Assembly: GCF_006345805.1 (NCBI RefSeq)
Contig: NW_021832432.1
Location: forward strand, 704,377 to 768,376
Source of the DNA: Octopus sinensis
Taxonomy: Eukaryota
Length of the DNA stretch: 64,000 nt
Reading direction: 5' to 3'
The notes under the pieces are model-generated. The model ran no database searches. It saw nothing but the letters and a program-made list of their open reading frames with translations, and was not told where the DNA came from. Within the stretch, counting starts at the first letter, position 1, and each line of letters opens with the position of its first letter. Positions 1 to 64,000 of this stretch are shown in pieces. The position numbers and the translations under genes were made by a program.

Positions 1-1039
1 TTTTCTCCTAAATATGCGCTGCTAAAATTAGGGTGCATCTAATATATTCGTACGTTTTTTATGCTATCAAATACGGCAATTACTATAGGACATGGGTTAG
101 ATATTAAAAGCAGTATCCATTAGAGGTGTTTCAAGGATTCCCAGCGCCCTGAGGTAGAGATCCCTTTGATGCACATCCACTCACCATAACAGGCATGGCG
201 GGCCAGAAGAAATTCTGAGCACTTTTACAACTGCGCTTGGAGCAACATCCCACCACCCTCACCGCCTCATGCTACGCCTACGATCGGGTGCTGTTTGAAT
301 GAGAGTTGGCTGTTATGTCTTTGCAAATCGAGTGACCAAGAAGAAACCTCTTTGTTGGCTGGTGTTAACAAATACTGGAAGTCTAACTAGTAACGGCATT
401 AAGGTGCATGATATGTGAATTCCAGCCCCGACTAACTATTTTCATCATTATCTAATTCTGTTTAGGTCACAATTTAATCTATACAACCAGCATTCCATTG
501 ATACACATGTACATTCGGTAATCAAATTCGTAAATTACACAGCATCAGAAACTGGAATTCATTAGTGCAACAGTTATTAAGAATTGAATGGAGAGTGGGC
601 TAAAACTCTTCCTTGGAAAACGATATCTACCAGATAACTTTTCTACAATGCTTTTGTTGAATGAAATACAAGGATGAAACGAAGACTTAATAGCTATTGA
701 CAGGAAGTTAGAACGTGACCGGAAATCAACCAATGAATTAAGCACAAATGAGGAAATAAAACTTTATTAGCTTTCAGTATAGAATACTTTGCTTCTATGA
801 ATTAGACCTTTATAATTTATTAAAATGTCGCTCTCCCGTCGATAGAGGAAAAGATGGCGGAGGGGTTAGTTTTCAGGCAAAAGCCAAATATTGAATGTCG
901 TTTTCAGAACGAATATTAATTAATTAATACAAATACATATAAATAAACAAAATGACTCAAGAGATATCATAATTGATTATTTAATACTTATTATCTCTAG
1001 GCGTTTGAATAGATCTCATGATATCTATCTCTATTTTAT

Positions 1040-1455
1040 TCTTGTGTCAGCCATTGGACTGCGGTCATGCTGGAGCACTGCCTTGAAGGATCTAGTCAAC
1101 ACAAATAGGCATCAGGACTTATTTTTTTCAAGTTAGGTATTCATTATATCGATTCACTCTTGACGAACGGCTGCTAAGTTACGGAGACGTGAACGAGCCA
1201 GCACCAGTTCTCAAACGGTGATAGGGACAAACACAACATCCCTACACCTCCACACATCTTTTATGTTCCATTCTTTGCTGGTTTTAGTCATTGGACTGCA
1301 GCCATACTGGGTACCGTCTTGAAGTATTTAGTTGACACAGATCAACCCCAGTATTTTTCTTTTAAAGCCTGGTACTTATTCTTGCCAAACTGCTAAGTTA
1401 CGGGGACGTAAGCAAACCAACATTAGTTGCCAGGCGGTGCTAGGGAATAAACGCA
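1040..1455 (-). mobile_element. Two degenerate 3' halves of SINE family A
   Basis: Diverged copies of 'cagtcatttgactgcggccatgctggagcac...gctaagttacggggacgtaaac...' at ~1040-1235 and ~1280-1455. Confidence 0.7.
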
Positions 1456-1559
1456 AATGCAGGCGCACGCGCACACAGAGACACAGGCAGACAGACAGAC
1501 ACAGACACACACACACACAAGCCATATACAACAACTTCACCAAAGCCGGTCCCAAGATC

Positions 1560-2350
1560 GGTTGAAAAAAGGAGGAAGACGTGCGGGTGGTGGCGATGGT
1601 GGTTCAGCAATACCACCTCGTATAAACATTCACCTGCTACAGAAACAATGAATATGAACCAAGCTATTCCTGATGGACGTGAAAGATGTCTTGATGGACG
1701 TAGAAGTGAATGTATGAAATCTTAGGATAGATGTATGACGGATGCGAGTTGAAGTCGAAAGGAAGCCCAGATCCCGAAGAACCAGATCTTCCAAACCTAC
1801 TAAAAATAGCTGCCAAATCTTCTTAGAATCACAACCAACCGTTTTTAAAAAGGAAGTACTGTATATATTTTGCATTATTGAATTATGTGATCACATGTCT
1901 AGAATGAAGATCGATGATCTTGGTTGAAATGTCTTTTATCATTGGCCTACTAAATTAGGGTTGATTTGGGATCTAAACAACGTATAGTGTAATACAAACT
2001 TCTATGTACGAGCAAGTCATGGGAATCTTTATGTGGTCGCTTGACCTGCTAGGAGCAACCTCACATTATCACCTTCTTTTTTGAATAGTCCTTGGAATTT
2101 CTTTAAATCTTCCTTGTTTATTACTATGTTTTCACTGGGGTGAGTTGCTGCACTCGCAAAATTAATTTTTGATTTTTCCTCTTGTTTAGCCTCGCTAGAC
2201 ATTTTGTCGTCTGCGTTTGAAACGAGCGCGTGAGATGCCTCTATACTTTTACCTTTCTCCTCCCTCATTTTCGTCTCTATGCCTTCACACAAAATTCAAA
2301 GTCGGACTAGAGTGCTTAAGTGGAGGTAACAAGAAATAAACCAACACAAA
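1560..2350 (-). pseudogene. Possible decayed 5' UTR/ORF1 of a non-LTR retrotransposon
   Basis: Non-repetitive, coding-like minus-strand sequence (ORF 2029-2292, then stop-interrupted '...EDLAAIFSRFG'). It starts next to a (CA)n tract; family assignment is inference only. Confidence 0.25.
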
Positions 2351-2487
2351 TAAACCAACACACACACACACACACACACACGTAATGTGAATGTGTGTGT
2401 GTGTGTGTGTATGTGTCTTTGTTCTCTCCCCACCGCTTTGCGACTGATGTCTAGAGAATAAGATGGACAATATGGTTTACTGAAGGA

Positions 2488-2488
<1 letters not shown>

Positions 2489-2523
<35 letters not shown>

Positions 2524-2670
2524 GAGTCAATCGGACTAGAGTGCTTAAGTGAAGGTAACAAGAAATAAACCAACACAAAAAAAGAGTAGTGAACACTGTG
2601 GCAACGGTAGTAAAAAGCAGAGAGAAAGAGATACACAGAAAGAGAGATAGAGGGAGAGAGAGAGGTAAAC

Positions 2671-2745
<75 letters not shown>

Positions 2746-2891
2746 GAGTCATCGGACTAGAGTGCTTAAGTGAAGGTAACAAGAAATAAACCAACACAAA
2801 AAAAGAGTAGTGAACACTGTGGCAACGGTAGTAAAAAGCAGAGAGAAAGAGATACACAGAAAGAGAGATAGAGGGAGAGAGAGAGGTAAAC

Positions 2892-2965
<74 letters not shown>
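2489..2965. repeat. Tandem duplication, ~221 bp unit, embedded in (GA)n
   Basis: 'tcggactagagtgcttaagtgaaggtaacaagaaataaaccaacac...gtaaactgcgagagaaa(ga)n' at 2531 and 2752; the first ~48 nt also occur at 2302. Confidence 0.9.
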
Positions 2966-2967
<2 letters not shown>

Positions 2968-3492
2968 TCTGTGAGCCAGAGCTGTGATGTTTTGGTGAAG
3001 TCTATTCATATTACTCGGTCAAGTGACTTTTGGATGCGATCTAGAATGTCTGTATCTGTCGCCATTCGGCTAATGCTGTCTGTTTTTTTTCTTTTTTTTT
3101 TCTTCATCTCATCGGATCTTTTCTGTTTGGCTTTCACTTATTGAAATTTTAAAATGAAGGGAAAATCTTCAAATTTGCTATATGGATGTAATTTTAAACT
3201 TTGAAATTACAATTCCGTTTTCATTCTGGTTTACAATTACGTTTTCTTTTGACACATTCTACAAGTATACGAAGTTTCAAATTGTTTGGTTAAGTAGGAA
3301 AAATCTGAAAAAACAGGCCTTGGAAATGAACAGATCCGTAATTTTTCACACTGAATATGATGTTGTTATTCAGTTGTTCCAGAAAAATGTTAGAAATGTG
3401 TTACGGAGGTTTAAAGTTTGATTGTTTTTACTCAGTCAGAAAACAGGATTTGGAAGCCGGCATTTTCTGCGTGATGACTTTTATTAAACAAA

Positions 3493-3523
3493 ATGAAAGC
3501 AATATATTACGACGACGAAAGTG
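3493..3523 (+). other. Candidate first coding micro-exon (MKAIYYDDES-G|gtaaga)
   Basis: caaaATG context, 10 open codons, then donor G|GTAAGA at 3524; lies at the end of ~550 bp of unique sequence that follows a (GA)n tract. No homology evidence. Confidence 0.2.
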
Positions 3524-6047
3524 GTAAGAAGTTTTGAAATTTCAATAAGTTTAAATGAATAAAGTCACGCGAAACGTTGGAACAAGCAATATAATAAAGA
3601 AAAATCCCCAAAGAAAAGTTAATGCCAAATAGAAAAGATCCATGCCGGATACCTCCTATGTTTTATTTCTGATTGACTGCGTATACTTTACTGGGTGTGC
3701 AAACTGTAGCTCACTAGCTTAACTATTGATTTTTATGCGGATCACGTCCCTGAGCTCAGCGATTTTATTTTAGTTCCTTAATTCAAATTCATTGTTTATA
3801 TATATACATACATACATACGTACATACAAACGTACGTATCTATGTATGAATGTATGTATGTATATTATACATATATTATACATACATACGCACACATATA
3901 TATGTATATATATATATGTGTGTGTGTGTGTATGTATGTATATATTATATATGTACAAACACATACATACACATATATATGTATGTGTGCGTTTGTGTAT
4001 GAGAATAAGAGATTCATCCTTACACACATACGCGTGGATGTATGTGTCGAGTGTGTATATAAGCATACACACCCATACACACACACAGACACGCACACAC
4101 ACACACACACACATACACACACACGCACACACAATCATCACAACACAGCATCATAATTTCTAAATGGCACCGAAGGCGATAGCGTAATATATATGCATTA
4201 GAAAATCTCTGTTTATAAACTGCATTGGGTACTTAAAGCTCTTGTTGAAAGGAGAGCAACAAGATGAATGCTTTTGTTTATTATTCATTGTTTATCAACA
4301 CTTTGTACTAGATGAGTAGGTAAAACGTAACGATTTTTATAACAAGCTAGTTGATCAATAAATTATATCCAACGAATTGTCTTGTCTTTACGAGGATTTG
4401 TGTGTGTATATCACACTTTCGTCGAATCGTCTATAAAATGTTTTATTTTTTTTTTGTTTTCGTTTTGTCATATTTATCTTTTCAAATCAAGAGTCAGTTA
4501 TTACTTCACTCTGCTTTATTCTAAATCGCTGATAACCACCAATGTTGACGAGACAACAAAGACCAGACAGTGTTGTTTAGCTCTAGGGTAACAGCGCTGA
4601 TCAAGCAGACAGATCTATGGTGAAATGCCGTTCTACCTGTGGCTATCCCGTCTTTATAAGAGTATGTCAGATAGATTATATGAAGTCATGGCTGTTTGTT
4701 TAAGAAGCTTGTTTGGCGGCTATATAGTTCTGGCTTCGTTCCCACTGAGCGGCACCTAGAGCAAGTGTCTTCTATTATATCCTCTCACGGAATTTGATAG
4801 ACGGATCTTTTCGGGCGCTGCAACAGATTTCGTATATTTTCAATTTTCTTCCAATTGTTTTCCAATTTGGTATACCGGTCATGCACTTCGCTAAAGGTGT
4901 GTACTGGACGACATTTCTCCTGACTATTCAATAGTGCATCCTCAAGTTTAGAAAATTCAGTTTACAAAATTCTTCCCACGGTACAAATTAGTGCCCACCT
5001 ACAATATTTTAAAGTACCCCCAGGCACCAAAATCTGGTGACAGGCCTGATATCGATTTAGTTTTGTATGCTAATAGGAAAAATGAAAATAATTTTTGCCA
5101 TAAATTAATAAACAAAAATTGCTTTTAAAGTTTGTAATTTTAGCCAATTGAAAGTCATCATGAGAGATTTACATGAGTGTAAGTCTCTCATTCGTGTCTG
5201 TTTCCATAGTAACAAGCAAAGCCGTAGTCTGCTTTGCTTTCTATGTTATAGGGATGCTGTACTTGTCCGACTGTGATACTTTCACCACCGCAACCATCAC
5301 CTCAAGTTTTGATGAGAATCATTTCGTGACAAACAGTTAACACGCAAACAATGTCGACTTCCGATTGCCGTTATTGGATTGGACTAAAACTTATCATGTT
5401 TCTAATTTTTTTTTTCTGGCAATAAATGAATACCTCTATTCGGATTCAGCATGAGAAATTACATCAATATCCCAAATATGAAAATATTCACTTAATTTTA
5501 AAATCTGAGACGGCAACCGAGTGCTTCACAGTTCCATGCTTAAAACTCATTTTGGTTCTCCTACAGATCAGCCTTTCCACATACAGTCACGCTGATTCTA
5601 TCCGAGATTTACGTGAATTGTATACGTTTCAGTAGAAAGCTGAGTAACACTTTAATTCAAAAGCAGCTAATTCAGTTGACCGAACAACCGAATCCTCGTC
5701 GTTGATCGATGAAAATCCACCATCACCACCATCATCATTAATCTAAATATAAAATTGTAGAGAAGTAATGTTTTTTTTTTTATCTTTTACTTGTTTCAGC
5801 CATTAGACTGCAGCCATACTGGGGCAATGATTGGAAGGGTTAGTGGGACTGAACCTGAAATCACGTGGTTGCAAAGCAACGCAGTCATGCTTGCGCCCGT
5901 GAAGAAGGAACTTCGAAGATGGCTATATGACTTTCTAAGTAAATGGAGGCAACCAGTTTTCAACTCGTTGCAATATTACGTATATAAGAACCAATCGAAT
6001 ACACACATACACACACACACAAACACACACACGCACACACACACACA

Positions 6048-6103
<56 letters not shown>

Positions 6104-6418
6104 TAGGCTTCCACACAGTTTCCGCTTACCAAATTCATTCGCAAGGCATTGATCAGCCCGGGACTTAAGTAGAAGACACCTGTCCAAGGTGCCGCATTCT
6201 TTAAGGTTTCAAAATCGACTTTACACTCAACTTCTGCGTAGAGGCAAACAGATTTTTGGTGGAAAACATCTTCAACACAACAACAAACTGATGTGACTTT
6301 ATTATTTCTCTCAAATAAAGGAACTTTTTTAGCCAACGAATACCATCACTATATTATATTTCACTTTGGAGTTTTCAAAATTTGATTTAACTTATGTGCT
6401 GTTCGATCCCTTAATTTT

Positions 6419-6792
6419 TTACTCTTTTACTTGTTTCAGTAATTTGACTGTGGCCATGCTGGAGCACCGCCTTTAGTCGAGCAAATCGACCCTATTCTTT
6501 GGAAGCCTGGTACTTATTCTATCGGTCTCTTTTGCCGAACTGCTAAGTTACGGGGACGTAAACACACCAGCGTCGGTTGTCAAGCGATGTTGGGGTACAA
6601 ACACAGACACACACAGACACACACACATACGACGGGCTTCTTTCAGTTTCCGTCTACCAAATCCACTCACAAGGCTTTGGTCGGCCCGAGGCTATAGTAG
6701 AAGACACTTTCCGAAGGTGCCACGCAGTGGGACTGAACCCAGAACCATGTGGCTGGTAAGCAAGCTACTTACCACGCAGCCACTCCTGTGCC
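6419..6792 (-). mobile_element. Full-length tRNA-derived SINE family A (CORE-like central motif)
   Basis: Minus strand: GGCACAGGAGTGGCTGCGTGGTAAG (A box-like), GGGTTCAGTCCC (B box-like), 'gcaccttcggaaagtgtcttctactatagcc', internal (TG)n, tail 'gactgaaacaagtaaaagagta'-like. Confidence 0.9.
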
Positions 6793-6899
6793 TATATAAT
6801 GTTTACAAAGAAAATAATTTTTCAACTAATTTCTTTACATCGTTAAATTAGAAATATTTACAGTATTTGAAACAGCAACCGAAACTGCTTCATTATGGC

Positions 6900-7480
6900 T
6901 CATGATTCAAATCGAACCAACTACTACTGATTTGACTTTAAAAATAAATCTTCGCGTGTGGTAGTCCAACGAATCGATTTTAAAACTAGATCTTGTATCG
7001 TAAATTTTGCTATTTATTCCACATGCAGCTATAGCCAATTGCACTGTGTTTAGTAAATCTGTTTTCTCATCTACAGCTATCAAATAAATCAGACATTTTT
7101 TGCAGCTTGTTTGAAGGATACTTGAATATCGTTAATCATGTCTTTTATACGATCAGAAACCGTGATAAACTAATATTCTCAAGAAATCTGACATTTTATC
7201 GTCCAGCAGTAACAATGCATTCTTAATAAACTCTCCTTCAATAAATAGCTTCACTCTATTTTGTAATTAGCTCATACTCTTCATAACTGGTTTGTGTTAC
7301 AAAAGTATTATATTTAATAATTAATCTGAAAATATGTTGCTATTTCCATAAAGATTCTTTTGAAGATACTAGTTTGACTGAACATTGAGTTCTTTTTAGT
7401 ATTTCGTATTCCACATGCTTATTCAAGATAATACAAGATGTAACTGGATCCTTACAAATAAGACAAACATGGTTTCCATT
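6900..7480 (-). pseudogene. hAT (Buster/Charlie, GTF2IRD2-like) transposase relic
   Basis: Frame-shifted translation 'KLFIEGEFIK...ENISLSR...DRIKDMINDI...IAVDEKTDLLNTVQLAI' matches the Buster pattern KPFTEGEFIK/ISLSR/LDESTD..AQLAIF. Confidence 0.6.
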
Positions 7481-7598
7481 ACGTGGGAAATTTGACTGGG
7501 GAATGCTAGAGTAAGAGAGGGAAAGGCAGAGTTTATTCAGAAGAGAGGGTGAAGATTCCCTTTAAAGAGAGAGAACCGCTTCAGAGTTTATTACTATT

Positions 7599-7831
7599 AT
7601 CGACTCCAGTATTCAACTGGTACTTATTTCATCGACCCCGAAAGCATGACAGGCAAAGTCGATCTCGGCGGAATTTGAACCCTATACGTTCTGAGTTCAA
7701 ATTCCACCGAAGTCGACTTTGCATTTCATTCTCTCGAGGTTGATAAATTAAGTACCAGTTGAGTACTGGGGACTATGCAATCGACTGTCCCTCTCCCCCA
7801 AGTTTCAGGCCTTGTGCCTATATTAGAAAGG

Positions 7832-7832
<1 letters not shown>
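7599..7832. mobile_element. Head-to-head inverted pair of headless SINE-B fragments
   Basis: 7599-7680 (-) and 7686-7832 (+) share 'gttcaaattcc.ccga..tcgactttgc...gataaattaagtaccagttga'; the + copy ends in (ATT)n. Confidence 0.85.
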
Positions 7833-7874
<42 letters not shown>

Positions 7875-7887
7875 TATTATTATTATG

Positions 7888-8983
7888 AATGGTGAGCGTG
7901 TGTGAGCTCCGTTTGTGAGGTTCGTCTTTCCGCAGCTCGTCTCCTTGGGTGAAAAAAAGACCGAGAGTGGGCCCTGGCACCTAGAATATCGTCAGTCACT
8001 CACAGCACTCTACTAGTCGGGCAATGGGATCGGTGGATGTTCCGCTTTAAAAATTTATAGAGGGTTAGTGGCCGAGAAGTGCGACGACGTTCTCGGGGAG
8101 ACTCTGGGCACCGATTAGACCGAACAGGCTAGTCTGTTCCGGAGGACTTTCCGGTCGGGAACTACCATGGATAATTTCCAGATGTCATTGGCCTGGCAGT
8201 GCTAACGGGGGTGGGGGACTACCCATTCGCGATAAACTCTACAGGCACGGATGTACTGTCAGACAGGCTTGTCTGAGGTATGCGCAGGGTGACGAAACAG
8301 TTCTGCATCCCCTCGTTCAGTGTCCTGGCATTGCTGACTTGTCGAACAGTTGCTATCACGTGTGGGACGGATCCATCTGTCGGCCGAGTCTGTAGTGATA
8401 ATCGCACCCTCAATCGGGCAGGCAAGGCAGTTTTCCTTTGCCCGGTGGCTGTGGCGAAAGAGGTTTTTTTGGTGGACAAGGCTGAAAGGCATGAGGACAG
8501 ATACATTCCTCTTTGGTAGAGCTTTCATTGATTTCTTCAAGTTACACTTGAAAGGGAAATTGAGAGTGGAGAGGGAAGTGCTGTTCTCGAGTGAGTTTAT
8601 TGAAAGGTGGGTGAAAGTTGCAAAAATGGCAAGAGTGGATGGTACCTCTCTCTCAGTGTAGACCTGTAAGTTGGAGAAAAGGAACTGGAGAGGGCACTTG
8701 CTCTTGGTGTTTAGGGAAACCTCAGACAGTGAGGCTCCTCGATTATCCCTAGAAGTCTTCCTGTACCAGGAGGGCCTTTCTCTATCATTCTCCCCGCTAC
8801 CTTTTTTCCTTTCCTTTGTATGCTATGCATTTGTCCCTTCCATTTTAGTGTATACCGTGTATACTTTCTTCCTTTCTTTCCTTTTAAATTTGTAAAAAAT
8901 CATTTCATTATATGTAAACCCCCATACTTTATATGTCTTTGTATTGACCTCCCCATCTTCACCCTTGTGGCAAATAAATGAAA
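7888..8983 (+). mobile_element. 5'-truncated Tx1/L1-clade LINE (ORF2 C-terminus + 3' UTR)
   Basis: 'LPIRDKLYRHG...ACLRYAQGDETVLHPLVQCP' (decayed CxxC..H..C knuckle), '...FFWWTRLKG...FIERW'; T-rich 3' UTR, AATAAA, then (ATT)n; flanked by (TTA)n on both sides. Confidence 0.7.
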
Positions 8984-9011
8984 TTATTATTATTATTGTT
9001 GTTGTTGTTAT

Positions 9012-10098
9012 TATATGTTTGGCTTTTGCTTTGTATTTGTGCAAATTGACTCCAAGTCTCACCCAGAGACCTCAAGAGACAACAAGTTAGAAGTTCAAGT
9101 TGGTGTTATGACTAGGGTGCCATATATTTGGTTTCGCACCGATTATTTTTAGAGAATATGTCAAAACATAAGTAAATTAGAAGTTTGTTTTAAAAGTAAT
9201 TTAATTATAAAATGATAGTCTGATGTTAAAGGTGACAGCAAAAGGTGTTTGCTATCAAGTACATTTAAATGTATTTTGATACTGCTTACGGTTTAAAATA
9301 TTTTGGGGATTACTTAAACAATATTTTAAGTAGGATATGGGCATTTTTGGATTTCCTGGTATTTGAGCTAGGTAGCAATCAGCCCCTTTTGCTATCATTC
9401 CTAGGGCACCTTTGCCAACAGGTATTGTTTTAGTCTTGAAGATCCACAATTTGCCAATTTCTGTTTCAAAATCTCTATACTTGTTCAGTTTTTGATAGGT
9501 CTTGACAAATTCATTTATGTCGATTGGGACAGTCATATCAATGGGGAGGCATGATTTTTGTCTGAAGTCCTTCGATATAATGTTTGGCCTATTTGCATCT
9601 ATTTTTCAATCAGTTTGAACGGCGAAGTTCCAAAGGAGTGAGATGCAGTCATTTTCAAGCACTGGCGGTGATTTGCGTTCCCACCAGTTTTTATCATGGG
9701 GCAAGTCAGTCTTTGTAAATTACCCAATGAATATACTGTGTTGCTCTATTATGCCTGTTAAGATACTCTGTAGGCGCAAGAAGACTGCACATGGAGACAA
9801 CATGAATACTATATGTTGGGTAACTTTAAGATGTTCTTTAAGATGTTATCCTGGTAGCTTCTTGTAGGTTGGTATTGATCTTGGGTTGCTATGATAAATA
9901 CTTTTGTCTCTGATTTTAAGTCAGAAGTCACTAACCATTGATGGATAAGGGCTTTGTCAACATTGGCATTATTAACTCCCTTTGCATATTTGCCACTGAG
10001 AGGTTTTTCTTGCCATTTATCAGTAAAAATATCTAAGGCAGCCGTTTGAGCACGGGTTTTCATACGCTTACCTTTTTCTGTGCTTGTTTCCAGTACGT
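9012..10098 (-). mobile_element. 5'-truncated R4/Dong-like non-LTR retrotransposon (REL endonuclease region)
   Basis: 'DKWQEKPLSGKY...WL..SDLKSET..FIIATQDQ..PTRSY', ANRPNI, 'MTVPIDIN..KTYQKLNKYRD.ETEI..LW..KT.TIPV..GALG'; bounded by (TTA/TTG)n and (TAA)n. Confidence 0.85.
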
Positions 10099-10110
10099 AT
10101 AATAATAATG

Positions 10111-10165
<55 letters not shown>

Positions 10166-10229
10166 TGATAATAGTATTTATTATTATTATTATAATTAAT
10201 AATAATAATAATAAATAATAATAATAATA

Positions 10230-10260
<31 letters not shown>

Positions 10261-10320
10261 AGTATTTATTATTATTATTATAATTAATATAATAATAATA
10301 ATATAATAATAATAATGATG

Positions 10321-10364
<44 letters not shown>

Positions 10365-10380
10365 TATTATTATTATTATA
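10098..10380. repeat. (TAA)n microsatellite
   Basis: Direct observation. Confidence 0.95.
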
Positions 10381-10959
10381 TGTAATTTTCGTATGAGTGA
10401 GAGAACATATGAAATAATATTTCCATATAACCTATTTTATTTTTATTTTTAAGGGTCCTAGTGGTTGTAGATATCACCATTTCGCCCTTCTTACGAGATC
10501 CTCAGTACAACATAAAATTAGTTGGTCTATGTTCATTTAAATCCTTTAAGAATCATATACGATCGATTTTCTTTTCTTTCTTTTTTCTTACTCTCCTAAC
10601 AGCAGAGAAAAGGAGTGAAGAGACAGAGGAAGGGAAATGAAAGCCTCAGAGTCATTTAGAATTAAAATTAACATTATACTTAAGTTTTCATCATCATCTA
10701 TGTAAAAATAATTATCTATCCATGCTTAAACAGACAGAAATCTATAGACGGTATTCGTTTTATTTTAATATTAGACTCTGCAAAAGAGGGTCTTTTATGG
10801 AGATTCTTAATTAGCTGGGTTTGCAAGGAGTGGCATAGCCCATGGTGTTTTTAGTTAACCGGTGAGACTGATGCTATTAATGTTGCTCTCGAACTTTTGT
10901 AATTAGTGATTATAAAGATCAAAAAGTTTTCTACCAAATTATTGTTCGCATTCTCTCTT

Positions 10960-11400
10960 GTAAAATAATCTGACACAAGCCACAAAGTTTACAATGACGC
11001 TCTGCATTCAAATAAATGCTTAATTCCTGAGTCAAACAATACATTTTCCATGGCGGTGTCAAAACCACATCAATTTGATAAAACTATATCTATTGTCAAA
11101 ACTTAATGGCAAACCAAACTTGGCAAAATATCGAATTTTACATTATGATTATATGGCTCGTGCTTGACAATTCTAATGACAGAGCACTTCTAATGTGTAA
11201 TTAAAACAATGTCATCATGTTTAGAATACATCTGCTCAATGATTAAGACAAATCTATTAGTGTGACAGTTCAACTCTACAGTTGTGAAAGTTCTTGTTAT
11301 AACAAATTTACATTATGTTCAAACAACGTAAGGCATGTAACTCCACATCTCATCAATAGCTTGGACAGCTCGATACTTGGAACAATTCCACTCTAAGCTA
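10960..11400 (-). pseudogene. Possible LTR-retrotransposon integrase relic
   Basis: Broken minus-strand translation 'FAKFGLPLSFDNRYSF...SGIKH...AER' resembles rve core 'IFARFGLP..IVSDNG..F...GIKH...AER'. Confidence 0.35.
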
Positions 11401-11608
11401 AAACTTGTCAGTGAACTGAGAATCGCAAGCCGACAGAGCGGATGAGGGAATGTGTTCACAACTTTAAAAATGGAAATGTACTTTCTTATGATGCTAGCCC
11501 GCAGTTAAATTCTGGAGACCAAAAAGTAAAGTATTTGGGTCATAGATTCACAGCAATACCAGTGTCTCACTACAATACCAGTGTGTGTATATATATATAT
11601 ACATACAT

Positions 11609-11706
<98 letters not shown>

Positions 11707-11719
11707 GTGTGTGTATATG

Positions 11720-11918
11720 TTTCTGTGTCTGTGTTTGTACCCCCAACATAGCTTGACAACCGATGCTGGTGTGTTTACGTCCCTGTAACTTAGCGATTCG
11801 GCAAAAGAGACCGATAGAATAAGTACTAGGCTTACAAAGAATAAGTCCTGGGGTCGATTTGCCCGACTAAAGGCGGTGCGCCATGCTGAAACAAGTAAAA
11901 GAGAAAAAGAGTAAAAGA
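11720..11918 (+). mobile_element. SINE-A 3' half
   Basis: 'cttgacaaccgatgctggtgtgtttacgtccc...gaccgatagaataagtactagg...ctgaaacaagtaaaagag' between (TA)n tracts. Confidence 0.9.
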
Positions 11919-11928
11919 TATATGTATG

Positions 11929-12012
<84 letters not shown>

Positions 12013-12227
12013 TATATAAAACAAATTTTATTGAAAAACAAATTTTATCCTACATTAGTTATAAATTTAATAGTGTTCACTTCTGGATTCTCTCACTCTG
12101 TGAAAGTTTCTAGATCGAATCACGCGTGTCTCGAGATGTGCTGAAGATTTTCTATTTTGGATATATTTTGGGTACTTAGGTCTGCTCAGGACTTAGTGCT
12201 TGCTTTTTCCATTTATGTCTTAAGTAT

Positions 12228-12288
12228 TTATCGCTGACGAGGGGAAAATTCTTATGAATTAACCCCGAAATTGGGACCAATACGGTAA
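12228..12288 (+). ncRNA. Type I hammerhead ribozyme motif
   Basis: Helix I ttatcg/cggtaa; core CTGACGA (12234-40); helix II GGGG-aa-aattc(ttat)gaatt-aa-CCCC; GAAA (12267-70); helix III attgg(ga)ccaat; cleavage triplet AUA ending at 12282. Confidence 0.85.
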
Positions 12289-12774
12289 TAACGGAATTTT
12301 AAAGAAATTTCTATCGGCATGATTCGAGACGCATAAATTATAATGGTTATTGACAATTTTGTCTTTTTTTCGGCATATTTGGCATTAGAATTTTTCTTTT
12401 GCCCTTATTCTATAAGTTGTTTATAAATTTAACCTTTAAAGGTATTTTTTGATATGCTGGCCATTGATTAAATTTTTTTTCGAAAAAAAATTTTATTCTA
12501 CATTAGTTATATATATATATATATATTATATATATTACCAGCAATTCAGTTCATTATCAAAGATAACATCAATTCAACCGGTAACATCGCTCTCAATGAG
12601 AAACGGGTCATGACATTAAACAATAGAGCTTCTTGCTCTTGTTTGATGAAGCTGCGGTCATCCCAGCTTAGTCGTTCCAGAGACGTCATTATGCATAGAG
12701 TCGACCAGATCCACTGGTGCTCTACATCACTAGCGGTCCCGTGGCAGCTCTTCTGCATCTAGACCCTCTTGGGT

Positions 12775-13050
12775 CTGGCCTTGTCGTGGCGAGGGGGCCT
12801 TGTCATTACCGTCTGGAGCTTTGTTTCAGGTAAGGTCACCCTAGGCAGGTCGGTCTCCCGGTGAGTTCCAGACTGACGTTGACCCACGGTGCATCGGCAC
12901 GTCGCTGAAATGGCAGCCCCGTCATCCAACTATTCTGTGGAAGACCAACGAGCCAACTCAGAAGAACTCTGAGCCTGTTCCGACACCGACCAGAAGAAAT
13001 CAGACTGCTCAACATCGGGATCGGAACCCTGCATGCCCCGATCAACGAGA
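12775..13050 (+). mobile_element. RTE-clade LINE 5' UTR and ORF start fragment
   Basis: 'ccttgtcgtggcgagggggc...ggtcaccc...ggcaggtc...gagttccagact' resembles RTE/BovB 5' UTRs; followed by 'RLLNIG..TLHAP', similar to the endonuclease start IGTWNVRTL. Confidence 0.5.
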
Positions 13051-14019
13051 ACCAATACAGATATATTGGATTATACCAAACTACAGATCAAATGTTCTCG
13101 GTAGAGATTATTGGGCTGTTTGAGGTAGCCCAGTTAGATAATAGACATTTTCCTCTTTACCTTTTAATACCAGGACAACTTACACAATTTTTTCGCAGTT
13201 TGGTAGAATTTACAATATTTATTTAAATTCTCATAAAAGGAAATGTAATAAAACTGTGGCTATTATGTCTTCTATTCCTATGTATTCCAACTCCCGAGGA
13301 CAAATATTGGGGTTGAAAGAAAGATGTTTATGCTCACGGAGTGTTGAGAACTTATATAAACCTAGTTTTGGTCTTAAGACTTAACTATCTTTCATGCAAG
13401 TAATAACATTAAGCAAAATTAATTAAAACATTGTCATTCTTTAAATACGAAAGCTGCCTCAGAATATAATGCTTTAAATATAACGGAATTTCTTAACTAG
13501 CATCTCAATGATCTGCTTTATTTGGAGAGCTAAAGGATGGGATTACTGGTGCGGTTGATGCAGTGATTCTTAATTGGCAAGCATGATTATTATCTGAGGG
13601 CCTAGCATGCAAGAGGTTCCTGGTTAAATTTAATATAGGAAAGAAAACTGTTCACGCAAGTGGTAGAAAACAGTGATGTAATTTTCAATTCGTGATTCCC
13701 CAAAAGTAAATATTTTCAATATCTACATAAGATTTATACATTCCAAAATAGATAAAATATTATATTTGGATATCCAAAGATTTGTTCGATTGTAAATGAA
13801 TCAAACCAAGTTACAAAGTATCGGGATCTTAATCTGGCATTACATCAAAAGAAGTTTCGCACATTGGTAGTTTGAGCTCGTAATTTTGAAAATACCGAAG
13901 CCTCTTTTGAAATTGATCCAATAAGTTAAAACACACTCCACTATCGATTCTGATTTCTGTTCTTTCCTATAGAATTATATATATGATTTTGTCAGAATAT
14001 GGAATTTTTATAATAGATC

Positions 14020-14740
14020 TAAAATATGTTTTTGACTCCGTTGATGTAGCCAGAGAAATCGAGGTATACAGTACGCTGCCATTTTTCAGGTTTCGGGAAA
14101 CGTTTTTATTCAACTTTGTCTTTAATTGCCTTACTCAGAAAAGTTAAGTGGAATTCTGTTAGAAGACTTAAATGAATGCTCGTGCTGTTTTGCATCTGTT
14201 CTTAAGTGCGTTTCTCCTAAGTACCATGTAATAACATTGAGATGCAGTATTCTTCTTTCTGTCACTGGTTTGGAGTTCATGTGGGGAATTCTGGTTAAAT
14301 TCTGTAGTTGTCAGCTGGCGATTGGTGTGTGGGTTTTTGGTTGGGTATCTTATGTTGCGATATGAGGCCTGGGAAGCGATACTAACCAGGTAACGGTAGC
14401 TAACCTTAGCTTTGTTCTTATTTATTACTTTGAAGAGCGGCTTCAACCAAAATTGATTTTCTTTTAAGTAGAGATGTTTCTTATATATATTATATTATCC
14501 CCAAATCTATTTGTCTGTGTGACGAATATGAAGCTGCATGACTAAAGATACTTCTGTCAGATTACAAATTCTAATTATGCTGTCAATAAGGTTCTTAATG
14601 ATGGCTGAGTGAGGGCTACAAGTGTTGTGTATGTATTTAGTTTTCTCGTTTAGATTTATGTAAGCGTAGTGATTACCTGTATTCTGATTTAGTGTGATAT
14701 TTAAAAGTTAAACATATTTAGATTCGCACTAATGATGATA
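14020..14740 (-). pseudogene. Penelope-like element relic (RT thumb/linker)
   Basis: 'NITLNQNTGNHYAYINLNEKTKYIHNTCSPHSAIIKNL' (cf. FLDVTLNL..Y.PY.KPN...YIH..SNHP..IIKNL) and 'KVINKNKAKVSY'. Confidence 0.6.
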
Positions 14741-14744
14741 TTGA

Positions 14745-14935
14745 TTTCAAATTTTGGCATATGGCTAGCAAGTTCGGGGAACGGGCTGAGTCGATTACAT
14801 CGACCCCAATACTCAATTGGTACTTATTTTATCGACCCCGAAAGAATGAGAAGCAAAATGGACCACGGCGGAGCTTGAACTCAGAGCATTAAGACGGGCA
14901 AAATGCTGTTAACGGGTCTGCCAGCTCGCCGCCTT
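14745..14935 (-). mobile_element. SINE family B (short tail)
   Basis: Reverse complement of 'aaggcggcgagctggcaga...ctgagttcaa...ctttcggggtcgataaaataagtacc...ggggtcgatgtaatcgact...gccaaaatttgaaa'. Confidence 0.85.
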
Positions 14936-15330
14936 CGAGTTAACGATAATATTCTATTCCTTCCATGTATTAATTAATTGAATTATTTTCTAAATTTATT
15001 TGGCAGTGCTCATAAAACTGTAAAAATCGCCATCCCTATAATTTATTGCTTTTGGGATAATTCGTTTGATGAGGGGGTCTCAAGTAACACTGGAATTTAA
15101 GGCGTTCCAGCTATTCAAGTCTCACCATTTTTATATCAAGGACTACACTATCCAATGCTTCATTATTTTAAGACTGTAGAACATGAGTTGAGGGAAATCA
15201 GCTGCTATTTCTAGCAGATAACGTGATTTTTTGGCCATCCTGCATTGATATGGTTACATAAATGGTAGTGCAGGCGACTGAATTGTGTTAAGGGACGATG
15301 TGTTGGAAGTATTTTGCTTTGTCATCGACA

Positions 15331-15607
15331 TCTCTATATATATAAAACTGAGAATGTCTGTCTGTCTGTCTGTGTGTTTCCCTAAAACTTGAGAACTACA
15401 CAACCAATTTCATTCAAATTTTACACATGCCTTACTTAGGGTCCGGGGAATGTTATCGGCAAAAAAATGTTCAGCTTCTTGCCTAGGGCGAGCCCATAGC
15501 AATATCATATCTTCTCCACTATTTCAGTATTACGTGTTAAAAGTGAAGCAAAAACATTTCTCTATTTTATGTCAGATGCTTTCACTTTAACAATAAAAAT
15601 TAGAGAT
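15331..15607 (+). mobile_element. Non-autonomous Helitron-like 5' fragment
   Basis: A|TC start 'tctctatatatataaaactgagaatgtctgtctgtctg', then 'caaccaatttcattcaaattttacac', typical of small Helitron/HINE 5' ends. Confidence 0.55.
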
Positions 15608-15609
15608 AA

Positions 15610-16615
15610 CTAGCAGAGATAGCCGGCGTTGCCCGGTTACATTCAATTGAAGAATTAGACTTTTCTGTTATATTTTCTGAATGAACTGGAATAGCTATGT
15701 TTCAAATTTCATCAAAATTGCAGATGGGGTTTATTTCCCTCTTTACACACCCTAAAAAAATTGTAATCGTGCCACATGGAAACCAAAAGACGAATGATCA
15801 CAATAAGCAGTCAGTTACCCTACCCTAGTCGTTACCACTCCCAATGTAGGATTCCTCACCATCCAGGTGACAGGCACAGCCGTAAGATGCATTACGATTC
15901 TATAGCAATTGAAAGGGCGTGACCCAACTGAAATCAACATTAACAACTGTGTGACGTGAGGGCTTAGGAGAAATTAAAGTGTCACCTCTGGAGTTTGCAA
16001 ATGACCAGTATACTGATACGTAACTGGACAGAATGAATTTAAAATCTATAAATGTCTTTGAATAACCAGTCACTCATCTGGGAAGGCCTTGTAATCAATG
16101 TTACCATCTGGGGACTATGTGTGACCGAGTGATAATAAAAAGACTGAAAGGAGGTCTGCAATCAAGTAACTTTACTCAACACTTTGAAACTGAATCAGTG
16201 GAGACAAAGATGCCTCTCAATTTATGCACCACATTGCAGAAATCACAATGTAAGTGTATGTCAAAGCAAACTGTTACACTGTTGTACCATTGAATTAGAA
16301 ATAATGCCCAACTTTTATGCTCGGGTAACCCTACAGCTTCCAAGAGCACAGCTGTATTCGCTTTTGCTTAGATAAAATGACAAAATTGTGGGTGTTAAGT
16401 CCCCATGGAGGGGTCTTTCTAACTTTGTAAGAAGATGAAATTTTATAAATATCACTTCATTTTTGTCTAATATCTATGGTTAAAATTTCATCAACAGCAA
16501 AAATATATGAATTGTCATGGGGGTTATGGCCCTTATGCATAGAATATAATTTCCAAATTTCATAAAGATCCATTCAGTACTTTTGATCTAGTTTTGGATC
16601 ATAAAAGAATTACTA

Positions 16616-16646
<31 letters not shown>

Positions 16647-16647
16647 A

Positions 16648-16686
<39 letters not shown>

Positions 16687-16700
16687 TATATATATATATA
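15610..16700 (-). mobile_element. Non-autonomous Helitron-like element
   Basis: Minus-strand 3' end 'ccgggcaacgccggctatctctgCTAG|T' (GC hairpin + CTAG); internal recurrent 'aaatttcat' motifs; 5' end obscured by (TA)n/(TAGA)n. Confidence 0.6.
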
Positions 16701-16729
16701 GATAGATATAGATATAGATATAGATATAG

Positions 16730-16766
<37 letters not shown>

Positions 16767-16769
16767 TGT

Positions 16770-18598
16770 AGCCTGACCCATGATGTTGGTCTTCTTGAGG
16801 CTGATAAATAAGCCAAAGTTGCGACATGCTTGCTCAAAACAGATGATGAGCCTTTGTAGGGCTTCTTCTGTGTGTGATACCAGAGCGGCACCATCAGCAA
16901 ATAGCATCTCCTTGATCAGGACGCTTCTGATTTTGGTCTTGGCACGCAGACGCGAGAGATTGAACAGTTTCCCATCACTTCTACTGTGCAGAAACACTCC
17001 ATCATCTGATGTCACAAAGGCATGTGACAGCAGCAGCGAGAAGAAGATGCCAAATAATGTAGGAGCAAGGACACAACCTTGCTTTACCCCATTTTTTATT
17101 TGGAAGGCGGCTGATGTTGAACCATTGTGCTGTATGGTGCCTTGCATATCATCATGGAAAGATGTGATGATCCTCAGCAGCTTTGGTGGACATCCGATAT
17201 TTTGGATCAGGATGAAGAGGTCTTTTCTACTTACCAAGTCAAAGGCCTTTGTCAGATCAATGAAGGCCATATATAATGGCATTTTCTGCTCTCTGGACTT
17301 CTCCTGAAGTTGGCGTATGGAGAATATCATGTCAATAGTTGATCTGCTTCTTCTAAAGCCACACTGCGATTCTGGATAAATTCGAGAAGCAAGCAGTTGC
17401 AGCTTGGACAGGATAATGCGAGCAGAGGCCTTTCCAACAGTGCTTAGAAGAGATATTCCACGGTAATTGTTACAATCACCATAGTCACCTTTGTTTTTTT
17501 AAAGCGTAATGATGTTAGCATCCCGCATATCCCTATTCCCAGCACTGACACAGAAGCTCAGAAATTTGCCGAAGCAGGATGGTGTTTTTGCCGGTTTTGA
17601 TGATCTCTAAGGGGATGCCGTCTTTTCCCGGAGCCTTGTTACTTGCTAGGGAGTCAATAGCCTTGGTGAGCTCTGCTATAGATGGCAGACTGTCAAGTTC
17701 ACACATGACTGGCAAGATCTTGACACCCTCGATTGCAGCCTCAGCTACCGTGGACTCTCGTGAGTAGAGATCCTGGTAGTACTCCACCCATCTATCCATT
17801 TGCTTGCTTTGGTCCTTGATGAGATCTCCAGTAGTTGATTTCAGAGGGTCTGACTTGGTTGCGGATGGACCGAGGGCCTTCTTAAAACCGGCATACATCC
17901 CACGGGTGTCCCCACTGTCAGCAGCTGACTGGATACTCTGACAGTTTCCTGCCAATACTTATTTGCACAGCGTCTGACAGTCAGTTGGGTTTTATTTCTT
18001 GCCTTTCTGAGTTCTTCGAGTGACTTTATAGAAGAATCACTCTAGTATTACATCAGAGCTGCACGCTTTGTTTCGATAACTGTTTCCAGCTCTGAGAGCC
18101 CAGCACTGAAAAAAATCTGGGTTTTGCCTTTCTCTCATGCCGAAAGTATCTATTGATGTGGTATACAAAGCTTCCCTGATATAATTCCACCAACTTTCAG
18201 CAGAGGTGGTTGGGCAGCTACTGAGGGCAACTTTGATAGTAACAGCAAAACATTGTCGCAGTGTAGGGTCGGAGGTTCTGGCAGTGTTAATGCGTGGTTG
18301 GCCCATTTTCTTGGATTGATGGACTTTTTAGGCAGAATCCTCACCCTGCTTCTTATTAGTGAATGATCTGTGTCACAATCCGCGCTGTGGTAACTACGAG
18401 TCAGTTGAATAGAATTCAGAAAGGGTCTTCGTGTAATGATGAGATCCAGCTGATGCCAGTGGTGAGATCTTGGATATCTCCAAGATGCCTTGTGGGATGT
18501 CTTGTTGGCAAAGAATGTGTTAGTGATGCACAGGTTATGGTATGTGCAAAATTCAAGTAGTCTCTGGCCATTGTCATTTATGTTGTCAATACCAAAAC
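16770..18598 (-). pseudogene. RTE-clade LINE internal fragment (APE endonuclease C-half + RT), inactive
   Basis: 'NDNGQRLLEFC..HNLCITNTFF...SWRYPRSHHWHQLDLII...DCDTDHSL', 'KAPGKDGIP', 'AFIDLTKAFDLV', 'NGVKQGCVLAPTLFGIFF', catalytic motif degraded to LFADG; frameshifts and stops; both ends lost in microsatellites. Confidence 0.95.
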
Positions 18599-18698
18599 AC
18601 ATACACTTACATATATACATACATATATATATACGATCGATTTGTTTCAGTTCCTGTCTGCGAAATCCATATATATATATATATATCCATATATATAT

Positions 18699-18766
<68 letters not shown>

Positions 18767-19520
18767 TATATATATATACATACATACATATATGCATACA
18801 CACACATACATACATATATATTTGGAATTTACAAAAGAAACGAACAAAAGACGAAGACGGGTGTGTAAACAGCAAACAGGTTTATTAGTTTAACGCTCCG
18901 GACTTAGGAAAATTTATATAGAGAGTACTACTAATTTTAAAGTTAGATATAGGGGACACAAGAATTCATTTATTCACCCCTATATAAAAAATTACAGACA
19001 TTTTAGTATGTTGTAAGCATAAATATTTAGCGTCTTATCATTTTCTTAAACTTTAAAATATAATTTTTTAGAATATAAGAGCTTTTTGAAAATACGGTCC
19101 AATTAGATCATTAGATCCAATGAACACTTATGCACAAACCTGTAATCTTAAATTATTTTTTTATAGTAGAGAGTGGAATATTCCCATTAGCTATTATTTG
19201 CATGATTAACTAAAGTTAACCTTTCAATGAATTTCATTTCTTATTTAAACGTGGTAATCCTCTTGAAAATCTGTCACTTATTCATCGATACTCAAAAACC
19301 GAACTGTCACCAACTGAATACTCACCATGTAGTGCCTTAATGCTCTTTGCTGGATTTTACCTTGAGAAAGGAACCCTGAGGAAGGAGGGCTGAATTTCGA
19401 ATACTTCGTACAACCACTTTTCTGAAACGGCTGCAGGTTAGGAAAAAAATTTTAATCGCCTCTTTCAATTTAGGTTTTTATTTTTCATGTTTATATTCGT
19501 ATTTCACTGTTATGTTTATA

Positions 19521-20103
19521 TTGGGTTGTCCGGAAAGTTCGTTCCGATTTTTAAAGGAAAGTAATGGTCACTAAATACTTGCCATTACATTTTTAATGAA
19601 CCAAATCTGAACCATTTCGTTGCACAATACGTCTCCATCTTTCCTTTACCTTGAAAATACCCTCTTCCCAGAATTGGGGTGGTTTCAAGGCAAAGAATTC
19701 GTCAAGGTATCTTTTTACATAATATTATCTTTTTACATATCTAAGGAATTGAAATTTTTACCATTATGACTTTTCTACAGAGACCTGAATAAGTGGATAT
19801 CCGAAGGAGCAATATCTGGGGAATAGGGAGGGTGGGGGTAACACATCCCAGCCGAGCTGCAGCAATTTTTGTCTGGTTCTCAAAACATCAAGTGCCGAAA
19901 ATTAACTTTCTCATCTTTTATTTTAAAGGGTTACAGAATTAACACAGGTTATAGGAATATAAACCTTATTCCACGAAAAGATAGCTTAAACTGTGCTCTA
20001 AATGGAGGTGTAGTCAAATCCTATTTTATAGACTCAAACATGTTCTAAAATAAGTCGAAAGATAAGCTACTATAAATCGGCATGAACTTTCCGGACAACC
20101 CAA
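19521..20103 (-). mobile_element. Internally deleted mariner element
   Basis: TIRs TTGGGTTGTCCGGAAAGTTC.. / ..GAACTTTCCGGACAACCCAA; left TA; residual 'HPPYSPDIAPSDIHLFRSL...RYLDEFFALKPPQFWEEGIFKVKERWRRIVQRNG'. Confidence 0.9.
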
Positions 20104-20350
20104 TTATTCTATATTTTTATCATGAAACTCTTAACATAAATATGTGTATATTCGTATGGAATAATACCTCATGTGCTACATCTGAATTTTCTTGTCTGAA
20201 TGTTTTAAGACAAATATCCGAAATTTTTATTGTATATCACATTTTATTAATACTTAGCTCATATACGGAGACAAAAATGTTGTACTATATACTGCAGGTT
20301 ATCTCCATTAAAATTCTCGTATAATATACATTATATATATATAATATACA

Positions 20351-21077
20351 TACTGGCGAAAATAAATTTAAGACCGATGATAAGAGTTCTATTTCTTACA
20401 AAATATTCTGTTACTAGTCCTTTGCCGATCTTTATATTGACCAGTCTCCGAGTATAACTTCCACGCTCGCACGTAAGCTGGTTTACTGCACTTTAGTTGC
20501 TTGCTGATGTTCGAAAAGGAAACTTTTTGCTGTAATATACTATTTTTGCTCTCGTGACTGGACTAAGGCTACGTTGTTTTCCCATTATTAATAAATTGTA
20601 TAATAACATTAAATTATAACTTTATATGGTGCATTTAGGCTCGTTGTGTGACCACCCATTTTGGCCAAAAAAATTGCATACATATTACATGGTCTTAAAC
20701 TAATTTTGCCGGTAAATTTGAAACGTTTATATTACGTTCTGAGTTCAAATTCCGCCGAGGTCGACTTTGCCTTTCATCCTTTCGGGGTCGATAAATTAAG
20801 TACCAGTGACGCACTGGGGTCGATGTAATCGACTTAATCCGTTTGTCTGTCCTTGTTTGTCCCTTCTATGTTTAGCCCCTTGTGGGCAGTAAAGAAATAT
20901 ATATTAATTTAGCATTAGAATTCTTCAAGTTGTATAAAAATTGTTTGCATCATTCGAAAGAGAAATAAATTTTGCATAAGGTGTAAAAGATATAGATAAT
21001 GTGTATGGTGTTAGTAACAAAATATTTTGTAAGAAATAGAACTTTTATCGTCGGTCTTAAATATATTTTCGCCGGTG
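20351..21077. mobile_element. Tc1/mariner-type MITE with ~65 bp TIRs, carrying a SINE-B insertion
   Basis: 'tactggcgaaaataaatttaagaccgatgataagagttctatttcttacaaaatattctgttacta' is the inverted match of ~21012-21077; TA context. Confidence 0.85.
20732..20898 (+). mobile_element. Headless SINE-B (long tail)
   Basis: 'ttacgttctgagttcaaattccgccgagg...gtttagccccttgtgggcagtaaagaaat'. Confidence 0.9.
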
Positions 21078-21085
21078 TATATATC

Positions 21086-22243
21086 TCAGGTCATCCCATA
21101 AGTTCTGTCCGAATTTTGGATAAAGAATCCAAGTAATCAAATGTTATATGTAATTGAAAGTTAATCATCAATGTACTTTCCCTGATTATCTATGACTTTC
21201 TTCCATCTATTTACAAGCTTTTTAATCCCATCAATGTTAAACTCTTTTGCTTTCAAAGCGAAGAACTCTGAAACGTCAGTTTCGACTTCCTCCTGGCTTG
21301 CGAAAGTTATGCTTCCCAAATGATTCTGTAAATTACAAAACAAATGGTAGTCTAAAGGAGCAAGGTTGGGAGAATTATGTGGATGAGGAATTTTTTCCCA
21401 ACCAAGCCCTTCTATCTTCTGTGATGTGATCTTTGCAGTGTGGGGTCGCGCATTGTCCTGATGAAACATCACTTCTTTTCGATTCACTAAAGCGGGTCTT
21501 TTTTCTTCAAAGCTTGGTTCAAACGCGCTAATCGCTGACAGTAGACATAAGCAATGATTGTGGCATTAGGTGGTAACAATTCAAAGTGAATTACTCCTTT
21601 ACAATCCTACCAGATAGAGAAAAGAACCTTTTTTCCATGAAGTTCCCTGCTCGGTTGTGGTTGAGCTTTTTCCCTTTTACCAAGCCACTGTTTACGACGT
21701 TTAACATTTTGATAAAAGATCCAAGTTTCGTCACCAGTCACAAGTTGTTGAAGATAACGATGAAAAGTTGTATGGTTTGAACTAAGCTTTATTGCCAATT
21801 CTTCAACTGATAATGCAGGATTTTCTTCAAGTAATGCCCCAAGGAGCTTATTATCAAACTCGACTGGACGTCCTGTTCGATCTTCATCTTCGAGTCTGAA
21901 ATCTCCACTTCTGAAATTTGCAAACCATCTGCAAGTTCTTTCATTCAAGCATTCTTTCCTATAAACTGAGTATATGTTTCGAGTCGCTTCGGCAACAGAG
22001 TTCCTTTTTTTGTACTCATAAAGCATTATGAGCCTCAAATTCTCTGTGGATACTTCTATGTTAGAAAGGGTTTTAATCAAAGAAATTTTAATTCTATTAT
22101 TCTGTAAAATGATATTTAATTAGTTTAAATGTACACAAATGCATAAAAATAATTTTAAATTCCATTAGATATTCTAAAATACTATTAAATTTCATTCAGT
22201 TTCAAAAAAGGTAAAATCGGGCAGAACTTATGGGATGACCTGA
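21086..22243 (-). mobile_element. Near full-length mariner (DD34D) transposon with decayed transposase
   Basis: TIRs TCAGGTCATCCCATAAGTTCTG.CCGA / TCGG.CAGAACTTATGGGATGACCTGA|TA; ORFs 21607-22080 (HTH, VTGDETW) and 21161-21487 (FHQDNARPH, HPHNSPNLAPLDYHLF). Confidence 0.95.
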
Positions 22244-22586
22244 TATTTATATATTATATTATATTATATCATAAAATAAGCAAGATATTTTAAACTTTTA
22301 AAAATAAACATACGTTATATATTTATACATCTATCTATTAATATGATTTTATTAATATAATATAATATTATATAATAATATATTATATTAATATAATATA
22401 ATATTATTTTCGACGTATATCTTCAGTGATGATTTTTTGATCCAATTTTCCCGCTCTTATTTTATGATATAATATACATTCGCTCATATTAAATGTCTAA
22501 ATACCTTTAATGTTTTAGACATTCCCTACCAAGAACACTTACAAGAAATTCAGTATATTGTATTCTCATAGAATATATTTGATTAA

Positions 22587-22620
<34 letters not shown>

Positions 22621-22658
22621 GTGGCTAATTCGCAATTTTACAACCTAAAGTCAGAAAT

Positions 22659-22751
22659 ATGTACGTCACTAAAGTGAACAAGGGCACAAATTAGCTCCAG
22701 TATTTCTAGCAATACTGGTGCTGATTAGCGTCTTTGTTCACTTTAGTGACG

Positions 22752-22756
<5 letters not shown>
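22659..22756. repeat. Palindrome (~46 bp arms, 6 nt loop) within (TA)n
   Basis: 'acgtcactaaagtgaacaa...ccagtatt tctagc aatactgg...ttgttcactttagtgacgt'. Confidence 0.9.
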
Positions 22757-22814
<58 letters not shown>

Positions 22815-22842
22815 TTTATATGTATGCATGTATGTATTTATG

Positions 22843-22894
<52 letters not shown>

Positions 22895-22897
<3 letters not shown>

Positions 22898-23930
22898 TTC
22901 AGCTATGTAACAGCTGTTGCCATGCTGTTGACGATTTCGTTTCCTTTTTGGGACTTTCCCCTTTCTCCCTTCCGACGAAGAGCTATGCTCGAAACATCAA
23001 AAAGTCTCTATTTTTACTTAGCGTCAAACATTCCTTGTGAACATCCTCTTGTCTGTTTTGTTAATTTTATTGTTCATTTCTTTGATTGGACATGAATATA
23101 TGGTTCACTAAAGAACATCCCGACAGCACTGGATTCCTATCGCTGCTCGGCTTCCAATTGAAAAGAACGGAAAACGAGAGATCCGTACCGAGTTCTACAG
23201 GAAAGCAGCTAGTAGAGATATGCTTGTTCATTTCAATTCAGCCCTTCCACTCGGTGCCAAAATAGGATGTGCCATAAATGAAGTTACACGCATCCAGAGC
23301 AAGTGCGTGCAGCAGGACAGTGTACAGAGCACACCACACGCTTCCTAGAGGTATTGAAAAATCAACGGGTATCCTAAATCCACTGTGAATAGGCTTAAGT
23401 ACCCGAGACGACAAACACGCCAAATACACAGAAAACCCAGCAGCACATGCTTCCTTGAAATATCCCTTTTTAGCGAGAGGATAACTACAGCCATCTGAAG
23501 AGCCATAAAAAGAAAAGGATTAGACATACAACTAGCTCACTCTGGCCCCACTCTGAGAAGACACCTAGAAAAGAAACGATCAAGGGATAGCAATCAGTGC
23601 AGACTAGCTAACTGCCCCGTCCATGCAACAGATTTATACCAACTGGTACATGTTGAATATCGAATCCAATGTAACAGATGTAACAATTTCTACATGGGTA
23701 GCACAAGACCATAACACATTCGCATCAAACAGCATCTAAACACACGAGCCTCCTCCTTCAGAAAACACTTGGACAGATGCTGGAACACGGACAAAAACAA
23801 AGCCATTACAATTCAGGCCAATTACAGAAAATTAGGGAATTTATGAATTAAAGAGGCTATCCTCATAGGCAGACTAGGGCTCCAGATTAACAACAGCTTG
23901 GAAATTAGCATTCACTATCTTATTTAGCAA
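22895..23930 (+). mobile_element. Penelope-like element: pLTR fragment + thumb/GIY-YIG relic
   Basis: 'EFYRKAASRDMLVHFNSALP..K', 'KINGYP', 'YRIQCNRCNNFYMGST', 'RIKQH', 'IKEAILI...IN'; upstream hammerhead-like CCGACGA-a-gagc(tat)gctc-GAAAC at 22972-22995. Confidence 0.8.
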
Positions 23931-25309
23931 CATCGTCACTCTGCACGCACGATGGTAACATGCTCTTATAAGAATACATTACTATAGTCCACTCTGCATT
24001 GCTGTACCATTCCAGACACGTTATATTTCATATATATATATGTATGTGTGTGTGTGTAGAGAGAGAGAGAGAGGGAGAGGGAGAGGGAGAGGAAGAGGGA
24101 GAGAGAGAGAGAGTCATGCACAAGCTCTGACTCATGTGTATACTATATGAAAACTGAAAAGCCAATCGTACTTCTAATAACGGCGTCACCTCTACAAATC
24201 TACAACCTTCTTTATTAGCAACTAAAAATGAGGCTTCTGTGTCACTATGACGCAAATCTTTCCCTCCTTAAACGCAGTATTTCTGAAATTTCCTCTTTGC
24301 ATATGTCTTTTCTGCAGACTAGCTTTGAAATGTTTAACAGAAACGTTAACCTTATCAATCTCACAGTTCATGGAGAGTTTGCAAAGACAATGGCCACTGT
24401 ACGTTCTTGTAGACTATATCAATGAAAAAATTATAAAATAGGTCGCAACATTTGGAAAATATTTTTCATTTAGCAATTAAATAATTCGAATACATATAAA
24501 ATTTTTGTTTTTAATATGAAACTCTTCTCGTGAAAACGCTAAGCTGTAACAATTTGTTCTATTTTTGTATGTTCGTATCTCACGGGGATATTTTAGTTAA
24601 TAATCCAAATGTAGTGTCATGTTCTTTCAAACTCTAGATATATTTGGATAGTTTTGTTATTATTTTTTCCTTTATATCTCAAAAAGAAAAGTATGTTTGA
24701 AACAGCGTAGTTAAATTTATCTTTCAAGTATCTTTGTAATGTTTGCACTTGATATTAAGTTTTAGTTTGATGGAGATCTTTTGTGCTTTATGTATAATCA
24801 TTTCAGCATTACATGAGTGATTAAGGGGGCGTCAATTTGTATTTCTGAACAGTTAACTTACATTAATTTATCTGGTTTACATGCTATAAATTTTTTTGTT
24901 AGAAGTACAACCGTAACCCTCTTTGAAATTTTTTCTATTAAATAGTTTTCTATATCGGTAGTTGGCAGGTAAATAGTTACTTATTAAATCTAAGAAGCTT
25001 TCAGCTAGATGTGACTTAACGAAAAACAAGATGTAAATCAGCTGATATTGTGGCATCTTTCTTAGTTTGGGAATGTGGGGTTTAGGAATATATATATCAT
25101 CGTTGAATCCAGTATCTTCTAGCATTTTATTGTAATACGAAGCCACCATATCAAATATTTCTTTATTGGCTGATAGGTTGGAGATCATTCTGATAATATC
25201 AATAGGTTTTTGAAACCTGTAGGTGGATGGCAGGTGTGTATATTTATATATAAACTTGTCATTAAATTGCCTGTGGTTCAGGCTAACAACTAAAAAAAAC
25301 ATATGATAC

Positions 25310-25501
25310 TTAATGCTTTAAATCCGCGAGTACGCTTTAGCGGGAGCGATTTCGTTTCGCTATACTCCTGGAAGACTCACAAGCGGGCGGCCTCATAGAT
25401 TTATGTTAAAGGCTCTGTAATTGACAGAAACATCGTTATTTTCAGGTGTAGTCAAACAAAATCGCGCTCGTTAAAGTATACTTACGAGTTCAAAGGGTTA
25501 A
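25310..25501. mobile_element. piggyBac-type MITE with TTAA duplication
   Basis: TTAA at 25310 and 25498; right end ...AAAGGG|TTAA; ~55 bp imperfect TIRs; it splits the Penelope RT segment. Confidence 0.7.
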
Positions 25502-26032
25502 GATATTGGTGAGAGTTATTTTCACGCCAAACTTTTTGCTGGAGTCAACAGTAAAATGTTTCTAAAAATATCTCGTGTATGTCTATTCGCGTATAAGCCA
25601 ATGTTTGTTTTGGTTGATTTCTTACTAAGTACATCTATAGTATATATCTATATATCTAGATATTGTAGATATATATCTATATCTATATACTCTGTATATA
25701 TATATATATATATACATGTATGCTAATAAGATGGTACATCTCATCACTATCGAAAGATTCAACGCTGATATTGAATTAGCCCTGGAGCTTGATATTGTAG
25801 TTCTAGAATAAATTATCTGAGAATAGTTTCATATCAGATGTAATGATGTTTATATCATTATCATCTATATGCTTATACGTTCTACAGCATTCTAGAGCGT
25901 CAGTAAGTAGAGATTTAAAATTAAAGCTGAATTTGGTAATTTAGAGCAGTTGATACTAATGTTATCAAACAAGTTAATGACTGTACTGCAGTTATTCTGC
26001 TCTTCGAAATTAGTTGATTTTCTAATATTAAT

Positions 26033-26452
26033 TTCAAATCTTAGCACGAGGCCAGCAATTTAAATGAAGTGGATAAGTCGAATATATCGACTCCAGTGCT
26101 TGATTGGTACTTACTTTATCGACTCCGAAAGAATGAAAGGCAAAATGGATCTCAGTAGAATTTGAATTCTAAACACTTTGGCCGTTGTACTAACGATTCT
26201 GCCTACTCATCGTCTTAGGTGATCTTCTAACATTATTGTTATTGCTAAGGTGGCGAGCTGGTAGAATCGTTAACATGCCTAGCGAAATGCTTAGCGGCAG
26301 CTTACTGTCTTTACGTTCTGAGTTCAAATTCTGCCGGAGTCTACTTAGCTTTCAAACTTTCGGGGTAGATAAAATAAGTACCAGTCAAGCACTGAGGTCT
26401 ATGTTATCGACTTACTCCCTTCCTTGCTGGCCTTGCGCCAAAATTTGAAACC
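26033..26452. mobile_element. Head-to-head SINE-B pair
   Basis: ~26033-26218 (-) and ~26247-26452 (+). Confidence 0.8.
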
Positions 26453-26934
26453 AATATTATTGTTAATGTTTCCTAAGCTTTCTTTATTAATTAATCTGAT
26501 CTTAATCTTTCTGAGATTTATTACTGTAAACCGAACTAGTATTATGGAACTTATGTGTGACATACACTTTACTTTTAACTAAAAATTTTGATTATTGTAA
26601 TTTAGGTTTATGATCTATAATTTTTGCCTGAGCATTCATATGTTGTAAGTTAGTTTACTATTTAGTCTGTTTGTTGTATTATTTAGTTTATTATAGGTAC
26701 GACATTCCACTTCATAAACGTTTTTAGTTTTTATCAAAGAATATAATTTAAAATTTCTTAATGTTCCTAATATCAGGGTTCAGTTTGTTATGAAAAGCGT
26801 TGATGAACTCCTTGTTGACAGGTGACTAGTATATCATTGTAACTTTTCATTTTCATTCTATTAATTTAGGAGCGGTGGAAAGATTCAGGTCGAACCGTTG
26901 AAGAAAAGTGAGGCGATAATAGGGTGGAAAAATT

Positions 26935-27017
26935 ATGCAGTTTATACCATTTATTTCCTACGTACGTTTCGTAGGAAAGATGCAGTTTATACCATTTATT
27001 TCCTACGTACGTTTCGT
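26935..27017. repeat. Short tandem duplication, 45 bp period
   Basis: 'atgcagtttataccatttatttcctacgtacgtttcgt' twice. Confidence 0.9.
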
Positions 27018-27223
27018 TAGTGTGGTTACTTGCATACTATGCAGTGCGCACCACTTGGCAGCTGGCGTGGTTGCTCAGAGAAGCATTCTGATGGAGGGAC
27101 GACGTGAACGTACTCATTTAATAAAACGTTTTCTTCGAATCAGAATAGTTAACATAAACCTACGATGAACAGCAGAATCCAGTGAACAAACAAAACATAC
27201 AAGGAGTATGTGCCATCAATAAC

Positions 27224-27256
<33 letters not shown>

Positions 27257-27322
27257 GACACGCACATATGTATGTATGCATCCATGTATGTATGTATGTA
27301 TGTATGCATGTATGTATGCATG

Positions 27323-27382
<60 letters not shown>

Positions 27383-27431
27383 ACTATAATATAATATAAC
27401 ATAACATAATATATATATATATATAATATAT

Positions 27432-27476
<45 letters not shown>

Positions 27477-28311
27477 ATATAGCAAATTTAAGATTCAATT
27501 GAATTAGGTACTTAAACTGAGGCACCTCGTTAGATCGGAATAACACCTGTACTTCTACTGTTACTCATTCATATGTGTTTGTGTGTATGTGTGTGTGTGC
27601 GCGTGTGCGTGTGTATATGTGTTTGTATATATATGTATGCATATATATATGTGTATACGTACATATATATATATATTATATATATATATATGTACATACA
27701 CATACATGTATGTATGTATATATATATATATATGTACATACACATACATGTATGTATATATATATATATATACGTACATACATATTAATATCTCCGTGGA
27801 TAGGTGATTAATATGTCACTGTAGATATTCAATTCTGCTAATTTAGTCAGTTAATAATGGCAATGTCACTAAAGTGTATTGGTTAGTACAGTGACATGCT
27901 TTACAGCAGATGCAGCATTCATATCGAACAGACGATATTGCAGACTTTTTTTTCTATATGTAATATCTAACAAGCCAAATTTTTAAATAGTTCTAGTTGA
28001 TTAATTTTTACGAGGAATTTGCGTGTCTTTATGAAAGAGAGATTCCGCAACAAAGACAGTTGCAGAAGAAAGCGTTCCTGTGCAAACTTTTACCTTCATC
28101 TATTTTCTCTAGTTATCATTCCCCCCATAGTGCTTACAAAAGTTAGCAGAGATATTGTTCGTAGAGTAGCTTCAATTATATAGATCCATAATTAGTCATG
28201 AAAAGTTTTCGACTATCTATTATTCTGCGATATATCATAATTTCAGACGTCATTAACTATGTCTGTGTGATGTCTCGATACAAAACTTAGGCGCGTTAGC
28301 AATGTAACATC

Positions 28312-28357
<46 letters not shown>

Positions 28358-28369
28358 CACACCAATATA

Positions 28370-28746
28370 CAGGGTGATTCAAAAGTCGCCATTATATATG
28401 AATAATGTATCTTTTTATATGAAACAGTGTATAAGAACAGTTTTTTTTTTTTTTTTTAACAGACTCTGTATGGTTACCATTGTTTTGAATACACATTGCA
28501 ATACGTTTACCCCACTCATTGTAAACTCCTGATAGCACATCTGGTGATACATATGCAAATGAGTTGGTGATGCGTTCATTCAAATGATTTATGTCTTTTG
28601 TCTTATCCGCGATACACCATGCCTTTCAAATGCCCCTAAAGATAGAAATCAAGAAGGGTCAGATCAGGGGATTTATGGAATCTTATAAACTGTTTCTTAT
28701 TAAAAAATAAAATTTTCCTATGTATGAAGACATTTGAATCACCCTG
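28370..28746 (-). mobile_element. Deleted Tc1/mariner-superfamily element (maT/rosa-like C-terminus)
   Basis: TA|CAGGGTGATTCAAA...TTTGAATCACCCTG|TA; 'SPDLTLLDFYL*GHLKGMVY...ERITNSFAYVSPDVL..V..EWGKRIAMCIQNNGNHTE'. Confidence 0.85.
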
Positions 28747-28805
28747 TATATATGCTTACATATTTATGAAGACACACAAACACACAACACACACACACCT
28801 CTATA

Positions 28806-29095
28806 TCTTCTTCTTAATACTTTTTGCCCCTTGTGGAGCATAGGGCCTCAACAGTTGTTTTCCAATTTTTCGGTCATTGGCGTGTTCCTTGACTGGTGGT
28901 CCTGAGCTCATCCAAAATGCTCCACTTCCATGTCTGCTTCGGGTGTCCTCGCTTCCTTTTCCCCTGCGGGTTCCAGTCAAGTGTTTGTCGTGTCACATTT
29001 GAGGGTTCTTTACGCAGTGTGTGAACGATCCATCTCCATTTCCTTCGTCTAATCTGAACATGTATGGACTCCTGGTTGGCCCTTTCCCACAGGAC
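28806..29095 (-). mobile_element. RTE LINE 3' fragment
   Basis: 'QIRRRKWRWIVHTLRKEPSNVTRQTLDWNPQGKRKRGHPKQTW...WKTTVEALCSTRGKKY' followed by a (GAA)n tail. Confidence 0.85.
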
Positions 29096-29301
29096 ATATA
29101 AACGTATACATATATATATATTACATGTTTCGATAAATATGCATATATATATATATATATATATATATGTAAGTTCAGCAAAATTTAGATTCAGATGAAT
29201 ATGGTACTTAGGTTAAGGCACCAGAATTTGGTATGGTATTATCCATATAAATAAATGGGGATGATTATAATCAAAATAAGCAACAAAGATATCCAAGGTA
29301 G

Positions 29302-29389
29302 TGTAGTACAATCGTTTCAATGCTACTTCATTTTATTAAACAATGTAAGTATTACATCAGTTTAAAATGTAAAGCACTCTTCAGCCACA
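29302..29389 (-). ncRNA. Type I hammerhead-like motif with long helix II
   Basis: Minus strand: tgtgg-CTGAAGA-gtgc[long stem, atgtaa(tac)ttacat apex]gcat-t-GAAA-c(gatt)g-TA-ctaca; GUA cleavage triplet. Confidence 0.65.
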
Positions 29390-29684
29390 TATGGAATTAT
29401 TTTATTAAATGGAATGTACTTTTTTATACTTATTTCATTTGCCAACATACAAAGAGGGTAGATATATAGACAGAGAGGTTAATTTTATCATTAAGAACAT
29501 GGTAGAAGAAGGTCCTTCTCCAAATCTACGGATGGAGAAGGATATTCTACAACCATGTTCTTAATGATAAAATTAACCTCTCTGTCTATATATCTATCCT
29601 CTTTGTAATGTTGGCCAATGAAATAAGTATAAAAATGTACATTGTCCCTTTAATTTAAAAAATTCTATATGTAGCTGAAGAGTC
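29376..29684. repeat. Long palindrome (~140 bp arms, ~12 nt loop)
   Basis: '...cattaagaacatggtagaagaaggtccttctcc aaatctacggat ggagaaggatattctacaaccatgttcttaatg...'. Confidence 0.9.
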
Positions 29685-30636
29685 CTTCAATATAGGTAAA
29701 TATTTCCTAGCACTGATAGATAGATTTTCCATTAACCATTCTTATAGGAACATCTTCAATAGACACATTTAAAAATTAGTTTTAGTTCAACTACCAATTT
29801 TAAAAACATAATCAATCATACATACAAAAACAGCTGTTCATGCAGGAATAAAGAATTGTGGCCCGCTAAATGGAGCTTGCATGTCCAAGACCATCATATA
29901 TGATAACTACCGTAAACTCTTACCACTAAAGACACCGTTTTCGACGAAGAAATACGTGGGCCTGACAGAGGTAATTTCAAGCCAGGTTCAATAACCACAC
30001 TTTGAGCTTTAGGCACTGGAACAAAAGAAAAGCGACACATTATCCAATCATATTTGGTCTTAAGAGATAAAGGTTCGATTATAACATACAATGGAGATTT
30101 TGGCCAGATGTAAGCCCTATACTAACGGCAGCGGAAGGTGCGGTTTATGCGACATGGAGAGATGGCTTATCTGGAAAAGCAGCTTAGACCCTACCACATG
30201 TCTAAATACAAGACAGAGCTTTTCGGATCATGCCCACATGTGACTAAATTTCTGTTACGTTTTTGGTCCCCTAAAGAAACGGATAGAACATGCATTCTGT
30301 GTTATGTCCCAAGAAGATTTTATATATTTTTATATATTTTTATATATTTTTTTATGTATTTTTATATATATTTTGATGACGAAAAATGCGAGCGATGTAT
30401 AAGTACGCAGGAAAGCAGAGTTATAACAAGTAATTTCCCTTCATTTTTAACGGTATTTTTCATAACGTTTTCAAATAGCCAGATACCGAAGAGATGGTGT
30501 TGTGGATTTCCACTTCGTCTGAAACTCAGAGTTTTATCTTGACTACCGAGTAATGTAACATATTGTATAGATAAATTTCCTCTATTACATAATATTGAGG
30601 TCTCTTTCTTTCTTTTGTTATCTTACCGTTTTATAT
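29685..30636 (+). mobile_element. Penelope-like element 3' part (GIY-YIG endonuclease + pLTR)
   Basis: 'NIGKYFLALID', 'PLNGACMSKTIIY', 'KKYVGLTE', 'LSNHIWSLRDK', 'CKPYTNGSGRCGLCDMERWLI...LNTR..ELFGSCPHVTKFLL'; hammerhead-like CCGAAGA...GAAActcagagtt at 30486-30533. Confidence 0.85.
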
Positions 30637-30699
30637 CATATATATATATATATATCTTACAGAATCCAATACACATACCCCACACACACACCACACACA

Positions 30700-30744
<45 letters not shown>

Positions 30745-31236
30745 ACACACAACACACACACACACACACACACATATAAATATTTATAAACATGTAATAT
30801 ATATATGTATATATGTATACTTATGTATTTGTATAAATATATAGTATATATATATATGTGTGTACATATGAAAATTCATATACATATACAGGGTGTTCCA
30901 GTTTAATTTGACAATTTGCATAAAAGAAAACATAATATTCTATCCCAAAATGTATTTTTAAAAAATCCCAAAATATCAACTAGATTATGGCTGGGTAATA
31001 ATTTACTCAAAGTAGCCATGCTCAGCTTTCACCATGGCACTAAAAACGGCCCTGGAACTTAACGTCTAAGTCCCTCTTCTGCGTCATTGGGAAGATCTTG
31101 GAACACCTCTTTGATCTTGGGTACCAGCTCAGCCTTGGGATTGGAGGCAGAACGTTCAGTTCTATATTCAAGATATGAGGAGTTTTGTACATTATTTACA
31201 TTTGACGGATATTTGTCCTCATCTTGTTTGCTGTTA

Positions 31237-31280
31237 ACACAACGTTTCGGCTGATATATCCTCCAGCTTTCATCAGGTGT
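31237..31280 (-). ncRNA. Minimal type I hammerhead ribozyme (Penelope pLTR type)
   Basis: Minus strand: acac-CTGATGA-aagctg(gaggatatat)cagcc-GAAA-CGT-T-gtgt; palindromic AACGTT helix III; helix I acac/gtgt. Confidence 0.75.
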
Positions 31281-31449
31281 CTTGATGGAAATTTCGAACT
31301 CATTCCTAAGGTATTTTTCGATCTTCTTCTTCTTCTTCTTCTTCTTCTTCTTCTTCTTCTTCTCCTCCTCCTTCTCCTCCTCCTCCTCCTCCTCCTCCTC
31401 CTCCTCCTCCTCCATCCCCCATCCTATTATTATTATTATTATTATTATT

Positions 31450-31524
31450 CAGGTCACTGCTTGGAATCGGACTCGGAATCTTGGAGTTGGTAGCCCGCGC
31501 TCTTAACCACTACGCCATATGCCC
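31450..31524 (-). mobile_element. tRNA-derived Pol III head (75 nt) followed by (AAT)n
   Basis: GGGCATATGGCGTAGTGGTTAAGAGCGCGGGCTACCAACTCCAAGATTCCGAGTCCGATTCCAAGCAGTGACCTG: A box TGGCGTAGTGG, B box-like GAGTCCGATTCC; imperfect cloverleaf. Confidence 0.75.
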
Positions 31525-32305
31525 GCAGCTGGTGTTTTTTTCTCAACCGAGCACTACATAGAGTAATGCTTGGGGGCTGGTGAAGTCGAAGAAATTCTCT
31601 GACAACCCCACTTCTGACTCTTTCTTTCCAGAGGTATGGCAAGGAACAGAATCCTGCTGCCACACATATGGCTTTCCAGCAGCAACCCTCTCCACCCAGA
31701 GTTTGACCAGTCTCCAGCAGCTTCACATAGCTGTCTGAATTGAGCTTAAGGCCCTGTTCTTGCAGCTGTTAGATGAATTCCGGTATGCCAACGCCATCAG
31801 AACGCTTGTCGCGTACCTTCTTGCTGGCCTCGGCTTCGTAGTCTCTGTTGCAGCTGTCCATATCACGTCTTACAAGCCGCTGCAGTGTTCACAGAGCATT
31901 GAACAGCAGTCATGATGTCAGCATTTTGATATTCGTGGCAAATAAACATGATACAGTAACTATTTTGCAATATTTAAATGGTTTCCAGTCCTCCATGTCA
32001 GCTAACTTTTTCCCAACTACAACTTTAATCATTATGGTCTCCAGCACCGTTGACTGTTCATTAATGCTTGAATGTTTTTGTGAAGAAAGGAGAAGCACAA
32101 AAAATGTCAAATTTTAGTTCGAACACTGTGTGTGTGTGTGTATGTGTGCGTGTGCGTGCGTTTTGTGTATGCATGTATATATATACATATAAGTATATAT
32201 ATATATATATATAATATATATATATACACACACATATAAGTATATATGTATGTTTGTATGTGTATATGTACGTATCTCTCTCTCTCTTGCTCTCTCTTCT
32301 CTCTT

Positions 32306-32352
<47 letters not shown>

Positions 32353-32779
32353 TCAAAAACCTGTGTGTATATGTGGTTATCACCATCCTTCAATACAGAG
32401 ATAAGCATTGGTTTAAAAGCGGCGTTCTTGTCAATCTTACCACCAGAAATGCAGTAACACTGTGATTGGCCCGTTGGAAACCTATAAGCAATAATGTTAT
32501 CTACCAAACTGTTGATATATGAATAATAGAGATATATCACTGCGTCAGATCCCTATGTGGTCGTTAGACGTGCCAGAAATAGCTGTTAGATGCTACCAGA
32601 TTTAAAAAGATTGGTACAGAAGAATATGTTGAATTTGTCATTATTTATGGTTAGATGCCTTTGATCGTGGGTCTGTTAAATCTGGGATATGCTGGTGTTA
32701 AACAACAACGACTCAACACATGTTTTTTTTTTTACCATCGATTTTAAAGCTGAATAAATCTTATCGAAATTATAACTAT

Positions 32780-34110
32780 GGATCTTTGACAACAAGAAAC
32801 AAGTCTATTTTGGTAGCATAGAATTCTGGACTCCTGGAACAGATGAATTATTCAAAAGCATTTTGTGTTGCTGCTTGGTTGATGAAAATCTTTTAGAGGA
32901 AATTACGGGAATATTTGTTGATCGGTGATGAATCTGTTGGAATAAACTGAATAAAGTACAGTCTAATAATCAAGCCTTTCAAGTTCTGTAATCATTTACC
33001 GGCATATAAGTAGACATGGTAAAACATCTTCATTATCGTTCCAAATCCTGTTGCATTTCAATTGGAGGTTTTGGTCCTTCAAAGTCATCTTGGTGTACTA
33101 ATCGACCTATCTTTTCTGGCTGTAAATTGAGGTCTGAAAAATTTGAAATGCCAAAAAATATGGTATAAAATATGGTGTTGTCATAGAGGAAAATTGTTCC
33201 TTTTCGATTAGACGTATAAGTTGCAATTCTTGGTGCATTTTATCGACTTTCTGTCAATGCTTTTCTATTGTGATAATTTCGATTGCCATCCAGCAAACAA
33301 TGACCATAACTTTCTATTGATACAATTTCGGTTTAGAAAAGTGTTTTGGTGCTTCATTTCGCTGTAGTACTGCGCGCAGAACTCCCTTGGTTGTCTCCTA
33401 GAATCCAGTTGTCGTCATTTATTACAATACAATCAGAAAAATAGGACGTTTTGTTTTTTTATTGAGCAAAAGAAGAGACCGGCGAACGGAAGAAAGAAGA
33501 AGAAAGAAGACATGCACCCAACACCAGAGCTGAAGACACCTCCGAAAGTGTGTGTGTGTGTGGGGGGGGGGGCGCCATATCAAAACGGTAGAGGAGTAGG
33601 GGCCGAAACCGGACGTGGTTCCTCTGATGATGTCTTGAGCTAACTGGATCCTATAAAGGAGCTGTTGTGGTAGCAGACAACGAAACACGGTTGAAATTCC
33701 TCCAATACGATCAGCGAAATAGGATGTTTTGTTTTTTATTGAGCAAAAGAAGTGCAGAACAAAATTCCTAATGGCGATTCATTTCAATTGGAGGTTTATT
33801 TCTTTCAGCTCATGCGGTATCTATTTGTCAAACAATTTTACTTCGCAGTGTGGTGCAAATGGCAGAAAAAGTTTGAATGACCAAAGTTAAGTTATATTCC
33901 GTGGGTTTGCTTCAGTAATGTAAATCATTGTAAATCAGGCATTATAAATCACAGAAGGTCATTTGTGTCCTTTCTCATCTTCAAGGATTCGAAAAATTTT
34001 GAACCCAAGTTGAGCCGCACATTCGTTTGGTTATCAATGTGAACGGTTTCTCTTGTCTTGCTCTACATTTTGAACTCATACAATACAAGATTTTTTCCGA
34101 ACTTTATTTT
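32780..34110 (-). pseudogene. Heavily decayed mariner transposase
   Basis: 'YEFK', 'IPHELKE', 'FCSALLL.NK', 'CIVINDDNWILGDN', 'EAPKHFSKPKLYQ*KVMVIVCW', 'NRKGTIFLYDN', 'QAATQNAFE*FICSRSPEFYAT'. Confidence 0.75.
33476..33702 (+). mobile_element. 227 bp insertion with two tandem degenerate hammerhead cores
   Basis: CTGAAGA(33530)...GAAAC(33605) and CTGATGA(33624)-tgtct...agaca-acGAAAC(33682); flanked by ~50 bp direct repeats. Confidence 0.5.
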
Positions 34111-34217
34111 GACAGCCTACAATACACAAGAATAAATGGTAAAAGCAAAACCATTAGCATAAATCAATATACCGAAATCTCTGCATCAAAATGGTATTAT
34201 CATCTATGAGCGCGATA

Positions 34218-34435
34218 TCTTGTATGGGTTAAATAAAAGACATGAACATGTACCTTACATCAGTTAAACAAAAGACAGGAGCATGGTATCTTCGTTAAAT
34301 AAACACTATGAACATGCTATATCAGTAAAAGTAAAGAAAAGGCAAGAGAATGGTTATCTTATATCAGTTAACTAAAAGGTAGGAACGTGGCATCTTATAC
34401 AGGTTAAATGTTATCTTGCATCAGTTAAATAAAAC
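34218..34435. repeat. Degenerate ~35 bp minisatellite
   Basis: Recurring 'atctt..atcagttaaa.aaaag..a.gaacatg'. Confidence 0.6.
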
Positions 34436-35058
34436 TTTATTCTGAAATAGGCTTCAAAGCTTAGGTTTAATTAAAAAAAAACCAAAAGCCATGTTAATTT
34501 TTGCCTGTGCCTGCACACATTTGCACACATGCATACGTACCCGCGAACATACATGCAGACACACACATAATTGTATGTGTACAGATATGTATGTGTATGT
34601 ACTTAGATATATATGTGCGTGTATGAATGTATGTGTGTGTGAGTGTATGTGTGTGCGTGAGTGTATTTGTGTGTGCGAGTGTATTTGTGTGTGTGTATAC
34701 GCAAAGGTATATGTGTGTCCGTGTATGTGTATACGCGAAGATATACGAATGTGTGTGTAATTGTGTGTGTGTATGTGTGTGTGTGTGTGTGCGCATGTGT
34801 GTGTACAAGTTAAGATATACGCATATGTACGTGTATACACTAAGACATGTATGAGTTTGTGTATATGCAAATATATATATATATATATACGCGCAGATTT
34901 ATGTTTGCGGGTATACGGAGAAATACATCTGTATATGTGTGGCTATATACACATACGAACATAAATGTATAAACAAATTATAGGTATGGGAGTGTGTATA
35001 CAGCTATGTATGTATGTATGTATGTATGTATGTATGTATGTATGTATGTATGTATATT

Positions 35059-35158
<100 letters not shown>

Positions 35159-35164
35159 AACGAC

Positions 35165-35352
35165 TATTGAAAAGGTTGGAAGACACAACGAAAATTTTTG
35201 GAAAAATAAATAAGTAAATGAGTGGAAACTTTACCGGTGAGTGTGTTAAATAATAAGGTACTAAAAGAGAATGACTGTCCACAGACAACAAAATATGCTT
35301 CAACACACGAACTCACATAAAGAATCTTGCAAACCAAATCCCAAAACGAAGT
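35165..35352. mobile_element. (TA)n-embedded repeat, same family as 43717-44018 (probable Penelope pLTR piece)
   Basis: 'tgaaaaggttg.aagac.caacgaaaattt...aaagagaatgact...atatgcttcaacacacgaactcacataa'. Confidence 0.7.
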
Positions 35353-35371
35353 ATATATATATATGTGTGTG

Positions 35372-35403
<32 letters not shown>

Positions 35404-35445
35404 TGTATGTATGTATGTATGTATGTATGTATGTATGTATGTATG

Positions 35446-35518
<73 letters not shown>

Positions 35519-35785
35519 ATATATATATGTAGCAGAAGTAGCAGGGTGACTCAATGTTTTGTGCATAGGCTCTTGATAAGTGCCAAAGCACGAAACTCTC
35601 AGGTCTTGAGTCACTCTGTTCCTTCTGCTCAATATTAAAAAAAATATACATATACTTTATTTTGAATTCTATTTTTCCTTTTTGCTCCAACATACCGATA
35701 TTATATACATACATATATATATATATATGCACACACATACATACGTACACACACACACACACACACACACACCACACACACACAC

Positions 35786-35829
<44 letters not shown>

Positions 35830-35854
35830 GATAGATAGATAGATAGATAATAGA

Positions 35855-35921
<67 letters not shown>

Positions 35922-35994
35922 GTTCTATACACCTAATACAATTCTAGAAAACATTTTGTCATTTGTCCATATAAAAGAAATTACTTTATATGAT

Positions 35995-36335
35995 TACTGC
36001 GTGGCATCTTGGGCAAGTGTCTTCTGCTATAGCCCCGGGCCGACCAATGCCTTGTGAGTGGATTTGGTAGACGGAAACTGAAAGAAGCCTGTCGTATATA
36101 TGTATACATATATAAGTGTGTGTGTATATGTTTGTGTGTCTGTGTTTGTCCCCCTAGCATTGCTTGACAACCGATGCTGGTGTGTTTACATCCCCGTCAC
36201 TTAGCGGTTTGGCAAAAGAGACCGATAGAATAAGTACTGGGCTTACAAAGAATAAGTCCCGGGGTCGATTTGCTCGACTAAAGGCGGTGCTCCAGCATGG
36301 CCGCAGTCAAATGACTGAAACAAGTAAAAGAGTAA
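35995..36335 (+). mobile_element. 5'-truncated SINE-A
   Basis: 'actgcgtggcatcttgggcaagtgtc...gactgaaacaagtaaaagagta'. Confidence 0.9.
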
Positions 36336-36696
36336 TATTCATTAAGTTCAAATCCCACCTGTAGTGAACTTCATACTTAATCTTTCCACGCTTTTGTAAA
36401 GGAAATGCCTACGGAATCCTTTAACTCTCACTCCAAAAGTTTGAAGTCTTCTGCCTATGTAAGAAACCAGTCAGTTGGCAAATTGATAGGAAGAAACTAC
36501 AGAATGAGTTTCAAAACGCTTTGCTCTATTCTGCTGTGTCCTTTCCGTTCAAATTCCGCAGTGGTCAACGTCAATCTTCATTTTTATAGGGGGCGATAAA
36601 ATAATGAAATAATCCACCAGTTAAGTTAGTAGGATCGATAATATCGTCACCCAAGATCTGTGGCTTTGGGATTATGATAGAAATTTTTTTTTTTTT

Positions 36697-37084
36697 TTAC
36701 TTGTTTCAGTCATTTGACTGCGGCCATGCTGGAGCACCGCCTTTAGTCGAGCAAATCGACCCCGGGACTTATTCTTTGTAAGCCCAGTACTTATTCTATC
36801 GGTCTCCTTTTGCCGAACCGTTAAGTGACGGGGACGTAAACACACCAGCATCGGTTAACAAGTGATGTTGGGGGGAGAAACACAGACACACACGCATACA
36901 TATATATATATACATATATACGACAGGCTTCTTTCAGTTTCCGTCTACCAAATCCACTCACAAAGCATTGGTCGGCCCGGGGCTATAGCAGAAGACACTT
37001 GCCCAAGATGCCACGCAGTGGGACTGAACCCAGAACCATGTGGTTGGTTAGCAAGCTACTTTACCACACAGCCACTCCTGCGCC
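36697..37084 (-). mobile_element. Full-length SINE-A
   Basis: Complete head-to-tail copy; head abuts TATATA. Confidence 0.9.
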
Positions 37085-37282
37085 TATATATATGAATTAA
37101 TAATACATGGAGTAAATCGCCATCTATAACACGTAGTTAATCTCCACCCCGAAAGGAAGATTAAAATTAAGATTAAAGTATATTATAGTACATGATATTT
37201 AGTTGCAAATTTTACTTCCAACCATTTTTTCTTAAGTGGGATAAAAAAAAACACTATTTTAGATTATTATTATTATTATTAT

Positions 37283-37986
37283 TCTATGTTTGACTTTTGC
37301 TTTATATTTGTACAAGTTGGCTCCAAGTCTCACCCAGAGACTTCAAGAGACAACAGGTTGGAAGTTCATGTTGTTGTTATGCCTAGTGTGCCATATATTT
37401 GGTTTTGTATTTAGTGTTGTACTAGTGAATGTCTAAAAAAAAACATAAGAAAATTATGTTTGTTTTAAAACTTGAGATTACATAGAAAGTATTTTGCGTA
37501 GGATATGAGCAGTTCCCATGATCACTATCTTTTGAATTTCTGCCATTTTTCGGTTTCCTGGTATCTGAGTTAGGTAGCAATCAGCCCCTTTTGTTATCAT
37601 TCCCAGGGCACCTATGACAACAGGTATTGTTTTAGTCTCCAGGTTCCACATTTTGCTGATTTCTATTTCAAGATCTTTATATTTGCTCAGTTTTTGGTAG
37701 GCCTTGACAGATACGTTTATATCGATTGGGACAGTCATATCAATGAGGAGGCATGTTCTTTGTCTGAAGTCTTTCAATATGATGTCTGGCCTATTTGCAT
37801 CTATCTTTCTGTTAATTTGAATGGTGAAGTTCCAGAGGAGTGAGATGTGGTCATTTTCAAGGTGGTTTGTGTTCCCACCAGTTTTTTTCATGGGGCAAAT
37901 CCAGGTTTTTGCAAATTACCCAGTGAATATATTGTGCAGCTCTATCATGCCTGTTGAGATACTCTTTAGGCGCTAGAAGACTGCAC
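37283..37986 (-). mobile_element. R4/Dong-like 3' fragment, same family as 9012-10098
   Basis: ORF 37478-37891 'LLWNFTIQ..RKIDANRPDIILKD...LIDMTVP.D.N...KLSKYKDLEIEISKMW...IPVVIGALG...GTAHILRKILS'; shared 3' UTR; (TTA)n on both sides. Confidence 0.9.
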
Positions 37987-38049
<63 letters not shown>

Positions 38050-38051
<2 letters not shown>

Positions 38052-38590
38052 TTCCTTCTTTCTCCAAATTTACTTCCATTTCTCGCCGAGTGTTTTCCGT
38101 ACACCTAGGGCAGAGAAGCTCATTGTATGCATTCCCAGATTACACACGCAAATTAACAAATAAAATATGTATTTAAAAAAAAAATAATAAATAAATTCAT
38201 GAATGTATGTTGTTTTCACAGCGATAATGCTCTTCTCGGTACATGAGTCGTTCCAGTTAACACGATTTTTTGCACTTCCTGTAGGGATAGTAAGCCTGGT
38301 ATCATTTTCAAATAGGTTTCAGTACCTTTTTTTATCATTCCTAGAGATCCTACAATCACTGGTACTATAGTCGCTTTGAGATGCCACATTTTTTCAATTT
38401 CTATTAGCAAGTCTTTATATTTACTGATCTTGTCAAATTCTTTCACCGCTATATTGTGATCGCAAGGAATACTCATGTCAATTAATAAACACACCTTTTT
38501 TGTCTGATCTTTTATAATAATATCCGGTTATTATAATAATATCCGGTTTTTATAATAATATCCGGTTTTTATAATAATATCCGGTTTATA
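38050..38590 (-). mobile_element. R4/Dong-like 3' fragment, second subfamily
   Basis: ORF 38216-38494 'CLLIDMSIPCDHNI..KEFDKISKYKDL.IEIEKMW...VPVIVGSLG'; (TTA)n on both sides. Confidence 0.85.
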
Positions 38591-38599
38591 GTTTTGTCG

Positions 38600-38657
<58 letters not shown>

Positions 38658-38660
<3 letters not shown>

Positions 38661-38868
38661 GGCGACGAGCTAGCAGAAGCGTTAGTGCGCTGGACGAAAT
38701 ACTTAGCGGTATTTCGCCCGTTGCTCCGTTCTGGGTTCGAATTCCGCCGAGATCGACAGTACCTTTCATCCTTTCGGGGCCGATAAAATACCAGTTGAAC
38801 ACTGGAGTCGATGTAATCGACTCATCTCCTCTTCCGAAAAAGCTGCCCTTGTGGCAGAATTTGAAGCC
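38658..38868 (+). mobile_element. Full-length SINE-B within (ATT)n
   Basis: 'aaggcgacgagctagcaga...ctgggttcgaattccg...cccttgtggcagaatttgaagcc(att)n'. Confidence 0.9.
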
Positions 38869-38904
38869 ATTATTATTATTATCATCATTATTATTATTAT
38901 TATC

Positions 38905-39100
38905 TGTTTGACTCGGGTTTGGTCTTATTCCTGGTAGGATTTATGCGGCTAGCGGGTTACTCCCTTAGGTATCCACGAGTTTTCAGTAGTCCTTCAAGTG
39001 TTTAAAACCCTCCTGATAATTCTTGCTGTTCCTAAGAGACAAACTTTTTGTAAGAGCTCTACAGGGCATTCTATTCCAATCTCCTTCAGCCATTTGTCAT
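38905..39100 (-). mobile_element. R4/Dong-like extreme 3' end, third subfamily
   Basis: 'DKWLKEIGIECPVELLQKVCLLGTARIIRRVLNT*' + 3' UTR + (TAA)n. Confidence 0.7.
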
Positions 39101-39414
39101 TAGAATCCCAAACTTTTGGAAATACGTTTTCCCTCTAAGAATTGGTAGCTGTAAGGACATTGCATCCTTCAAAAATTCCATGCTTCTCACAATACGCCTT
39201 CACCAGAATAAAGTGGCCGTACACCCTTACTTCTTTATGTCTGTTTTACTACTTTTCTGTTTTTATTCCTGTTTTATTCTGTGTACTATACATGTACTTT
39301 TAGCCTCCATTACTGCCTCACTTTACTTGACTTACTGTTAAATTCTGCACCTTCTTTTACTTTTTTCCGACATGTTGCTTTTTACCTGAGCACTCTATAC
39401 GATAACCACAAGAA

Positions 39415-40686
39415 CTGTTAGAGCGTCGAACAATATGCTTAGCGGCGTTTCTTCTGGCTTTTTACTTTCTGAATTCAAATCCTACCGAGGTCAGTTTTAC
39501 CTTTCATCCTTTCAGGGTCGATAAATAAAGTATTAGTCGAATTATTGGCTCAATTTAATTGATCAACTCCCTCCAACTGAAATTGATGGCATCGTGGTAA
39601 AATTTGAAACCATTATTATTTGGGTGGCAAGCTGGCAGAATCGTTAGCATACCGTGCAAAATGCTAAGCGACATTTCTTCCTGATTTTTATGTTCTGTGT
39701 TCAAATGCTGCCCAGGTCGACTTTACCGTTCATCCTTTTGTGGGTGATAAAATAAGTACCAGTCACGTACTGAGGTCAATGTAATCGACTATCCTTTTCC
39801 CACCAAATTTCAGGCCATATGCCTATAACAGAAAGAATTACTCTTTTACTCTTTTACTTGTTTCAGTCATTTGACTGCAGCCATGCTGGAGCACCACCTT
39901 TAGTCGAGCAAATCGACCCCAGGACTTATTCTTTGTAAGCCTAGTACTTATTCTATCGGTCTCTTTTGCCGAACCGCTAAGCTACGGGGACGTAAGCTCA
40001 TCAGCATCGGTTGTCAAGTGATGTTGGGGGTGGGGGGGGACGAACACAAACACACACACACACACACACATCTACATATACATATATTCGACGGGCTTAT
40101 TTCAGTTTCCATCTACCAAATCCACTCACAAGGCTTTGGTCGCCCTGAGGCTATAGTAGAAGTGGGACTGAACCCGGCGCCATGTGGTTGGTAAGTAAGT
40201 TACCACACAGCCACTCTTTTTTTTTTTTGGCGAGCTGGCAAAATCGTAAACGTCGGACAAAATGCTTAGCATAATTTTTTCCTGCTTTTTATGTTTTGAG
40301 TTCAAATGCCACCAAGGTAGACTTTGTTTTTCATCCTTTCGGGATCAATAAAATGAACATTGGGGTTAATGTAATAGACTATTCCCTACTCTAAAACTGC
40401 TGGTCTTGTGCCGAAATTTGAAACCACATACCACCGCCCACCTAGGTCTTGTGTCTATAGTGAAAAGAATTATCATGGCGACGAGTTGGCAGTGTCGTTA
40501 GGACACCGAAAACAGGCTTAGAGTTTTTTTCCGGCTTATCGTTCGGAATTGAAATGTCACCGAGGTCGTCTTTGTCGTTCATTATTTCCGGTTCGATAAA
40601 ATAAATACCACTTGAGCACTGAAGTCAATCTGATCGACTAAGCCCCAACCCGCAAATTTCAGACTTTGCGTCTGTAGCAGAAAGGA
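39415..40686 (+). mobile_element. Cluster of four co-oriented SINE-B copies with an opposite-strand SINE-A (39840-40216)
   Basis: B copies at ~39415, 39622, 40229 and 40476. Confidence 0.8.
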
Positions 40687-40698
40687 TTATTATTATTA

Positions 40699-40857
40699 TT
40701 AGCTGTACCCGTGGAAAATCCGAGGTTATTTTGAAAATTGTATGAGGAAATTGTATATTTTTTCCGAAGCATTTGATTCTTGAGAAGAGGTGAAAATCCG
40801 TATAGTCAGTATTGAAGGATGACTGAATGAATGAATGACTCTATCTATCTATCTATC

Positions 40858-40939
<82 letters not shown>

Positions 40940-40961
40940 ACCACTTCTCTAATGATAAAGA
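40699..40961 (-). mobile_element. Small Helitron-like element with internal (GATA)n
   Basis: Minus strand A|TCtttatcattagagaag...; 3' end 'cggattttccacgggtacagCTAA|T' (variant of hairpin + CTAG). Confidence 0.45.
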
Positions 40962-41057
40962 TCCCCTCTCTCTTTCGTGTTTTCTCTTTCTATTTCTTCA
41001 TTGACTCCACTATTTCCGTTCTTTTCTTTGTTTCCTTTTCTCCCCTACCTCTCTTCC

Positions 41058-41129
<72 letters not shown>

Positions 41130-42269
41130 CAATATATATATTTGTTCATTCGAGTTATAATTTTCCTTAATGACGTAAATGTAACACACGGAAAATACAG
41201 ACAAGAACAAGCAGAATAATATAATTATTTTATATATAATGAAATATCCAATCTAATATATTAGATTATAACAGATTATTTAGCCTCGTATTATTTGTAT
41301 AACACTATTGTATCCAAGATTATTAAATTTTTAGGGCAATTAGATCCCCACCGCCAACCAAAACACGCACTATGCATTGACTTTTATAGGGTAAAAATTT
41401 TCAGAAAATTATACTTGTTTCGAGAGGTGTTATGTAATGTGAGAAAGCAAGAATTTCATGAAGAATTGTTTGTTGTTGTTGTTGTTGTTGTTTACCCTCA
41501 GGTTGTGCCTGAAAACATGACATGGTCACGGCTGGAATATCGCTTACCAAAAATATTTCTGCTGTGACAAAGTGCATCTAAAGCTGTATTAAGCAGAGTG
41601 AGTGATCCCAGATTTGAGGACATAAATTTCATTTCTGTCATAAATGCCTGTCAGTGAAGGTGATATCTTTAAAATCAAGGATCATATCCAACGTGTCCGT
41701 TCTTTATATTTGTTAAGATTGTAGTGGTAGGGGAAGTATAGAAGAAGGATCTGGCTGCTATTTCTAGCTGGTGGATCGACGAAGGTAGATCAGTGATCTT
41801 CGAAATTTCTGAGACATCGTTATCCCATCTCGTTATGCTTAAACTACATGGAACTCTTATTGACAGTTTTTGCTGCATGAGATACTTAAATTTCAATCGA
41901 ATATTTCATAATACATCAATTTTCTGCTCCCGACACCGTTAGGGGATTATGAGCCCGGGGTGCTGTAATGAAGCCTGATTCTACATCATCGAAATATCTT
42001 TTATCTTTTACTTGTTTCAATCAGTCATTGGACTGCGGCCATGTCGGAGCACTTTGAAGGGTATTTGTCGAACAAATCGATCCCAGTACTTATATTTTAA
42101 CTCGGGTACTTATTTTATTAGTTCTTTTGCCGAACTACAAAGTTACAAGGACACAAACAAACCAACGTTGGCTGTCGAACAGTATGTGGGTGTGTATGGG
42201 GTGGTGGCAATACCAAACATAAACATACACACAATCACACACATACGTACGTATAATTGCTTCAGTTGA

Positions 42270-42620
42270 AGTAATAAATCTTTATTCTACTGTCCCACAC
42301 GAGTACAGACTGGAGGCAACAGCTTTTTGGTTAAGAAAATTCCCTGATAAAAATTTTGAAAATTCGAAACCGGATTGATAAACAGTTCATCACAGAGAGC
42401 TTGAAATTCATCCTTCAAAATAACTTCATTTTCGAGAAAAACAGCTCCTGACAAATATCTGGAACTACGGTGGATAAAAGAGTTTCCTCAACATGCGCTA
42501 ACTTAGACATGTCATATCTAGAAGTTCAAATGTATTGAGAAGCCAAGACAAAATACGATATCCACTTTCAAAATTACATTAGGTATTTTAGAGGAACCCA
42601 ACAAAGAGACACCCAGTATT
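42270..42620 (+). pseudogene. Penelope-like RT fragment
   Basis: 'FWLRKFP...FITESLKFILQNNFIFEKNSS*QISGTTVDKRVSSTCANLDMSYLE' (cf. Q..GTAMG...AP.YANL.MGYLE). Confidence 0.7.
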
Positions 42621-43154
42621 GAAACGGAAAGGTATCTAGTTTTGTCTTGGCAAGTTTATATTGGATATCACTGCCTATAACGTTGTTAATTAATATTGTT
42701 TTTGATCCAGATGAGAACTATCTAACGAGGTATACTCACCCAACTTATCATGCTGTTATGCCTTGATTCCTGAAAATAATGCGGAAACATCTCCAAGATT
42801 TGGTTGATGTGATTAAGCAATTCAGAACTTGTCATTTCCAGGCTAGGAAGAAAGACACGAGTGATTGAAAGGACTGCCATCCAAACTTTATCTTTATATA
42901 TGACTTCATTATAGGTAAGACCTACCTAAAGTATTCCATTTTCTTCTTAACCCTTATGTTATTACATTCCTGTTGAAACACACTACCTTTGTTTCAATTA
43001 GTTTAGAAAATAATGAAGAATTTGCTAAAATAACATTTTCATTGATATGACCTTCTCGTGCGACTGCCACGAAAGCGTAATACATGAACGTTGCCCAAGC
43101 AATCTGTAGTTAACGGATAGCGTTCTGAGCCACATTTCTACTTTAAAAAACAAG

Positions 43155-43434
43155 GAGCACTCCGTCGGTTACGACGACGAGGGTCCCAGCTGATAAGATC
43201 AACGGAACAGCGAGCTCGTGAAATTAACGTACAAGTGACTGAGCAATCCACAGACACGCGTACCCCTAACGTAGTTCTCAGGGAGATTCAGCGGGACACA
43301 GATTGTGACAAAGCCGGCCCTTTGAAATACAGGTACAACTCATTTTTGCCAGCTGAGTGGATTGGAGCAACGTGAAATAAAGTGTCTTGCTCAAGGACAC
43401 AACGTGTTGCCGGGAATCGAACACATGACCTTAC
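43155..43434 (-). mobile_element. 5'-truncated SINE with V/CORE-like body and the same tail as 51735-52126
   Basis: 'gttcgattcccggc..gttgtgtccttgagcaagacacttta..tgctccaatccactcagctg..aaatgagttgtacctgtatttcaaagggccggc...ccctcgtcgtcgtaaccgacggagtgctc'. Confidence 0.85.
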
Positions 43435-43619
43435 ATAACAACGGCCAGAATATACATAATTTGCGGTATAATACCTTAATCTATATACCTTTGCAAATCT
43501 TTCGTGAAACTGGTCAAGTTTATTTCTATATTTTAAAATATAATTAAATTCTAATTAATTCAAAATTATTCTGAGTGCATATTCAACTTCGTGTCCTTTA
43601 TCCCTTTATTTGTTTGCAA

Positions 43620-43713
<94 letters not shown>

Positions 43714-43716
43714 TAT

Positions 43717-44017
43717 GTTTCGTTTTGGGTTTGGGTTTGCAAGATTCCTTATGTGAGTTCGTGTGTTGAAGCATATTCTGTTGCGTCTGGGGAGAGTCAT
43801 TCTCTTTTAGTGGCTTATTATTTAACACACTCACCTGTAAAATTCCACTTATTTCTTACTTTTATTTTCTAAAATGTTCGTTGCGTCTTGTGAAAAGGTT
43901 GCAAGACGCAACGAAAATTTTAGAAAATAAAAATAAGAAATAAGTGGAAATTTTACCGGTGATTGTGTTAAATAATAAAGCACTAAAAGAGAATGACTCT
44001 CCCCAGACACAACAGTA

Positions 44018-44018
<1 letters not shown>
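43717..44018. repeat. Fold-back repeat (~112 bp arms, 11 nt loop) between (TA)n and (TCTA)n
   Basis: '...ttcgttgcgtcttg tgaaaaggttg caagacgcaacgaa...'. Confidence 0.9.
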
Positions 44019-44086
<68 letters not shown>

Positions 44087-44151
44087 CTATCTATCTTTCC
44101 ATCTATCCATCTATCTCTCTATCTATCTATCTATCTCTATCTATCTATCTA

Positions 44152-44204
<53 letters not shown>

Positions 44205-44489
44205 CGATAGGTTTCCCTACATGAATGATCATAAAATCTCAGACGCTCATATGTTACCCATATGTACAATCTGTATCAACATTCATATTCTTTCTATATA
44301 TTTTGTATGCGTATAAATGGTTATTTTTATAGTGAGTCATCGAACGCTCGTTCGTACACACACACACACACAAACTTTATTTTGTTCTTTTATTTGTTTC
44401 AGTCATTCGACTGCAGCTATGTCGCCTTCAGTCGAACAAATCGACCCTAGGACTTATTCTTTGTAAGCCTAATACTTATTCCATCGTTT

Positions 44490-44804
44490 CTTTCTCATTA
44501 CTTTCGACACAGTACTTCTTGATACACCAAACATTTCAGCTGTTTTCGCTACGCTAGCGTCTGCCATACGAGCACCAACAATTTGACCTCTTTGAAAGCC
44601 CGATAGATCTGCAAATTTAATGAATCTTAATTACCTTTTTCTATTGATATCTGAAAAGAAACAGCAATTTTATCAAAACATATTAAGCAACACTAATAAT
44701 AAATAAAAAGATATAAAAATAAACAAACTTTTGACGGTTTTATTGATATTTTAAAATTTTGATGCTAGGATGCTAGGCGTTTCCATTATTTTGCCCGACC
44801 CCTG
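44490..44804 (-). mobile_element. Tc1 5' end (TIR + transposase HTH)
   Basis: TA|CAGGGGTCGGGCAAAATAATGGAAAC; 'LSGFQRGQIVGARMADASVAKTAEMFGVSRSTVSKVM'. Confidence 0.85.
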
Positions 44805-44836
<32 letters not shown>

Positions 44837-44997
44837 TAAATACGCAACCGAAAGAGCTACTCATAGTTTCATGCTATTATGATACGTGAGCATGCATATT
44901 TATAAAATACGGCATGTCGCTTAAAGCAATCTTTCAGGCTCTGATTAGGCACTGTATATAATTAAAAAAAAATTGTGATGTGATGTGATGTGTGTGA

Positions 44998-45034
<37 letters not shown>

Positions 45035-45821
45035 TTTGTGTATGTGTTTGTTTCACACCATCGCGTAACAACAGCCGTTGGTTTATTTACGTCTCCGTAA
45101 CTTATCGGTTCGGCAAAAAGAGACTGATATTACAAGTACCACGCTTAATAAAAAGTAAATATTGGGATCGATTCATTCGACTAAAAGAAAAAAAAAAGGT
45201 GGTGCCCCAGCATGACTGAAACAAGTATCAGATAAAAGAAATCCAGGTGTTGACACCTGTTGATTCATCACCACAGGTAACCTCCACCCGGAGAATCGCC
45301 ACTTTACCTGAGAGTACAATGACATTTTATGCAGGTGATCTTCATCTGAAGCATGTAATTTAAATGAAATTTGGCAGCTATATTTAGCAAATTAAGCGAC
45401 TGCGTATAAGTTCGTAATATTTCTGGTTGTGGAGATCTATGATTAACGACATTCCAACCATGGGCATCCCATTTTTTCTGTTCAGGTATAGTGTTCTCCT
45501 CCAAGGGTCTACATTATCAATTGTGTCCTAGTTTTATTTTTATTTATTAAAATTTTGCATATTTTTTGTGACTTTAAGGGGTGGATTGAGGGAGTTTTCG
45601 GCTACTATTTCTAGCGTGACGAGCGTTATCATTGAAGCACACAAGAATTGTTACACACACCACACAACACACACACACACGCACATATGCACTCGCACAC
45701 GCACACACACACCTGTATATAAATATACACGTGCAATCTACCTTCATCCCTATCTACCTACCTAACTACCTACTTACCTACCTACTTGTCCATATGTCTG
45801 TCTGTCTATCACACACATACA

Positions 45822-45855
<34 letters not shown>

Positions 45856-46152
45856 CATACATACATACATACATACACACATACATACATACACCCTTAC
45901 ACACATACATATAAACATAGATATGAGAGGGAGAGGTGGGGGTGGTAAACGGAACGAAATCCTGTGAAGAATACAATGTACGTATAGGTAGAATACAGTT
46001 AATGATGATGATGATGATGATGATGATGTGGTGTGTTGTGGGAGGAGAGAAATTCGGAAGAAATCATGTGTTCGGATGATGACAACAAAAGCCAGAGAAT
46101 TTGGTAGGGACGTATTCGATGTCAGAAACGAGTCGAAAAAGATAGACATATA

Positions 46153-46199
<47 letters not shown>

Positions 46200-46254
46200 T
46201 ATAATATTATATATATGTTTGTTTGTTTGTTTGTTTGTGGGTGTGTGTGTGTGG

Positions 46255-46805
<551 letters not shown>

Positions 46806-47129
46806 AAGGAAAAAGAATTGTAGGAGGAGATATATTAAAGGAATATAAAGTATAGGAAGGGATGAAGAAGAAGGAAAACTGATACATGAGTAAATGTTTG
46901 GATGTTTGTGATAGAAAGAAAAGAAAATAAATTCAATAAAAAAAAACGCAAAATCAAGTGGAAGAGTGTAAGAAAGAAGTAAAGAAGAAAACTAGAGACT
47001 TCGTTGAGGATAAGCGATGGGGGAAGTGGAACTTGGTGGTGAGAAAGGGGCTGAGAGAGAGAGAGAGAGACAGAAAGAGAAAGAGAGAGAGAGGGGGTGA
47101 GCGAGATAGTGAGAGAGAGAGAGAGAGAG

Positions 47130-47320
47130 AAAATGTGATTGTTGTCTCGCTAGGAGCGGAGTAGAGTAATTTTTGCGGATCAACGTTGATTGCCAAGTGA
47201 AGTCGCAGCAAAGCTTCTTTCAAGAGGAGATAACTCTGCCTATTTATTTACTGAATCAGAGTAAGAGAAATTATTTCACATGTCTCACAGCGCTACCGTT
47301 TCTACTTAAGTTGGCAATTG
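47130..47320 (+). other. Candidate non-coding first exon ending at a consensus donor
   Basis: Unique, non-TE sequence after a long purine/(GA)n tract; ends TTG|GTGAGTAA at 47321. Confidence 0.3.
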
Positions 47321-47549
47321 GTGAGTAACGAACAAGTGATTTCTTATATGAAATTAACCGTCACACCGGTTTATTATTATTATTATTATTATTATTATTT
47401 TTTTCTCTCTTTTTTTTTCTTTCTCTCTCTCTCTCTGATTATTTTTTTTAAATACTTCTCGATCCTTATTCCACCCCAACTTCTTTTCTAATGCACCATC
47501 ATTAACCCTCTCCTCTCTCTCTCTCTCTTCCTACCCGTTTCTAACTCAC

Positions 47550-47885
47550 CAACACCGCTACCATCACCACTGCCACCATCATCACCATCACCACCACTAC
47601 TGCCAACACCGCTACCACCATCACCACCACCACCACCACCACACCACCACCACCACCACCACCACCACCATCATCAATTTCACTGTCTTCAATCCCACCG
47701 CCCTCCAATACAATACATCTACCCCCACCCATTTTTAGCCCTCTAACACCGCCGCCACTAGAGCCCCACCCCCGCCATTACCACCACAAGAACAACAGCA
47801 ACAACAACAGCAACAATCATCAAACAAGCTGCCAATACACTATTAACATCATCACACGGCTATTATCATCTTCACCAGCACCAGC

Positions 47886-47918
<33 letters not shown>

Positions 47919-48146
47919 ACCATCACCACCACCATCACCAACAACAAAATAACACCGCCAGCACCAGACCACTATCGCCAGCACCGCCAGCCACAAATAA
48001 AAACGATCACTGCTATTACTTCAGTTTCCACATCAATCATTACTTATCAATGCTATTACTACCACCGCTACCGCCACGACCACCACCACGAAAAGCACCA
48101 CCAGGAAAACCACCACCACCACCACCACCACTACCACTATCGTCAC

Positions 48147-48198
<52 letters not shown>

Positions 48199-48200
48199 CT

Positions 48201-48260
<60 letters not shown>
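47550..48260. repeat. (CAC/CAT/TAC)n trinucleotide low-complexity region
   Basis: Direct observation. Confidence 0.9.
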
Positions 48261-48648
48261 AAACAATACTTTTACTTTCACTTCTCTGAAAACTTGTTTA
48301 ATGTCTTCGAACTCAGGTTGACTGAGAAAAAAAAAAAAAAATTCGCATGATTTATACACGACATGTACACGCGCGTGTTTTTGTGTGAGTGTGTATATAC
48401 ACAAACGTATCTGGCTATTTGCGTGCATATACATATATGCGAGTATGTGCGTCTGTATGTGTATATATATATATATATATTATATACGTTTAAATATTTG
48501 TTGTGCAAGATTTTTTATGTGAAGTCGTGTGTTGAAATAAGATTAAGATTAATGTAAAAAAATAAATAACACTGAAGCAAAATAACACCAAATATATAGT
48601 GCGTGTGTTTTTATTGGCTAAACTGGCAATATGACCATTCCGAAATAT

Positions 48649-48681
<33 letters not shown>

Positions 48682-48685
<4 letters not shown>

Positions 48686-48885
48686 CTATAATTATGAGTA
48701 TAATTATAATTAGGGTTCAGCAAACTTTGCTTCACCACATACCGAAATTTAGAAATAGCAGTGAAACTACTATTTTACTACCAAGATATCTTATAGCAGT
48801 TTAACTGCTATTTCTAAATTTCGGTATGTGGTGAAGCAAATTTTGCTGAACCCTAATCATAATTATACTCATAATTATAGAATTT
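48682..48885. repeat. Palindrome (~90 bp arms, ~19 nt loop) next to (TA)n
   Basis: 'ttagggttcagcaaa.tttgcttcaccacataccgaaatttagaaatagcagt' and its inverse at ~48803-48855. Confidence 0.95.
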
Positions 48886-49264
48886 TTGTATAAGTTTACC
48901 GATAATGGTTCTTCTAACATACCGAACAACTTGGTAAAATTATTAATTATTAATAATTAATTAATTAATTAATTAATTAATTTTACCCTTTATTATTATT
49001 GAATATATATATCTGTGTGTGTATGTGTGTCATTGTCGATGTTTTAGTATTTGTATGCGGCTTGGTAGTGTATATGTACGTATATATATATGTGTGTGTA
49101 TGTACATATGTGTATGTGTGTATATATACATGTTCGTGTGCGTATATGTATGTATATATAGGCATACTTACATTTGTATTCATATATATATATAGCTACA
49201 TGAATAGGAATAGTTATGTGTATTGCTATGCATGCACACACTGACATGTGTGTATGTATGCAGG

Positions 49265-49298
<34 letters not shown>

Positions 49299-49308
49299 TG
49301 TATGTATA

Positions 49309-49370
<62 letters not shown>

Positions 49371-50011
49371 GGCGCAGGAGTGGCTGTGTGGTAAGTACCT
49401 TGTCTACCAACAACATGGTTCCGGGTTCAGTCCCACTGCGTCGGTACTTGGGCAAGTGTCTTCTACTATAGCCCCGGGCCGACCAAAGCCTTGTGAGTAG
49501 ATGTGGTAGACGGAAACTGAAAGAAGCCCGTCGTATATATGTATATATATATGTGTGTGTTTGTGTGTCTGTGTTTGTCCCCCTAGCATTGCTGACAACC
49601 GATGCTGGTGTGTTTACGTCCCCGTCACCTAGCGGTTCGGCAAAAAAGAGACCGATAGATAAATAAGTACTGGGCTTAAAAAGAATAAGTCCCGGGGTCG
49701 ATTTGCTCGACTAAAGGCGGGCTCCAGCATGGCCGCAGTCAAATGACTGAAACAAGTAAAAGAGTAAAAGAGAGTAAGTGTATATATGCGTGTGTGTGTT
49801 TGTGTGTCTGTTTTTGTCCCCTAGCATTGCTTGACAACCGATGCTGGTGTGTTTATGTCCCCGTTACTTAGCGGTTCGGCAAAAGTGACCGATAGAATAA
49901 GTACTGGGCTTACAAAAGAATAAGTCCCGGGGTCGAGTTGCTCGATTAAAGGCGGTGCTCCAGCATGGCCGCAGTCAAATGACTGAAACAAGTAAAAAGA
50001 GTAAAAAAGAG
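49371..50011 (+). mobile_element. Full-length SINE-A (49371-49773) plus tandem second 3' half (49795-50011)
   Basis: GGCGCAGGAGTGGCTGTGTGGTAAG directly after (TA)n; GGGTTCAGTCCC; the 3' module is repeated. Confidence 0.95.
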
Positions 50012-50193
50012 TATATGAATATATATTTGTATGTACATTTGCATGCATACATCTGTATATGCATGATGTATATATCTATGCATGTATACATGCTTATATG
50101 CTACAAGTATGTATCCATCCAGCCATCCTTTCATCCCTCCATACATAGATACATGCCTACATACATGCATGCATACACACACACCACACACAC

Positions 50194-50236
<43 letters not shown>

Positions 50237-50265
50237 TATATATACCTATATCTCTATCTCTATCC

Positions 50266-50304
<39 letters not shown>

Positions 50305-50861
50305 TATATATATAATTGTTTGTTTGTTTTCCCCTGCCTTCGTCTTTTGTCTATTTTCATAAAGCTTCCCGTTATATATAAATATATATATATATATAAA
50401 TATTTACTTAAAAAAAAGTTTATGTACATCTATATGAAAGTGTGTATGAATGTATCCATGTATACGTATTATATATTACATGTGTATATATTTATTACAT
50501 GTGTGCGCGCGGACATGCATGCGTATATATACACATGAGTGAATACACACTTATGCCACACATAAATTCTTTTTATGCATATTTTATTCGTTTGGCTCTG
50601 AAAGTTAAAACTAAATGTTTAAGAATACTAAGATTCCTCTCACTGTCTCTCTCACCCCCTCACGTTCAACTCCTCTCATATATCTAAATGTTTCTTTGTT
50701 TGTGTGTATGTGTGTGTGTGATATGTGTGTGTGATATGTGTGAGTGACTGTAACTCATAGACGTATATGTGTGTGTCTAATGCACAACCCAAAACGTCTT
50801 TCTCTAATGAAAAGGTTGGATTGTTATTGCGTTTGTTGATGTTTCGCGCCGGTTCATCCTT

Positions 50862-50896
<35 letters not shown>

Positions 50897-50901
<5 letters not shown>

Positions 50902-51150
50902 CGTGATCCCCGTGACCGACCAGGCTATCAGATGTTGCTAAAGATCGCTGGTCACAATGCGCTTCAAATGACGCCACCCCGTTGGCTAAGCGAGCAGGCC
51001 AACAGAAGAAGGAGTGGCGAAAGTCCACCAGGGATCGCCACCATCCCCTGCCAGAGTCTCGTGGAGGTGCTTTTGCTCAATAAACACTGGCAACGCCCGG
51101 TCTGGGAATCGAAACCGCGATCCTACGACCGCGAGTCGCTACCCTAACCA
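50897..51150 (-). mobile_element. tRNA-derived SINE, C head with alternative tail
   Basis: 'tggttagggtagcgactcgcggtcgtaggatcgcggtttcgattcccagacc...' then tail '...tagcaacatctgatagcctggtcggtcacgg.gatcacggtgat(at)n'. Confidence 0.85.
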
Positions 51151-51184
51151 TATATATGTATGTATATATATATGTATGTATATA

Positions 51185-51252
<68 letters not shown>

Positions 51253-51311
51253 ATATATATATTTACATATATATATACATATATACATACACACACACAC
51301 ACACCAACACA

Positions 51312-51358
<47 letters not shown>

Positions 51359-51734
51359 ACACAACCATATACACATATATTACACCACACACACACACAC
51401 ACCACATATATTAATTTGTATGTGCATCAGAGACTACTTTCTGTAACCCGTCCTTCTTTATTTCAATCTTGCATGTGATTTGTGCGATATTTGGTTGCTA
51501 TTTCTTGTGGGTCAAGTTATTGCGTAGAAGTTCCCTCGTTGCAAGGCGAATATGTAAAATCGGTTGTATTAGAGTCGTCGTATATATTGTTAATTCTCCA
51601 TCATATTTTTAAAATTCTACTGAGGTCTAGGGATCTCAAGTCGGCTTAGAAAGGATTCGAACTAAGAACCTGGCGACTCTTGAACTAGCCGTTCTTGTCT
51701 TCGTGGTATTTAGCATGAGGTTATCTTGATAAAG

Positions 51735-52126
51735 TGGAGGCGCATGGCCCAGTGGTTAGGGCAGCGGACTCGCGGTCGTAGGATCGCGGGGTTTCGATTC
51801 CCAGACTGGCGTTGGAGGTGTTATTGAGCGAAAACACCTAAAGCTCCACGATGCTCCGGCAGGAATGGTGGTGATCCCTGCTGTACTCTTCACCACAACT
51901 TTCTCTCACTCTTACTTCCTGTTTCTGTTGTACCTGTATTTCAAAGGGCCGGCTTGTCATCTTTGTGTCACGCTGAATATCCCCGAGAATACGCTAAGGG
52001 TCCACGTGTCTGTGGAGTGCTCAGCCACTTACACGTTAATTTCACGAGCAGGCTGTTCCGTTGCTTTCGATCAACCGGAACCCTCGTCGTCGTAACCGAC
52101 AGAGTGCTTCCATTCCATTTCATTCC
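51735..52126 (+). mobile_element. Full-length tRNA(Arg-like)-derived SINE family C
   Basis: GGAGGCGCATGGCCCAGTGGTTAGG (A box), GTTTCGATTCCC (B box), (CATTC)n tail, TSD ATCTTGATA at 51723-31 and 52127-35. Confidence 0.9.
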
Positions 52127-52389
52127 ATCTTGATATAAGCAGACTTCATGGTCAAAAGCTTGAAGACGTTTTCTTTCGTTTTTCTAAAGAGTAGTGGTAC
52201 TGTATCGAATAATCAACAACGGGTCCCCCTATATTTTAAAAAATATAGTATGGTGTATTTTGAGGGGAGCTTGGTTGCTGTTTCTAGCAAATGGAGCAAC
52301 TACATAGCAGGTCCTTCTTTTAGTTGTTTCAGACAGTGAATTATGACCATGCTTGGTCGCCGACATCTATCGCTCAAATAAGAATAATA

Positions 52390-52589
52390 ATCCTTTCTAC
52401 TATAGGCACAAGGCCTGAAATTTTAAGGGAGGAGGTTAGCTTTATAATGTCGATCCCAATGTTCAACCGACACGCATTTTATCGACCCCTAAAAATGATG
52501 AAAGATAAGGTTGACTGGTGGGATTTGAGCTCAGAACTAGAGAAGAGCATTTCTTACCACACTCTAACTATTCTGCTATCCTACCGCCC

Positions 52590-52652
<63 letters not shown>

Positions 52653-52870
52653 CCTTTTTACTGAAGGCACAAGGCCTGAAATTTAGGGGAGAGGACTAGT
52701 TATTACACTGAGCCCAATGTTTCACTAGAACTTAATTTATCGATCCCGAAAGGATGAAAGGAAAAGTCGACCTCGACGGAATTTGAACTCAGAACGTGAA
52801 GGCGGATGAAATGTCGCTAAGCATTTTTCCGGCGTGCTAACGATTCTGCCATCTCGCGTTTTCAATAATA

Positions 52871-52934
<64 letters not shown>

Positions 52935-53140
52935 TAATAATAATAGTCTTTTCTATTATGGGCACAAGGTCTGAGATTTGGGGGAGGAGATTAGTCGATT
53001 AATCAACTGGTACTTAATTTATGGACCATCCGAAAGGATGAAAGGTAAAGTCGACCTCGGCGCAATTTGAACTCGGAACGTAGCGACGGGCAAAATACGG
53101 CTAAGCATCTTGTCCAGCGTGCCAACAATACTGGCAGCAG
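52390..53140 (-). mobile_element. Three co-oriented SINE-B copies separated by (TAA)n
   Basis: Copies at ~52390-52590, 52651-52860 and 52946-53140. Confidence 0.85.
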
Positions 53141-53411
53141 GATGTGCTACTTGACCTGAAGAAAATTCTGAACCACACCTGCAATGCCATGTCCTGTTTA
53201 TCCTGTGATCACCATATCGCGCACATTTTGTTGTGATCCATGTGTCTTGTCTGCCCTTATCAGACAGGTAGCCATGATGGATATATTGGGCTTCGTATAT
53301 TTCTATCCCAGTGTCACATAGATGACATGCTTGCTTTCTCTCTCTCTCTCTCGATAATAATAATAATAATAATAATGATAAATAATAATAATAATAATGA
53401 TAATAATAATA

Positions 53412-53445
<34 letters not shown>

Positions 53446-53592
53446 CCTCTCTACTATAGGCACAATAACATTAAGGAAAGATTCCTGTGGTGTAAAAATA
53501 TGCCAGGGTGTGGAAATGATATGGTAAAAGTGTGTGTGTGCATGTATGTGTGGGTGTGTTTGTGTGTGTGTATGTGTGTGGGAAGAGTGAGA

Positions 53593-53632
<40 letters not shown>

Positions 53633-53925
53633 CAGAAAAACGCTATTGGCACGTGCACACACCAACACATGCAAACGCTACTGGCGCGCACTCGTATACA
53701 TATACACAGGCGATAATTACAGTGTATGTAAGTATACGTAGGAGTGAAGAAGTGGGGGGGGGGGGTTATGTGTATCTATGAGCACGCCATTACAGTTACT
53801 ATTTGTGTAAGCGTGTGCATGTGTGCACGTGCATGTAACGTTTGCTTGACATTCTCTCTCTCTCACTGTTTACCTGACAATTTAACGCATGCATCTTAAA
53901 GCAAATCATTGTCGTGAAGATTGAA

Positions 53926-53991
<66 letters not shown>

Positions 53992-54039
53992 CCTATCTAT
54001 CTATCTATCTATTCTATTCTATCTATCTATCTATCTATC

Positions 54040-54094
<55 letters not shown>

Positions 54095-54119
54095 CTATCT
54101 ATTCTATTCTATTCTATTC

Positions 54120-54780
54120 TATTCTATTATATATGTTAAAAATCCTGTTCCTAACTGCCTTCGTAAGATATTTGTGACAATATGTCCTAGATACGGATTC
54201 TTTTCCAACTATCTGTATATTAATAACCATCTTTCTTTCTTCGTAAAAGTTGTGTAATTGTACGTCCTATGTAGAGACATTACCAACAATATAATATTAA
54301 GTGCTTCCTAAAGTATATTATTACCGAAACAAAGTTTGATGTATTATGGTAGACAATGAACAGAGAATGCGACTGCGAGAATTGAATCGGGAGAGGCAGA
54401 GAAGATACAAGGAACGATTAGGGGAAAGTGCAAAGAAAAGAAAAAATTAGTAGGATAGAGAGGAAAATTTAAGAATGACGAGAATTTAGGAGGAAAGAAT
54501 TGAAATAAATGCAAGAAATGAAGCTAGAAGGTATCGTTTGATGAACAACAACGAAGCTGAAGTTAATAGGAAAAGAACGAGAATTGTTAATCAAGAAAGA
54601 AAGCAAAATATGAACGATGATGATAAGCAAGAATGTTATTAGGAATAAACCAGAATAAGAAAATATGCTGGACGAGAAAACATGATCGAAGAGAACAGAC
54701 AAGATTTTCTAGAAATTAATCAAAGGATTATGAAAGAAATGATAGGATATTATGATCGAGTGTGGAAATGCTTATGGCTG
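54120..54780 (+). pseudogene. Possible Helitron 5' region with decayed E/R-rich RepHel N-terminus
   Basis: Stop-interrupted 'NEQRMRLRELNRERQRRYKERL...EERIEINARNEARRYRLM' downstream of '(tcta)n..tattatatatgttaaaatcc'. Confidence 0.3.
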
Positions 54781-54890
54781 ACACTGTACCACAAAATGAG
54801 CCACGGAATTTCCACTGGGAATACTGGTAATAGTGATTTCTTTATTAACCACTAGGAGTGTACACAAAGAACAAGAACAGCACAGAGTGA

Positions 54891-55455
54891 TCATCATCAC
54901 TGTTCGACCGTGGTCGAGACAATGGAATTTACTATGTTACGCCAGACTTCACGGCCCATCATAGATGTCTTTACTACCCACAAGGGGCTAAACACAGAGG
55001 GGACAAACAAGGACAGACAAACGGATTAAGTCGATTACATCGCCGCCAGTGCGTAACTGGTACTTAATTTATCGACCCCGAAAGGATGAAAGGCAAAGTC
55101 GACCTCGACAGAATTTGAACTCGGAACGTAACGACAGACAAAATACGGCTACGCATTTCGCCCGGCGTGCTAACGTTTCTGCCAGCTCGCCCCCTTACGG
55201 CCCATCATAGCATTACGGAGGTCCTGTTGCTGGATGCCTGTATCCCTAGAGATTACATCAGGGTAGGAGTGTGTGCGTCCTTTGGTATCGCGAGCAGATG
55301 GCTTCCAGAGGAGAAGAGTAGAAATTACCTCGTTTTCAGCTCTACAACAATGTCCAGTAAACTGGACTCTTCTACCTTTCACAAGAGATGATACAGGAGG
55401 TAGTTTCCCATATATTTGTACTTTGGTTGGATGACGCTTCCACGAGAGATTTTGA
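54891..55455 (-). mobile_element. RTE/RTE-X-like LINE 3' end interrupted by a SINE-B
   Basis: 'SWKRHPTKVQIYGKLPPVSSLVKGRRVQFTGHC.R..NEVISTLLLWKP...DTG....L.NAMMG|REVWRNIVNSI' followed by (TGA)n. Confidence 0.8.
54965..55196 (-). mobile_element. Full-length long-tailed SINE-B with 14 bp TSD
   Basis: TSD ACGGCCCATCATAG at 54951-54964 and 55197-55210. Confidence 0.95.
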
Positions 55456-56331
55456 GTGATACAGTATAATGCGAGGACATGAATTCTTGTACAAAGTTAA
55501 ATAACAAAAATAAATAAGAAGCATTAAACAAGAAAAAATTCTCCAAAAGCAAGGAGACTTACGACGGCTGCACGTGGAAGCCTTACAATATCATGGTCAC
55601 TCTGAACACTTGGCAAGCGCCCTCTTATCCTCTTTCCTCAATCTACTGGCGCACGCTGAGAACAGGACCGTTCACTCGGAGTACTGCTAGTAATAAGAAA
55701 AGTAATATACATACTAAAATACGAAGTTCATTGCAACGTAACATTTGCTTTTGTTTGTTTGTTTGTTTGTTATATGACATAAAAAAAAATAATTAGTCAC
55801 TGATGGAAGATAACCATACAAACAAGACAACCTGTTGATTGTAAAATTCTACTTTCACTTTTGACACGATTCTGAAGCCAATTTCAACCAAATGTGTATT
55901 TAGCACAGTCGAGCAACTGATTAACCATCTGGCAATACGAGTCCCTTATAATTAATTACTTACATATTATAGCAGGTTCCTCAGCGAAAGGAGGAGTAAT
56001 CACATTTAGAAGCGCACGTTATTCTCATTCGTTTGGTGGATTAAAAAGACAAGTTTTAAAACCTAGTTGGAGCTGATTCAAGCCATATTCTCTATTTCAC
56101 TTCCACGATTAACACGTTTCAAGAAAAACACGAGTGTCGTTGTACAATCGCGATCACTTATATCTGCACATTTACGACAGTCTAGTTCGATTTCAATCAA
56201 ATACATCTACCGTATGTCGGTTTTAGACTTAATGAACTTGGATGCACTTTGTTTAAAAAAAATTACATCAGAAAGTTTCATGAAAATTGAGAACATATAT
56301 TTCATTTTTTAAAAATATCATCTTGAGGTCT

Positions 56332-57085
56332 AAGGCGGTGAGCTGGCAGAAACGTTATCACGCCAGGCGAAATGCTTAGCGGTATTTCGTCTGCCGTTAC
56401 GTTCTGAGTTTAAATTCCGCCGAGGTCGACTTTGCCTTTCATCCTTTCGGGGTCGATAAATTAAGTACAGTTACGCACTGGGGTCGATGTAATTGACTTA
56501 ATCCATTTGCTGTCCTTGGTTGTCCCCTCTATGTTTAGCCCCTTGGGTAGTAAAGAAACCATGTATTTCGTCGCTGCCGTTACGTTCTGAGTTCAAATCC
56601 GCCGAGGTTGACTTTGCTTCATCCTTCGGGGTCGATAAATTAAGTACCAGTTACGCACTGGGGTCGATGTAATTGACTTAATCCATTGTCTGTCTTGTTT
56701 GTCCCCTCTATGTTTAGCCCCTTGTGGGTAGTAAAGAAACAGGTATTTCGTCTGCCGTTACGTTCTGAGTTCAAATTCCGCCGAGGTTGACTTTGCTTTT
56801 CATCCTTTCGGGGTCGATAAATTAAGTACCAGTTACGCACTGAAGTCGATATAATCGACTTAATCCGTTTGTCTGTCCCTGTTTGTCCTCTCCGTGTTTA
56901 GCCCCTTGTAGGTTGTAAAGAAATAGGTATTTTGTCTGTCTTTACGTTCTGAAGAGTTCAGATTCCGCCGAGGTCAACTTTGCCTTTCATCCTTTCGGGG
57001 TCGATAAAATAAGAACCAGTTGAGTTCTGGGGTCGATGTAATCGCCTTATCCCCAACTCCCACAAAAAATTACCGGCCTTTGAAA
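56332..57085 (+). repeat. SINE-B-derived tandem array: one head plus four ~181 bp bodies
   Basis: 'gtatttcgtctgccgttacgttctgag'-type unit starts at ~56381, 56564, 56742 and 56926. Confidence 0.95.
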
Positions 57086-57410
57086 TTAATATTTTTTTGA
57101 GATGCCTGCTGTTTGTGAAACATTAAGTTTTAGCCTGTTGAGTACGTAACTAAGTTTTAGATTGTTGAGCTATAAGTAACTCAGCACTGTCCCTACTACA
57201 CTTTCAAGCAACAAGTTCCTCCTTCTCTCTTCTGTCTCTCCCTTCCTCGCTTCTCTCTCTTTCTTTCTTTTCTCTCCTCTCACTTTCTCTCTCTCTCTCC
57301 TCTCTCTCTCTCTCAGCTTGGTTACTCAGCTAGAGTAATCCTTCGAGTGAAGTTTGATTAATTTTAGAGGGGGCTCATATCTATATAATCGCAATCTTTT
57401 AATGTGTGTA

Positions 57411-57710
57411 GGCACATGGCCCAGTGGTTAGAGCCGCGGAATCATGATCGAGAGATCGCGGGTTCGAATCTCAACCCGAACGATGTGTGTGTTTATGAGC
57501 GAAACACGTAAGTTCCATGCGGCGCCGGCAGAAGGTAATGGTGAACTTCTGCTGACTCTTTCGTCACAACTTTCTCTCAGTCTTTCCTCCTGCATCTAGC
57601 AGCTCACCTGCGACGGACCGGCGTCCCGTCCAGGTGGGGAACCTATACGCCAATGAAACCGGGAAACCGGCCTTTACGAGCCAGGCATGGCTCGAGAAGG
57701 AACAAACAAC
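57411..57710 (+). mobile_element. tRNA-derived SINE family D (C-type head, third tail)
   Basis: GGCACATGGCCCAGTGGTTAGAG...GGGTTCGAATCTC...'gaaaccgggaaaccggc...aaggaacaaacaac'. Confidence 0.9.
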
Positions 57711-57981
57711 TTTTTAGTATATTACATAGAAAAAAAATAGGTGTATGGTGGTGGTCAGTAATTTTCAGGGACTTATGAACTCTGGTACTGTACCGTTAAA
57801 TTAATACCCTCACCGCCTTTGTTAAATTAGGTCTTCCTATCTACCTTCCACACATTCACGAAGAGATTCATGGCCCTAATAGCAATAGTGTAGCGGTGGT
57901 AGAGGAGAGTGACAGGGAGTGGTCTTTCCCCGGGCGAGCTTGTATGGGGGTGGCACATCAGGGTCTGTTGGAGATCCAGGT

Positions 57982-58281
57982 TTGTTCCTTGTCGAGTCAT
58001 GCCTGGCTCATTAGGGCCGGTTTCCCGGTTTCCTTGGCGTATAGGTTCCCTACCTGGACGGGACGCCGGTCCGTCGAAGGTGAGCTCCAAGATGCAGGAG
58101 GAAAGAGTGAGAGAAAGTTTTGGTGAGAGAGTCAGCAGGAGTTCTCCACCATCTTCTGCCGGAGCCGCGTGGAGCTTAGGTGTTTCGCTCATAAACACAC
58201 ACATCGCCCGGTCTGAGATTCGAACCCGCGATCCCTCGACCGCGAGTCCACTGCTTTAACCACTAGGCCATGTGCCTTCAC
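57982..58281 (-). mobile_element. SINE family D with 12 bp TSD
   Basis: Inverted homolog of 57411-57710; TSD GGAGATCCAGGT at 57970-81 and 58282-93. Confidence 0.95.
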
Positions 58282-58368
58282 GGAGATCCAGGTGGGGGTG
58301 CGAAAATTTAAGGGTCGTCATCATTCACCTAAAAGATCCCTTGTAATTATTTTAATTCTTTTCTTATT

Positions 58369-58634
58369 AAGGCAGCAAGCTGGCGGAATTGTCACCGTGT
58401 CGGACAAAATGCTTAGTGACATTTCGTCCGTCTTTACGTTCTGAGTTCACATTCAATGGTGGTCGAATTTGCCTTTAATTATTTCAGGGTCGATAAAATA
58501 AGTACCACTTAAGCGCTGGGGTTCGATGTGATCGACTATCCTCTCCTAAAATGTCAAACCTTGTGACTAATAATAATAATAATAATAACAATAAGTCATC
58601 ATCATCATCATCATCAATCATCATCATCATCATA

Positions 58635-58710
<76 letters not shown>

Positions 58711-58925
58711 AGGCGGTGAACTGTCAGAATCTTTAGTGCAGTGGAAAGAATGTTTAATAGCATTTATTCCGGCTCTATATGTTCTGAGTTCAAATTCCGC
58801 TGAGGGTGACCATGCCTTTCATCCTTTCCGAATCGATAAAATAAGTACCAGTTGAGTACTGGGATCGATGTAATCGACCTCTCATTCCTCTAAAATTGCT
58901 GGCCTTGTGTGGAAATTCGAAATCG
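58369..58925 (+). mobile_element. Two SINE-B copies flanking a (TAA)/(ATT)n tract
   Basis: ~58369-58568 and ~58710-58925. Confidence 0.85.
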
Positions 58926-60576
58926 TTATTATTATTATTATTGTTTTTGTTATCCAGTCCCAGGTCATCCCTTATCGGGCTCACTTATGATCAAAATGCG
59001 TTCCCGTGACCATCACTTTTGCTTATCAAGGCTGACTACTCAGTCCAATGTAACATTTTCCAGTGAAGTAGTTTTTCTAAGGGAGACGGGATGCGACAAA
59101 GAAGCCTTGGGTGAGTTAAGTTTTCAAGGGGTGGGGCGACAAATTGCTATGTTTAATAAAAATCAGGGCCTCAGAAAGAAATTTTGCAAGACGGGACGTG
59201 ACAATATTTGGGTCCACCTAGAGTAGAGAGAGGACTCTTGTCGAAATTCAAGAAAACTGTGATTGTCCCTTATTACCCCCCCCCCTTAGTCACGTCACTG
59301 CTATTTCAAACAATGTTCCAGCTGCGACCATCTCATTGTTATCCAGGCACTGTTTACCTAGGACTATATTATTCAGTGTGTCATTGAAAAGCAGTAGGAT
59401 GCACGACCAATGACCACTTAGAACAGGGTTTCCCAACATAGGTTATCAGCATCCTTAGAGAGTGCGAGATGGTATGACAGGAAATGTGAAAAAGAGGAAA
59501 AGTATTAACTTTATTAAAATCGTTTTTCAGAATAAAGTTATTAAGTAAATTTGTTTTTCAACCTTGTTCCATAAACAAATTAGTTTTATCAATGACTTGT
59601 TGGGATATCGTATTTCGTTATGCTACCATAATATATGCTACAAAGTACATTAGCGCTTTATAAGCCTATACTGAGTTCTACTGGGTTAGTTTAGTTCTAT
59701 CGAAGCTGTTGTTGTTATATATATATAATGTATTGAGTATTAAAGGAAGTAGTGAGTACTTAGTATGAAAGATTAAGAAAATGAGAGAGACTGAAAAAAC
59801 GTGTTAACGATACGAGATACTTTATTAGACTGCCGTTGTTGTACAAGGTATTTGTTGTGGCGGGAAACTTACTGAATGTCCTTGTATCAAGGGAGACAAT
59901 GGGCAACGTTGATTGTTCATGTTTGTTGTGATGATTACATAACAGAAGCCACCAAGAACTGTATTTGTCCACAGATCTCATTATAGTTCAAGTTGTTAGA
60001 AAATTAACTTCTTCATTTTCATTTTCATTTTGTAGAGGGTGCAGAAAATAATCAAACACTTCCCAAGGATGCAGGCAGTTGCAGAATTAGAGGGGAGAAG
60101 CGATCCTCCTCGGTAATGTTTTTTATTAAGGCGTCATTTTGGAGGTCGGCTGTATAAGCATTTATCTTTTTAGGGCTTCGGAACGGGAAAATGCGGCAAA
60201 CACAAGGGCTACCCCTGGCGGCACACAAAGCGACAACGCTAATGCAGACAGTAGCGTAGCTGGATGGTGGTGAGGTGTGGGGGAGGTCAGTCCTCCCCGA
60301 GCGAGGCTTTTATGAGGGCGGCCCTTCTGGGTCTAGTGTATAAGCCAAATTTTTTATGTGGTGGGAGGAGGGAGAAGGAGAAGACTGTGGGAAACGCAGG
60401 GCTACCCTCGGCGACGCACGCACTAGAATGCTATAGAGGAAATTTGGAACCACTGGATTGGAGGCCCCAGTTTGTACATATCTGTTTGCACGATACACCT
60501 GTATCTGTAGACATCGTCTATGACCCACAAACACGCACACACGCACGCACACACACACACAACACACACACACACA

Positions 60577-60621
<45 letters not shown>

Positions 60622-61326
60622 TACTTATGAAGTGTTCTTCATACTTTCTAGTTTCTGGAAAGAATAAAAGCCGGTTTCTCGAATGGGAGAAAAAAACAAA
60701 ACAAACAAAAACATAAGACACGGTTCACTTATTTCTGTTGATGCAACCGAATGCATAGGTGCATACTTCTAAATATATATGTTTGTATGTGTCTATAAAT
60801 AAATAAAAAAATATACATGCGTGTGTGTACGTGCGTCCATGCGTGTGTATTGTGCGCGCGTGCGTTTATGAATGTTATCTACGTATCGATGAAAATAATA
60901 TGTATTTTATCTATGAATGTATACGTGTGTGTGTGTGTGTGTGTATGTCTTTATGCATCTATGCATCTTTGTGAGTATTATATGTATGTGTGCGTGTTTG
61001 TTAGGACTTGGATATGATTGCGGAAATGTTTATGTACGCCTGTATTTACGAATGTGCAAGGTGTGCACATGTGTGTGAGTGTGCATGCACACACTGTACA
61101 CACACACACATACACATATATTGATATGTATACACGTGTACTGGTTATATATGTCAATGTAGGTATTAATCAATAGATCAATACACATCATTCTACAACG
61201 TAATTTCACTGTATTTTGTTCGTGTACTCTATATATATGCATATGCGTATGTGGTCGGGCGTGATCTTATATATATATATATATAATATATATATATATA
61301 TATGTATATATATGTATATATTTTTT

Positions 61327-61545
61327 TTACTCGTTTACTTGTTTCAGTCATTTGACCGAGGCCATGCTGGAGCACCGCCTTTAGTCGAGCAAATCGACCC
61401 CAGGACTTATTCTTTGTAAACCTAGTACTTATTCTATCGGTGTCTTTTGCCGAACCGCTAATTTACGGGGGCGTAAACACACCAGCATCGGTTGTCAAGC
61501 GATGTTGGGGGGACAAACACAGACACACAAACACACACACACACA

Positions 61546-61594
<49 letters not shown>

Positions 61595-61757
61595 GATGGG
61601 CTTCTTTTCAGTTTCCGTCTACCAAATCCACCCACAAGGCTTTGGTCGGCCCTAGGCTATAGCGGAAAACACTTGCCCAAGGTGCCACGCAGTGGGACTG
61701 AACCCGGAACCATGTGGCCCATAAGTAAGTTACTTACCACACAGCCTCTCCTCACCT
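61327..61757 (-). mobile_element. Full-length SINE-A with expanded internal (TA)n
   Basis: Complete head and tail modules. Confidence 0.9.
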
Positions 61758-61768
61758 ACTTCTATCTA

Positions 61769-61799
<31 letters not shown>

Positions 61800-61827
61800 A
61801 TAATACCTATATATATATATATATATA

Positions 61828-61877
<50 letters not shown>

Positions 61878-61889
61878 ATATATATTATA

Positions 61890-61920
<31 letters not shown>

Positions 61921-62056
61921 AAGGGAAAGTTTACGAAAATAAACAAAATACGACGGCAGGTGGTGTACAAACAAAACAAATGTATTAGTATAGCGCTCAA
62001 GAATAGAAAAAATATTTTACGTTTCGAGCCTACACTCTTCCACAGAAAGATACACG
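61921..62056 (-). mobile_element. Penelope-type pLTR fragment with degenerate hammerhead
   Basis: Minus strand ttt-CTGTGGA-a-gagt(gtag)gctc-GAAACGT-A-aaa (62014-62050); related fragments at ~18820, ~22990 and ~50315, all abutting (TA)n. Confidence 0.55.
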
Positions 62057-62099
62057 GAAATATAGTGTGTGTTATTGTTATTTAACCCTCGGCCTACCA

Positions 62100-62288
62100 A
62101 GCAGCGTAGCTAGGAGTCGGTGGTCTATCCCGGTCGACAGCTTTTATGGGGGTGGCAGTTCTGGGTTGTATTTTGTTGGGTTGTACGCTGCATTTTTTAG
62201 GAGTTGTGGTAGGGAGGGCACACGAGGACAGCTAATTGCTAATTTAAGGGCTGCCCCTGGTGACACACATTCTAGCTAAGCCAGTAGA
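62100..62288. mobile_element. Possible PIF/Harbinger-type MITE relic
   Basis: Ends 'gcagcgtagctag' and 'ctagctaagccagt'; a similar start 'cagtagcgtagctgg' occurs at ~60249. Confidence 0.3.
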
Positions 62289-62470
62289 GCTGCCTTGATT
62301 GATCATTCAGCAAACTAAGATCAAAAGTGTTCCAAATTTCACCTGTTACTTTTTTTTTTTTTGCATGTGAAGGCCGACATTGTCCAGACTGTACTTCCTT
62401 TTGTAAAGCAAATGTGATTCAACGGATTTCACAACTCTTTCTAACAGGTCAAACACCCTCAAAATAGCTC

Positions 62471-62512
<42 letters not shown>

Positions 62513-62589
62513 CGCATACGAACCTACATAATAAACATACAAGCACGTCGAATTACCTAATTCTCAGTCGGATGATAAACTGACGAACA

Positions 62590-62632
62590 ACCTTAATCGA
62601 TTTTCGACCCTTGTTGGAGTCTCATCAGAGGT
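62590..62632 (-). ncRNA. Type I hammerhead ribozyme motif, fully canonical core
   Basis: ACCT-CTGATGA-GACTC(CAACAA)GGGTC-GAAA-ATCGAT-T-A-AGGT; palindromic helix III AATCGATT. Confidence 0.85.
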
Positions 62633-62803
62633 GTACATCATTTGACCAATCCTAGAGAAATAAGTAACTAATGCGTTTATATGCATACCAAATCTTGTAG
62701 CTTCAGAGAACTGGTGCCACTAATTTAACGCTCACACACACACACAAGCACACACATTTGTCTATCTATCAATTAATCAATCAATCAATCTATCCATCTA
62801 TCC

Positions 62804-62917
<114 letters not shown>

Positions 62918-62986
62918 TTAAATATATATATATACACACACAAACACACATCTCTCTCTCTCTTTCTCTCTCTCTCTTTCTCTCTT

Positions 62987-63125
<139 letters not shown>

Positions 63126-63214
63126 AACTAAGCTAGCTTTGATTCCGTTTGTCATTCTGCAGCTGATTGCCAATATGTCACCCAGTGTACAATATATAAG
63201 CAAAAACGAATCCG

Positions 63215-63268
<54 letters not shown>

Positions 63269-63821
63269 TGTGTACACAGACGTATAAGCCACGAGTATAT
63301 AAATAAATATGCCTGATTTTACAAATGCATACCTGAAAATATTTTGTTGTTCACCTTATACATTTAGTAGCTTCCCGACTTTAAAGTTTGCGGACAGTTA
63401 AATATTACGCATACGTACATAAATAGTTTTAATATAGTATTACTGTATTGTGTAGATATACATTTCACGTATAGTGTACGTGTAATGAAATGTATACATC
63501 TAACGTTTAATGTATCCCCGTATATTGTACGTTTAATGTATCTAGACATTATATTTATACACTAAACCAGTAAATAATCTCTATCAAAGCCCATGTCACT
63601 GGCCAAACACCATTATTATGATAGCGTGATAGTGCTATATATATTCATACACATGTATATGAATTTGTGTAATATGCGCGCACACATGCACACATATAAC
63701 TCTGGTATGGTTACTATATACATTAAATACAGGTGAAGACATATAAAAAGAATAACGGTTACATACGCCCGCGAACTCGTGTATAGATAGTCAATTTTAT
63801 GGCTATGTGCATGTGTGCGAC

Positions 63822-63891
<70 letters not shown>

Positions 63892-64000
63892 ATGCATATG
63901 TGTGTGTATGTGGTGATTCGTTTGAAGTATACGTATGTCACTGTGGACGCGTGGTGCTTATTTCTTTCTCCTTACGTATTACAATCATTTTATAGACACA

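What the first reader, a model, noticed from the sequence alone, without database searches (positions are those of the whole stretch)
12008..12511. ~450 bp terminally redundant non-coding unit with an intact hammerhead (retrozyme-like monomer)
Seen: bounded by (TA)n on both sides; 'aattttat(c/t)ctacattagttata' repeats at 12041 and 12489 (period 448); a well-formed type I hammerhead sits at 12228-12288; long-range complementarity tcgaatcacgc (~12116) / gcatgattcga (~12317); no ORF of note. Established: metazoan non-LTR retrozymes are few-hundred-nt repeats with type I hammerheads that produce circular RNAs. Inference: a 1.05-mer insertion copied from a circular or tandem RNA, or a solo Penelope pLTR.
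Basis: partly seen in the sequence, partly recalled or inferred. Interest (0 to 1): 0.72.

Follow-up and report, generated by a model that had tools for sequence, protein, structure and literature searches.

The report
Hammerhead retrozyme copy, Penelope-style insertion
This is one slightly damaged copy of a scattered, protein-free repeat that carries a predicted self-cutting RNA motif and that is likely pasted into TA runs by the enzyme of Penelope-type jumping genes, a known kind of element whose insertion ends here hint at how that enzyme would copy it.

Summary
Observation confirmed, with corrections. Window 12023-12507 is a ~1.08-unit copy of a dispersed non-coding family (units 465-483 nt; this copy is 448 because of a private 21-nt deletion) with 876 exact hammerhead-core matches genome-wide, control 0. 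The type I hammerhead shows two-sided changes in all three stems between subfamilies; its weak stem III predicts cleavage as a dimer. Insertions look Penelope-made: variable 5' ends, partial tandems, inversions, 3' ends in TA runs (115 of 131). There are two fixed 3' ends ~90 nt apart; all 37 two-armed insertions ending at fixed sites use one of each. No sampled copy is the terminal repeat of an ORF-bearing element and no coding partner was found. 5' ends do not pile up at the cleavage site, so the template is likely longer than one unit (circle or tandem RNA). Circular RNA and cleavage are untested. Verdict: new member of a known kind (metazoan non-LTR retrozyme, non-autonomous Penelope-like element). 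The scan already reported the same architecture for other hammerhead repeats in this genome.

The parts
11918..12007 (.). (TA)n target microsatellite, left flank
12008..12027 (-). probable vestigial inverted arm ending at the family's 3' end A
   Evidence: 17 of 20 matches to 12413-12432 on the other strand, best site in the unit, shuffle P 0.005; short and AT-rich
12023..12507 (+). sense arm, about 1.08 units, ends at the family's 3' end B
12041..12488 (+). one 448-nt unit (family 465-483 nt; 21-nt private deletion after 12210)
12126..12334 (+). predicted long-range helix (12126-12153 with about 12306-12334) that encloses the hammerhead
   Evidence: MFE; covariation of this helix not counted
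12228..12288 (+). type I hammerhead motif; predicted cut after 12282; palindromic stem III predicted to need a dimer
12410..12432 (+). 3' end A of the family (internal in this copy)
12420..12507 (+). about 90-nt 'tail' between end A and end B
12508..12536 (.). (TA)n target microsatellite, right flank

Best explanation
The stretch is one copy of a dispersed, non-coding hammerhead repeat family that is likely mobilised in trans by the reverse transcriptase and GIY-YIG endonuclease of Penelope-like elements. Shown: family, copy number floor, conserved and covarying hammerhead, two fixed 3' ends in TA runs, variable 5' ends, laps longer than one unit, head-to-head arms with one end of each kind, and intact RT-GIY-YIG ORFs elsewhere in the genome. 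Inferred: tandem copies are transcribed; two hammerheads pair through their palindromic stem III and cut out a unit-length RNA, which is probably closed into a circle; the borrowed enzyme nicks (TA)n on both strands, primes once at end B and once at end A on the same RNA (both ends lie just 5' of a shared TATAAATTTAA-like motif), runs for a variable distance, often more than one lap, and the two cDNAs are joined head to head. This window copy has one hammerhead, a deletion and a vestigial second arm, so it is likely a dead end.
For: 876 exact core matches, reversed-pattern control 0; 697 exact matches of a tail pattern; 40 of 2919 candidates scored gave 80 matches at 82-97% besides the window itself. 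In copies chosen by whole-unit similarity the core is more conserved than control columns in subfamily A (0.010 vs 0.063, P 0.0009). Two-sided changes in stem I (GC 24/AU 11), stem II (GC 21/AU 11; AU 21/GC 10) and stem III (UA 25/CG 9) among 36 distinct rows, 95.4% of cells paired vs 26-49% when slid. Stem III hairpin 0 kcal/mol, homodimer -8.9 to -13.9; dimer cleavage for such motifs is described in PMC4209133 (passages). In 82 position-ordered insertions: 115 of 131 outer 3' ends in TA-type runs; 50 two-armed, of which 37 end at fixed sites on both sides, all A+B, none AA or BB; both arms from the same subfamily group in 28 of 28 classifiable, arm-arm identity above the median of other copies in 27 of 28; 28 of 82 with an arm over 1.05 units, up to 2.62; 2 of 135 5' ends within 10 nt of the cut site, about 6 expected if uniform; lap-lap identity above the median of other copies in 16 of 16. 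ORFs of 775-883 aa with RVT_1 and GIY-YIG exist, and one such family also ends in TA at two sites about 42 nt apart (6 and 7 of 15 scorable copies). Craig et al. describe truncation, partial tandems, inversions, tail and TA targeting as Penelope hallmarks (PMC8557442, passages).
Against: No coding partner with homologous ends was found in 30 + 20 + 24 ORF-fragment loci (overlapping sets), out of 5029 GIY-YIG candidates of which 150 were scored. Core conservation was not significant in subfamily B (0.019 vs 0.045, P 0.15). Compensatory changes separate subfamilies, so they are a few events, and the aligned rows were picked by a hammerhead pattern. Lap-lap identity beat the best other copy in only 9 of 16 and arm-arm in 9 of 28; two 100% lap pairs may be later local duplications. 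Rfam did not recognise the motif. The tail (about 90 nt) is longer than the published 30-40 bp. The 2026 preprint found in vitro cleavage in only 1 of 9 retrozyme dimers tested. Only 3 of 82 insertions reach 2 full units.
Confidence: 0.78

Rival explanations
1. Same non-autonomous Penelope-mobilised element, but the template is an uncleaved linear tandem (read-through) transcript; no circle is involved and the ribozyme only trims transcripts or is kept for another step.
For: Laps over one unit and seamless passage through the cut site fit this as well as a circle; most arms are under 1.7 units (149 of 152); cleavage by dimeric metazoan motifs is often weak.
Against: Donors with three or more units would be needed for the 2.1-2.6-unit arms and none was seen among 82 insertions; the core is conserved in subfamily A; circles are documented for coral, mussel and axolotl retrozymes (PMC7229834, passages and discussion).
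Confidence: 0.3
2. The copies are 5'-truncated 3' ends (solo pseudo-LTRs) of an ORF-bearing Penelope element not captured in my samples.
For: Identical insertion style; only 150 of 5029 GIY-YIG candidates scored; one copy (L007) abuts a Penelope endonuclease fragment.
Against: Arms run from one unit directly into the next with no ORF between (28 of 82 over 1.05 units), so the repeating unit itself is about 470 nt; tblastn with three to five Penelope-locus proteins found no ORF in terminal-repeat position; the family abutting L007 has its own unrelated 3' end.
Confidence: 0.08
3. A DNA-level repeat (MITE, satellite or recombination-spread) with a chance hammerhead-like motif.
For: Some copies have inverted arms; local duplications occur (L119, L225).
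Against: Strand-specific folding (sense z -2.9 to -5.3, antisense 0.0 to -3.3), polar fixed 3' ends with ragged 5' ends, asymmetric A+B arms 37 of 37, covariation.
Confidence: 0.02

Closest known systems
Metazoan non-LTR retrozymes (Cervera and de la Pena 2020, PMC7229834: passages and Discussion read; Li, Clavereau and Pollet, bioRxiv 10.64898/2026.07.22.740005: parts 1-3 of 5 read)
   Same: Few-hundred-nt, low-GC (32-35%), ORF-less unit with a type I hammerhead; monomers and short tandems dispersed over the genome; co-occurs with Penelope-like elements.
   Different: Mostly sub-dimer dispersed insertions rather than long arrays; unit slightly above the 150-450 bp range quoted; circular RNA and cleavage not shown here; the passages read do not describe the two-ended head-to-head insertion rule; no pLTR homologue found here, unlike 24 of 57 Xenopus families in the preprint.
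Endonuclease-bearing Penelope-like elements (Craig et al. 2021, PMC8557442, passages; Cervera and de la Pena 2014, PMC4209133, passages)
   Same: 5' truncation, partial tandems, inverted 5' copy, tail at one end only, (TA)n targets, hammerhead with palindromic stem III predicted to act as a dimer.
   Different: No RT or endonuclease ORF; tail about 90 nt instead of 30-40 bp; hammerhead is near-canonical rather than minimal.
Non-autonomous Chlamys elements such as MRC1 (PMC8557442, passage)
   Same: Non-autonomous Penelope-type elements with pseudo-LTRs and head-to-tail copies.
   Different: [quoted passage not shown]

Membership tests
type I hammerhead ribozyme | conserved core and three stems with open stem I | tested here: met
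type I hammerhead ribozyme | covariation in the stems | tested here: met
   two-sided changes in all three helices, few independent events
type I hammerhead ribozyme | match to an Rfam hammerhead model | tested here: not met
   no hit at gathering or E<=10
type I hammerhead ribozyme | loop 1-loop 2 tertiary contact | not tested
   not examined
type I hammerhead ribozyme | self-cleavage | not testable with these tools
   needs in vitro assay
metazoan non-LTR retrozyme | short, low-GC, non-coding unit with a type I hammerhead | tested here: met
   448-483 nt, GC 0.32-0.35, longest ATG ORF 27-63 aa
metazoan non-LTR retrozyme | tandem copies with a hammerhead in consecutive units | tested here: met
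   met by the family, not by this copy: same-strand core pairs 454, 497 and 498 nt apart among the first 100 listed of 876; arms of 2.1-2.6 units in 3 of 82 insertions
metazoan non-LTR retrozyme | no LTR, primer binding site or polypurine tract | not tested
   no tRNA-complement search run; ends are not LTR-like
metazoan non-LTR retrozyme | expressed as unit-length circular RNA | not testable with these tools
   only contigs of runs guessed to be RNA were available
Penelope-type insertion | 5' truncation, partial tandem, inversion, tail at one end, microsatellite target | tested here: met
   tail longer than published
autonomous Penelope-like element or its solo pLTR | RT plus GIY-YIG ORF attached to the repeat | tested here: not met
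autonomous Penelope-like element or its solo pLTR | sequence shared with the pLTR of a coding family | tested here: inconclusive
   none in sampled loci; most GIY-YIG candidates unscored

The most novel reading that the evidence does not exclude
Each two-armed insertion is the footprint of one Penelope enzyme complex priming twice, at two fixed sites marked by a duplicated motif, on a single ribozyme-made RNA circle; the family would then be a minimal, ORF-free substrate that explains the unexplained Penelope tail and inversion and lets the transposition cycle be rebuilt in vitro.
Probability: 0.3. Interest if true: 0.62.

Novelty: new member of a known kind. Interest (0 to 1): 0.36.

Why it matters
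As a family it adds one more animal retrozyme, which is modest. Its value is mechanistic: papers read here only propose that Penelope enzymes move retrozymes and call the tail and inversions unexplained; hundreds of copies with an exceptionless A+B arm rule, multi-lap arms and three covarying subfamilies give a small defined template to test both ideas. The same pattern has already been noted for other repeats of this genome by the scan, which lowers the value of this single copy.

Tried and rejected
Rfam scans found no hammerhead. Search for a coding partner: GIY-YIG family search, 20 wider loci, clustering into 11 groups including two SLX1-like host genes by my reading, and the family abutting L007: no shared terminal sequence; unit copies near ORFs in L065 and L075 are separate insertions bounded by TA or SINE sequence. 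A tail-pattern pair 1620 nt apart was a local duplication. Expression: no RNA holder listed on record; contigs of four runs guessed to be RNA cover the unit and some bridge the cut site, and three of them have no cover on most of the unique right flank; contigs cannot show level, strand, ends or circles, so this is not used either way. Short inverted stubs like the window's were not detected by a simple motif at the 5' junction of 16 one-armed B and 9 one-armed A insertions, though L174 shows one by eye and L003, L008, L011 do. Target-site duplication could not be judged inside TA runs. Rows dropped before counts: 7 duplicate loci (82 kept), later duplicate arms of L119, and 9 duplicate loci (51 kept); 10 of 25 loci had no anchor. 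One search failed on a script error and was rerun. Paper searches: octopus + hammerhead ribozyme gave 5 papers, none on such a family by listing; Penelope + pseudo-LTR + tail + inverted + non-autonomous gave 2 general reviews by listing; the library lacks most subscription papers. Supplements of the preprint are closed and were not seen; they may list related families. Sequence look-up in earlier findings returned nothing for this unit.

Full report
Observation. A 47-nt direct repeat with period 448 lies at 12023-12069 and 12471-12517 (83%), between TA runs. The hammerhead reads: stem I 12228-12233 with 12283-12288, core CTGACGA 12234-12240, stem II, GAAA, a five-pair palindromic stem III and an AUA triplet with the predicted cut after 12282. 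Rfam did not recognise it and the isolated MFE lacks stem III. The unit folds better than shuffles (z -4.1 linear; z -4.95 circular against -3.29 for the other strand). The longest ATG ORF is 27 aa.

The family. A DNA search gave 2919 candidates, 40 scored. A hammerhead pattern gave 876 exact matches with control 0, a tail pattern 697; both are floors. Three subfamilies differ in stem III and elsewhere (22 A, 33 B, 27 C among 82 position-ordered insertions), with units of 465-483 nt; A and B consensus lines agree at 394 of 458 columns. The window copy is type A with a private 21-nt deletion after 12210.

The ribozyme is under structural constraint. In 51 copies chosen by whole-unit similarity, not by the motif, core columns mismatch at 0.010 against 0.063 for control columns in A (P 0.0009) and 0.019 against 0.045 in B (P 0.15). 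On 36 distinct rows, 95.4% of cells pair, and two-sided changes occur in stem I, stem II and stem III. These mark subfamily splits, so they are few events, and those rows were pattern-selected. Stem III does not form alone but forms a homodimer of -8.9 to -13.9 kcal/mol, the arrangement that PMC4209133 describes for metazoan type I motifs acting as dimers (passages). A single-motif copy such as this one would therefore be predicted to cut poorly.

Insertion anatomy. Mapping 82 insertions on a four-unit reference shows two fixed 3' ends, A (window about 12420-12430) and B (about 12505), some 90 nt apart, and ragged 5' ends. 115 of 131 outer 3' ends run into TA-type microsatellites. Fifty insertions are two-armed, head to head; in 37 both outer ends are at a fixed site and all 37 are A+B (0 AA, 0 BB; binomial P 7e-12); 13 have at least one end elsewhere; 31 are one-armed and 1 unclassified. 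The two arms belong to the same subfamily group in 28 of 28 classifiable cases and are closer than the median of other copies in 27 of 28, closer than the best other in 9. 28 of 82 insertions have an arm over 1.05 units, the longest 2.62; only 2 of 135 5' ends lie within 10 nt of the cut site, so a linear monomer ending at the cut is not the usual template. Laps within an arm beat the median of other copies in 16 of 16 and the best other in 9 of 16. Both ends lie just 5' of a similar TATAAATTTAA-like motif. The window copy is a 1.08-unit B arm with a probable 19-nt inverted A stub at 12008-12027.

Who moves it. These features are those listed for Penelope-like elements by Craig et al. (PMC8557442, passages): 5' truncation, partial tandems, inverted copy, a tail at one end, TA targets. 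The genome has several families with RT followed by GIY-YIG, some with open frames of 775-883 aa; their CxxC linker suggests the Neptune clade (recalled label, no tree built). One such family also ends in TA at two sites about 42 nt apart. None sampled shares sequence with the unit, and no sampled copy of the unit serves as terminal repeat of an ORF. L007, where a unit abuts an endonuclease fragment, is a nested insertion or a chimera. The partner is therefore inferred, not identified.

Mechanism. Shown: anatomy, counts, covariation. Inferred: transcription of tandem copies, dimeric self-cleavage to a unit-length RNA, probable circularisation, target-primed reverse transcription by a Penelope enzyme from both nicks of a (TA)n site, one priming at A and one at B on the same RNA, and joining of the two cDNAs. 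The genomic data cannot separate a circle from an uncleaved tandem transcript; I put the circle at about 0.6 within the main reading. Sequencing runs offered only contigs and give no verdict on expression.

Comparison and novelty. It works like, and on the testable features belongs to, the metazoan non-LTR retrozymes (PMC7229834, passages and Discussion). The 2026 preprint 10.64898/2026.07.22.740005 (parts 1-3 of 5 read) already argues that these are non-autonomous Penelope derivatives, in vertebrates mainly, and saw cleavage in 1 of 9 dimers tested. My paper searches did not list a report of this family. Verdict: new member of a known kind, interest 0.36.

Noticed in passing
window about 62590-62640, minus strand: A second type I hammerhead-like motif found by the descriptor scan; weaker stems, unrelated to this family by eye.
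   Followed up: no
window 24877-25317, minus strand: 146-aa open stretch that by recall resembles the RT C-terminal part of Naiad-type Penelope elements; not searched.
   Followed up: no
window 16635-18881 and 21161-22119, minus strand: Fragments that by recall look like an RTE-type LINE reverse transcriptase and a mariner transposase.
   Followed up: no
window 11700-11915: Copy of a very abundant SINE-like repeat next to the left TA run.
   Followed up: no
L068:2250-2600: A different small unit between TA runs with its own type I hammerhead; 67% like this family over 55 nt just upstream of the core.
   Followed up: no
L065:1154-5933: Penelope-like element with a 479-aa upstream ORF before the 781-aa RT-GIY-YIG ORF, flanked by a 1153-nt 99% duplication that includes a subfamily B copy.
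   Followed up: partly
L142-L165, L045, L049 (3' regions): 3' regions of ORF-bearing Penelope families carry hammerhead-like motifs with altered first core bases, read by eye.
   Followed up: no
L007:1118-1500: Penelope endonuclease fragment joined through two short inverted stubs to a full unit; nested insertion or template-switch chimera.
   Followed up: partly
L086, L088-L091, L093: The same four-part insertion recurs in six loci, four on one contig within 0.6 Mb, pointing to segmental duplication.
   Followed up: no
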